64,000 nt of DNA, taken from positions 51,646,001 through 51,710,000 of the forward strand of contig NW_025964372.1 in NCBI RefSeq assembly GCF_023055435.1. The letters are read 5' to 3'. Positions within the stretch are counted from its first letter, which is position 1. Every line of letters starts with the position of its first letter. Position numbers and translations under genes: made by a program. A model generated the notes under the pieces. That model did no database searches. It worked only from the letters and a program-made list of their open reading frames with translations, and was not told the DNA's origin. This stretch comes from Haliotis rufescens (Eukaryota). This document shows positions 1 to 64,000 of the stretch, piece after piece.

Positions 1-796
1 TGACAACCTAAACCATCAACCAGCTCATCTTCCAAACTAAGGTTCTGAAGCGGTTCTCTTCCACACCAAGGTTTTAAATTAGGTCACTTCTAAATCTGCT
101 TTGAGGTTTTACATTTCAACTGTAATACCCAGGTTTACAATTAATGATTTATAAACTTGCCTCTTGATGTGAACTTAATTGTGTTTGATGATTGGTTGAA
201 AGTCACAATGTAATTAACATGAAAATTCCATGATGTGAATCGAACCTGCAACCTCACATATGGTGTTCAGTGATGTTACCCACTGTTTTCCCACTGAGGC
301 ACCGGGGCGGGTGATGAGAAGTCGTAGTTGTTCAATTTTACATGTCATGACTCCAGCTGGTCCATGCTGCACATGTTTTTTCTCTCGCACGGCTTTGATC
401 GAAAACGTTTTATAAGACAATACACTGTATTGTTTCACTATAAGGCATATCAATGTTTTCTTATTTCTTGCATTTAGATGGATCATAAGTTCTTGGGCTT
501 TTCGCTCGCGGTTTTACATTTTCAAACAAAACCGAGGGGGCATGTTTTATCCTATACATAATGTCAGAAAATTACAAGCATGGGTAAATGTCTGATAGAG
601 GAAATACAGTAACTCTATTGTGACCTGTTGCCTTAACTGAGTTGTAAATTGCAAAGGTCAGCGACAGTGAAGGGATGCTGTCATCATTAATTGGTCTGTT
701 CCATCACCACCTCGTATGGCTGTAGGAGCAGAAAGGCATACACCATGTTACATAGAACTATTGTTCTATTACACTCCAGCTGTGTTGCTTGTAAAG

Positions 797-961
797 TGAG
801 TGAGTGTGTATGATTTGACGCCACTTTTAGCAATATTCCAGCAATTTTACGGCGGGGGACACCAGAAATGGGCTTCACACATTGTACCCATGTCGGGAAT
901 CGAACCCGGGTCTTCGGCGTGACGAGCGAACGCTTTAACCACTAGGCTACCTGACCGCCCC
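797..961 (-). mobile_element. SINE family A (tRNA-Asp-like head, (ACTC)n tail)
   Basis: A box TAGCCTAGTGG, B box GGTTCGATTCC, GTC anticodon-like loop; approximate TSD gcttgtaaag. Confidence 0.9.
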
Positions 962-1055
962 TTGTGGCTTGTAAAGAATTGTGTCTCTACCTGACAAATC
1001 GGGTGATGAATGAACCAAGCCATCAAGCGTAACCATCTCACCCAATAATTCACCC

Positions 1056-1307
1056 TGTTTGTTCGTTGTTTAACGCCGCACCCAGAAATATTCACGCTAT
1101 ATGATGGCGGACTGTAAGTAATCGAGTCTGGACCAGACAATCCATTGATTGATATCATGAGCGTCGATCCACGTAATTGGGATCGATGACATGCATCAAC
1201 CAAGAAAGCGAGTCTGACCACCGAATACCGTTAGTAGCCTCTTACGACAAGCATAGTCGCCTCTTGCGACAAGTATAATCGACTTTTACGGCAAGCTTGG
1301 GTTGCTA
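1056..1307 (-). mobile_element. short retroposon family B (no tRNA head, (CAAA)n/(CCAA)n tail)
   Basis: Matches the family consensus; carries three copies of the 22-nt hairpin unit. Confidence 0.9.
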
Positions 1308-1351
1308 AAGAAGTGAAAGTGTATTTGGAAAGATGAACGTAAACTGCTTAC

Positions 1352-1428
1352 CCTGGGTGTGGTGGCGTGAGTCGGCGGCCCAGCAGACGTTAACTGCGAC
1401 ATGTGCAGACTGCCACTCTTCTGATCGT
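1352..1428 (-). CDS. WDR47: probable WDR47 exon (DDQKSGSLHMSQLTSAGPPTHATTPR); gene continues beyond the window start
   Basis: tttgtattgcag|AC acceptor, AGG|GTAAGC donor, phase 1 to 0, GC-rich island. Confidence 0.65.
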
Positions 1429-1944
1429 CTGCAATACAAACGTGGCTGCCATGACACCCCAGTTCCTCAGGGGTTCATACAACACGATCACAACATTTAA
1501 AAATTTAACAGAAATAATTTACCACACAGAAATAACTACCAAAACGTAAAATCAAAAGTAAGGAGGGTCATCCCAAAATGAAGAATTTACATGAAATGAA
1601 AGGAATTGAAGGAATCACAACAATTTAAATGTCTAATTATAAGTTATGGTTCAAACATTCATACTCACTACTTATTGGAAAGGAGAACTACATCAATGAG
1701 CATGATAAAATAAGTCAGTGAGCAATCAGAAGTGGGTCAATGAGCATACAAATAGTCCATCTTTATTCAAGCATATGCACCTATACTGAACAAAAAAGGT
1801 TAGGGTCATGACTATTTGGGGGGATATTTTGTGAAGACAATTTCATAAAAATATCCCATAAAATCAATATGATCCCAAAGTTTTTTGGTTCACTATAGAT
1901 ATATAATTGGAACAGCAGTATTGACTGGTGAGACTGACAGATGC

Positions 1945-3184
1945 AAGTGACAGGGCAAGTGACAGGGTGAGTGACAGGGTGAGTGACAGGGTGAGTGACA
2001 GGGCAAGTGACAGGGCAAGTGACAGGGCAGGGGCCAGGGCAAGTGACAGGGCAAGGGACAGGGCAAGTGACAAGGCAAGGGACAGGGCAAGTGACAGGGT
2101 GAGTGACAGGGCAAGTGACAGGGCAAGTGACAGGGCAAGGGACAGGGCAAGTGACAGGGCAAGTGACAGGGCGAGTGACAGGGCAAGGGCCAGGGCAAGG
2201 GCCAGGGCAAGTGACAGGGCAAGTGACAGGGTGAGTGACAGGGCAAGTGACAGGGCAAGCGACAGGGCAAGGGACAGGGCAAGGGACAGGGCGAGTGACA
2301 GGGCAAGGGCCAGGGCAAGTGACAGGGCGAGTGACAGGGCGAGTGACAGGGCAAGGGACAGGGCAAGGGACAGGGCAAGCGACAGGGCAAGCGACAGGGC
2401 AAGGGACAGAGCAAGGCACAGGGCGAGCGACAGGGCAAGCGACAGGGCAAGCGACAGGGCAAGGGACAGAGCAAGGCACAGGGCGAGCGACAGGGCAAGG
2501 GCCAGGGCGAGTGACAGGGCAAGGGACAGGGCAAGTGACAGGGTGAGTGACAGGGCGAGTGACAGGGCAAGGGCCAGGGCAAGTGACAGGGCGAGTGACA
2601 GGGCAAGTGACAGGGCAAGGGACAGGGCAAGCGACAGGGCAAGCGACAGGGCAAGGGACAGAGCAAGGCACAGGGCGAGCAACAGGGCAAGCGACAGGGC
2701 AAGCGACAGGGCAAGCGACAGGGCAAGGGACAGAGCAAGGCACAGGGCGAGCGACAGGGCAAGGGCCAGGGCGAGTGACAGGGTGAGTGACAGGGCGAGT
2801 GACAGGGCAAGGGCCAGGGCAAGTGACAGGGCAAGGGACAGAGCAAGTGACAGGGCAAGCGACAGGGCAAGCGACAGGGCAAGGGACAGAGCAAGGCACA
2901 GGGCGAGCGACAGGGCAAGCGACAGGGCAAGCGACAGGGCAAGGGACAGGGCGAGTGACAGGGCAAGGGACAGGGCAAGGGACAGGGCAAGCGACAGGGC
3001 AAGCGACAGGGTTAGGGACAGGGCAAGCAACAGGGCAAGCAACAGGGCAAGTGACAGGGCAAGCGACAGGGCGAGTGACAGGGCAAGGGACAGAGCAAGG
3101 CACAGGGCGAGTGACAGGGCGAGTGACAGGGCAAGGGACAGGGTAAGCGACAGGGCAAGGGACAGGGTAAGCGACAGGGCAAGG
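1945..3184. repeat. 12-bp G-rich minisatellite GACAGGGCAAG(T/C/G), about 100 units with higher-order blocks
   Basis: Direct periodicity; produces spurious ORFs in several frames. Confidence 0.97.
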
Positions 3185-3644
3185 TGCATGAGCTGAAACA
3201 GTGAAAGGTAACATAATGTAAGAGCATGATGGTCACACACAGACATAATCAGGCAAATCAGGGATTCAAACTCATAATCAGCAAATCCTGCCACCGAAGG
3301 GACACAACTCTGCAAGCCGTTGTGGCACCTGTGACCACTGGGCCATCTGCGTCCCCACTATGAACTGAAATATGTGATGGTGAGATACCTGTAGTGTGTC
3401 CTACACCCACAGCTTGTCAGATAGGAATAATCGCCCTGTGATTCCCAAGTCCACAAGACTTTGCTACCAATGTCCACAAGAGCCCAGATGACCATGCACA
3501 CCAAGCCATCACAAGCATGAAAAAAGAGTGTCACAGAGATAGGACCAAAAGAACATGTAAGAGAACTTGCAAGTATTGAGTACAAAAGGGCCCATTCAGT
3601 TTAAGCTCAAGAGCCCTGCATGCACACATGCTCAAGAGAAAAGA

Positions 3645-4010
3645 GCATAGAGCAGGCACTGCAAGACACTATCATGAGTCTGGAGAAGAAAGCATAGAGC
3701 AGGCACTGCAAGACACTGTCAAGAGTCTGGAGAAGAAAGCATAGAGCAGGCACTGCAAGACACTGTCAAGAGTCTGGAGAACACAGGGCAGGCACTGCAT
3801 GACACTGTCATGAGTCAAGAGAAATATGGCAGGCACAGCATGACAGTGTCAAGAGTCTGGAGAACATAGGGCAGGCACTGCATGACACTGTCATGAGTCA
3901 AGAGACATATGGCAGGCACAGCATGACACTATCATGAGTCAAGAGAACATAGGACAGGCACAGCATGACACTGTCATGAGTCAAGAGAACATAGGGCAGG
4001 CACTGCATGA
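3645..4010. repeat. ~41-43 bp degenerate tandem repeat (ggcaggcactgcatgacactgtcatgagtc...)
   Basis: About 9 imperfect copies. Confidence 0.85.
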
Positions 4011-4499
4011 AAGTATCATAATATCATCAACAACTTGCAGAAAGCAAGGAATCAAATAATTTTCAATGTCCTTGCCAAAAAATAAGCAATTCACTGAGAA
4101 AATCTGTTATCATCAGTTACCATGAAAACCTGGTAAATGCATATGTAGCAGTCACAGCATGTCAGTTCTTGTCATATTTGTTACAAATCATCTAATCATG
4201 TATCTCATATCATGTAATACGTATCATGTATCACATATCACATATTACAAGTCTTGCTATTCTCATCATGCTCATGTCGTGAGTATTGTGTTATAGTATA
4301 ATGTTATACTATTGTGATATCATGTTATGCTAGTGTTGTCACATTAGCGTTGTTGTCCATGGAAGTGTTGTGGCATATATGTGTCACAAATTGGTATTAA
4401 GACAGACATGACAGTGTCATGTTAAATTAATGTCATGTTTAGTACCATGTCATGTTAGTCCGATGTTAAGCAAATGTGTCACATTAGTATCATGTCCTG

Positions 4500-7400
4500 T
4501 TAGCATGTCAATCTAGTGGCATGTCCTGTCAGTATGTCATGCATGTGTCATGTCAATCTAGTGACATGTCTGGTCAGTATGTCATGCATGTGTCATGTCA
4601 ATCTAGTGGCATGTCCTGTCAGTATGTCATGAATGTGTCATGTCAATCTAAGTGACATGTCTGGTCAGTATGTCATGCATGTGTCATGTCCTGTCAGTAT
4701 GTCATGAATGTGTCATGTCAATCTAAGTGACATGTCTGGTCAGTATGTCATGCATGTGTCATGTCAATCTAGTGGCATGTCCTGTCAGTATGTCATGATG
4801 TGTCATGTCAATCTAAGTGACATGTCTGGTCAGTATGTCATGCATGTGTCATGTCAATCTAGTGGCATATGCTGTCAGTATGTTATGCATGTGTAATGTC
4901 AATCTAGTGGCATGTCCTGTTATTATGTTATGCATGTGCCATGTCAATCTCATGGCATTTGCTGTCAGTATGTCATGCATGTGACATGTCAATCGAGTGG
5001 CATGTCTGTTCAGTATGTCATGCATGTGTCATGTCAATCTAGTGGCATGTCCTGTCAGTATGTCATGCATGTGACATGTCAATCTAGTGGCATGTCCTGT
5101 TAGTATGTTATGCATGTGTCATGTCAATCTAATGGCATGTCTGGTCAGTATGTCATGCATGTGCCATGTCAATCTAGTGGCATGTCTGGTCAGTATGTCA
5201 TGCATGTGCCATGTCAATCTAGTGGCATGTCTGGTCAGTATGTCATGCATGTGCCATGTCAATCTAGTGGCATGTCTGGTCAGCATGTTATGCATGTGCC
5301 ATGTCAATCTAGTGGCATGTCCTGTCAGTATGTCATGCATGTGCCATGTCAATCTAGTGGCATGTCCTGTTAGTATATCATGCATGTGCCATGTCAATCT
5401 AGTGGCATGTCTGGTCAGTATGTCATGCATGTGTAGTGTCAATCTAGTGGCATGTCCTGTTAGTATGTCATGCATGTGCCATGTCAATCTAGTGGCATGT
5501 CCGGTCAGTATGTCATGCATGTGGCATGTCAATCTAATGGCATGTCCTGTTAGTATGTCATGCATGTGCCATGTCAATCTAGTGGCATGTCTGGTCAGCA
5601 TGTTATGCATGTGTAGTGTCAATCTAGTGGCATGTCTGGTCAGTATGTCATGCATGTGCCATGTCAATCTAGTGGCATGTCCTGTCAGTATGTTATGCAT
5701 ATGTCATGTCAATCTAGTGGCATGTCTGGTCAGTATGTCATGCATGTGCCATGTCAATCTAGTGGCATGTCTGGTCAGTGTGTCATGCATGTGACATGTC
5801 AATCTAGTGGCATGTCTGGTCAGTATGTAATGCATGTGTAGTGTCAATCTAGTGGCATGTCCTGTTAGTATGTCATGCATGTGCCATGTCAATCTAGTGG
5901 CATGTCCTGATAGTATGTCATGCATGTGTCATGTCAATCTAGTGGCATGTCTGGTCAGTATGTCATGCATGTGCCATGTCAATCTAGTGGCATGTCCTGC
6001 CAGGAGGTCATGAATGTGTCATGTCAATCTAGTGGCATGTCCGGTCAGTATGTCATGCATGTGTCATGTCAATCTAGTGGCATGTCTGGTCAGTATGTCA
6101 TGCATGTGCCATGTCAATCGAGTGGCATGTCTAGTCAGCATGTTATGCATGTGTAGTGTCAATCTAGTGGCATGTCCTGTTAGTATATCATGCATGTGCC
6201 ATGTCAATCTAGTGGCATGTCTTGTCAGTATGTCATGCATGTGCCATGTCAATCTAGTGGCATGTCCTGTCAGTATGTTATGCAAATGTCATGTCAATCT
6301 AGTGGCATGTCTGGTCAGTATGTCATGCATGTGCCATGTCAATCTAGTGGCATGTCCGGTCAGTATGTCATGCATGTGCCATGTCAATCTAGTGGCATGT
6401 CTGGTCAGCATGTGATGCATGTGCCATGTCAATCTAGTGGCATGTCCTGTCAGTATATCATGCATGTGCCATGTCAATCTAGTGGCATGTCTGGTCAGCA
6501 TGTCATGCATGTGTAGTGTCAATCTAGTGGCATGTCCTGTCAGTATGTCATGCATGTGTCATGTCAATCGAGTGTCATGTCTGGTCAGTTTGTCATGCAT
6601 GTGCCATGTCAATCTAGTGGCATGTCTGGTCAGTATGTCATGCATGTGACATGTCAATCGAGTGGCATGTCCTGATAGTATGTCATGCATGTGTCATGTC
6701 AATCTAGTGGCATGTCCTGTTAGTATGTCATGCATGTGTCATGTCAATCTAGTGGCATGTCCTGTTAGTATGTCATGCATGTGCCATGTCAATCTAGTGT
6801 CATGTCCTGCCAGGAGGTCATGCATGTGCCATGTCAATCTAGTGGCATGTCCTGATAGTATGTCATGCATGTGTCATGTCAATCTAGTGGCATGTCTGGT
6901 CAGTATGTCATGCATGTGCCATGTCAATCTAGTGGCATGTCCTGATAGTATGTCATGCATGTGTCATGTCAATCTAGTGGCATGTCCTGTCAGTATGTCA
7001 TGCATGTGTCATGTCAATCTAGTGGCATGTCTGGTCAGTATGTCATGCATGTGCCATGTCAATCTAGTGGCATGTCCTGATAGTATGTTATGCATGTGTC
7101 ATGTCAATCTAGTGGCATGTCCGGTCAGTATGTCATGCATGTGTCATGTCAATCTAGTGGCATGTCCTGTTAGTATGTCATGCATGTGTCATGTCAATCT
7201 AGTGGCATGTCTGGGCAGTATGTCATGCATGTGTCATGTCAATCTAGAGGCATGTCTTGTCATTATGTCATGCATGTGTCATGTCAATCGAGTGTCATGT
7301 CTGGTCAGTTTGTCATGCATGTGCAATGTCAATCTAGTGGCATGTCTGGTCAGTATGTCATGCATGTGTCATGTCAATCTAGTGGCATGTCCTGCCAGGA

Positions 7401-7730
7401 GGTCATGCATGTGCCATGTCAATCTAGTGGCATGTCCTGTCAGTATGTCATGCATGTGTCATGTCAATCTAGTGGCATGTCTGGCCAGTATGTCATGCAT
7501 GTGTCATGTCAATCTAGTGGCATGTCCTGTCAGTATGTCATGCATGTGCCATGTCAATCTAGTGGCATGTCTGGTCAGTATGTCATGCATGTGTCATGTC
7601 AATCTAGTGGCAGTCCGATCAGCATATTATGCATGTGTCATGTCAATCTAGTGGCATGTCTGGTCAGTATGTCATGCATGTGTAGTGTCAATCTAGTGGC
7701 ATGTCTGGTCATCATGTCATGCATGTGCCC
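4500..7730. repeat. 45-bp satellite (atgtcaatctagtggcatgtctggtcagtatgtcatgcatgtgcc), about 70 copies
   Basis: Strict 45-bp period with variant units. Confidence 0.97.
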
Positions 7731-7937
7731 TGTCATGCTTGGGGTATTTCTTCCTCTTCAAGTTAACGTGGTAACACTTGCATGCTGTGTTAGTGTCATG
7801 GTAACCATGGCAATAATGGTAACATTATGAAGTGTGTCATGAGAGTGTCATGTCACATGACCTTCAGTGTTAGGATCACAGCAACCAACTCAAGCAGGAC
7901 AGCACACCTCTATATGTACATGATAGGGTGATTATAC

Positions 7938-8015
7938 CTTTAACCACTGGGGCAGGCTTGGTGGTTTTGGACTGGGCACCTGTCTTAGTGGCAGTGACCT
8001 TGGCCTTGTTACGAG
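7938..8015 (-). CDS. WDR47: probable WDR47 78-nt symmetric exon (ARNKAKVTATKTGAQSKTTKPAPVVK)
   Basis: cctgttcaccag|CT acceptor, AAAG|GTATAA donor, phase 1-1, open frame. Confidence 0.65.
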
Positions 8016-8842
8016 CTGGTGAACAGGTAGTGGAGGTCAAACACAGAAACATCAAAGAGATGAAAGAAATGCTGACACAGACAAAAAGTGATAAAAAATG
8101 TACAACATTTGGAAGATCCTGCAGTTTTGAGGTTTACACTCAAAGTTTGCGAATCTAGGAGCCCTGACGGTTGAACTTCTGACATTAGTGTTGTGACAGG
8201 TATCCCTTGATGTCAATGGTTTAATTCAAACCCTGAATATATCTTCACAATTCGTACACAACATTAAGACAAAGGAATTCAAAATTACCAGAATCAAGTT
8301 GAATGGCTATTTTCATTGTTATAATGTTAATTATGATAGTTCATTATCTTCTCACACATGTAACATAACAATGAAACTATTTGGTATTTCATTTCATTTC
8401 AAAAAGAAACTTGTTTCTTGAGATGCTTATCAGTGGTGATATAGGATATTGCAAACAGAAATAAGAATATCTATAATGGCAAATTAGATATTTACAAAAT
8501 ATCACGACTGCTGTGTAGAATCTTCTCAATTTCTTTCCCTCTGCAGGGTTTAAACTACAGACAGATCTATTACAACATGTGGTGCCACCTGTAACACCCA
8601 CTTCAGAGCTCACAGTCATAAAACTAGTTGTTGAGAAACAAGTACATCTATATGTAGCCAGTTGTATGAGAATAGTACCAAGTGTATGAGAGAACACTTT
8701 GCATCCCACCTGTCAGTGTGAGGGTTTATGACAGCAAGAGGCAGTTAGTTGTGTACTTGATGCAGGCAGTAAGAACTGAAGACTGCCTGCTAGACCAGCT
8801 GCTAGACTTCAAACACAACTTCACAAATGCAGGCAGCATATC

Positions 8843-9130
8843 CTGACCAATCAGGAAGCTGGGAACAACACCAACAAATCAGACATAGGCAGGCCATAAA
8901 GGAAATCAAACTGACCAATCAGGGACAAGCAGGTAATAATGGAAATCAAACTGACCAATGAGGGTAAAGCAGGTATTAAAGGAAATATCAAACTGACCAA
9001 TCAGACTAAAGCAGGTATTAATGGGAATCAAACTAACCAATCAGGGTAAAGCAGCTAATAAGAAATATCAAACTGACCAATCAGGGTAAAGCAGGTATTG
9101 GAAATGAAACAGGTCAATCAGGGATAAGTA
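8843..9130. repeat. ~35-bp CCAAT-containing tandem repeat (ggaaatcaaactgaccaatcagggtaaagcagg)
   Basis: About 7 imperfect copies; a further copy at 9327-9555 is split by a MITE. Confidence 0.8.
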
Positions 9131-9361
9131 AGTAATAAATAAAGGTGACAGAACCATTTCCATAACTGCAAGAAGTTTCAGCTAAAAGCAGATTCCATTG
9201 CACAATTCAATTCAGACTATATCATAAGCATGTGTTTATGAATCACTATAAAATGGTGATGACACCAGGTGTTTGTGAAAAGGTGAGTGTATCCTGCCCC
9301 ACCGATGGCACCCATCACCATCTTATGGAAATCAAACTGACCAATAAGGGAAAAGCAGGTA

Positions 9362-9535
9362 CAGTAAACTACGGTTATAATGAACACATTTATAACGAAC
9401 TGACCGATAAGACGAACTTATTTTTTAGTTCCGGTCATTTGTTGTATATATGCTGTATATATGCTTATAACGAACTACGTTATAACGAACCAAATTTAGT
9501 GGTCCCTTTGAGTTGGTTATAACCGTAGTTTACTG
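9362..9535. mobile_element. Tc1/mariner-type MITE
   Basis: TIR cagtaaactacggttataa / ttataaccgtagtttactg, TA TSD. Confidence 0.9.
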
Positions 9536-10687
9536 TATTAATGGGGATCAAACTCAAAAATCACAAATTGAGGAAAAGAAAAACTCATTCAAGCTGAATA
9601 CTTCAGGTAAAAATAGAAAATATACTACATTAAGTACACAGAAAGCGAAAGAAGGTATGGCAGGCACATTTCTGATGGGAAAGTGAGGAAGGATTGGAGA
9701 AACTGTGTGATGAATCTGCTTGAAGATAGCGACATGTAGGTCAGTGATGGGACACCACGGCAGACTGAACTTTGTGAGAGAATTGGATAAGGGATCTGAT
9801 GATGTTTGCACATGAAACCAATGAAGCTACAACAGCTGTTACGTAACATGAGTCTGGCCTGTGGGAGATACGAAACATACAAGAGCTTGGTGATGTGATC
9901 CTGCTTAAACATGAGTGTGGCTTACAGGAGATATGAAATATATATACTAGAGGTAGGTGAAGTGATCCTGCTTAAATATGAGTCCGGGCTATGGGAGATA
10001 CTATAGGAGATACGAAACATAAGCCTAATTTGGTTCATCTAAAGTAACTTACAAATAGCAAAGGGAAATAGCCAAACATGCAGACATAAATCAACAGACA
10101 AAATAATTTCACAGATCAAGAATTGCATTCTTTACATTCTTTCTTTTTTACAAGAAACATCTACAGGCAAAATTCTGCAAAACTCCAAAAAGTTGTTGCC
10201 GTCAGTTTTCTTCCCAATTTTTAAATTTATTCAGTCTCTATTCGTCATGATCATCTGTATGTGAAAACCTTAAACAGGAAGAATATTAATAATAAAAAAG
10301 ACGTCTTCAGGTTTCCAAATGAACCCCAAGACGGTCATGTGAACAACGGACAGGCTGATCACCATGGTCACCCGAACAATGACACACATTGAGTCAAGTA
10401 TGATAAAACCAATCCAGAATGTTGGTTATTTCAAAAAGAAGTCTGGATTCAGAAGAGAGGCCTCTTGAAGAAACCACAAAAGGACCCAAAGAACAGCACA
10501 AGTGTAAACTTCTGCCAATATTGTACCTTGGATCTGACAGACAGTTATTAGAACAACACATTGAATACCATGCTTTAGTAAACAGCAATGAACCACAGCG
10601 GACACACGTTTCTCTTGCGAAACTTGAAAGTTAGTTGGGTCAGCTGACCCTGTCTTCTCATGCGGACAGACACGGAGCATTCTATAC

Positions 10688-11368
10688 CTGGTAGCGGCAA
10701 CGTCTTTGACCTTGACCCGTCTGGCACACTCAGACTCCGTGCGTATCCCTTCGTCGGAGTCGTAGCAGGTTTCGGACTTTTAATATTTCTCTTTGTCATT
10801 GCAGGAGATCCGTTAAACACCGGGGTCTTTGCCCCTATTCGGGAACTGTCATCACGTGACTTGGGACCCGATTCAGCAGCATGGACACTACTGCGTCCAT
10901 ATGAACGTGGCAGAGTGGAGTATTTCTCATGAGGAATACGAGAAGAATCGGGTGGTATACGTTTTTTCTCGGCCAGTTGCCTCCGTCTGACCGAGGGAGA
11001 TGGAGCCGGGGAAGGGGAGGGGGAAGTGGGCGTGTTCCCAGCACTGCGACACTTGTCAAATAACGGGAACGGTTCCAAGAACAGGCACGGTCTGGGAACA
11101 TTGTCTAGTGGATCTGGAGAGGGGAGATCAGTGTTGATGAAAAATTTACCTGTTTGTTGAGAGGGGGACTGTGAAATACTGGTGTGCGGTGTGAGATTCA
11201 GCCCCTGGGGGGGTCCTGGGGGCACCTGCAAGGCAGCCTGTGGGGCAGCCTGTGGGGTGGCTTGAGAGGGGTGGGGATGAGCATTATCCTGAGATGTGAT
11301 GGGTGATGTTTGAGGCACTATGGGGGATGATGTGGTAGGCAAGACTTTAGGCGTGCTCGTTTTCAATC
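10688..11368 (-). CDS. WDR47: WDR47 coding exon, Pro/Ser/Thr-rich disordered linker (3' boundary uncertain: 10688 or 10649)
   Basis: Pyrimidine-rich acceptor cacgcag|GA in phase 1 and an open frame. Both candidate GT donors are phase 1 and fit the next exon. Confidence 0.7.
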
Positions 11369-12011
11369 CTGCGTGAAGCAAAAACAAAATTAACACAACA
11401 CCAGCCACAACTGACAACTGCAAAATAAAGAGACTTAATAAATATACGCTGACAACAACATAATATATATACTTGTACACAACAACATCTTATACCAATG
11501 GTTTTTGAACAGAGTAAATTCGCAGTTTATTTTTGGATATGATCCACACTGGTACATACATCCTACATGGATGAAGTTAAAGAACTCCTGATTCTTGTAT
11601 ATTACTAATATGAAAGAATTGGGGGTTCCTTGACTTTGGATGAGCAGTACATACATAATATAACGTCATGAAATAAGTTTACAGCAACATTACAGTCATT
11701 AAATCAACCTGAGCTACTATATTATCTTACTAGCAGACAGCCTCTGTACATATCATCAGACACAGACATGCTTTCACCATTGTTCATGAACAAACTGCCT
11801 CATGAATAGAATATCAAATGTTCTATACGGTACACATTCACAGGCTCGCTGATCTATCACTCAGGGGGACCCTTAATAGAAAAAAAATCTGAAAAAATAT
11901 GTCAAGTTCATGCCAAGTTGTATGAAGATTTAAACATAATAAAAATAACATGGATAGCTACTAAGGCCTTAGAAAGACCTTGTATACACCAAGGCCTGTA
12001 TGTATTATACT

Positions 12012-12279
12012 CCAGGGCCCTGTTTCCTAAAGCCATCATACTGTTACGACTGTCGTAAGTCCATGTTAAACTATAGGAGTTACGATAGCCGTAGCGTTAC
12101 GATAGCCGTAGTGTTACGATCACTTTGTGAAACTGGGCCCTGGACATGTATGTATGTATGTATACATTAGGTCCCACTTGCACAAAGCGATCTTAGTACT
12201 AAGATGATCATAACTCCTATACTTTAACATAGGCTACGATAATCTCAGTGCTAAGATGGCTTTGTGCAAGTGGGCCCAG
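12012..12279. mobile_element. two adjacent related hairpin MITEs (12012-12143 and 12170-12279), PIF/Harbinger-like GGGCCC ends
   Basis: Each has terminal inverted repeats and their cores match in inverted orientation. A degenerate third copy lies at about 37697-37794. Confidence 0.7.
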
Positions 12280-13065
12280 GGTAATCAGCTCCTGATGAAG
12301 CACTTCAGCTACACACGGTTTAAAACGAGCTCCAAGGGTTCTTGAGGTTCGCTCCCCCTAAATCATTAACTCTTAACATCAGTGTTACAGGGTTTGATAT
12401 TCCTTGCATGAAAGTGCCAATGGCATGGTTAAAATCATAACCATGATAACAGCACTGTCAAAAATAAGTTCCCCATGTTCCCTGATCCTTCTGTTTCCTT
12501 CAAGTTTCTTGTGAAGATTTACATGATGTAAAGCCAGTGAACTGGACAGACACAGGGAATACTAGGAATATGCTAACACACTCAATTGATAATTTTTTTC
12601 TTTGAAAAAACTACATTTCTAACACTGTGGTAGGACCTTTTGACCTTTCTGCTTAATTCCACACTGACATGGCAATCAGCTATCAATGGAACTCTTTAAT
12701 TACAGCTATTAAGGCATCAGCTTGTTGTCACATTTACACATGTGGCCATCGGCTATCAATGACACTCTTCTATTACAGATCCTACACATAGATCGGCCTT
12801 GAGAGGCCATCAAAGCACTGTGGACGGGGACCTCGATGGGTCATACTGACATGCACAAACAACAGTGTCTAAATTAGTGTCAAAATATTACTGTAAAAGT
12901 TTAACATAAAAACAATGATGACATAGTGCTGAGTACAAACATTACTTCTTATGAAAGTCTTGGTCCAACTAGGTTTAGGCAGCATTGTTTTTAATGCTAA
13001 TACTCAAATACTACTAGCTTTCAGTGACAGCCCTTTTAACATGGAAATATCTAGAAATAATAATA

Positions 13066-13290
13066 ATATATGACTCAAGGCCGTGAATATTACAGCAATC
13101 TGCCTAAAGGCCCTGAATATTACAGCCATCTAATTAAAGGCCCTGAAAATTACTGCCATCTGACTAAAGGCCCTGAATATTACTGCCATCTGACTAAAGG
13201 CCCTGAATATTACTGCCATCTGACCAAAGGCCCTGATTATTATGGCCATCTGACTAAAGGCCCTGAATATTACGGCCTACTGACTCCTGA
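13066..13290. repeat. 30-bp minisatellite (tgactaaaggccctgaatattactgccatc), about 7 copies
   Basis: Direct periodicity. Confidence 0.92.
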
Positions 13291-14882
13291 CCACCCATGA
13301 GGACCCTCGTCCTTTAGCCATCAGTGCCAGCATGGCAATAGATACAGTGACATGATGCTTGCACCAAGCTATAGATTGCCGCTACTCCATCTGTGTCTGA
13401 ATCAATAACACAATATTCTCAGTATCAATATTTGGACTGGAGAGAAACATGTTTCTATTTTATTACCAATCCTGTGGTCAGTTGTCAAGTGTGGCTGGTG
13501 GCCAACGTCAGATAAATAGCATCATAGTAACTATGTTATAATGAGTTGATAATCAGCATGGCGAAGGCAAACAAAAAGCACAGGGATGTATCTGGACCTG
13601 CCCAGAAGCCGACAATTCAAACCGATGTCGGAAGCAAAAATTCCTTAACTGAACAATAAAATTCACTATTCATGATGTTTTAATTCTAGTAATGGCTTCA
13701 CCAGTGTTCATAGAGGAGACTTGTATTTCATCGACAACACTGTCAGCAGGTTCAAAAAAGAGTTTTACATTATAATCATTCTAAATTTAAGAAATCTGTT
13801 GAACAAAATACTAATTTTTCCCTGCTTGCTTGGTAAGGGCACATAGTTGGGGCTCGCAGATAAATCCCTCCGCCAGTTCCAAACAAGGTGGAGAAAGATA
13901 CTGATGCATACATCACATTCAGTGATACAGTACACGGGTACAATATCGTATCGTGATACAAGTAAGTCACATACAAATCATCAATTTCCAATGACAATCG
14001 CAATGAAAACAGTGCTTACTTTTACATTATAAACACATTCAATAATCAAAAAATAAATGAACACTTATCGTTAAGTTCCTAAATCGGAGAAAAGAAACAT
14101 TCTGATTGGATACAAAGGAAGAAAAAATATTTTGGAAGATGAGTCCCTGAGAGAGTATGAGAGGAAGTCCCTGTTGGCATTAAAGGAATGCTATACTAAA
14201 ATCATTAGGCAAATTCTTGTATTGATGTTTGTTTGTTGTTGTGTAATGTTGCATTCTGCAATATTCAAACCATAGGACTACAACCTGTAAATAATCAAGT
14301 TTGGACCAGACAATCCTGTGACTGATATTGTGATACACACCTAAACAAATGATATATCAAGGATATATGAAGACTGTATTGTGACCAATGTATCGCAATA
14401 TGTATCGTATACCTCATGTACCACTATACAAAACTGATATACAAGAATTTATGCTATACAGTGATATTACCGTCATAAAGCACATCTATATGACTGGAGA
14501 GTGATTCATGCACGACATTCTACACTGCAGTGTTCAAGCACAGCCAATGTATTATCATGATGAGTACAACATCAAAGGACAAGTTATGAAAAATACCCCA
14601 TGATTCAAGGATGTCACGGCGCCATTGTGCGACGCCATGTTCACGCCTCTGATTCTCAACATCTGTTCCCCATTCCCCAGTCCCAAGGCAAGTGTTGGTG
14701 CACAAATCCATGTCACAACTAATCTTGAGTCACGAACCTCGTGATTTTAAAAATCTTAAACCGAAACAAGATACTATTAAATAACATGAGATAATACTAA
14801 AAATGCAAACTCCAACATGTAACAGTGGTGAACAACAACATCAGCTTCAAGTCGCAAACTACCTGCTGCCACCGGCACCTAC

Positions 14883-15033
14883 CTGGATCTCCAGCTATCC
14901 TGGGTGTGTCCCCCCCAATCTGGGGAAAGGCGGGGGTCTGGGGGTCATCATTGTAGCGGTTGTCAACCAAGAGATGCTGCTGCTTGCTCTCAATCTCCTG
15001 CAGCTCCTTCTGGTAGATCATGCGCTGCTTCTC
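14883..15033 (-). CDS. WDR47: WDR47 coding exon (coiled-coil continuation EKQRMIYQKELQEIE...)
   Basis: ttacag|GAG acceptor, CCAG|GTAGGT donor. 151 nt, phase 0 to 1, in frame with both neighbouring exons. Confidence 0.85.
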
Positions 15034-15419
15034 CTGTAACCATGGCAACCACAGAGTGAGACCCTCGGATTCAGTGTTACAGTGAATAATATACATAACG
15101 ATGCTGCAATTTGTGATTTTGTAAAAAGTCTGATTACTGTTTGTCGTAAGCCAGTCAAAATGATGATATGGGGTAAAAGTTTATATTTTTACCATGTTTA
15201 CTAATCTATCAAATGGATAGTGGTCAAACCATTGTAAAAATTTACAATTTTTAATCTATGAGTGAGTCTAATAAAAATAATCTATCTATAGGGGTTCAGA
15301 CAGACAAATCCCTAAACCAAAAATAAGAGAATGAAAAGAAGAAAATGAGAGTAACCCCTTACTCCTCTGGTCCACCAAAGATACACCAGTTCAACCTGAT
15401 CAATAGTGTCCACTAACCT

Positions 15420-15930
15420 GCCTCCCAACTCCCCCACCCATACCTCCTCCCCCTTCCCCTACCCTGCACCCTACCTTTCCTTTACACCTTTCCCTCCCCT
15501 ACCCTGGTCGCACTCCCTCTATCCTTCCCTCCCTCCCTCTACCCTTCACTCCTCCCCCTCCCCTGCCTCTTCCCTTCCCTCTATCCCTGCCCTCCCCTGC
15601 CTCTATCATTCCCTATATCCCTGCTATCACCCCCTGCCTCTATCCTTCCCTCCCTCCCTCTACCCTTCACTCCTCCCCCTCCCCTGCCTCTTCCCTTCCC
15701 TCTATCCCTGCCCTCCCCTGCCTCTATCATTCCCTATATCCCTGCTATCACCCCTGCCTCTATCCTTCCCTCCCTCCCTCTACCCTTCACCCCTCCACTC
15801 CCCTGCCTCTTCCCTTTCCTCTATCCCTGCTTTCACCCCTGCCTCTTTCCTTCCCTCTATCCCTGACCTCCCCTCCATCCCTCTACCCCTGCCTCCTCCC
15901 CTCCCTCTATCACTGTTATTCCAACCTGCC
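15420..15930. repeat. polypyrimidine/polypurine low-complexity tract with an internal ~118-bp duplication
   Basis: Almost all C/T on the + strand; G-runs on the transcribed - strand. Confidence 0.9.
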
Positions 15931-15952
15931 TCCACCCTTGCAGTGCACCCAC

Positions 15953-17347
15953 CTGCAGTTCGAGCTGGTCCTGCAGGAGCTGTCTCTGCCTCTGGTACTC
16001 CTTGTACAGCTCATTGCTGGAGTCATGCACCGAGTTGCCCTGCACACGCGGGGACGTCCGGGACTCCATGGTCACACTCTGTGACGGCGACATTGATCTA
16101 GGGGGGACAACTGATGATCCTGGTTGAACCTGACCTTGAACTTGACCTCTGGGTGAAGCAGACGGAGGTGTTGAGCTTCTCGCAGGTGGTTTCCCTGGCG
16201 GAATACGCAGTGGTGATTTGATTTCATCAGATATAGAAGTGTGAGTGTCTACAATTTCACCAGTGGCAAACAGTTTGTCAACAGACATCAGCATCGGATT
16301 CTTCAAAGAGTTGTTGAGATTGGTTCCTGGGGCCATAGATCTGGAGAGGATGTTGAAGTCGTTAGAAGTGGACATGCTGTCCTTCCGCCCCTGGAACAGC
16401 CCACTGGTCAGGCCATCAAACTGCGGGTTCAGTGAGCGAGTCATGATCTCTGCTGACCGGGGTCTCACTGATGGAATAGCGGAGTGAGGAAACATCTTCG
16501 GCTTGATGGGAGTCACAAGGATCTGCTCAGACCAAGAAGCTTCCAGCGAAGGTCTAACAAAGGGTCGAATGTCTACATTCAGGGGTTTCTGTTCAAAGGG
16601 ACAGGAGAAGGTATCGTATGGGATGCTCTGTAACCACGACAATAAACTAAGATCAGCATCATTGAATCCAGTGTCACTCAGAACAGACGAGAACTTGATC
16701 TCGCTTTCATCGTTAGTTGCCTGCTGTTGGCAGTATTCAACACAGGATTCGTACAGGAGTCCCTTCAGCACGAGCTGGATGAGTCGGTCATTCTGGGCCG
16801 TGGTGTTCTTCAAGTCCCTTCTGTCCACAGGGAGGAACTTCTCCACCAGTGGCACGATGTCATTAAAGCACTGAACTCGGGCATTGCTGGGGTTCCAGTT
16901 CTGGAACTCAACGTGGTCCGAGAGTTTGGGGAGAGACAGAAGGAAACACAGGTTGCTGTACTCCTCCTTGTTGGGACAGAACTCCTCGAGGGAGTTCAAA
17001 CACTTCACCACCTCCTCCACGGTGAACTCGTAATTCTGCATCACATTAGGTTCAGATTTAATGCACAACAATTCCAGATACTTATGTTTCATGATGATGA
17101 ACTGGAACCCCTTCATGTCAAAGTTGTCGACGGTGACGAGGGGCTGGATAAACTCAATGACATCGTCCCACTGTCCATCGAGGATGAGTTGTCTCAGGAA
17201 CAGCATGTCGTCGGAGAAGAAGCCATTGATGATTCCTGTTTCCCGCTCCATAGACAACATGGAGATGTTGAGCTGTCTGTTGTGGAGGAACTCACAGATG
17301 AGTTTGACCACGTCCACTTCATTCATGACGAGATTCGCTGATGGCAT
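15953..17347 (-). CDS. WDR47: WDR47 first coding exon (LisH, CTLH, Ser/Pro-rich region, start of coiled coil)
   Basis: Translation VVKLICEFLHNRQLNISMLSMERETGIINGFFSDDMLFLRQLILDGQWDDVIEFIQPL...WNPSNARVQCF...LKGLLYESCVEYCQ closely matches the WDR47 N-terminus as I recall it. ATG at 17347, acceptor AG at 17451-17452, donor CAG|GTGGGT after 15953 (465 codons, phase 0). Confidence 0.95.
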
Positions 17348-17723
17348 TGTCAACTACAGAAAAAGAACAGCTAGTCTTCTACTCCTCAAGCAGATCTATG
17401 TCCGAACTCTTATACATCCAGTCTTTGCAACATAGTAAACTCCATTAATTCTGAAATCATAAATAATAACATGTATAATCAGGGTTACATGTAAATTATT
17501 AATACGATTTTATTACAAAGATGTTGAGAGGACATCGCTGATTTCTGTTCAATAACTAACTGATCAACTAGTAACTAACTTATGAAAATGGAAAAGAAAA
17601 ATGTTTCCTGTACAATTTTGAAAAGTCTTGTCATGTTAGTCACTTAATATATGTATTTGCTAAAATAAATATTTTGTTTTTAAATTTAAATTTTGTGTCT
17701 ATGTGACCAACTGATCGCAGCAG

Positions 17724-19262
17724 TAGGACTGTCATAACTCCAATTATCTTACTCAAGACCTACGGTAGTCATAGCATTAGGACTGTCATTACTCCAATTA
17801 TCTAACTCAAGACCTACGGTAGTCATAGCATTTGGACTGTCATTACTCCAATTATCTAACTCAAGACCTATGGTAGTCATAGCATTAGGACTGTCATAAC
17901 TCCAATTATCTAACTCAAGACCTACGGTAGTCATAGCATTAGGACTGTCATTACTCCAATTATCTAACTCAAGACCTAAGGTAGTCATAGCATTAGGACT
18001 GTCATTACTCCAATTATCTAACTCAAGACCTAAGGTAGTCATAGCATTAGGACTGTCATTACTCCAATTATCTAACTCAAGACCTATGGTAGTCATAGCA
18101 TTAAGACTGTCATTACTCCAATTATCTAACTCAAGACCTACGGTAGTCATAGCATTAGGACTGTCATTACTCCAATTATCTAACTCAAGACCTACGATAG
18201 TCATAGCATTAGGACTGTCATAACTCCAATTATCTAACTCAAGACCTACGATAGTCATAGCATTAGGACTGTCATAACTCCAATTATCTAACTCAAGACC
18301 TACGATAGTCATAGCATTAGGACTGTCATTACTCCAATTATCTAACTCAAGACCTACGATAGTCATAGCATTAGGACTGTCATAACTCCAATTATCTAAC
18401 TCAAGACCTACGATAGTCATAGCATTAGGACTGTCATAACTCCAATTATCTAACTCAAGACCTACGATAGTCATAGCATTAGGACTGTCATTACTCCAAT
18501 TATCTAACTCAAGACCTACGGTAGTCATAGCATTAGGACTGTCATTACTCCAATTATCTAACTCAAGACCTACGATAGTCAAAGCATTAGGACTGTCATT
18601 ACTCCAATTATCTAACTCAAGACCTACGATAGTCATAGCATTAGGACTGTCATTACTCCAATTATCTAACTCAAGACCTACAATAGTCATAGCATTAGGA
18701 CTGTCATAACTCCAATTATCTAACTCAAGACCTACGATAGTCATAGCAATAGGACTGTCATTACTCCAATTATCTAACTCAAGACCAACATTAGTCATAG
18801 CATTAGAACTGTCATTACTCCAATTATCTAACTCAAGACCTACGGTAGTCATAGCATTAGGACTGTCATAACTCCAATTATCTAACTCAAGACCTACGGT
18901 AGTCATAGCATTAGGACTGTCATTACTCCGATTATCTAACTCAAGACCTACGGTAGTCATAGCATTAGGACTGTCATTACTCCAATTATCTTACTCAAGA
19001 CCTACGGTAGTCATAGCATTAGGACTGACATTACTCCAATTATCTAACTCAAGACCTACATTAGTCATAGCATTAGAACTGTCATTACTCCAATTATCTA
19101 ACTCAAGACCTACGTTAGTCATAGCATTAGGACTGTCATTACTCCAATTATCTAACTCAAGACTTATGGTAGTCATAGCATTAGGACTGTCATTACTCCA
19201 ATTATCTAACTCAAGACCTACGGTAGTCATAGCATTAGGACTGTCATTACTCCAATTATCTA
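17724..19262. repeat. 54-bp minisatellite, about 28 highly similar copies
   Basis: Unit actcaagacctacggtagtcatagcattaggactgtcattactccaattatcta. Confidence 0.97.
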
Positions 19263-19283
19263 ATGATGTTGGATGATAAATAA

Positions 19284-19403
19284 AATCTCACCCTCATGTC
19301 TTTCGATATCGAATATATCAACACTCGTTGATAAAAGTGGAAAAAATCCTCAGCAAATCCTTGTGTTGATATATTTGATATCAAAAGACACTTGGGTGAG
19401 ATT
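19284..19403. repeat. palindromic (fold-back) element
   Basis: ~42-bp imperfect inverted arms aatctcaccc...gggtgagatt. Confidence 0.8.
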
Positions 19404-19681
19404 CTCTATATAACAATGTCATTCAAACAATAGGAATTACACAATGGGCATCCGGTCAGTTATCACTGCTGGGATCAAGAGTCCTACCCACTCATGTCAA
19501 GCTTGTTGACACCTTCTCCACATACCAATCACTGAATGGTGTTGGTTCAATTATTTTATTGCCTTTGAAGTTCCTTAATGCCATTCAACAGAGTCAACAT
19601 ATAAACTGTGTGGTTTTTTTAGGAAAACACTGTTTATTGTAATAAATGTTATATTTGGGATAACACTTTCTTAGTAAAGTA

Positions 19682-19778
19682 CAGATTCTCGTCCGGGATT
19701 CGAACCCACACTGCCAGAGTGAGGCACCTAATCGCCAGCACACAAAGTCAGTGATATAACCCACTCAGCCACTGAGGT
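19682..19778 (-). pseudogene. tRNA-like sequence (SINE head or tRNA pseudogene)
   Basis: A box TGGCTGAGTGG and B box GGTTCGAATCC with an over-long spacer; no convincing acceptor stem. Confidence 0.55.
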
Positions 19779-20973
19779 TTCCACAAAAATGAAAGTCCGA
19801 CAACTGGTAGTCTAAATCACGTACTTTGGGTACCCCACTGACAAGTGTAAATTGACACGGCTCCCATGGCCGAAAGTTATAGCCAAATTTGTACCCAAAA
19901 CAACAGTTATTGTATTGTTTTGATAATGTAATAGAAAAGTGATAGTAAAGTAACTTCAGGATACTAAAATCAGGGTTAGAACTTAATACCTCCAATACCG
20001 GTACTAGCCCGCCAGCGTGGGGCTAAACAACTTTCCCCATTGTTTTAACATTACAACAGCATCATATCTTTACCAAGGCAAGTAAAGCTTTTGGGTTTAG
20101 TTTTAACCCTGTAAATTTAATTTACATTTTAGAAACTGATGCAAAACATTTTGGGTAAAAAATCACAGACAGGTTTGAGGATAAAATCAAAAGAAATTTG
20201 GGGTACAAAATAACCACATCCATTAATAAGTGACAGAAAGGCTATTTTTTGGATTTACTAATTGGTTTACAGTTTCTGCTGGCATCTACAATAAAAAACA
20301 GTTCGAAATTTATTTCTAGATACCCCCTTCTACAACACGTTTACCATGTTTACTGGGGTAGACAGTACTGGCACTGGTCATATCCAAATAGTAGTATTTA
20401 ACTAGATAAAATAACCAGATTGTGGTAAAAATCTCTCTAATGTTTCACCAGGCCTAGTCTGGGAGAGTTTATCCCTGTGTCTACTACCATCGATGGAGTA
20501 GCATTGTTTACTAAGGTAGCAGCAGCAGTTGCTACACATGCAGAACCTCAGAACAAAGTGTAATCGGTTTCATTGAGTAATAAAGTGTCCAATACCAACA
20601 AGTTATATGTCTGCATTGAAACTGTATTTCATTAGCCTGCCGAACAGGGGTGAGAAAAGTGACAATAATATTTTTTTGTCTTTTGAAAGTACACATCAGA
20701 CATGTTTCATATAGTGTGCACACATAGATACTGGAGTTCGTACCTACAGTTGAGTTTGTACCGACAGAACATCTACCGCAATATTTGAATGGTGAATCAT
20801 TGTAAGAAGAGAAATACCAGAGAGCATGCAACTGGATGATGCATGTTTCTGCTTGAAGGCGTCAGTATTTTTTTCATGTTTACTGGCTCGTGTTCTTGTT
20901 CAAAAGTACAAAATAAAAGAATTCTCTTTCAAAACCTCTAAGGAAACGAAGGTAGTATGTGAGTAATACTTAC

Positions 20974-21130
20974 AAATCCTGTCGGTCACCATGAGGCCAT
21001 AAGAAACCAAACATTGAGCATTGTAATCCATCTGACAGATATGCAGCCATTAATTTTGGCCGGAAGCTGTCAGCGCCGCAAGGGAGGTAAGTCAAGAAAG
21101 CGTACGTAAAATACAGCGACGGAACGTCAC
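20974..21130 (-). promoter_or_regulatory. WDR47: putative WDR47 non-coding first exon and promoter
   Basis: Perfect GTAAGT donor at 20968-20973 on the - strand, local CpG enrichment, ETS motif CCGGAAG at about 21060. Confidence 0.5.
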
Positions 21131-21751
21131 CATTCTGTTAAATATTGTGCAGTGTTGTGAAAATACATTATCCTTGGGAACTCGACATGGGCAAAGTTGG
21201 GGAGGGGGAAGGGCACATGAAGGCACATCGTAATAAAAAGGGAAAAAATTCAACATGATCATGATGTCTGATCGGAACATCTTTACAGTCATGTTGATCT
21301 AAGAGTTTCAACCCTTTTATAAACCATTGCAATACATCAAGGATGAACATATATCATTCGTCTAATGTACTACAACTTGCTGAAAACCGTGTCAAATATT
21401 ACAACAAACACAGTGTACTCAAATTATGACATATTTACTATCAAACTACAATCCATACATATTTTCATTGACAGCTGAGTTTCAAATATGTAGCATCTTT
21501 TGCAGATGTTAAAATGCGTAAGAACACCAATAGAGAACACTTCACAACACACTGAGAAGATAAGCACAGAGGAAATCCCGTTCAATCCGTCCCAGTCACT
21601 GTAATGTTTGTAAGTCTCTCAGACAATGTCGTCAGTGAGGCCAGTGTTCGCATTACATTCTGGAATGTCTTGCCATGAGGCTCACAGAAAACATTTTCTC
21701 TCGCGTCATCTAGAAGGGTTTGTCAAGCAAAATGCCATTATTCAACTCGAT

Positions 21752-22357
21752 TTATCTCCTTTTCATCTGACGCAACCGTGCGCTCATGCTCCTCGTGACG
21801 GGGGTGCGGGGAGTCGACTCCGCGAACAAAGACCTTGATGATTTATTTCGTGAATATCGCCGGTACCTCTTCCTCCACAGCTTGTATACAGCACTTAGGA
21901 GGATGCAAGATGCTAATGATGTCCACAAAGCTGGTTTCAAGGCGGCGAACTTGGAGATGCTATAACTGACAGTGGTGCGAATGATGCACGGTAGAGATGC
22001 ATAGAGGGGGTTCCACATGTAGAAGATGAGGATAATTGGCGATGTAAGGTACACGAGGACGCTCAGGACATCCCTTAGGAACACTCGACTTAGAATCCTG
22101 TAAATATTGGAACTCTTCAACAGCCATTCCATGACAAGAATGCACAAGGATGACATTAAACAGACAAGTGCACTCTTTACCTCCAAATGAGAAGCAAGGA
22201 TCTCCTTTTGGAAATATCCCACAACAAACGACCACAGGAGGAAAGTCTCTGCGCTCAGCAACGACGAAATACGTCCCACGGATGTTGCAATGACTCTGAA
22301 AGGCGCCATTAAGAACTTTGCACCGAAGTGCGAGTACATAACGAGTGTTGGATTCAT
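21752..22357 (-). CDS. uncharacterised intronless multi-pass membrane protein (~201 aa) with a basic C-terminal tail
   Basis: Non-repetitive 606-nt ORF from the ATG at 22357. It has 4-5 hydrophobic segments followed by WRKRYRRYSR...STPRTPVTRSMSARLRQMKRR, and a CRE cluster sits just upstream. Confidence 0.6.
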   Translation of the reverse strand: MNPTLVMYSHFGAKFLMAPFRVIATSVGRISSLLSAETFLLWSFVVGYFQKEILASHLEVKSALVCLMSSLCILVMEWLLKSSNIYRILSRVFLRDVLSVLVYLTSPIILIFYMWNPLYASLPCIIRTTVSYSISKFAALKPALWTSLASCILLSAVYKLWRKRYRRYSRNKSSRSLFAESTPRTPVTRSMSARLRQMKRR

Positions 22358-22418
22358 TGCAAAGACCACCTTTTCACGGCTATCTAAAAAACGGTCCTTT
22401 GAACGTTGATATGACGCA

Positions 22419-22498
22419 TGACGTCACAGATAGCGTGATGTCAGAATTTCTCTATCACGTGACGTCATTGTTTTCAGCATGACGTCATAAGTCATTGT
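22419..22498. promoter_or_regulatory. cluster of three perfect CRE sites, an E-box and two Sox-like motifs
   Basis: TGACGTCA at 22419, 22460 and 22480; CACGTG at 22456; CATTGT at 22466 and 22493. Confidence 0.6.
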
Positions 22499-22501
22499 TC
22501 T

Positions 22502-22596
22502 AATAATTCGATTACATTGAAAGAATGGATATGACGTGCACTATCGCATTATGATAGTGCACGTCGTATCCATTCTTTCAATGTAATCGAATTATT
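22502..22596. repeat. near-perfect palindrome (44-bp arms, 7-nt loop)
   Basis: aataattcgattacattgaaagaatggatatgacgtgcactatc-gcattat-reverse complement, with 1 mismatch. Confidence 0.93.
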
Positions 22597-22701
22597 TCGT
22601 AAAGATTAACGTGATCTCAAAGATGAAACGAAACACTCTCTTAGTAACAGTTTAATGGGGCCAGCCTAGCTCCAGGCCAGCGGTATATGGTCTCTGGTTG
22701 T

Positions 22702-22953
22702 TTTGTTTGTTTGTTGTTTAACGCCGCACTCAGCAATATTCCAGCTATATGACGGCGGTCCGTAAATAATCGAGTCTGGACCAGACAATCTAGTGATTGA
22801 CATCATGAGCATCGATGCGATGGGATCGATGACATACATCAACCAAGTCAGCGAACCTGACCACCCAATCCCGCCAGTCGCCTTTTACGACAAGCATAGT
22901 CGCCTTTTAGAGCAAGCATGGGTTGCTGAGGACCTATTCTACCCGAAACGTCA
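22702..22953 (-). mobile_element. retroposon family B
   Basis: 13-bp TSD ggtctctggttgt at 22689 and 22954. Confidence 0.92.
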
Positions 22954-23852
22954 GGTCTCTGGTTGTAATGAAACATATGCACTATTACCCAATTCACAGT
23001 TGTTTTAGTTGTTTTATTGATTTATTTATTTTTTTAAATTTAGACATGACTCAATACAAATAATAGATCAATATAAACCAAAAACTAACAAGGGCGCCAG
23101 TGAACAAAATTGTTTTGCCTCAAATACAAACATAACGTCTCATCCAACTTTACCATTATATACGTGTTGGTATATGGTCTGAAACGTCTTAAACAAGTGT
23201 TTTTCTCCCTTAAATCGCCTTAACGCGGAAACAAAAGTGTAGCGAATTCACAAAACACTACTGTATTTCAGTGAAGAACCGGCTTATTTGCGTTAATAAG
23301 GGTTTTTTTAGATATCAGGGGCACAGTCGCGCAGTCAGCGGATGCGTAAAGGGGGATAACTCGTGTTGTGGCGGAATATACATTGAGTCACTTTCACATG
23401 ATGCCGACATGGCGTTTCTAAGAAGGTGAAGCGACTCGACAGGTCGCACGAGGACTGAGATGTGTCGGCTTTAAATTACTTCCTGATTGTAATTATATAT
23501 CGCGGCTTTGATGATAGGCTGATCATATAAACAAAAGGTAAGCATATACCATGCATGAGAATAGTAGAGATGTTGGAGCGAGCCCATAGAGAGCCGTGTT
23601 TACACATGCAAGGCGTGCGACAACTTGCCCGGCACAGCGGCGCTCGCCAGACTAACCTGGCTTGCCCCAAATATTGCTGTTTCATAAGGCTAGTTCAAGC
23701 TGATAGTTAATTGCAGTTGACATTATAACGAGAGAAGTCTAGCATGATATTTAGATAGCCGTTTGCTGTAGACCCGTACACACAAACAACATGGCGGATT
23801 GTTGGGCCTGTCTAATTCAGTCTTTAGCGATCGAGCGCTCGGGATAACAGGT

Positions 23853-24199
23853 GGTGAGGTGAAATGGGGTTTAACATGGCGTCCAAGATTATTGCACTTA
23901 TATAGCGACGTGCATGTACGTGTGTGTGTGTTTGTGTGGCTGCTTGTACTAGTACTGATGTCGATTTATAGTGCAAGCTCACTGAGATACCATGCCGCAG
24001 TTCAACATGAATACCCCACTCAGACACAGTATACTGACTCCGAGCCGCCCAGTCCTTGTTTTGGCCCCTAATGCCGAGCGCCAGACAGGGTAACAACAAG
24101 TACCATCTTTTAACCTCTTTTGGTATGACGCGGCCGGGGAACCCCGGACCTTCCGGTCTCCGGGCGGACGCTCTACCACTAGACTACGGAGGCGGTCCC
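23853..24199 (-). mobile_element. SINE family D (tRNA-like head, Meta-domain-like core)
   Basis: Core gtcataccaaaagaggttaaaagatggtacttgttgttaccctgtctggcgctcggcatta resembles the MetaSINE domain. Confidence 0.8.
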
Positions 24200-24329
24200 T
24201 CGGAATAACACTTACCGTTTTATTCGCAATATAATTGCAGACATTATCAATCTAAAAATAAGTTTGTTTATGATAAATATAACATATTGTAGTTAATATA
24301 TTATTAACCATTTGGGTTGCAGAGCGAAT

Positions 24330-24637
24330 ATCTGGTGGATAGAGCGTCTGTCCCTTTAAGGCCAGTACGATCTCCTGGCCGCGTCACACTAAAACACGTT
24401 CAGGGTGGTACTTGTTGTTACCTTGCCTGATGTTCGGCATAAAGGGATAAAACATGGAGTGGTCGGTTTGGTCTCATGTTAAAACTGCGATATGGTATAT
24501 CTCAGTGTGCTATCGCTGTAAAACTGGCATACGCCTGGACGAGTACAAGCAGTCACACACATATGCGCGTGCAAACATGTCGCTATATAAGTGCAATAAT
24601 CTTGAACGGGATGTTAAACCACATTTCGACTCACCTC
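24330..24637 (+). mobile_element. SINE family D, second copy in inverted orientation
   Basis: Shares ggtacttgttgttacc and gtcgctatataagtgcaataatctt with the copy at 23853-24199. Confidence 0.8.
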
Positions 24638-24867
24638 AAGCATGAATCGAACTAGTTGTAGTCATCTTTAAAAAATAAGACAATTTTAGTGATAATGTTA
24701 ATATGATGTACCAACAGCCATACACGTTTGAGGCACTTGTCAAATGTCCTTTCTTGGTTGAATGAGACAAAACTGTGTCCTGTCTGCTCCAGACCATTTC
24801 TCCAAGGGTTCTTCAACCTTCGTCACTTCAAGGCTTCCTCCAACACTCAATGGACACCGAAACACCG

Positions 24868-24967
24868 TCCACTGTGGCGTTAAACCCCCAAATCACTGTT
24901 GCGTTAACCCCATAATCACTGTTGCGTTAAACCCCCAAATCACTGTGGCGTTAAACCCCTAATCACT
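24868..24967. repeat. 24-bp tandem repeat (cactgtggcgttaaacccccaaat), 4 copies
   Basis: Direct periodicity; the unit resembles the shared retroposon 3' tail. Confidence 0.85.
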
Positions 24968-24983
24968 AACCCACTTTAGGAAA

Positions 24984-25237
24984 CGGGTGGCCCAATCGCT
25001 TAAGGCGCCGCAATTCGCTGTGCAGAGTTGCGTCCCTTCGGCACGTCAGAAACCTATCATTGGTTCGAATCCTGGTTTGCCTGAGTACGTTTTTAGGTTT
25101 GTCAGCACCATAATCGTGCTCGTGGGTTTCACCAAAATGGTAAACGTCTGAGACCTGCATCACTTAGGGCTTTCCTCCAACGCCATGAGATATACTGGAA
25201 AACTGTTCAAAGCAGCGTTAAACCCAACTCACTCACT
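24984..25237 (+). mobile_element. SINE family C (tRNA-Leu/Ser-like long head, V-domain-like core, (ACTC)n tail)
   Basis: B box GGTTCGAATCC; core gtgggtttcacc...gggctttctcc. Confidence 0.85.
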
Positions 25238-25565
25238 AATTAACTCAGGCTCTTTCTGTAACCTGATCAATGTTTCAGGTGTTCATACTGTCCCGAATCT
25301 TTCGTCCTTTTAAAAGCTACAAATGTTTCTTATTGTGATCTACATTGATATATTCGTTCTATCTGTTTCAGGCAAACAAGCCTCCAAAGTTCCTTGAAGT
25401 GTTAGTTACTATTGCGCTGTACTGCATAACATCAGAAAAACAGAAATAAAGGACATGCGAATCTTTGCCTGGCTAACTCAGTTGAGAAGAATCTCTAGGA
25501 GCTATATTGGGCGATACGTATAAAGAATAACTCCCGCTGACTTATCTAAGGATAAACGTAGAGCT

Positions 25566-28325
25566 ATGGAGACGGACACGGAGCAGAGATGTCCAGGTGT
25601 TTCGCAACCAGTGTCATGTTCTAGTTCCCCCTGGGCAGTCGTACTGAACCAAGACCAGTCTACTTCCGACTCCAGTGATGACGGGGACTCTGCTACCCAG
25701 GCCGCCCAAATATCCACGGCTGATGAGCACCAACAAGATGACTGCAGCAGAATAAAACCAGAACATGTTGAAAAATCGAACACCTCGAAAAGAAGGCCAA
25801 TTGGTCTCCCTGAAGAACATGCTCCCAGAAGAGCTGGGGACCTTGAAGGCGCAGGTAGGTCTGACGATGAAGACTTCATGATTGACACTTTCGATGATGT
25901 GGTGGAGAAACCTGATGACCCTGATGATAAACCTCCAGAGGACAGGCTTGTATCAGACCGAGTCCTGAGGCACCGCAGATGTCATAGGCTGCAGTGCAAT
26001 CAGTGTGGTATGTATATCGAGGAGAAGTGCTTCAAGCACCATGTGACTACAGCCCACCTGAGACAGAAGACTAACTTTCTGTGTAAAGACTGTGGAAAAG
26101 GGTTCAACTTTAAAAGCGGTTTAATTCTTCATAGGGCTAAACATCACGGTGGGAAACTGCTTAAGAGGACAATGATATCAGCATCACCACGTTCTGAGTC
26201 AAAGAAGATTAAAAAATCAGACAAAAATGTGAAATTATTCTGTGACGTTTGTGGAAAGACTTTTAAGCATATCACGTCCCTTTCTATCCACTTGGAGAAA
26301 CATGCTCTGCCAGAAATATTTGAATGTGGAATTTGTAATAAACCATTCGTTACCAAGGTAACGTATGAAGAGCATAGGGAATTCCATGAGGGTCTTCAGG
26401 TGAACCAGTGTTATATATGTGGGAAACTATGTGGCCGAAAGAAGCACTCACATGAAGCTCAATATGAATGTGATAAATGCTCAAAGATGTTCTTTGAGGC
26501 GACGCATCTCGCCATCCACATGGTGACTCACGCCCAACATGGTGGCATCCAGTGCAGCGTCTGCAAGCTTAAGTTCCCGTGTAAAACTGACTATGATCAG
26601 CATGTGAAGCAGCACACGGAAGGAGATGAACCCAAGAGATGTGAAATCTGTGGTAAGAGCTTTCCAACGAAGAGCCTTCTGAAGGGCCATGTCAGCATGG
26701 TTCACCTAGGGAAGAAGGGTCATCCGTGTAACATCTGCGGTGAGGAGTTCTTCAAACTGAAGCACCTTCAGGCTCACCATCGGGATCACGCCGTCAAGAA
26801 GGTCATCGCGTGTAACATTTGTGGAGAGTCTTTTGCCTTGAGGTCGAGTTTGAGGACACATATGCGAGTTCACCAGAATGATGTCATCTATAAATGTGTC
26901 GTGTGTCCAAAACAGGTTACAGATATGGATGCTCTGAAGGTTCATGTTGACGGTCATGGAGACGAGGACAGTCTGGACTGCTGTGTGTGTGGGATGCAGC
27001 TGGCAGACTGTGACGAGGTGATGGCGCACATCCGGAAACACAGGGGTGGTCAGCTGACGATGACAGAGGAAGAGTACAAATCCAAGAAGAGGCATGGATG
27101 CTCTGGAGAATCAGAGACCGGGGAACAGAAGGAGAGAGTGTCGGTGAAATGTACCGTCTGTCACAAGACCTTCCACTTTGTGTCCAGCCTCCAGTCACAC
27201 ATGCGCATTCACCAGACAGATCAGCTACTGAACTGCCACATCTGTCGTGAAGCGTGGCCTGGAGTCAAGGTGCTGAGAGAACACATCAAGGCCCACAGAA
27301 AGGACCTGAAGAACAACCCTGAAGATCCTCCTGACATAGCTGACCCTTCCACAGATGCTGGTCCCCCTAAGTCCTCCGAGGTCGGGAAGAAGAAGAGGCA
27401 TCGCTGTGACATCTGCCTTCAGAAGTTTGTGAGCTATTATGGTTGTAAGACACACAGGCTTCTCCACACAGGCGAGAAGCCTTTCCGCTGTGATGTATGT
27501 GGTCAGAGCTATGTCCTCGCGGGGTCACTGAAGGTGCACATGCTGTCTCATACTAACGAGAGGCCACATGTCTGTGAGATCTGCGGAAAGAGCTTCAAGC
27601 AGCCGTATATCCTCCGCGAGCACCAGATGTCCCACACGGGCAAGAAGCCGTTTCTGTGTGATCTCTGTGGCAAAAGTTTCGTGAACAAAAAGAAACTTAA
27701 GCTGCATACTTTTGTTCATACCCGTGAGACCCCCTTCAACTGTAAAGTTTGTGGGAGAGGCTTCAGGGCCTTTGTGACGAGACAGAAGCACAAGTGTGAA
27801 GGCCGCCCAACACCACAAGACCCTTCAGCAGATGCTTCAGAAGTCAGATCCAGGGATGTGGGACTTGTGGCTGTTGCAAGACCCCACACACAGCAGGTAC
27901 AGCTGCCACACGAATATCCGGCCTCGATGCCTAGCTATGGGGATTACGCGTACACTTCAGTTCCAGGACCGGAATACAACGTCAGTAACCTTGGTTACAA
28001 ACACCAAACAGGGCAGCATCTTTATGGACAGGATCCCTACCAACCAACTCATAGATCAATGGCTGGGCAGATGTTGCCCGTCTTGACCCGGGACTACATG
28101 CCGCCAGCGTCTCGGTACATCGATCCGAGGAACCCCCCTCCCCCGGTGCCCACCCCAGTTCCTCAACAACCACAGCCATCACTGAACTGGCAGGGATCTC
28201 CCCCCGGTGCGTCATGCACAGAAGGACTTCCGGGGGAGAGGGGGCATAGTCATGACAACCAGCAGTATCCGGTTGGAGCGACCAGGATCGACTTAGGATG
28301 GAAAGTGTCTGACAGAGATGGGTGA
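25566..28325 (+). CDS. C2H2 zinc-finger protein (~19 fingers, single coding exon)
   Basis: 919-aa ORF with repeated CxxC...HxxxH units and canonical linkers (HTGEKPF, HTNERPH, HTGKKPF). Acidic N-terminus, Pro/Gln/Tyr-rich C-terminus, upstream acceptor tgtttcag at about 25371. Confidence 0.95.
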   Translation: METDTEQRCPGVSQPVSCSSSPWAVVLNQDQSTSDSSDDGDSATQAAQISTADEHQQDDCSRIKPEHVEKSNTSKRRPIGLPEEHAPRRAGDLEGAGRSDDEDFMIDTFDDVVEKPDDPDDKPPEDRLVSDRVLRHRRCHRLQCNQCGMYIEEKCFKHHVTTAHLRQKTNFLCKDCGKGFNFKSGLILHRAKHHGGKLLKRTMISASPRSESKKIKKSDKNVKLFCDVCGKTFKHITSLSIHLEKHALPEIFECGICNKPFVTKVTYEEHREFHEGLQVNQCYICGKLCGRKKHSHEAQYECDKCSKMFFEATHLAIHMVTHAQHGGIQCSVCKLKFPCKTDYDQHVKQHTEGDEPKRCEICGKSFPTKSLLKGHVSMVHLGKKGHPCNICGEEFFKLKHLQAHHRDHAVKKVIACNICGESFALRSSLRTHMRVHQNDVIYKCVVCPKQVTDMDALKVHVDGHGDEDSLDCCVCGMQLADCDEVMAHIRKHRGGQLTMTEEEYKSKKRHGCSGESETGEQKERVSVKCTVCHKTFHFVSSLQSHMRIHQTDQLLNCHICREAWPGVKVLREHIKAHRKDLKNNPEDPPDIADPSTDAGPPKSSEVGKKKRHRCDICLQKFVSYYGCKTHRLLHTGEKPFRCDVCGQSYVLAGSLKVHMLSHTNERPHVCEICGKSFKQPYILREHQMSHTGKKPFLCDLCGKSFVNKKKLKLHTFVHTRETPFNCKVCGRGFRAFVTRQKHKCEGRPTPQDPSADASEVRSRDVGLVAVARPHTQQVQLPHEYPASMPSYGDYAYTSVPGPEYNVSNLGYKHQTGQHLYGQDPYQPTHRSMAGQMLPVLTRDYMPPASRYIDPRNPPPPVPTPVPQQPQPSLNWQGSPPGASCTEGLPGERGHSHDNQQYPVGATRIDLGWKVSDRDG

Positions 28326-28878
28326 AACATGCCGGTCTCGTGAATTGAAACACTTGCTGAAGGTGATATCCTATTGCAGGTGCTGCATGTCCCAACCGTC
28401 GACGAGCCTTTAACCAATCTAGGTCTCGACGATGATTTCATTTAATCTGGGAAGGGCTGCCAATTGGTCCCGGTCTAGTCAAAACTGAATGCATATTTTT
28501 CAGTGGATAAATATATTCGTCGTTGCCTAGGACACTAATATTTCAACTCAGACTCTCCGCTGATAATAAATAAGAAGTGAGATTGTTGACTTTTTGTTTG
28601 CAAAATCTTTCACAATTTAGTTGCACAAGAAGAAGGGTGCAGTTGGCGAGTTGCGTCCCTTGACTTCGAGGAACAGGCTGCTTAATAGTCATATGATACT
28701 TGGATTCAATGATTGACGGGCCTCGTCTGTTCTTGATAATTAATGAATGATTTTTTCTAAAAAGTTTTCGGGATATGTTATTTCAAAGAGTTTGTAAGCA
28801 GATGTCGTTCCGACATTACACACTTCTTTGGTTGAAAGCGAACTGCATGCAGATGGCTAAAACAATCATGTCCAAACA

Positions 28879-29153
28879 GTGAGTGAGTTGGGTTTAACGC
28901 CGCTTTTAACAGTATTCCAGTTATATCACAGCGTGTCAGCTTAATGTGGGAGGAAAGCCCGAAGTGATGCAGGTCTCAGACGTTTACCACTTCGGTGAAA
29001 CCCACGAGCACGGGTATGGTGCTGACAAACCTAGAAACATAATCGCGGCGAACCGGGATTCGAACCCACAATCATAGGTTTCTGGCGTGCCCAAGGGACG
29101 CAACTCTACACAGCGAATCGCGGCGCCTTAGACGACTGGCTACACGTGCCCCC
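28879..29153 (-). mobile_element. SINE family C, full length
   Basis: Head GGGGCACGTGTAGCCAGTCGTCTAAGGCGC...GGTTCGAATCCCGG; flanking TSD-like tgtccaaacag at about 28869 and 29154. Confidence 0.9.
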
Positions 29154-29171
29154 TGTCCAAACAGGTCAGCA

Positions 29172-29417
29172 TGTTTGATTGTTGATTGTTTGTTGTATAA
29201 CTCCTCACTCAGCAATATTCCAGCTATATGTAGGCGGCCTGTAAGTTATCGAATCTGGACAAGACATTCCAGTGATTGACATCATGAATATCGATCTACG
29301 CAATTTGGTACGATGACATGCATCGACCAAGTCAGCGAGCCTGACCACCCGATCCCGTTTGTCGACCAGCTTAGGTTGCTAGGGGCCTATATTCTCCCCC
29401 TGATGCCTCATGGGTAA
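29172..29417 (-). mobile_element. retroposon family B
   Basis: Family consensus, diverged. Confidence 0.85.
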
Positions 29418-29514
29418 TTGGCCAGGGATTATACAGAAGGTACTTTACTTATACATTATAGTCATGTAATGCAAGGAAACAGTTTACATGTAAATTCAGA
29501 TTTCGATAACAGGA

Positions 29515-29673
29515 GGGGCGGTCGGGTAGCCCAGTAATTAAAGCGTTCTCTCGTCACGCCGAAGACCCGGGTTCGATTCCCCCCATGGGTACAATGTGTG
29601 AAGCCCATTTCTGGTGTCTCCCGCCGTGATATTGCTGGAATATTGCTAAAAGCGGTGTAAAACCAACTCGCTC
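29515..29673 (+). mobile_element. SINE family A
   Basis: Near-identical to the other family A copies. Confidence 0.9.
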
Positions 29674-30202
29674 AGAACAAATCGCATGTGATCTGAGGCG
29701 AGTTCAAGTCTAGATTGTCTCAACTCGGGGCTTTATTTATGTTGTAGATATATATGTTTCGGTAAAATTACTTTATTCCTGCGGCTACATGTTAGTCTAC
29801 CCTCGCCCGCAACAAATGATTCCTGAAAAGTCACTTTTCTCGCAGAGCTTGGATACAGTAGACCTCAGAGTGTGTTTTCCTACAGCAGTATCAGCACGCT
29901 AAACATTGTGTCTCATGTAGTGGAGGGGTGCAGTTAGAGGGTGTTGTATTTACCTTTCCTGAGCCTAAAGAATTTTTAAAAAGTTATAAATATTCAGAAG
30001 CAGTATTTTGCAAGAAATATGGGAATTTTTAGAAATGTAACTATGTGAATGATAACTCAGTATCGCGTATACAAGTTATTCCATAATTCCATACTATTGC
30101 CTGTAATTATTCAATGTTACGAAGTGATATATTCATTTCAATATATGTCAATATTAAGACAGATATACGGATGACATAGGCATATCGATAGAAACATTCG
30201 TT

Positions 30203-30390
30203 AGTGAGTTGGGTTTAACACCACTTAGATGAAACCCACGAGTACTTGTATGGTGCTGACAAACCTAGAAAACACAATCATGACTAACCGGGATTCGAAC
30301 CCAGGGTCATAGGTTTATTGCGTGCCCAAGGGACAGACAGACAAAACCCCGCACAGAGAATTGCGGCGCCTAAGACGACTGGGCCACCTG
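30203..30390 (-). mobile_element. SINE family C, internally deleted copy (another fragment at 53380-53580)
   Basis: Head and tail retained, core deleted. Confidence 0.8.
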
Positions 30391-30494
30391 TGCCTCGATA
30401 GCGACATAGACAGACAACTCTTTGTGATGCCTCAAGACATTCTGAATCACTTCCAGAGAAATCAACGTTCAACAGATCACTATTACATACAATG

Positions 30495-30651
30495 CAGGGT
30501 TAGAAACTGACAGTTTTTGTCCACTAGTCCTTATAATGATAACATATAACAAAAAAACTTAAATTTGGCCAATTTCTACTGGTCCTTAGGATACCTTTAC
30601 TATTAGGCAGTTTGGTAAGGACTACGGGATTAGCGCCAATTTCTAACGCTG
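30495..30651. mobile_element. small hAT-like MITE
   Basis: CAGGGTTAGAAA...TTTCTAACGCTG termini; TSD unclear. Confidence 0.5.
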
Positions 30652-31731
30652 CAATGGTTTCGAGCCCTGCTTAGTAACTGTGATGTATTGATAGTTTCTA
30701 TCAATTTGTTGTCTTCCAGTCATTTCCAAATTATATCTCTTGTATTGTGAAAGAAAATATAACGGCATTTTGACGATCTCAAGCAAAGACATAATTATAA
30801 AATATTTAAATTATGGGGGCCAAACTGTAGTATTAGACAGGTTTACAAGCGGTTACCTGGTGAAAATCTGTATAATATGTATAGCTTGTTAGATTGTCCA
30901 AGAACCTTTTTACATTCTAACACAATAGTGTTTTGTGCAGTGCATTGAAAGGGCTAAGATGGTTCTGGGGTGTCTCTGCGCGACGTCTCATTGATATGAA
31001 GAGACGGAGCCCAGCTCGCAGGCAGGGGAATCACATTTTCGCAAAGACGTGTCATGACTATTTGATAGTGATTCAAAACATGATCATGATATAGTCGAAA
31101 TCGTACAATCGACTGCTTTGAGCTGATATTTCTTATGAAAAAGGAAAGTGTTCTGTCGCTTTTATTCACACTCCGTCGCAGTGGTGACTCAGCATAACAC
31201 CACTGCCACAGGCTAATTTGCATATCACGTGACCGGACTTTTCTCTTGTTTGTAAACAAACGCGCTTTTTCAGAAATCAGTATAGAACAGACTAATGCAA
31301 GTATTTGGGGGCGCTTCACATATTGTTTTGCATAACTATATAGATATGCTACTACAACTGCGACAGTGAGTTGCATGACAATATATATTTATGCATCAAA
31401 GTGACCGTGTCGCTAGCTCTCCGTTGGGCTTCGATGACAGCACGTGGAGCCGTACAACCAATGTAAACATAGGATAACTACGCAAAAACAAGTAGATTTT
31501 TACGTATTTGCATACTTTCTCAATGAAAGTTAACCATTCTTTGACATTTGTTTATGAAAATGTGTAGACTTGTCAAACATGAAACGGATGAAAAGCATAT
31601 GCAATATCTTGAATGGACTGTGAAAGATGTGACGAATCGTCACATGGCGCTGGCCTGTGGCAGAGGTACTATGCTAGCTGGCTGCCGGCCGCATGGAACT
31701 CTGGGTAGGAGAGTGATTGAAAGCTAAACTA

Positions 31732-31786
31732 TGACGTCACATGAGAACGTCATCCCATTGTTTTCGTTTGGCTGTTTATGACGTCA
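31732..31786 (+). promoter_or_regulatory. two perfect CRE sites flanking a Sox-like motif, upstream of the 3-exon orphan gene
   Basis: TGACGTCA at 31732 and 31779; CATTGT at 31756; ATG 80 nt downstream. Confidence 0.55.
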
Positions 31787-31865
31787 TGATGAGTATCATT
31801 CATTTATACTGAGCGGCAACGTCGTTGGAGCAGGCTGTTCATGCGAAACATCACAAGGCATTAAG

Positions 31866-31884
31866 ATGAAAGAAACGCGCGTCG
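31866..31884 (+). CDS. orphan gene, coding exon 1 (MKETRV)
   Basis: aagATG start, G|GTGAGT donor, phase 1. Confidence 0.55.
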
Positions 31885-33088
31885 GTGAGTATATATTTAA
31901 TCCGTATTAGATACAATGGTATGCCGTTGCTCGAAGTTTATGCCTGAAGTATATATATCGATATCATTGTTGCGTAATGCCGAACAGTGTGTTCATGTTT
32001 GTCAACCAGCCTAAATGCCCACAGCTTTCTGTATTATTTCAGCGTATCATAAAAAGTCATGCTTTATTTTCTGTGCCAAAATTGATGAGGGTTTGTTTGG
32101 AAAAACGAATAATTCAATGTTATTTAGATTGTATGGAAATATGGAAAGAATTAGTAGGAGATAAACTGTTTTCCAATTAGGGAACATAGATGCGAAACGG
32201 AACGCCCCAGGTCGCCGTTTTTCAAGTAAAGCAAGTTTATCATATAATGGGTAGGTTTCTCGGCAGGATAAAGCCAACGGAAAAAAACGATATCCGTTGG
32301 GGTCATATGCGGATAGAGATGCAAACATCAAAGGTCAAGAAGGGACTTCTTTCACTGTTTATAAACAAACATGGCGTCGGCCTCGTCATTCGGCGATCGA
32401 GTCAGAATTAACCATCGGAATCTGGATAAACTACAGGGATAATTGCTATCATTATCAAAAGAACAGTCTAATATACTGAAAATCAGTGTCTAACTGTGAC
32501 GAAGCTAAGGCATTTTAAAAGTTTTGGCAACTTTGGAGATATAAATTTCGAAACAATCTTGCGAGGGCACGAGGCCTAGCCAAGCGGGATCAGTAGCTAT
32601 ATCCGTGCTTGTAGACCTCTGCGGCTTGAAACCTTCTCCACAAATTAAAATAGTTGGATTTGGCCGAAATATGTTTGAATTGTTACCTTGTTTCGTTTTG
32701 TCGATGTGTGTACATCTGACTACACTTCTTAACGTTATGACAGGACAGACCGACTGTCAACAACGTCTAACCGTGGCCGTGACGTCTCATAGACTAGAGT
32801 TAGAGTAGCTTCCCTTTGACAAAGGGCAGTAACTCTAGCGGACAGACCGATGGATTGCCGCGAAACAACTGTTGTTTTGCGTATATGTTGCTTCGCCACT
32901 GTATAAGAAACAGATTTCAATTTGAACTATATTGGCTACTGTCACTTTCCGACTGACACATCACTTACCCTGTGACGTAATAATATTAATGCGCGCATTC
33001 CAGGAAAACTCGCAATGTTTCGGTAAAGTTTGTAAGAGAGGGAAAGCGATTTTGAAGCACAGAATTTAAGAATGACATTATATGATAA

Positions 33089-33244
33089 AGAGGTTATCAC
33101 GCTTGTGTGTTTGGGGATGGTAAATATCCTGTATTAGGAATAAACACTATGTATTTAGCTCGCCAAGGCTCGCTAAATACAATGTTTGTTTATTCCTAAT
33201 GCAGGATATTTACCATCCCCAAACACACTCGCGTGATAACCTCT
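33089..33244. repeat. palindromic (fold-back) element with ~70-bp arms
   Basis: agaggttatcacgc...gtgtttggggatggtaaatatcctg...caggatatttaccatccccaaacac...gcgtgataacctct, with a central gccaaggc. Confidence 0.9.
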
Positions 33245-33685
33245 ATGTAGCTAATTTTAAGCTTTATCGCCCTATGTTTCAAATAGTGACGCTGTCGCGT
33301 GTGCTATCTGCTCATGTATATCTTAGCAATACTAGTAGACACGGGCCTGTAAATACTGCATCACATAACTTTAAATAACTTTAAAAAGATGCTACGCATG
33401 AAGATCAGGGTTCAAATTGATCTCCAGCATCCCATGCTTGTAAGAGGCGACGGCTAAAATACAGAATACCGAATGTCTAGTTAAGTAAAGATCTCTTTTA
33501 AAACTCTCATAATATACAGGGGTGGTGGGGTAGCGAAGTGGTTAATTTCTAGTGTCTCCGCCGTGGTATAGTTTGAATATTGCTAAAAAAAAAGGCGTAA
33601 AATCCAACTCACTCACTATCACTCAGAATATATAAATGTATGTTGTTTGAGGAATGACGTCAACTGTTGTGTTTGTGTTGTACAG

Positions 33686-33756
33686 CGTGGAAGGACATGT
33701 GGCAGTACTGGCCGCTGCCGGCAGATTCAGACGACGAGCTCAAACCTCCAAATCTG
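33686..33756 (+). CDS. orphan gene, coding exon 2 (AWKDMWQYWPLPADSDDELKPPNL)
   Basis: tgtgttgtacag|CG acceptor, CTG|GTCAGT donor, 71 nt, phase 1 to 0, GC-rich. Confidence 0.6.
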
Positions 33757-34083
33757 GTCAGTAGTTGATCAGCTGGTAGCACGTGCGTCCTTAGTGGTAC
33801 AATGACGTCTCATTTCACAGGACATGGTAGAATGTTGTTTAGAGCTACATACATAAATATTCCAGCCACATGGCGGCCTGGATATAGATTATCGAGTCTG
33901 GACCAGACGAACCAGTGACTGAACACATGAGCACCCAACTCCGCCGCCGGGCTACGATGACATGCAGTCACGCGATTATATCAGATCCGGAACCCCCTGG
34001 GACACCAGTACACAAAGCAGTAAACTGTCTACAAACTGCCATCTTCCCGCGGCAAGGGAGTTAACTCACTGTAAAATTCCAGG

Positions 34084-34759
34084 TTGATGATTGATGATCA
34101 TTAAAAGGTTTTATTGGTGTTCGGGCATTTACACCTTGCCTATAATTAGGTTTTCTAAGTACCTAGATATTTTATAAAGTATCAAAACTGCCACATGCTT
34201 TAATATACGCGAGAATGACATTCTGAACATCATGGCGAACAATATTCCTAGAACATAAAATGCCAGACAATGAGAAGTCAATTTTGAGAACTTTTAGAGA
34301 CTCCACCATTGCCTTACGCTGATTAACATACTTTTGGCAATGCAATAGAAAATGAGCTACATTACCAAGCTGATTACACACTGTACAATGTGCAGAAATG
34401 TCTCTATTTATAACATTAAGATAAGCACCAAGACCACAATGCCCAAGACGAAGTCGAGAGAACCTCCCCTCTCCGATTATTTCTAGATATGTGTAATTTA
34501 GTGATAAAAGAATCGATGCCATAAAGATGACGTCCTTTTAAGGATGATGCCCATCTCTGCTGCCCTTTTGTTTTAGCATGGGTCATACTGACGGTGCCTA
34601 AATTAAATAAAATTATTTCAACCTGTTTTGAGTCATCAAATTCTAGTGCAGCTTTTGCCAATTTATCAGCTTTCTCATTTCCAAGTAATCCAACATGAGC
34701 AGGGATCCATGAAAATTCAACTTTACTTAAGCCATTATAAAGGACGAGAATAACCAAAG
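34084..34759 (-). mobile_element. 5'-truncated I-group LINE fragment (RNase H and C-terminal zinc knuckle), frameshifted
   Basis: WIPAHVGLLGNEKADKLAK (RNase H) and RLRLGHCGL...CTVC...HFLLHC. Short 3' UTR with an ATCA-type tail; TSD tccagg. Confidence 0.9.
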
Positions 34760-34898
34760 TCCAGGACTTTTCCAGTCAGTTAACTCCCTTGCCTCGGGAA
34801 GATGATATGCTGCACGTAGCAGTATTCTCGTGGTTCACAGTACTAAACAAACATTGGGATTTTAATACGTGTATTTGTACAAATATCCACCGAGAAAG

Positions 34899-35402
34899 GG
34901 GACCCGTGAAGATCCGATTAAAATAGGGCTTCAGCAACCCATGCTTGTCGTAAGAGGCGTAAGAGGATCGGGTAGTCAGGCTCGCTGACTTTGTTGATGC
35001 ATGTCCTCGTATCACAAACGCTTAGGATCGATGCTCATGATATCAATCACTGGATCGTCTGGTCCAGACAAGATGTTTTACAGACCGCGTCAAATAGCTG
35101 GAATATTGCTGAGTGCGGTGTAAAACAACAAACAAACAAGAAATGGTCATGTATCACTTGTTCATATAAGGCGACTATGCTTGTCGTAAAAGGCGACTTA
35201 CGGGATCGGGTGGTCAGGCTCGCTGACTTGGTTGATGCATGTCATCGATCCCAAATGCGTGGATTGATGTTCATGATATCAATCACTGGATTGTCTGGTC
35301 CAGACTCGATTATTTACAGACCGCCGTCATATAGCTGGAATATTGCTGAGTGCGGTGTTCAACAACAAACCAACCAACAAACCAACCAACCAACCAACCA
35401 AC
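34899..35402 (+). mobile_element. two tandem family B copies (34899-35139 and 35165-35402)
   Basis: The first copy starts gggacccgtgaagatcc; both end in AAC-rich tails. Confidence 0.9.
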
Positions 35403-35874
35403 TTGTTCATATAAGACACTAGACAACACATACTGGCGACTGTCTTGGCACCAAGATTGGTTTGTTAGTTATTTGAGGACGCTATGGTTAACAAGAATGG
35501 TATTGAAGGCCCCATTATTCTTCTATTGTTGAGAAATGGCGATTTGTAAGCATTCGGTGATCTGTTTACAAACTCTCTAAAGACATTTCTGTTGATTCCG
35601 TGCACGGGGTTCCTGGAATATTGCAGACGTGGCGTTAAACAACAAAACAAACAAACCCTTCCGCGTTCATTATTTTAGGCAGTTGAAGTGGATACAGTTG
35701 AAGTTCGAATTTGTACACTGGTGTATAGTGTAGATATTTTTTTCTCTTCTTCTGAGCATACAAATATCAAGCCCCCTTTCTGTTCATCGTATTGTTTTGT
35801 AAATCGTGACATGAAAACGCGTTGAGTAATGCAAACCATGCATCTATTTATTATTTTTCTGTGTTTGATTCAAG

Positions 35875-36386
35875 CCACGCCCCTCCCGTCCGGTCGTGCA
35901 GATGAACCGACCCTCACCTGCAGTGAGAGCCAAGCTCCGCCCTTACGCTCCCTGTAGCGAGTCAGCATTTATTTCCCCTTGGGTGTCGGACGACCGGCGC
36001 GCCGTCACGTACATGCTGTATGCGTCCCTGGAAGAAACTCGTCTGCTCAGCACTCTGTTCCGCAGAAAGGCCACAAATGCCACTATTAAGAAAGCCCTGG
36101 GTGACCTGAGAAGACTGAAAGATCAGTTACACACTGACGCCATGTGCGGCATCGCATCAGCGGTCGAAAACCAGCCTCTGCTCAGATCAGACAGAGAGAC
36201 GTCCCCCAGTTCGTCGAGATCCGATTCCTCGTTCTCTGACACGCCTCTCCATCGCTGCCTGGCCAAGACAAGTGTCAGGGTAGGGTACGGGTACGCCACG
36301 CCCCCTTGCGCCAGGGACGACGGGGCGACCGGGGACGCTGATTTCAGATACAGGTACGACATGGACGACGACAGTGGCTTGGACAC

Positions 36387-36419
<33 letters not shown>

Positions 36420-36570
36420 TCAGATCAGAACATCGCCTACCGCAGCGAATCCGTTCAGTCGCCTGTCTCCCCGCCGCCAGTCTAGCATCAGGAAGTTCAT
36501 CGACAGGGTCAGCCGTTTTTTCCGCACACGACGTCATTCCGCCAGCCGTGTTGCTGACGTCATATGCTAG
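35875..36570 (+). CDS. orphan gene, last coding exon (Ser/Arg-rich protein, 261 aa in total)
   Basis: T-rich acceptor ending caag|CCA, in frame with ORF 35896-36570. GC-rich with C/G-ending codons, AATAAA at about 36635. Confidence 0.75.
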
Positions 36571-36989
36571 ATGAACAACAACGTTGCCTCCGTAACATCA
36601 TTGGCATAAAAATGACTTTTTTTAAATGGATCACAATAAAGATTCAGATATTTTTTTAGGTTGCTTGTTTAACATGGTGTCTGGCTTACATTTATGTTGA
36701 CACACATTTCTATTTACAGTACACCAAACGTGTATTTATACAGATTTATAAAGGAAACGCATTTGAGATATATTTTTGCTATCAGAGATTATATATGCAA
36801 TTTAGATCATTATTATGTTATATTTATTATAATAATATTATATAGCTCATAAAGGTTGTACATAATACAACCGTCAGTTCTATAATAATTATGATCTCGT
36901 GTTACATACACGTTGTTTTCACATATACATTCATTGTGTTCTCAAATAAACTGATATTGCAATGTAATGTTTTTGTCTTGCTTTTGATC

Positions 36990-37361
36990 AGTTAGAATAG
37001 GTCTTCAGCAACCCATGCTTGCCGTAAAAGGCGACTATGCTTGTCGTAAGAGACGACCAACGGGATCAGGCAGTCAGGCTCGCTGACTTGGTTGATGCAT
37101 GTCATCGTATCCAATTGTGTAGATGATGCTCATATTAATCACTGGATTTTCTGGTCCAGACTCGATTATTTACAGACCGCCGTCATATAGCTGGAATATT
37201 GCTGAGTGCGGCGTTAAACAACAAACCAACCAACCAACAAACCATTGCGTAGATTGATGCTCATGATATCAATCACTGGATTGTCTGGTCCAGACTCGAT
37301 TATTTACAGACCGACGTCACACAGCTGGAATATTGCGGAATACGGCGGTAAACAACAAACA
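36990..37361 (+). mobile_element. family B copy plus a 5'-truncated second copy
   Basis: Family consensus. Confidence 0.9.
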
Positions 37362-37522
37362 GTACATGTGCTCGTGCTCACTTTGGGCTTTCCTGACAAC
37401 TTGAGACGCTTTAACCCAGCTCACTCACTCACTCACTGACTATCACTGTGCTGGTGTGTGTTCCCTTGGCTGTGCCCCGACGTTGTGCCCCAGTGACCGA
37501 ACCCGTACATCCATGGCCCACT

Positions 37523-37693
37523 GGGGCGGTCGGGTAGCCTAGTGGTTAAAGCGTTCGCTCGTCACGCCGAAGACCCGGGTTCGATTCCCGACATGGGTAC
37601 AATGTGTGAAGCCCATTTGTGGTGTCCCCCGCCGTGATATTGCTGGAATATTGCTAAAAGCGGCGTAAAACCATACTCACTCACTCACTCACT
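37523..37693 (+). mobile_element. SINE family A, young full-length copy
   Basis: 15-bp TSD tccatggcccactgg at 37510 and 37693. Confidence 0.95.
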
Positions 37694-39604
37694 CCATGGC
37701 CCACTGGCACAAAGGTATATATAGCAGCTCAGCTGTATCGTAAGGGAGTTACGATAAATGTTGCGCCACAACTGCTTTGTGCAAATGGGACCTGGCACTG
37801 ATAGGACTAAACCTTAAGATGCTTCTGGGTGTCAACACTTGAAACTTTTCTGTAGACATTAATAATCGGTGAACGTTGGTCGTTCACGTGTCTTGAGGAT
37901 ACATGATGTTGTTGACGTCACCATACTCTGTACAGTATAGCATCAGCTAGGCATCCAGCAACACTACTTAGAGACCCTCAAACAAGGATGGCGGGGAAAG
38001 TGATGTATTCATAAATAATACAAGAGAACGAGTTTCGAGACATATCACTGGAATCCGTAGGGATTTCCTGTACGGGTCCATTATCTTTTAAAGAGGGGGG
38101 TAGTTGCCCAGTTCTGAATCGCAGTTTGCGGAGAGTGTTCCGTCAGTAACAGCACACCCAAAACCTATATTTGTCAACATTTATTGATGACCTTTACTTG
38201 GCATATAAGTTTAAAAAGGTTATGTTTTAAAATGAAGGTTTCAAACAATAAACAAACTGTTAATATAAATAAATGAATATAGTTAAGACTAACCCAAAAA
38301 AATATAGTTGAATAAATATGGATATATGTGTTGTCCCCCCAATTTATATATGTTTTTGTTTTAAAGGCCGATTATTTTACTTTTATGCAAAATAGATACC
38401 AACTATAGATACATAATGAATGCTTGTGATACCAGCTTTCATTTGATATCTAATATGATATGGTTTTTAAAAAATGAAACAAACATTTTCGGGCTTTTTC
38501 ATATTGATTCATCCCCTAAAGATCTTTACCAAACTAAACAATTTTCCCCAACTTAGATTTTTACAATGTTGTAAGGGGATGCCTTCTGTACATGGAACAG
38601 GAGAAATAATTTCTGCAGCAACTTGTGCCGGGTTTGGTGGGATTTGACACTATAATTGACCGGACTACCAGTGTAGGTTGCCATTATAAACCTCCGGGGT
38701 CGCTATCCTATTGTTCTCCAGAGGGGTTAAAACTCACAAACAGTGATGTTATATAATATGTAATAATATCCCAGGGATTTTACATAATATCCCAAAGATT
38801 TATTTTACACCTCAGGTATTTTAATAATACAACTTCCGTTTATACTGAAACATATGAACGTTTCTCGGTAGAAATTTATTTTGCATTTGAACACAATGAA
38901 TTGATATGTGAAATCAAATGACAAATGCTCTCTTTATATTCCCGCGGATCGAACATGCAACCTTCATATCTGTAGCCCAGTGAGTGAGTGAGTGAGTGAG
39001 TGTACCACGAGGCTACAGAGGCGCTGATAAATCACAATGCTTTGATGAATGTCTTCAAGTACCGAACGTCAGCAACAGATATTTTACGCCCGTTTCCTAA
39101 GGTTCATGGAAAGTATGTTTGAAACAAAAATGTTGATAAATGTTTTGTTTTTTAAGTTTCCCTTTTAAGTTTATAAGCGTGATAAAACATTTACGCCCTT
39201 CGGTTTTATCCCTTGGATTCTTGTTTTAAATCACCTAAAAACCCTCGGACGTGTTTTATCCCTTGGATTCTTGTTTTAAACCACCTAAAAACCCTCGGAC
39301 GTGTTTTATCCTATACACAAACAAGCGCACCGCCCACTGCCCCGAGTCCCGAGTGTCATAACAAGCTAAGCTGGTTGAAAAATAAATTTAATGCCCCCCA
39401 CTTTCGAGTTATCTGCCCTTGTGCACACGAACACGACAGGCTTGACCGGTGTCCTAGAATGCTGGCTGTACCTATATAACAGCGATTTGAGGGTTTTTTC
39501 GACCCAACGTTTTTCCATCTATTGGCAAAGTGCGATCTGGATACAATTTGGAAACACCCAGCTTCCAATATTTATGAGGTCACATGTGTTACTTGTTGTA
39601 TTGC

Positions 39605-40435
39605 ATGATTGCCGTAAAAGGCGAATATCCTTGTCGTAAGAGCCGACTAACGGGATTGGGTGATCAGACTCATCGACTTGGTTGACGCATGTCATCGTAT
39701 CCCATTTGCGTGGATCGATGCTCATGTCAATCACTGGATTGTCTGGTCCAGACTCGATTATTTACAGACCACCGTCATATTGCTGAGTACAGCGTTAAAC
39801 AACAAACAAAAACTTGTTGTATTGGCTGTACAACTGTAACCGTGTTCAAAAATAATATATTTTTTAGTAATTGATCCTGTGTTGGTCATTGACAGTTTGG
39901 TTATGGGTACACGTTTCTGAGCTAAGCTCTACGTTTCAGTTTAGAAACCGCCTTTTAACACTGTAACATGTATGGTGAACCAAGGACCACAATGGAGGTG
40001 AAGCTGGGATCCAAACCTCAAACCCAAAATAATTATTCTTGCTGGCCTCTGTGGCCCTTTTACCCGATGCTTGTTCCAAGATCAGAGGAACCAGAGTTAG
40101 GTCCCCTACACAGTACACACAACTGCTTCTCACAAGACGTCACTAATTTGGATCAAGTGGTAACATTCGGTTGTTTGCGTGTCATCACCACACAGGACAT
40201 ATCTCATAATTTTGTCCCATGCTTGCGGTAAAATGCGACCATGCTTGTCATAAGAGGCGACCAACAGGATCAGGTGGTCAGGCTCATCGACTTAGTTGAT
40301 GAATGTCATTGTCATTGTCATTGTGTGGATCGATGCGCATGATGTCAATCACTGGATTGTCTGGACTCGATTATTTACAGACCGCTGTCACATAGCTGCA
40401 ACATTGCAGAGTGTAGCGTTAAAAACAAAAAAAAA
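39605..40435 (+). mobile_element. two separate family B copies (39605-39811 and 40217-40435)
   Basis: Family consensus. Confidence 0.8.
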
Positions 40436-41402
40436 TCATTTAGTCTACTTGTACCTGACCTGGACTCGATTTTTCTTCCAGGTCACTCTGATGTAGCTGC
40501 AATCATCCGACTTTTGTATAGAACAAACATATTCCTTAAAGATGTTATGTCTGACATCTCTTCCCTAGCCATCTTAATGAAATTGTAACAAGTGTCATCA
40601 CTAGACAACATATTCCCTTGATCACGCGCAATTCGCAAATGGATTTAGACTACTTTGGGTTTATTGCCATAGGATACCTTAAGTTCAGTGAAGAAAAATA
40701 TAATGCTGTTCAGTATTTTTCAATATCCCAAATCATCAAAAGGCACCAGTTCACCACTAGACTGATCTATAGCAAGTTTCATCCAGAAATATATTCCATG
40801 TTTTTTTACTTCTGCTCTGGAAACAAGCACGCAACTTGTCATGAAAACAAAAATAACAAGTGTATAGTTGACAAAGTCATCTATATCCCCCGCCCATTTT
40901 AACACGTTATGGTCCCAAACCAGGTAACTGACCCAACATTTCTCTTAGCCCATGTCAAAATAGCTGCAATGGAAATTCTAAAATAAACATTTCTAAAACT
41001 CCATAATATAAAATGGCACTAGTTCAGTATGCGCTTTATATATAGACATGCAATGTTTGGCAAGGAAATATTTAACAGTTTATTCGTTATACTCCATAAG
41101 TATGCACACGCACACACACGGAACCCATTTCTATATCCCCCGCCAACTTTGTTTGGGCGGGGGATAAATATAAGAAAACAAAAATTCTAAATCAACAAAG
41201 GTCAGCAGTTCACCACAAAAATGATTCAAAGCAAATTTCAACAAGAAATATTCAAGGTTCAGTAGTTTTGCTCCAGAAACTGAAAACAGATGGAAAACAT
41301 ACAGCCTGACAGACATGCTGATAGCGATATCCTCTGTTTTGAAAAAAGACTGACTAGAAACAATATTTTCACTTTTTTTTTTATTCCCCACCAAATAGAC
41401 AT

Positions 41403-41634
41403 TTAAGCTTTGACTGCATACTTTCGGGTAGGGTACAGGCGCTCTCTCTTCTGTTCCTTCTTTGTCTTGATAGAGCGTTCAAACTTGCTGAGGGCACGCC
41501 TCATGGCTCTTGTCTTCTTGGGGCGGAGATCCTTGGGCTTAAAGCGCTTTGTCTTGTAGAATTTCCTCAAGTTCTCCTTTTGTGTCTGATTGATGACTGT
41601 CAGGACTCTAGCGATAGATTTCCTCACTGAGCAT
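41403..41634 (-). CDS. RPL35: 60S ribosomal protein L35 (uL29), exon 4
   Basis: [25 protein letters not shown]...[12 protein letters not shown]...RKYAVKA*. ctgcag|A acceptor; AATAAA at 41380-41385 on the - strand. Confidence 0.97.
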
Positions 41635-41972
41635 CTGCAGCAAAAGAACAATAGCATCAGAAATCAATTCATGAATATACAACGTAATACTAAACTCAAC
41701 TATATAATAAACACAATACGCTTAAAGATTTTGGGTGTTTAAGACCAAGATTATGATTTGATAATAAACAAATCATGATTGTGTCCAATAGAAACTAATT
41801 GTGAAAAACTGGGTGCCAAAGTAATGGTTGAAGGAATATAGTGATATCTGCCCAATCCTCATTTCAGGCTATGAGTAGTGTGGACCTACTCTTTTCCTTT
41901 TGGTAAAAAATATTTTGATCACAACCCAGCAGATTTACTTGGCACCTATTCTGTCTCAGCCAGTTTGCTTAC

Positions 41973-42034
41973 ATCTTAGCCAACTTTGAGGCAGCTCCTC
42001 CGGTAACCTTGGCAACACGAAGACCAGCAAGTTC
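41973..42034 (-). CDS. RPL35: RPL35 exon 3
   Basis: ELAGLRVAKVTGGAASKLAK. tttcag| acceptor, AT|GTAAGC donor. Confidence 0.95.
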
Positions 42035-42084
42035 CTGAAATTAGGAAAGTCATTGGTCAGATAATTCACTGGGCATCAGGTCTA

Positions 42085-42960
42085 TTTGTTTCTTTGTTGT
42101 TTAACGCTGCACTCAGCAATATTCCAGCTACATGACGACGTTCTGTAAATAATCAAGTCTGGACCACGTAATTGGGATAAGATGACATGCATCAACCAAG
42201 TCAGCGAGCCTGACCTGTTAGTCGTCTCTTACTACAAGCAGTCACCTTTTACGGCAAGCATGGGTTGCTGAATGGGAATTTCCACATACATCTATAACTA
42301 TTAAAGTTTGTGGCCTCTAATACTGCAGCTTATATCCAAGATGACTTCCGCATTAGTACTCAAGTACTCAGGCTTAACGCAAGTACAACAGAGGACACAA
42401 GTATACAATAGACTTGTAAAACAACTTATGAACCAATCAAATTACGGGTAGTCTCCTTGCCTTACATTACTTTGTTCAATGCCACACTCAACAATATTCC
42501 AGCTATATGCGTGAGTGAGTGAGCGAGTTGGGTTTAACACCACTTTTAACATTCCAGTTATATCACGGCATGTCAGCTTAATGTGGGAGGAAAGCCCGAA
42601 GTGATGCAGGTCTCAGACAGTTACCACTTCGGTGAAACCCACGAGCACGGGCATGGTGCTGACAAACCTAGAAACATAATCGGGGCGAACCGGGATTTGA
42701 ACCCACAATCTTAGGTTTCTGGTGTGCCCAAGGGACGCAACTCTGCACAGCGAATTGCGACACCTTAGACTGCCACCTCCAGTTGTATGACAGAGGTCTG
42801 TAAATAATCAAATCTTTAACAGACAATCCAGCAATTGACATCAATCCATTGATCTACACAACAGGGGTACAATGACATGCATCAACCAATTCAGCAAGTC
42901 TTGACTACCCAGTCCCTTTAGTAGCTTCTTACAACAATCATGTGTTGCTTAAAACTAATT
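42085..42960 (-). mobile_element. family B copy (42085-42272) and a second family B copy split by a nested family C SINE (42511-42770), in RPL35 intron 2
   Basis: The family B tail at 42470-42510 resumes at about 42785 after the family C element. Confidence 0.85.
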
Positions 42961-43082
42961 CTAACCCAGACCATCACGTTTTTCACATCAATGTCTTTAC
43001 CGAGTCTGAACAAGGGAAAACTGAGCTCGGTTGAGAGCAGAGCTGAACACCGCCTTGAACAGTATTTTATGTCATCATTTAT

Positions 43083-43422
43083 TAGGGCTGGGACGATACA
43101 CCAACTGTGTGATCCGATACGTATCATGATACTTGTCTGTGCTCTCATCTGTGGTCCCTAAGTCAATGGTTTCATACACAGGATGACCAAATACCTGGCA
43201 CACTGATGATTCACAGTTGTCAGTGTCATGTATGTCACAATGGATATTAATTACGTTTTCACCACAAATGTTTACCAATTAGTATTTGGTTAAACAGTTA
43301 TCAAAGCAAACACTGAAGGTAAGAATCGATATGTTTACATAGTGTGCGACTGTAATGGATACTTGTATTGAGAAGTAAAAAACCATGATCCACTGATGCA
43401 TCAGTGTATCAACCCATCACTA
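43083..43422. mobile_element. hAT-type MITE
   Basis: TAGGGCTGGGACGATAC...GTATCAACCCATCACTA ends with a perfect 8-bp TSD tcatttat. Confidence 0.88.
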
Positions 43423-44140
43423 TCATTTATCATGGGGGAGGAAAGCAAAATGTCTGGACTCCAGATAACTTGTTAAGCTATTGAGTATTTACTGACATGG
43501 TACATTATGATTTACATTTGTTGATAGTTCTCTTTGGGTTTTCAAATATTCTTACTCCCTTGGGTTCAGTCTATTGGGGAATATTACACAAATGAGTAGA
43601 CAACCTAAAAAAATAATACTGCTTGTTATGTTTTAGGCGACTTCAAATATGTATCTGTATTTGTGCTGCAACAAGTGGATAACTCGCAACAGTAATAAGC
43701 ATGATAAGTTATATGCACGTCTAATTAATAAGCGAAACATAGCGCCTTTTTTATGCATTATTCAATGCAGTCAAGTTCATGTATGTGTGTTGCCTGCACT
43801 CCATCAGAAAATATATATCTGTGAAGAAATACATGTACAGTAATTAAGTTGAAAAGGATACATTGGGTAATTATGTACAGTGTTGTAATACCATATTGTT
43901 TGCATTATGCAATTATGGCATTTATTTTGCACATCATATGCAAATACTCAGCTTAAATGGAGCTATGAAAACTTAATAGACGTTCATCAAGTCAAACCAA
44001 GGATAATCATTGTGTTGACAGTGAATATTATCCCAGTCAGCATGTACAAACATAGTTAGCAGGCCATTGTGATCCTCAGATGTACAAGCAAGGGTCACAG
44101 GGGTGTGGCCTGACACCACAGAGTTTCCATGGTTACTGAC

Positions 44141-44215
44141 CTCCTGCAGGTCTTGGAGCTGCTTGGTAAGATCTTCCTTCTTCTTGCCGCGGAGATCCTT
44201 AGCCTTTACTTTGGC
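44141..44215 (-). CDS. RPL35: RPL35 exon 2
   Basis: AKVKAKDLRGKKKEDLTKQLQDLQE. tgcag| acceptor, GAG|GTCAGT donor. Confidence 0.95.
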
Positions 44216-45232
44216 CTGCAATATGTAATGATACTCATTCACTTTCTGCCAATTTCCAGTGTTAGTCAAGTCATCCTAATATTGTGAAGAATACTAAGTA
44301 TCTTCAGGGTTTGAAATAAATATTTTGTACACTCAGTAAGTCAGGACTAGCTCTTTAACAATGAATGATTTAACAAGTGAAATAGTCTTCATTTAAAAAT
44401 TATTACGGTTTCCAAGTTATGCTCCGTAAACGACAGACAAGTGGACAGACAGAGAGCGAGAGAGAGAATAAAAACTACAGCAACTGAAACAGTTCTCACA
44501 AGCAAACTCTTCTCCAAGCTCTGTTATGTAATGATTCCTGGCAGGGTTCTAAATGTCTTGGGCTGAAGTGTATTTTTACGTAGAAATCTCTATTTCATAA
44601 ATGGCAAATAATGATAAACCACATATGGCCAGTCAAAGCTGCAGGATGCTGTTTTGACCCCCCAAAATCTATACTATTATTCATTATGGTAACATTATAT
44701 TCCGTAACTATATCATATACTGATATTGCAAGTCAAGCTCCTAAGACTATACAATTTTACCCTAGCTGAGGTCTTTTGTTTGACCACGTGTCACACATTA
44801 ATGCAGTGTATGTGCATAAAACAATCGTGTCAACGATTCTGATCTTGGCCTATAATAGTTGGTAGGCTACTTAGAAGTTTAAGAACACCCGATGTTTTCA
44901 CAAGACTTAAGTTAATCTGTCATAGATCGCAGGTATTGAAACAGCCGGCCTTCAAATTGTGGATATTTTATTTTTTAACATATTTTGGATAGTATATAAT
45001 ACTGCAAAAGAAACACCGAACTAAAGCAAATCGTTTCAGAAGTGGTTTTGTTTATGGATGGGCATCGCGATTCACAAGTGAACAATTTCGATCATAACAC
45101 CCCTAAACACAAAATGATAGCTTATCCATGTACTTTAAACATTGTTTGTGTATAACGTATGTCGAATGGTTTCACATAAGCAGTGAGGGACACGGGATTG
45201 AAGAGATTGCAAAAGAATCATGTTGTATGTAC

Positions 45233-45235
45233 CAT
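45233..45235 (-). CDS. RPL35: RPL35 exon 1 (ATG only)
   Basis: ccaacATG|GTACAT preceded by a pyrimidine-rich leader (CCTTTACTATTCT), typical of ribosomal protein genes. Confidence 0.8.
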
Positions 45236-45539
45236 GTTGGAAGATGTCAGAATAGTAAAGGCCGGAACGAGGTTCTGTGAGCATTCACTTCCGGTACAAT
45301 GTCGTTACGGCAAATTGGTTTCAATATTCATCACACAACAAATTAAATTTAATATTCATCTTTCTGTTGATAATATTAACAAGAAAATATATCTCGGTTT
45401 CCATGACGAATCTGTTCTTAAATGCGGAACTGTGGCAAGTACTTGTCGTTATCTGTCAAAACGAGGCAAGATCATTCTACTTCCGGGGTGTGATTGTGTC
45501 GGTGCTAAAGACATCAGTTTCCTGGAATTATTAGCAGCT
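45236..45539. promoter_or_regulatory. bidirectional promoter shared by RPL35 and ARPC5
   Basis: Divergent start codons only 304 bp apart. ETS-type CCGGAA/TTCCGG motifs at 45262, 45289 and 45481. Confidence 0.75.
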
Positions 45540-45676
45540 ATGTCGAAAAATACTGGTGCTAGCAAGTTCAGGAGGGTAGATGTTGATCAATATGACGACG
45601 ATCGCTTCCAAGACGAAGATAACGATGTTACCGAGCAGGGGCCAAACGAGGGGGAAGTGACAACACTCCTTACACA
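45540..45676 (+). CDS. ARPC5: Arp2/3 complex subunit 5 (p16-Arc), exon 1
   Basis: MSKNTGASKFRRVDVDQYDDDRFQDE...GPNEGEVTTLLTQ, followed by the U12 donor ATATCCTTT. Confidence 0.95.
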
Positions 45677-47376
45677 ATATCCTTTGCAAATACTAATAGT
45701 TCATTTCTGAGTCACGAAATTCTGTATCTTATTCAGGAAAGAAATGTGACCAACCGTTTAAATCTTATTCGAACCTAAGTCTCTTGAGACAAAATATTTT
45801 ATTGAAACATTTTGATCAGGAAGCAGCTAAGAATTTCACATCCTCAATGCTGTCTAATTAATGATGCCTCTAGGCAAAAATGAGTTCTCAACTCTGAGGT
45901 GTTATCAGAGACCCTATACTAGACTATATGGTCTCCGGTGTAATGTTATTTATTTTGTTGAAACATAACTACTAGAAACAAATATCTGTAGCATATTTGG
46001 AAGAAATGATGTTTCAAAATTCTAATCACATGTATTTAAGGGTCATTGGGGAAGATATTTATTACACGTTTGCATGTTTGTTATCTATGGGGTTCAAGGA
46101 ACCAGGTTAAGACATTAAACTCCATACAAAGCACATGCGCTATGCTTTTCAGCACTAATGTTATGTTACTGACATCATTGCAATCTCATTAAAATGAGAT
46201 ATTTAACTCTGATACCACCCTGTATGGTTTGTTTGTTTGTTTGTTTGTTGTTTAACGCCGCACTCCGCAACATTCCAGCTATATGGTGGGTGTTTGTTAA
46301 TAATCAAGTCTGGCCCCGACAATCCAGTGATTGACATCATGAACATCGATCCGCGCAATTGGGATTGATGACAAGCATCAACAAGTCAGCGAGTCTGAGC
46401 ACCCGATCCCGTTAGCCGCCTCTTACGACAAGCATTGTCACCTTTTATGGCAAGCATGGGTTGCTGAAGATCTATTTTACCCCAGATCTTCACGGGTCCC
46501 ACCCTGTATAAAGATCTGAAGACACCTCCATAGGAGGTCGTGTCCGGTGAACTTTCTAGTCTACTAGTCAGTGCCAAGGATGCTAACTTCTCGGTATGAG
46601 TGATCTAAGCCTTGAGACCTCCATATCTGATCTTTGTATCACGAAAAAAAAGTTAATCCTCTTGTTCCGAATGTAAATGATACATGCCCTTATGTTGTTA
46701 TGTAGTATTATGTTTACCATATCGTCTCTGGGCGCCATGGTATCTACCCCAAAAGGGAGAAGTTTGGTTCTTTTGCTAAAATCAAAATTCCTGAATTGAG
46801 GTGGTGAAATGAAGCTAAATCATGTTAGAAAGCTGAACTCTGATTGGCCGAGGAACCCTTCATGCTTCCTTCATTTGAGTGTGCTGTAAAAAGCAACCTT
46901 CTATGGCAGTATGGGGATGTCCAAGATCTTCACACACAGAGGCATCATATCCCAGTTAAGGATCTGACTTTAATGAGATTGGAAAACATTGTTGATGTGC
47001 AGGAGGTAATTAAGTACATATGTTTTGGTTTGGGAATTAAATACACCTGAGCTGTTTAGTTGAAACCAAAATGTTTTTGTCAAGTTAGTAACAACTTAGT
47101 TGACAAGAAATTCATTGGGAAATCCGATAAAGATCCACATTTTACATACTTTTTTCTAGATGATAAAAGTGATCCCGCTATTGATGAGTACATTAACTCA
47201 GAACTAATGTTACTTTTGAACCTGGCTGATCATATTTACTTATCTATAATCAGGGCCACAGCATCTTCATGTGACTCTATTTATCCATGTGACATTGATT
47301 GAAAAATGAATATTTGTCCGTTATTATTTGCTTCTTGCATGCCCCATTTTGGCAAATTTTGCTTAACTTTAGATAC
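45677..47376 (+). other. ARPC5: U12-type (minor spliceosome) AT-AC intron
   Basis: 5' end ATATCCTTT, branch site TTGCTTAAC at 47359-47367, terminal AC at 47375-47376. Splicing here restores the frame (CA|A GGA AAA). Confidence 0.9.
46226..46498 (-). mobile_element. full-length family B copy inside the U12 intron
   Basis: The 11-bp TSD ccaccctgtat at 46215 and 46499 defines both ends. Confidence 0.93.
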
Positions 47377-47449
47377 AGGAAAAAATGCAGATGCCCTAAG
47401 ATTAGTGTTGAGTAGCGCTCCAGTCACCACAAAGAACCAGAATGTGAAG
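47377..47449 (+). CDS. ARPC5: ARPC5 exon 2
   Basis: GKNADALRLVLSSAPVTTKNQNVK, AAG|GTGAGA donor. Confidence 0.92.
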
Positions 47450-47989
47450 GTGAGAACGACTCCATGGAGGGATCAGACAATTATATACATTTAAACTTGC
47501 ATGTGTTCAACACTGAGGGTAGTGCTGAGGTTGGCTGCTGTAGTGTTTGAATTGAGGGCTCCCTTAAGAATGCTTAATTTTCAACTTTTAGCAATTGTGT
47601 TATGACAAGGACATCCAGACTTTCATGCTTTTTTTTACATATCAAAAACATTTACATACAATAGCTATCTTTTTTTTAGAAGATTTGCCCAGTGGTCTGC
47701 GTTGCTGCAGCATGATGTGCAGGGTTGTGTCCCTTTGTTGTTAGGATCTTTTTGAAATCCAGATTTGCCCTGATTATGATTCTTGGTTTGGCAGCACTAT
47801 TCCACTGCCAGGGGACCTCCCACATTATGCTGATCCACCGTCATCAAACTGAAATACTGTTCATAGCTGCATCAAGCAGTGAATCATCAGTCACTCTGAG
47901 CCACTTGTTTGTCTGCTCCACTAAGCCGATAAACTGGATCAGGTGGCCAGACTCAATGGCATGGTGTCATCGTACACTGATTCCTCCCT

Positions 47990-49080
47990 TGAGACCTAGG
48001 TTAAAGTAGATCCCCATCACAGGAGACCCAGGTTAAAGTAGATCCCCATCACAGGAGACCCAGGTTAAAGTAGATCCCCATCACAGGAGACCTAGGTTAA
48101 AGTAGATCCACATCACAGGAGACCCAGGTTAAAGTAGATCCCCATCACAGGAGACCCAGGTTAAAGTAGATCCCCATCACAGGAGACCCAGTTTAAAGTA
48201 GATCCCCATCACTGGAGACCCAGGTTAAAGGAGATCCCCATCACTGGAGACCCAGTTTAAAGTAGATCCCCTCACTGGAGACTCAGGTTAAAGGAGACTC
48301 CCCTAACTGGAGACCCAGGTTAAAGTAGATCCCCATCACCGGTGACCCAGGTTAAAGGAGATCCCCCTAACTGCAGACCCAGGTTAAAGTAGATCCCCAT
48401 CACCGGTGACCCAGGTTAAAGGAGATCCCCCTAACTGCAGACCCAGGTTAAAGGAGATCCCCCTAACTGGAGACCCAGGTTAAAGTAGATTCCCATCACC
48501 GGTGACCCAGGTTAAAGTTGATCCCCTCACTGGAGACTCAGGTTAAAGGGAGAATCCCCCCACAGGAGACCCAGATTAAAGGAGACCCCCCTAACTGGAG
48601 ACCCAGGTTAAAGGAGACCCCCCCCCCCCCCCCCCCTAACTGGAGACACAGGTTAAAGGGAGATCCCCCCCTAACTGGAGACCCAGGTTGAAGGAGATCC
48701 CCATCACTGGAGACCCAGGTTAAAGGGAGATCCCCCTCACAGGAGACCCAGGTTAAAGGAGATCCCCATCACTGGAGACCCACCATAAAGTAGTTCCCCA
48801 TCACTGGAGACCCAGTTTAAAGTAGATCCCCTCACTGGAGACTCAGGTTAAAGGAGATCCCCCCCTCACTGGAGACCCAGGTTAAAGGAGATCCCCCCTA
48901 ACTGGAGACACACCATAAAGTAGTTCCCCATCACTGGAGACCCAGTTTAAAGTAGATCCCCTCACTGGAGACCCAGGTTAAAGGAGACCCCCCCCCCCTA
49001 ACTGGAGACCCAGGTTAAAGGAGATCCCCCCCTAACTGGAGACCCAGTATAAAGGAGATCCCCATCACTAGAGACCCTGT
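47990..49080. repeat. 32-bp minisatellite (ggagacccaggttaaagtagatccccatcaca), about 34 copies, in ARPC5 intron 2
   Basis: Direct periodicity with variable poly-C runs. Confidence 0.95.
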
Positions 49081-49206
49081 TTAACGGGTTCGTGACATAA
49101 CTGATATAGTTCCATCATACACTGCTGACTTCGGCGTTATCACCCAACCCACTTACTCCCAGCCTGGCTGACTTCACCCTTGTTCAGACTGTGTGTGTAT
49201 TTGTAG

Positions 49207-49383
49207 GAGCGTGCCAGCCAGATAGTTGTGCGGGTGCTGACATCCTTCAAGTCCAGTGAGGTGGAAAAAGCTGTGAAGTCACTAGATGCAAGGTCAATAG
49301 ATGTGCTGATGAAATATATCTACCGTGGATTTGAGAATCCATCTGAAGGCAGCAGTGCCGTCCTCCTCACCTGGCATGAAAAG
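49207..49383 (+). CDS. ARPC5: ARPC5 exon 3
   Basis: [27 protein letters not shown]...[28 protein letters not shown], bounded by AG and GT. Confidence 0.97.
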
Positions 49384-49758
49384 GTTGGTGAAGTGAAGAA
49401 CGTTTAATGTGTTTGCGAGTTCAGCCACCATTCCAAACCCTGAGTCCAGTAAAGCGTATTTGTGTCCAGTGAGATCAGCAGATACTTGTCCATAGACTGA
49501 AATTAACTGTAAATAATGCTGTTCAGGCTAACAGATTCAAAGTTTTATGGCATAGGCTGTGTTTGATGGGATTCAGTCCCAACCTCTTGAGGCTATGGCA
49601 GAGGGGCATAGGCGACCCAGTCAACGAAGGTGCCGCAATTTGCTGTGAAACCCATGATCGTGGGTTTGAATACCGATTCGCCATGGGATTCATGGTTTCA
49701 GGAATGCCCATGTAAAAAACAATCTCATTTAAGTCAGATGTAAGTTCTCGCTACCGCT

Positions 49759-50275
49759 AAACAAAGATCTGAGGACGTCCCATTACGGCTCACATCAGAA
49801 CGACCTTTTGCAGACTTTGACCGACCACTGAAATGACTAACAAGAAGTAGTCATCAGCCAATTAGAAAGCAGCTTTCTTAAGCTTTATGGCACTCGTTTC
49901 AACCTGGCGACTTCCATTTCAGACTAAAATATGTTGAAACAGTTTTCTATCAAAATTTTTAAAACTGAACAACGAACATTCAAGAATGTCTAATACTGTA
50001 TATGGTTTAGATTGTATGGCAGTGCTTCCCACGTACTATGTAATGCCTCCTCCGTTCTAATGTTTATCCCACGAAGGCGTGAAACAGACGATAATGTTGA
50101 CGGAATCAGTTGAACGGGCCGTAACTGTCGTTCGGAATACAACGTTTTTGAGGTTGCATGATTAGAAAAGACATTCCGACTGTCACTTTCATGATCTGGT
50201 AAGCGATGCTTTGATTGGTCGGATGAAAGGTCGTTCTGATGTGAACCATGATGGGATGTCCTCAGATCTGGTTTT
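49759..50275. mobile_element. MITE with ~50-bp TIRs, apparently nested in a degenerate SINE (~49610-50410)
   Basis: agatctgaggacgtcccattacggctcacatcagaacgacctttt and its reverse complement at about 50226-50270. A tRNA-like head lies upstream and a SINE-type tail downstream. Confidence 0.75.
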
Positions 50276-50513
50276 GATGGGATTGATGAAAAACAAGCAA
50301 GACAGCGCCGTAGACGACCAGGGAACCTGTGTCCCCATCCATTACTTGAGGTCCCCAGGCTTGATGTGGCTGGGATATTGATAAGAGCAATTTAAAACCT
50401 GCTCACCCAGTGACCCTAGGTATGCATCCAGTGCAAAATCATTGATTGTTTTGTAATTAGTTTGAAGAGTATGTTAGGGGTAAAGCTCTTCCTACGAAAG
50501 AACACCTCCACAT

Positions 50514-50951
50514 TAGGGCTGCAACGAATACACTATAAGGCGAATACAATTCGTATAGTGCATATAGGGTACCGAATACGAATATTTATTCACGAATACA
50601 ATAACAAGTCAGCAGTTGATGTATTATTTATGATATTCAGTGAAACAATAACAAAATCAATTATTTGACATGGCTTGTAAATTCTTAATTTATTATACAT
50701 TAATATACTTCACTTATCCAGGTACTAGTGTCTGCTCAAATGCGACAATGACCAGTGACTAAAATACTGTCACTCAAGAAATCTATGCATATAATATGTT
50801 CTTATGGATATTTTAAGGGTCAGGGTATGTAAATGCACATGACTGCATATTCATGAATATTCGATTCTAGTGACCACGAATAACGAATTTAATTCATGAA
50901 TGGATACGGTTTGATTCACCGAAAATACGCGAGTGAATCGTAACAGCCCTA
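50514..50951. mobile_element. hAT-type MITE
   Basis: TAGGGCTG...CAGCCCTA termini, subterminal CGAATA repeats, imperfect 8-bp TSD (ctccacat / ctcatcat). Confidence 0.8.
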
Positions 50952-50983
50952 CTCATCATTGTCCCCTCTTTTATCTGTTGCAG

Positions 50984-51046
50984 ACGTTTGCCGTGGGAGG
51001 TTTGGGAAGTATAGTCCGAGTTATGACTGACAGGAAGAAAGTCTGA
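50984..51046 (+). CDS. ARPC5: ARPC5 exon 4
   Basis: TFAVGGLGSIVRVMTDRKKV*, with a strong pyrimidine tract and CAG acceptor. Confidence 0.95.
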   Translation, partial: TFAVGGLGSIVRVMTDRKKV

Positions 51047-51557
51047 AGGAGGCGTCATCTGTCTGTGTCCGATCACTTGTCTGACCATGTCTTGACACAA
51101 TGTGTCTACATTTGCATGTACAGTACACACTACACACGTAAAGGATTCTGCTTGTATAACTATATACACCAAGATACTCTGAAATAACAAAAACAGGTTT
51201 TATCATGAAAACATATTTTACAATGGTCGGTTTTGTTATCTAAACTTGTACAATTTTGTATCAAAGCTTACAAAGACTGTAAACTTTTATTTTAGAAATA
51301 AAACCTCATCCAAAAATGCTGCTATTCTTTCTGTTCTCATAATTTGCTCAATATATTACTTACTGAAGGTTCAAAAAGAAGAACGTGGGACTCAGTTTGA
51401 TAAATTGATATATTTTATAGGATTATTGTAAGATTTACCAAAAAGGGCGAAGCCTATGTCCAGGTTTTGATCTGGTTCCAACTTGGTGAAGAAAATGACC
51501 AATCAAGAAACAATCATGAAAATGACCTAAGGAACTTCTTTTGTTCCAAGGTTTATG

Positions 51558-51728
51558 GGGGCGGTCGGGTAGCCTAGTGGTTAAAGCGTTCGCTCGTCAC
51601 GCCGAAGACCCGGGTTCGATTCCCGACATGGGTACAATGTGTGAAGCCCATTTCTGGTGTCCCCCGCCGTGATATTGCTGGAATATTGCTAAAAGCGGCG
51701 TAAAACTGTACTCACTCACTCACTCACT
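51558..51728 (+). mobile_element. SINE family A, young full-length copy
   Basis: 13-bp TSD tccaaggtttatg at 51545 and 51728. Confidence 0.95.
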
Positions 51729-52519
51729 CCAAGGTTTATGAGCAAAGTTGCTTTCAAATAGTTGACAGTGTTAAGGTCATGTTTGAAGGTAGGACCCTGA
51801 ATTCCTCAGTGAATATTTAGAGCAAATGTTCCTTGATAAAGTATTTTCCAAATCTGTTTTTCACATTCGCTTTTCTTGCAGTTATTATTTTTGAGGAGCA
51901 GACAAATTTCCTCAGCTGTCAGATTAAGTTTACCTCAAATATCGTAAACTGCGAGTCTGTACAGTTTGCTTTCAAACATGTATTCCAAGCTATTGAACAA
52001 ACACAATGATAGTTACAATGTGTTAGAATTGTTAACCATCTTGTTTCACCTGTGAAAGGTGAGATTGTACAAACAAATACATGTCACTATTAATGCTTTT
52101 GATTATCACATTCTGTTTGTTTTATTACCTGTTTTTCGGATCACCCAATAAAAATGTAATGTAAAATGAAATAGAAAATGTTATTTTTTTATCATTTCAA
52201 AATGAACAAAGATTGATATGGGAAGGGACGTACATCGCCGAATTATCAACAAGATACATTTGTTTTCACCAAAATGATAAAACAAAAATGATATTGAAAT
52301 GCAGCAACTGAAATCAATTGTTATGTGATATTATATTCAAATTGTGACCTTGAAACCTGAAAAATCTGAAACTACTGTTTTTCCATTCCACATGTTCATC
52401 ACTGATATAAATGCTTTTATTAATTGATTCTGCCATATAATTGTTTTTACCCCAAACTCCCCAAACCAAATACTGATTATGAAGGTCGCAGTATATTCAT
52501 CGTGGCTCGTTTACTGTCA

Positions 52520-52927
52520 GGGACGGTCGGGTAGCCTGGTGGTTAAAGCGTTCACTCGTCACGCCAAGGACCCAGGCTTGATTCCCGATATGGGTACAAT
52601 GTGTGAAGCCCATTTCTGGTGTCCCCCGCCGTGATATTGCTGGAATATTGCTAAAAGCGGCGTAAAACCATACTCACTCACTTATAATAAGCGTGTCAGC
52701 AACTCCGCATCCTATGATGAACTCAAAGTTTCTTCAGCCAAATAACTTCTTCTTCATATTCACTTGCCAAGTTTGCAGGCCGTGGAGTAGCCAAGTGGTT
52801 CTCTTGTCACGCCAAATGCCTGGGTTCATTTACCTACTGGGTACAATATGTACAGCCCATTTTCCTCCGTGATTTTACTGGAATATTGATGACAGTGGCA
52901 TAAAACCATACTCACTCACTCACTCAC
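52520..52927 (+). mobile_element. two SINE family A copies (52520-52682 and a degenerate copy at 52778-52927)
   Basis: Same head, body and tail as the other copies. Confidence 0.85.
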
Positions 52928-53829
52928 AGATTTGCATACACTACGGTTTATCTCTGGCTATAGAAACTGGTGAAGTATTGAGGCTTGTAGGACAGTGTAA
53001 GATGTAGATCTAACTACAACTAGGGATAATCCTTGTTCCACTGACATCCATTCTGTGTAGAACAACAAAGTTTGTTTTCCCACTGACTTGTCACAGCTAG
53101 GTCTGTGCCCATCTTCATCATGTGATGTCAAGTTTATCACAGAATGATTTTATATTCATGTTTTCCATATATCTGAATAAAATGATATGTATTCATATTA
53201 AGTCCTGTTTATTGTCAGCCATGCATGACTTACAGATGTGGTTGTGCAGACCACTGCATCTGGGGAACCTGACGAATCTGAGAAACGGGATATTCTTGAT
53301 TATTTACAGGATGCCGTCATATAGCTTGAATAATCCTGAGTGCCTATAAAAAATGACAAAATGATGTAGGAGGAAAGACTGAAGTGATGCAGGTCGTGGA
53401 GGTTAACACATTTGCATGGGTATGGTGCTGACAAACCTAGAAACAATCTGGGTGAATCTGGGATTCGAACCATAGATTTCTGCCACACCTAGGAGACGCA
53501 ACATGCCTCTCCTGGGATTCAACCCATAGATTTCTGCCATGCCTAAGAGAAACAAAATGCCTCCCCCTGGGGCATTCGAAAACAACCAGTGCATCCTTAG
53601 CAGCAGATGGAGCTCCTTAGGAATTCTGTCTTGGAAATGGTGGGTGAATTTCATTTTACACTTGGGAGGGATGTCACGACTACCATAGGTTGTGGATGCC
53701 ACGTGTATGGTGTGGACAAACATAGGGTCATAATTGGGGCTAACAGGGATCCAACCCTGATCACCACACTGCCGAGGAACTAAACGATGCTTGGATCAGC
53801 ATGAACATAGGATGTAGTAAATCCCACAA

Positions 53830-54061
53830 GACCAGTGAAGATCCAGGGTAGAAAAGGTCTTCAGCAACCCATGCTTGTCAAAAGAGGCGACTAACGGGAT
53901 CGGGTGGTCAGGCTTCTCGACTTGGTTGAAGCATGTCATCGTATCCCAATTGATTCTCATGATGTCAATCACTGGAATGTCTGGTCCAGACTTAATTATT
54001 TACAGACCGCCATCATATAGCTGGAATATTGCTGATTGCGGTGTTACACAACAAACAAACA
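53830..54061 (+). mobile_element. full-length family B copy
   Basis: Starts gaccagtgaagatcc; single hairpin unit. Confidence 0.9.
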
Positions 54062-54299
54062 TACCACAATGATGAAGCCACTGCAACAGTTTGGGAAGGT
54101 AGAATGCCTTCCAGCTACCGGTTCTTGGCATGGAAGCCCATCTTATCCTTCACTCAACTGATGAAGACAAACCAGGTGAATACAGGTGATAATTTATTAG
54201 TTAAAACAGAAAAACAATTATAAATTTTTTTTCAAAAATGGTTAAAGTCAGAGGATGTGAGCAGTATTTGTTGTTTCACGATTGTCACTGGATGGGTGC

Positions 54300-54460
54300 G
54301 GGGCGGTCGGGTAGCCTAGTGGTTAAAACGTTAGTCCGTAATGCCGAAGACCCAGGTTCGATTCCCGACATGGACACAATGTGTGAAGCCCATTTCTGGT
54401 ATTCCCTGCCGTGATATTGCTGGAATATTGCTAAAAGCGGCGTAAAACCATACTCACTCA
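54300..54460 (+). mobile_element. SINE family A
   Basis: 15-bp TSD tcactggatgggtgc at 54285 and 54458. Confidence 0.92.
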
Positions 54461-55379
54461 CTGGATGGGTGCACAGAGAGTTGGAGGGAATGGGTTACAT
54501 TCCAGTTATGTCAGGGCGACCTGGCGACCCACCAAGGCAAAACTAGTGAGCAACAATATTATGACAGATAGTAAGCCAGGCCATTCCACTACAATAGGGG
54601 TTAGATAACCAACAAGACCTACTCAGTAGATTGGAGACAATAAGGAGGGAGTGAGTTGGGTTGAATGTCACTTTTAACAGTACAGTGATTCCTGGATATA
54701 CCGCTGTCATGGGGGTCCAAGATCCCGATCCCACGTTCTAGGAAAGAGCGTTGTACAGATATTCATTGCTGATGGTCACACTACGTAATGTTGGTAGTGA
54801 ATAGAACAGTGGCGCAGTTATTTCACAGTGGCATGCGACCTGTAGATCTATGTAATACTGATTGTGGATGATGATTCAAAATGCGTGCGTATAAAAATAA
54901 AAATGCTTCTTAGGGTACCAACAGGACTACGGAACCTGTGGTCAGTCACATGATGTATTGTTTAATGACAAAACCTATCTAAACCTCTATGGTTATACTT
55001 CAAGTCACTAATATTCCCATTTCTTTCTGACAATGCACCCATTCCTTCTGACTTTTATATGTTTGAATAAAGATAAAACTTCATGGAGAAAACTTCAGTG
55101 TATGCAAGACCAGATTATTTTATACGAGTATCTAATACATTTTACCAGGGCTACGGTCAAACTTTTCCCAATCGGACAGTTTGTACCCATCTCTTGAGAT
55201 CTACAGTGGATACCCGGGTAGGGTCGGGTAGTAGGGGGTTGGGTACCAAGGTAGTAAATTTGGACTCATCCCAGCCCTAGAATCCACATGGAGTGAATGC
55301 TTCCGACTGTCATAGGCCATAATCAGGAGCGATACAGACTTTCAACCAAGGCCAGATTTAAGGCAAGCAACTGCAATTA

Positions 55380-55639
55380 CCGTATTCGACGTAATAAGCG
55401 CCCAAGGCGCTCTCAAAATGAGAAAGAGGGGTAAATTTTGTGGTTTAGGCTTACAGCCTGAAATGATACAAAAGAAAAGTCTGTGCGTATTAGACACGCC
55501 AGATATATTTTTCCAGAATTTAATTAAGGGTGCATATAACACACGAAGGGTGCTAATTGGGATTGTTCACTAGCCAATATATAAGCAAATATCGCCGTGG
55601 GCGCTTATTAGAGCGGGGTGCTTATTACGTCAAATACGG
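55380..55639. mobile_element. Tc1/mariner-type MITE
   Basis: TIR ccgtattcgacgtaataagc / gcttattacgtcaaatacgg, TA TSD. Confidence 0.85.
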
Positions 55640-55872
55640 TAAGTTATATAGGATGTGGATTTACTATTGACATAAATATGGGGGAGATCAAGCTCATTTA
55701 AATTAGATCTTTTGCACCGATACAATATCTCTGCGTGATGATGTGCTAAACCCTCCATAGGAAGTCGCGTCAGGTGAACTTTCTGATCAGCCAATCACAA
55801 TCAAGGCCGCTAAATTCTTGGAATGAGTGAGTGAAACGTTCAGAGCAGCATTTCCAAGTTTGTGTATGGAAA

Positions 55873-56785
55873 TGAGGTGTCACTGGACGAAATGAAATGG
55901 ACCCAAGTTACAGAGGTGTCACTGGACTAAATAAAACGGACCCGAGTTACAGAGGTGTCACTGGACTAAATGAAACGGACCCGAGTTACAGAGGTGTCAC
56001 TAAGGGAAAAAACAGACCTGGAGTTAAAGAGGTTAATAAGGTTTAACAGTTGTGGATTAACCAGACCTTGAGTTAAAGAGGTTGATAAAGTTTGAATGTT
56101 GTGGATTGAACAGACCTAGAGTTAAAGAGGTTAATATTGTTTCACTGAAGTGGATTAACCAGACCTGGAGTTAAAGAGGTTAATAAAGTTTCACTGGTGT
56201 AGATTAACCAGACCTGGAGTTAAAGAGGTTAATAAAGTTTCACTGGTGTAGATTAACCAGACCTGGAGTTAAAGAGGTTAATAAAGTTTCACTGGTGTGG
56301 ATAAACCAGACCTGGAGTTAAAGAGGTTAATATTGTTTCACTGGTGTGGATTAACCAGACCTGGAGTTAAAGAGGTTAATAAAGTTTCACTGGTGTGGAT
56401 TAACCAGACCTTGAGTTAAAGAGGTTGATAAAGTTTGAATGTTGTGGATTGAACAGACCTAGAGTTAAAGAGGTTAATATTGTTTCACTCAAGTGGATTA
56501 ACCAGACCTGGAGTTAAAGAGGTTGATAAAGTTTGAATGTTGTGGATTGAACAGACCTAGAGTTAAAGAGGTTAATATTGTTTCACTCATGTGGATTAAC
56601 CAGACCTGGAGTTAGAGAGGTTAATAAAGTTTCACTGGTGTGGATTAACCAGGCCTAGAGTTAAAGAGGTTAATATTGTTTCCCTCAAGTGGATTAACCA
56701 GACCTGGAGTTAAAGAGGTTAATAAAGTATCACTGTAGCGGATTAACCAGGCCTAGAGTTGGAAAGGTTTCACTGTAGTGAATTA
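55873..56785. repeat. compound minisatellite: ~36-bp units (55873-56000) followed by 49-bp units (about 16 copies)
   Basis: 49-bp unit accagacctggagttaaagaggttaataaagtttcactggtgtggatta. Confidence 0.93.
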
Positions 56786-57114
56786 ATAGACGAGGCCACA
56801 GGTAGGCAGCAACGCATGACATCATTGCACCATGTAAACACAAACAACAAACAATATCTGTCACATTAATTAATCACAACATGCTTCCCAGACCAGTTCA
56901 ACCTTAAACTATGCTATAACAATATTTATTCCAGTGGGCATAACAAACACAGTATCAGTAAACACTGCTTAATGATCAATTCTACCACGCAGTCCTTCGT
57001 GGTCACAAGAAGATCGTCAAGGTACCCACCATGTATTATGTTAAGTAGTATGCAAACAATTGCATTTCAATTCTAAAATCAGGCTTGGTCAGTTGTTGAC
57101 ATTACACTTACATC

Positions 57115-57354
57115 AGGAAGAGAATTTATGGATTTCAACTTCTTTATTATGAGGAACACATGGTTTCGGAGTATATGCTTACTCCTTCATCAGGTGAATG
57201 AATGCTATGAGGCAGAGAGCATGTATGTACAGGTAAGAACAACAAAAGTAATAACTTGAGATAACAAAAGGTGGAAACTTAACGGACTAAGCATATACTC
57301 CAAAACGTTGTATTCCTCATAATAAAGAAGTTGACATCCATAAATTCTCTTCCT
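57115..57354. mobile_element. Penelope-like element terminal-repeat relic arranged as an inverted repeat, with a hammerhead-like core
   Basis: Arms 57115-57185 and 57284-57354. The - strand reads CTGATGA-A-GGAGTA(AGCATA)TACTCC-GAAAC followed by AATAAA. Confidence 0.65.
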
Positions 57355-57441
57355 TTGGCTATAAAAAGTAACCAGACTATTTTTCTTTTTAGCCTTATGT
57401 GTATCACTTCCTAATGCCTTTTAAAGACTTTATTACACTTA

Positions 57442-57827
57442 CTGTAAACTACATTCATCACTAACACACTTATAACGAATTGACCTATATAACAAACCTA
57501 TTTCACAGTCCACTTGCTGTATATATGCTGTATATATGCTTATAACGAACTACGGTTATTACAAACTAAAATTAGTGGGCCCTTTGAATTCGTTCTAGTT
57601 GGTTGGTTGGTTGGTTTAACGTCGCACTCAGCAATATTCCAGCCATATGACAGTTGTCTGTAAATAATTGAATCTGGACCAGACAATCCAGTTGTTAATA
57701 TCATGAGCATCGATCCACGCAATTGGGATCGATGACATGCATCAACCAAGTCAACGAGCCTGACCACCCGATCCTGTTAGTCGCCTCTTATGACAAAAAT
57801 AAAGTTTGTTTTAACCGTAGTTTACTG
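57442..57827. mobile_element. second copy of the 9362 MITE with a nested family B retroposon (57597-57797, - strand)
   Basis: Shared internal gctgtatatatgcttataacgaactac and right TIR accgtagtttactg-TA. Confidence 0.85.
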
Positions 57828-58825
57828 TACTTTAAAAAGAAAACCTTTGTGATGTAGAGTGTTAATATTCATAATTGTTTTGTTTTTTTCTGAATATTAT
57901 GGCCACATATAAAAGTTGAGTTAGGTCCTGGGAATCAAAACTAGCATCAGTTCTCAACACTAGAATGTGCTGGCAGTTACACTAAGCCGTCAATGGTTAA
58001 CAGTTAAAGGTCAAGGCTTTACGTCTCACAAGTTCAGGGTCACCTCTTCATGATAATTTTTCCCGATGACAAAAGACTAAGAGGGCAGTGTTGTAGTTCT
58101 ATCTTGTAATAGCTGCCTGCAATCAAGGTGACATGTTTTCAGTTTCATTTAATTTCTAAGGTCCACCGAGTCCTCACTTTGCTTTGCAAATAACAGTAAT
58201 TTTCTTAGTGGTATGCAATTGTGCGCATCTCACAGGAAGTGCAAGTCAAAACATGGGGCAACAGCAATGGGCACCTTGCAGGTTGTCTGCTTACATTGTA
58301 TGCTTTATTTCATCAAAACATCAGCTGTCCATGGTATAAGTTTGTATATTTCATTGTCAGGAATCTTAAGAAAATGTTTTTGGTGTATAACAACCTATAT
58401 TTTGAGGTAAAACAGTAAGTCAAAATGTACTTCAGGGATTTCTCTTAAAAAATGTCCTAGAAAAACCTGGAAAACATAAATTTGTCCCAAAAATGTTCGT
58501 TGGACATGCTGGATGTCCTGACAAAAATATGTGTTTTAAAAACAATTAAATGGTTGGTTTCCTCCACAGAAAGAAAGGAATAGGACCTTATGATTAAACT
58601 TGATAAAAAAAAGTGTCTGACCATCAGCATGATTAGGATAACAGTCAGACAATGACCAGGGAACATACTGGTAAATCAGTCTAAAACCCTGTGTAACCAT
58701 GTTAACACTAATGACTCAGATTATTCATACAAACTTAAGAGACATGAAATCACCAACATTTACAAAATGACAGGAAAACAAATCATAGGTTATGTCTTTG
58801 GCATAATGTAATAACAGACTTCTTT

Positions 58826-59083
58826 GTTTCTTTGTTTGTTGTTTAACGCCGCACTCAGCAATATTCCAGCTATATAGCGACGGTCTGTAAATAATCGAGT
58901 CTGGACAAGACAACCCAGTGATTGACATCATGAGCATCGATCTTCACAATTGGGATACGATGACATGCATCAACCAAGTCAGCGAGCCGGACAACCCAGC
59001 AAGCCTGACAACCCGATCCTTTTAGTTTCCTGACATGACAAGTATGGGTTGCTGAAGATCAATTCTAACCCGGATCTTCACTG
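58826..59083 (-). mobile_element. family B copy
   Basis: Family consensus including the 5' hairpin. Confidence 0.88.
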
Positions 59084-59369
59084 GAGGTTCAGTCCTTCAG
59101 TCAGGGTATCTCAGTTCATCATGTGTGGTGTGACCTTCACTGTTCCACTTGTGAAACATACGCGACTCAAAGTATGATACTTCATTCCAAACACAGCCAA
59201 ATAATACATCACACTAGGGTCGGCTGGGTAACCATAGTCTAAAACAGATATTGTCACCAGTTATGTTTGCCTTTAGGTAGCCAAGTGGTGAGCAGGAGAT
59301 AAATTCAGGTCACCAATCATAGATGTAAGTAGCATTTGGCCACCAAAAATGGTCGTTTCTTAGAGCCAA

Positions 59370-60484
59370 GTCAAGTCAGGAGAGTTTCTGCTCGACCCTC
59401 TACTGTAGCACATACAAGTCAGGAGAACATCTTGCTACGTCCTGAAGCCATCTTGCTGTCCACCTGTCTTTGCTCGACCCTCTACTGTAGCACAGACAAG
59501 TCAGGAGAACATCTTGCTACGTCCTGAAGCCATCTTGCTGTCCACCTGTCTTTGCTCGACCCTCTACTGTAGCACAGACAAGTCAGGAGAACATCTTGCT
59601 AAGTCCTGAAGCCATCTTGCTGTCCACCTGTCTTTGCTCGACCCTCTACTGTAGCACATACAAGTCAGGAGAACATCTTGCTACGTCCTGAAGCCATCTT
59701 GCTGTCCACCTGTCTTTGCTTGACCCTCAACTGTAACACAGCCAAGTCAGGAGAACATCTTGCTAAGTCCTGAAGCCATCTTTCTGTCCACCTGTCTCTG
59801 CTCGACCCTCTACTGTAGCACAGACAAGTCAGGAGAACATCTTGCTACGTCCTGAAGCCATCTTGCTGTCCACCTGTCTCTGCTCGACCCTCTACTGTAG
59901 CACAGACAAGTCAGGAGAACATCTTGCTAACTCCTGAAGCCATCTTGCTGTCCACCTGTCTTTGCTCGACCCTCAACTGTAGCACAGACAAGTCAGGAGA
60001 ACATCTTGCTAAGTCCTGAAGCCATCTTGCTGTGCACCTGTCTTTGCTCAACCCTCAACTGTAACACAGCCAAGTCAGGAGAACATCTTGCGAAGTCCTG
60101 AAGCCATCTTGCTGTCCACCTGTCTTTGCTCGACCCTCTACTGTAGCACAGAAAGTCAGGAGAACATCTTGCTACGTCCTGAAGCCATCTTGCTGTCCAC
60201 CTGTCTTTGACCCTTAACTGTAACACATCCAAGTGAGGAGTGAGTATGGTTTTACGCCTCTCTTAGCAATATTCCAGCAATATCATGGTGGGGACACCAG
60301 AAATTGGCTTCACAGCCAAGTCAGGAGAACATCTTGCTAAGTCCTGAAGCCCTCGTGCTGTCCACCTGTCTCTGCTCGACCCTCAACTGTAACACAGCCA
60401 AGTCAGGAGAACATCTTGCTAAGTCCTGAAGCCATCTTGCTGTCCACCTGTCTTTGCTCCACCCTCAAATGTAACACAGCCAAG
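59370..60484 (-). repeat. 82-bp tandem array derived from the FKBPL C-terminal coding sequence and stop codon, about 12 copies
   Basis: tcaggagaac recurs at 59419, 59501, 59583, 59665, 59747, 59829, 59911, 59993, 60075, 60156, 60321 and 60403. Confidence 0.95.
60232..60314 (-). mobile_element. 3' fragment of SINE family A inside the 82-bp array
   Basis: gagtgagtatggttttacgcc...gacaccagaaattggcttcaca. Confidence 0.85.
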
Positions 60485-61612
60485 TCAGGAGAACATCTTG
60501 CTAAGTCCTGAAGCCATCTTGCTGTCCACCTGTCTTTGTTTGACCTGCAGCTGGCCTAGTAGCTGTAGCACAGCCTTGTTCTGGGGTTCAAGAGAGGCCA
60601 CCATCTCCAGGTCTGATCTCGCTGAATCTGTGTCGTTAAAGAAAAGATAAGCTTGTCCTCGGCGATACAGTGCCTTAACATTCTTCGGTTCAATTTCTAT
60701 AGCCTTAGAGCAATTCTGTACAACCTCACTGAACATATTCAACTTCATCTGACAAGCAGCTAAGTTGGAGTAACACTGACATTTTAACTTGCAGTATGTT
60801 TCGAGCAGGTGCTCTGGAATACAGTCTTGTGGATGGCAACACACGAGATATTTCAACGCTTTGCTAAATCTCCTGAAGGCAAACTCTATGTTCCCGAGCT
60901 GAAATAACACAGTTCCCTTCTCTTTGTGATGAGCAGCACGGCTGATCTTTTCTTCTGGAAGCAGTTGCCATGACAACACAGACTCTTGAAACGACATCAA
61001 ATGGATTCTAAAAGAACATGTATCACAGACACCAGTTTGGTCATTGAGTGAGTTGATTTGTATCTGAATATCACACACCTCCCCTTCTTTCATTGTCTGT
61101 AGGCAGAGGTCGAGCTGTCGAGCGATATCAGTATCCCCCTCACCCACCATTATCACAATGTTATCCCCTATGCCATACCCAAGTTGTTCAGTTGTTAATA
61201 TACATGAATTCAAAACTACAATATTAACATTGCAAAGAGTTCCATCTTTTGGCACCAGCAGACCAGTTCCAGGAGACAGGATTAGTTTGGAGAATGTTTG
61301 GTAGTTCCTGACTGTTCCTGGCAGACACACGGCAGGGGGGACAGCACTGAAGCCGTTGACATCATTATGGCTGTTGTCCGGATGAAGCACACTGCTGCCA
61401 TTACCATTAACACATCCACCATCACTGGCTTCCGACATGTCTCTGTTTTCTGTTGCCATGGCCACGGAAATGCCATCTTTTGGTAAGAAGCCAGTAAGGG
61501 GAGAAGCTAGGTCACAGTCTGGGTAGGTGGGAACATCTGTTGCCATGGATTCCTCTGCCATCTCACCATCCATGAATTGACATGGATCTTCCTCCTCTGC
61601 ATCTACATCCAT
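60485..61612 (-). CDS. FKBPL: FKBP-like TPR co-chaperone (degenerate FKBP domain plus 3 TPRs), single coding exon
   Basis: LDLCLQTMKEGEVC, KEKGTVLF...FSKALKYL, YSNLAACQMK, NVKALYRRGQAY and a C-terminal GLSKMFS. Acceptor at 61634-61635. Confidence 0.8.
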   Translation of the reverse strand: MDVDAEEEDPCQFMDGEMAEESMATDVPTYPDCDLASPLTGFLPKDGISVAMATENRDMSEASDGGCVNGNGSSVLHPDNSHNDVNGFSAVPPAVCLPGTVRNYQTFSKLILSPGTGLLVPKDGTLCNVNIVVLNSCILTTEQLGYGIGDNIVIMVGEGDTDIARQLDLCLQTMKEGEVCDIQIQINSLNDQTGVCDTCSFRIHLMSFQESVLSWQLLPEEKISRAAHHKEKGTVLFQLGNIEFAFRRFSKALKYLVCCHPQDCIPEHLLETYCKLKCQCYSNLAACQMKLNMFSEVVQNCSKAIEIEPKNVKALYRRGQAYLFFNDTDSARSDLEMVASLEPQNKAVLQLLGQLQVKQRQVDSKMASGLSKMFS

Positions 61613-61744
61613 CGTGTCGAGTCACTCCTCAACCTGCCACAACGACATGGAAACTCATTTTACAACTTGATACAATGGATTCTTGTCTTACAGATTTAAC
61701 ATGTTTAATGTGCATACATTCTTACAGGCATGATAGGAAGTAAA

Positions 61745-62142
61745 GTTGGTTGGTTGTTTTGTTGTTTCACGCCGCACTCAGCAATATTCCAATTATATGA
61801 CGGCGGTCTGTAAATAATCGAGTCTTGACCAGACAATCCAGTGATTGACATCATGAGCATCGATCCATGCTCTTGGGATCGATGACATGCATCAACCAAG
61901 TCAGCAAGCCTGACCACGCGATCCCGTTAGTCGCCTTTTACGACAAGCAAAGTCACCTTTTACAGCAAGCATAGGTTGCTTGTTTTACGCTGCACTCAGC
62001 AATATTCCAGCTATATGACGGCAGTCTGTAAATAATCGAGTCTGGACCAGACAATCCAGTGATTAATTGGTATAAGATGACATGCATCAACCAAGTCAGC
62101 GAATCTGACCACCCGATCACGTAAGTTGCCTCTTACGACAAA
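61745..62142 (-). mobile_element. two tandem family B copies in the putative first intron of the FKBPL-like gene
   Basis: Family consensus. Confidence 0.88.
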
Positions 62143-62573
62143 CAACATGGTGTTGTTTCCATTGGGTGCAGATGATGAAGGTAATCTTACTTATTTTCAT
62201 TAGTCGCGCCGAGTAAAAGCCGGGCCTCGCGCTCAGTTTGACAAGGGAGAGAACTCCATCATATAGCTGTACAGGGAAAAATTTGGTATGGAGGTCCGAA
62301 TTGGACTAAAACTGGACATAATTCTACCTACCACTAAGTATGGCCCTTGTGATCTCCTAATAGATACTGGCCACATAGCAGGGAAAATGTGCAGATGACG
62401 TTAGTCCCGTTAAGTTATTAGTCACCATGAATATGCAGATGATCTAGTTCAGGTCGATAGAAAGGTTACTTCGGAAACTGCAGGTTATATCGTAGTCCAT
62501 TGATATATGGGGGTAAGGCAATATTAAAAAGATGCCGGAAGGAAGTATCAATGCGTTAATAAAATAAATCCTT

Positions 62574-62720
62574 ACTTACAGCAGACGGTACATTCCGATG
62601 AAATTGAAATTGTTTACTAAGCGAGCACTTGCTGGTCACTGATTTTCATTAATAGACAGCCGCTAAGTGTCCAGGGTGAACTACCGGAAATCACAAAGGC
62701 GATGAATGCCGCGATACTAT
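62574..62720 (-). promoter_or_regulatory. putative non-coding first exon and promoter of the FKBPL-like gene
   Basis: GTAAGT donor on the - strand at 62574-62579, CpG-richer stretch, CCGGAA at about 62684. Confidence 0.4.
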
Positions 62721-64000
62721 GAATGCAGTATATAGATTGTTCATGACCCATGTGTACTACTCATTTCATACATGGGTAAAAAAACAACATACTTTTACTT
62801 GTATACAGCAACAAATGAGTGAAGAAGGGACGCAACTGATTGAACAAATTTGGCAAACTAGATACATACAAGCTGCGTTACTGACTGAGGTCATCAGGAG
62901 TGAAACAAACAGCTCATATCTGGGCCAGCTGATAATCCGGGTGGACTATGACCAGTGTCCAACATAAATAATGAAAGCAAGAAGCTATTATTAAGCGATG
63001 CAGAACAGGTGCGGAGAGAAGGTGACATATGAATCATGACAAAATCTTACGCAAACAATCCAAACAATAGAGTATTTTATCATTGACTGGCAACAAATAT
63101 TTGTTTGGAAACCTCTCAGAACCGGTGATCTCCCTTGTTTGTTTAAAAGATGAAACGTGTTTCAAACGAAACATGAAGACTATTAATTCAAAAGATTCCT
63201 TTTCTGATATGTTGTTCATTTCAATCATTTCAGCTTTTATAATACAATATTTGAACTATATAAAGACTGATGAAGTATGTTTCATCCACAAATGTCACCT
63301 TTGGTTCACATTATTATTACCGTATTTCGGAAATGTTTACCTATTCAACAAAGATGAAATCATTTCCGGTTATCTGTCATGGCCGACTTGTTGAAGTTCC
63401 TGCCAGGCTGGCCAGATTTTTGAGGAATATGTCACAGTTAGGATTAATTCTTTGAAGTGTTATTCACATTTAGTTGCAAAAAAAATACAGAGTGTGTATA
63501 TATTGTTGACTCGATCCAACACAAAATCTATGATCAACAGGCGTCTTGCAAACTAGGCAAACCGGTAGATTCTTCGGTGGAACAAGGAACGCCATCGCAT
63601 TTGATGTAGTCTATATGTCTCTGTCATTCATCTAAGAATCAGGTACTTATTTATATAAGCATTATCTGTGTATATGTAATATTTTATCATTGATTCAATT
63701 CTATGTTTTTCGGAGTTATTCCATTTAATTTAATTACACCTCTTGCTTCATCAACATGATCAATATTCTTGCAATTGATAGGCCTAGTTTAATGTGTTAG
63801 CGTTCATTACCAGGGAAACTTACCTCAACTATATTGGCAGTCCTCGCAAGTTTGATTTAAGTTAATTAAAAAATAGTGGCAACAATGCAGTTTACCGGGC
63901 ACAGCCCGAGCTCCACCATCCGCTCAATTACCTCGCTATAGCGTTACCATGGCTCATGCTCCAGTGACCCTCGCTTCATGATCTAATGTCCATTTTCTGT

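Follow-up and report, generated by a model that had tools for sequence, protein, structure and literature searches.

A predicted pseudoknotted RNA module at the 5' end of LP-type retroposons that recurs in virus genomes: a possible barrier to exonucleases

How SINEs without Pol III boxes come to have a defined 5' end, and what the job of the LP head of such elements is, has been an open point for ten years. The question is raised again by family B, a retroposon without a tRNA head that is present in many copies in a stretch of 64,000 nucleotides of Haliotis rufescens (contig NW_025964372.1, positions 51,646,001 to 51,710,000), here referred to as the window. The head of these elements starts at their first base (+1), its stems covary, and it is common to autonomous LINEs, other retroposons and virus genomes. 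By analogy with viral xrRNAs, the head may act as a barrier to 5'-to-3' exonucleases, a reading to which we assign a probability of roughly 0.4.

Family B and the fold of its head

The copy with its +1 at 46498 and further features of family B are located as follows; S2 and P4 denote parts of the head that are described below.

46226..46498 (-): full-length family-B retroposon of the LP-SINE type, 273 bp with the 22-nt internal duplication and the (CAAA)n tail counted in
46499..46509 (-): 5' target-site duplication (TSD) of the 46498 copy, 11 bp
46215..46225 (-): 3' TSD of the 46498 copy, 11 bp
46250..46284 (-): tail segment common to family B and the tRNA-headed family A, presumably a LINE-recognition tail
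46430..46451 (-): diverged 22-nt duplicate of the hairpin unit, present in several other window copies
53830..54064 (+): family-B copy with complete head and without the duplication, scoring 68.9 bits with the head model, whose seed includes this copy
34901..35139 (+): family-B copy from +1 with decayed head, TSD not found
58820..59084 (-): family-B copy aligned from +3, S2 intact and P4 decayed

A BLAST search of the window with the 46498 copy gave 27 matches, 20 of which were taken as family-B pieces, in agreement with the more than 15 copies counted in an earlier, sequence-only reading of this DNA. The remaining seven are short tail matches, several of which lie inside family A; the tail segment itself has 35-nt matches at 37637, 51672, 52634 and 54414. 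The head model detects 17 of the 22 listed window matches at E<0.02. Family A SINEs, found at 885-956 (-), 37528-37599 and 51563-51634, possess a tRNA head, perfect A/B boxes and a last stretch of ~35 nt in common with family B, and this common tail sequence suggests that one partner LINE serves both families. Family B was said to lack Pol III A/B boxes, and indeed the best fits in three copies have 2-3 mismatches compared to 0 in family A, the tRNA-headed control for the box patterns. TSDs of 11-13 bp had also been described; exact TSDs at plausible places were found in four of the 20 pieces, namely 46498 (11 bp), 22944 (13 bp), 39604 (13 bp) and 35163 (15 bp), so that the range reaches 15 bp, and no TSD of at least 8 bp was found for the copies 34899, 53830 and 59084.

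The claim that several copies start at the same point held for the position, but not for the sequence on which it was based: G46498 is the fixed 5' end of full-length copies, whereas the 15-mer thought to mark it is exact in only two copies (34900 and 46499), has two mismatches at 53829, and the 59084 copy aligns only from +3. Eight of the 20 family-B pieces reach to within 5 nt of +1 by local alignment, which can over-extend (the TSD of 22944 suggests a start at around +7); the other 12 start later, as expected of 5'-truncated retroposons. Evidence for the fixed end comes from a genomic run of the same or a related species, in which 46,820 of 8,054,229 contigs were placed on the 46498 copy. 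Depth falls from 151,715 at 46492-46504 to 341 at 46505-46517, and among the best 6 of 359 rows the highest counts of loose ends with differing flanks are found at 46498 (895) and 46497 (389); therefore, full-length copies share one 5' end. Most truncated copies of the window start inside the first ~70 nt, which is in the head and not in the body; such truncations might reflect pausing of the reverse transcriptase at the fold, or a detection bias. The length of the head, previously given as ~75 nt, is ~95 nt in the 46498 copy because of the 22-nt hairpin duplication. The same duplication marks a subfamily with further copies at 1276, 22944, 35163, 36993, 39604, 40216, 42272 and 61980, in which the upstream duplicate of the hairpin unit tends toward the loop TAAAAGG.

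Judged by sequence, family B is very probably the mollusc LP-SINE of Matetovici 2016 (PMC4758252), a likening made through head, size and tail rather than by alignment to Hdi_LP, as the Haliotis consensus is given as a figure only (figure 3A). According to the accessible parts of that paper, LP-SINEs occur in Haliotis, oysters and Littorina; the named LP-type elements are Hdi_LP and Hmi_LP (Haliotis), Oco_LP and Oed_LP, Sgl_LP, Lsa_2 and the pectinoid MESC head. The consensus in Haliotis has 255 bp, and the LINE-derived LP head of ~70 nt is common to the 5' ends of Nimb-17_LMi, I-3_DR and RTE-9_CPB (PMC4758252). As described there, LP-SINEs have no tRNA head, a head of ~70 nt, a size of ~255 bp, TSDs and a tandem-repeat tail, like family B with its 235-273 bp, TSDs of 11-15 bp in 4/20 pieces and (CAAA)n tail. 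The homology to the ~70-nt 5' end of Nimb/RTE LINEs is seen both in the LINE of locus L388, which is described below, and in the scallop head printed in the supplement, which by eye has the same S1, S2, linker, P3 and hairpin as family B; the Pan_3 hairpin region matches the family-B hairpin as well, and motifs of the family-B body were not found in the supplementary text at hand (PMC4758252). A head derived from a known small RNA, the second objection raised earlier, did not turn up: at the Rfam gathering score, the only relevant matches in the window are three family-A tRNA heads, and family B has neither A/B boxes nor a tRNA, 5S, 7SL or snRNA match (best E 7.6 for 46200-46560). The element type and its head have been known since 2016, whereas the fold and its presence in viruses were not found in the open literature (subscription papers and Repbase reports lie outside it) or in Rfam 15. 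The available LP-SINE text gives no RNA structure, covariation or viral occurrence, unlike the present analysis (PMC4758252). The head fold was also not found in the main text of the AbRiDGed preprint (2026, ~150 new ribozyme classes), whose supplements could hold the motif.

The head is predicted to be a two-domain RNA, in which a 5'-terminal H-type pseudoknot is followed by a stem, an internal loop and a hairpin. The first base of the pseudoknot is the first base of the element. In homologues, the strand order is S1, one U, the 7-bp S2, S1', a linker ending in RGAAUA and S2', and the second domain consists of the stem P3, an internal loop and the hairpin P4, GUCG-UAARAGG-CGAC. The parts are located as follows in the 46498 copy:

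46493..46498 (-): 5' strand of S1, GACCCG; G46498 is +1 of the element
46485..46491 (-): 5' strand of S2, GAAGATC, with a single U (46492) ahead
46480..46484 (-): 3' strand of S1, inside the S2 loop
46473..46479 (-): conserved A-rich linker L3, TAAAATA here and TAGAATA in most homologues
46466..46472 (-): 3' strand of S2, GATCTTC
46458..46460 (-): 5' strand of P3, CCC, pairing with GGG 46408-46410
46408..46410 (-): 3' strand of P3, GGG
46412..46429 (-): hairpin P4, GTCG-TAAGAGG-CG(G)C plus TAA, the part whose sequence varies least

L3 is predicted to lie in the minor groove of S1. In alignments whose rows were picked with a descriptor, and against shuffles that ignore relatedness, all six counted S2 pairs change on both sides and 92.6% of the cells are paired in 18 rows, which none of 500 shuffles reach. 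With a fixed register in 16 rows, S2 is paired to 98% (0/5000 shuffles) and S1 to 80% (6/5000 shuffles), with the outermost S1 pair being formed in only six of the 16. The whole fold is paired to 86.8% in a set of 16 non-viral rows (0/500 shuffles), and P3 scores 10.4 compared to 7.1 for shuffled alignments (21 rows, 0/5000). The invariance of P4 is partly circular, since P4 was fixed by the search pattern; locus L395, which was found by a search that did not fix P4, has one compensatory P4 change and one broken pair. Only 30 of the 105 linker-bearing pattern loci (133 examined) score at least 9, against 0/120 and 1/120 chance loci, and many of the low-scoring ones are decayed or contain long L3 insertions. 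By itself, the 46498 copy does not fold better than expected by chance (z -1.48; 20/200 shuffles as good).

These results revise the fold that was proposed from the window. Its two hairpins, TGAAGATC/GATCTTCA and GTCG-TAAGAGG-CGAC, exist, whereas the outer stem CCCGT/ACGGG and the GGGT/ACCC pseudoknot are not conserved, being paired to 47.5% compared to 47.8% in shuffled alignments, a test in which the ACCC columns are poorly aligned and the outer-stem columns well anchored. On copy 53830, the nested part of that fold reaches -7.5 kcal/mol compared to -10.8 kcal/mol for the revised one. In the supported pseudoknot, the first strand pairs with the loop of the GAAGATC stem. Covariation thus speaks against the original pairs and for another pseudoknotted fold made of S1, S2 and P3, and the broader claim of a conserved pseudoknotted, presumably functional RNA exactly at the 5' end is upheld by covariation and the fixed end.

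The module in LINEs, other retroposons and viruses

The exact 19-nt hairpin pattern, derived from the window copies, was found in 122 stretches of 1/64 of a metagenome collection, from which about 8,400 are estimated in all, mostly on animal-looking contigs from few data sets. Prokaryotic sequence contains nine matches in 596 billion bases; a prokaryotic occurrence was rejected, as the matches inspected are eukaryote-like or chimeric (L380, L384), whole LINEs (L381, L385) or hairpin-only (L386). The eukaryote-like stretches in prokaryotic records (L380 1-570, L384, L381 and L385/L388) are probably host contamination or chimeric joins, and an intact complete LINE sits in a symbiont assembly (L385/L388). 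It had been suggested that the motif should be sought at the 5' end of an autonomous LINE, and it is present there: positions 909-984 of L388 head an intact APE-RT-RNase H LINE with a first frame of 521 codons and another of 1238 codons that encodes endonuclease, reverse transcriptase and RNase H; the head of this LINE was in the seed of the model as L385. A TSD was not found for this LINE. Downstream of the hairpin in L384 and L379, the sequence presumably resembles RTE-type 5' UTRs.

Several unrelated retroposon families are headed by the module. In the unrelated family W1 (37 of 41 copies used), conservation is 0.27-0.51 upstream, 0.65 at the base before S1 and 0.78-0.89 within S1, and TSDs end at the S1 boundary in three of the 11 copies with enough flank. 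In 46 metagenome copies, the sequence ahead of the module is random, and a purine (G or A) occupies +1 in 39 of them. The 5' boundary thus lies at S1 in three data sets, the genomic run, family W1 and the metagenome copies, and no family with fixed sequence upstream of the module was seen among the retroposon families examined. Family M1 has the module joined to the 5' side of a tRNA-like head, an arrangement also known from the published scallop SINE; in L322, L334 and L314, another animal family, a tRNA-like SINE head follows directly 3' of the module hairpin. The distance from +1 to the hairpin ranges from 49 to 192 nt, and amplified families contain about 50-130 extra nt of low-complexity sequence in L3 with both stems still recognisable (L3 insertions are found in L266, L318, L350, L308, L313 and L330). 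One metagenome contig (L290, 1371-1517) has two tandem modules with different stem sequences.

The hairpin pattern is also present in nine viral contigs, seven of which possess the full module (two are nearly identical) and two the hairpin only; a second pattern added the viral contig L395. Four module-bearing viral contigs encode RdRP domains and one a tetravirus-type capsid domain, and one unclassified contig has a 949-codon frame without a Pfam match. The module follows the last ORF in five RNA-virus contigs, one of the viruses identified being Shuangao toti-like virus (L004), and in one unclassified viral contig. In the six contigs that are not from an iridovirus, it is located on the coding strand, 3' of the last long frame, at a distance of 6-23 nt from the stop codon in four and of about 75 and 100 nt in two. 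No ORF of more than 20 codons lies downstream of it in the five viral contigs checked, some of which may be incomplete; a role in stop-codon readthrough or as an IRES for a downstream viral ORF was rejected on these grounds. In invertebrate iridescent virus 6 (IIV-6, L003), the module sits between genes, downstream of 206R, and the next ATG follows 143 nt later. The ribozyme drz-CIV-1 of Chilo iridescent virus was considered as the identity of this copy and is, by the part of the source available, a different sequence (PMC6265322). The contig L001 contains two tandem copies, each with 7/7 S2 pairs, one of them via a change on both sides. A covariance model built from non-viral rows gives the viral copies 38-72 bits and the hairpin-only loci 25-28 bits, and scores 100 of 240 chance loci with at most 13.8 bits; these 240 loci, found with loose viral patterns, are essentially chance and were used as controls. 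A phage collection gave one 31-nt match only (E 3). Among related viruses the module is rare: it was found in one of 17 toti-like loci (nine with a tail of at least 90 nt) and in one of 80 tombus-like loci (best 80 of 100; 29 with a tail of at least 90 nt), 45 of which were searched with speed filters. Because of this rarity, the patchy sequence distribution points to sporadic capture of the module, followed by selection on the fold.

The occurrence in viruses bears on the function that was originally proposed for the LP head, that of a promoter, for which L1Tc promoter/ribozyme was cited as an analogy only (PMC4758252, accessible text). As an internal DNA promoter and nothing else, the head would contain a palindromic factor site, GTCG-N7-CGAC, and both the purine at +1 and the near-invariant, non-covarying P4 (in part fixed by the search pattern) would suit such a role. 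However, S2, S1 and P3 show compensatory changes, the module is conserved in RNA viruses without a DNA stage, and the spacing between +1 and the hairpin varies. Because of the covariation and the survival in such viruses, the head appears to work as RNA and not as a DNA promoter alone, which makes the promoter-only explanation very improbable; an RNA role of whatever kind may be combined with a promoter, as in Pr77.

The viral position also raises the possibility that the module is a binding site for the ribosome or a translation factor, in analogy to a 3' CITE in viruses, and that it aids translation of LINE ORF1 and brings SINE RNA to LINE-translating ribosomes. The comparison draws on general properties of 3' CITEs. 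The position of the module in tombus-like, toti-like and tetra-like contigs, where the 3' UTR begins, the patchy, apparently horizontally acquired pattern (1/17 and, for the best 80 of 100, 1/80 relatives), the IIV-6 module ahead of an ATG, the invariant hairpin sequence and the tolerated L3 insertions are consistent with this proposal. Binding alone would leave the sharp 5' end unexplained, many non-coding SINE families keep the module, and there is no match to an Rfam IRES or CITE family; we regard this role as rather unlikely. Still less probable is that the pseudoknot binds right-hand polymerases, namely the LINE reverse transcriptase, which would thereby finish the 5' junction, and the viral RdRp. 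This idea rests on analogy to F1Pk, an in vitro selected aptamer of HIV-1 RT with a UCCG:CGGG stem and an A-rich loop in the minor groove (PMC3561961, in the parts accessible), which is much like S1 and L3 in being an H-type pseudoknot with a CCG:CGG stem and an A-rich minor-groove loop, and on the presence of the head in several LINE clades (PMC4758252). However, F1Pk has a shorter loop and no second domain, and RT aptamers are artificial and target-specific; moreover, the module lies 30-180 nt upstream of the 3' ends of the viral contigs and is absent from most relatives, IIV-6 is a DNA virus, and the conserved hairpin would find no explanation.

Candidate functions of the module

A barrier to 5'-to-3' exonucleases is favoured because the role has to make sense at two places, namely where viral 3' UTRs begin and at the 5' end of retroposons, among them SINEs that encode no protein. 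At a retroposon, the knot would protect the template RNA of transposition from loss of its 5' end, so that the first base of S1 would mark the end of full-length copies. This RNA might start at +1 by internal initiation, at which the purine at +1 hints, or might be trimmed back to +1 from a read-through host transcript. In RNA viruses, a sporadically captured module would halt XRN where the 3' UTR begins, giving rise to a short non-coding 3' RNA, as xrRNAs do. A stable 5' fold has been found to favour template use by R2 (PMC11331408, as far as accessible). xrRNAs are compact, pseudoknot-dependent, located in 3' UTRs, often in tandem, and distributed over unrelated viruses (PMC8374639, accessible parts). 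The module is like the flavivirus 1a, 1b and 2, the Tombusviridae/Luteoviridae and the Benyviridae xrRNAs in its modeled pseudoknot, its position near the start of viral 3' UTRs and its sometimes tandem copies. Unlike the classes described there, it has no three-way junction and no apical loop pairing back to a downstream strand, its secondary structure has no Rfam match, and it is also found at retroposon 5' ends and in a DNA virus (PMC8374639).

Several points speak against an exonuclease barrier. The predicted secondary structure yields no drawable ring of 15-16 nt around the 5' strand, and the 50-130 extra nt in L3 might break a tight ring. The purine at +1 is more in keeping with initiation or cleavage than with trimming. 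A few extra bases usually remain when an exonuclease stalls, yet the S1 boundary is sharp. The invariant 19-nt hairpin might just as well be bound by a protein or by the ribosome. The small-RNA runs X21-X23 gave one, one and zero reads, too few to weigh either way.

The sharp boundary would be accounted for if the module belonged to a new class of self-cleaving ribozymes, with a cut immediately 5' of S1 that frees the element from host co-transcripts. HDV-like ribozymes release R2, RTE and L1Tc in this manner, and those of R2, RTE, L1Tc/Ingi (Pr77) and drz-CIV-1 have a pseudoknot at the first nucleotide and are spread over unrelated elements, as is the head. The 5' end, which is sharp to the nucleotide and coincides with the first base of the fold, the purine at +1 in 39/46 copies, the invariant core bases and the restriction of the module to the extreme 5' end, even ahead of the tRNA-like head of family M1, all suit cleavage, and such a position is expected of a 5'-cleaving ribozyme (PMC5786205, accessible text). 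Linear RNA viruses do carry ribozymes in their UTRs; however, these mostly precede ORFs, unlike the viral module (PMC13725137, in the parts accessible). A cut 3' of the last ORF would cost the virus its 3' terminus without any ORF gaining from it. Furthermore, a fixed cleavage site would hardly be expected to have an outermost S1 pair that is frayed in most rows (formed in 6/16) or a preceding base that differs among viruses, and the linker takes long insertions. The ribozyme role raised by the sequence-only reading is therefore possible, yet unlikely, and not the best reading of the data.

That the head fits no known ribozyme family, as had been stated, was corroborated by searches of the window and eight viral loci, which gave no match to an Rfam ribozyme family, including hammerhead, twister, pistol, hatchet and twister-sister. 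In a scan with core descriptors, hammerhead or twister cores were found in 0/17 segments, and the HDV L3 pattern in only three of 17, at unrelated places. The supported topology differs from the nested double pseudoknot of HDV-like ribozymes (order P1-P2-P3/L3-P1.1-P4-J4/2), and the P3/L3 core is lacking; the C-U-A-A after the last hairpin of the head is, we assume, similar to J4/2 of HDV. A likeness to the pistol ribozyme, which we take to lie in the 5' stem with loop pseudoknot, the A-rich linker and a GCGU-like tetramer before the terminal stem, is offset by a different strand order and by the fact that an equivalent cut would remove the head, which the copies keep.

More broadly, a mobile module of undescribed fold, traded among LINE clades, SINEs, an insect DNA virus and unrelated RNA viruses, would set RNA 5' ends through its own structure, and it would be either the first retrotransposon-borne exonuclease-blocking RNA, with promoter-less elements carved from host read-through transcripts, or a new ribozyme class; this wider proposal is tentative. 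Should the head block XRN, xrRNAs would extend beyond viruses, and retrotransposons would have a third means of defining their 5' end in addition to promoters and ribozymes. Should it cleave, Rfam lacks a ribozyme class with thousands of copies in animal sequence. Either way, a functional RNA module would be exchanged between retroposons and RNA viruses, and the head might serve as a small 5'-stabilising part for RNA-templated gene insertion.

Other features of the window

A broken C-terminal remnant of an RNase H-bearing LINE ORF2 with 35-36% identity to the L388 protein is located at 34172-34721 (-) and seems to end in its own tail near 34085. Just downstream, 33833-33975 (-) is an old diverged homologue of the 3' 140 nt of family B, which is either an old B copy or a LINE 3' UTR. 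The remnant was considered as the partner LINE of family B, a link that is not claimed here, as the remnant seems to have a tail of its own ahead of the B-like stretch. A 413-codon open frame at 17749-18990 (-), with weak Pfam matches to SsdA_C and HPIP_like and no single passing stretch, is probably a tandem repeat, and the strongly purine-skewed region 1781-3357, which contains long open frames on both strands, is likely a simple repeat array. Host exons are represented by a WDR47-like frame at 15857-17353 (-), a multi-C2H2 zinc-finger frame at 25524-28325 (+) and an FKBP/TPR frame at 60485-61621 (-).
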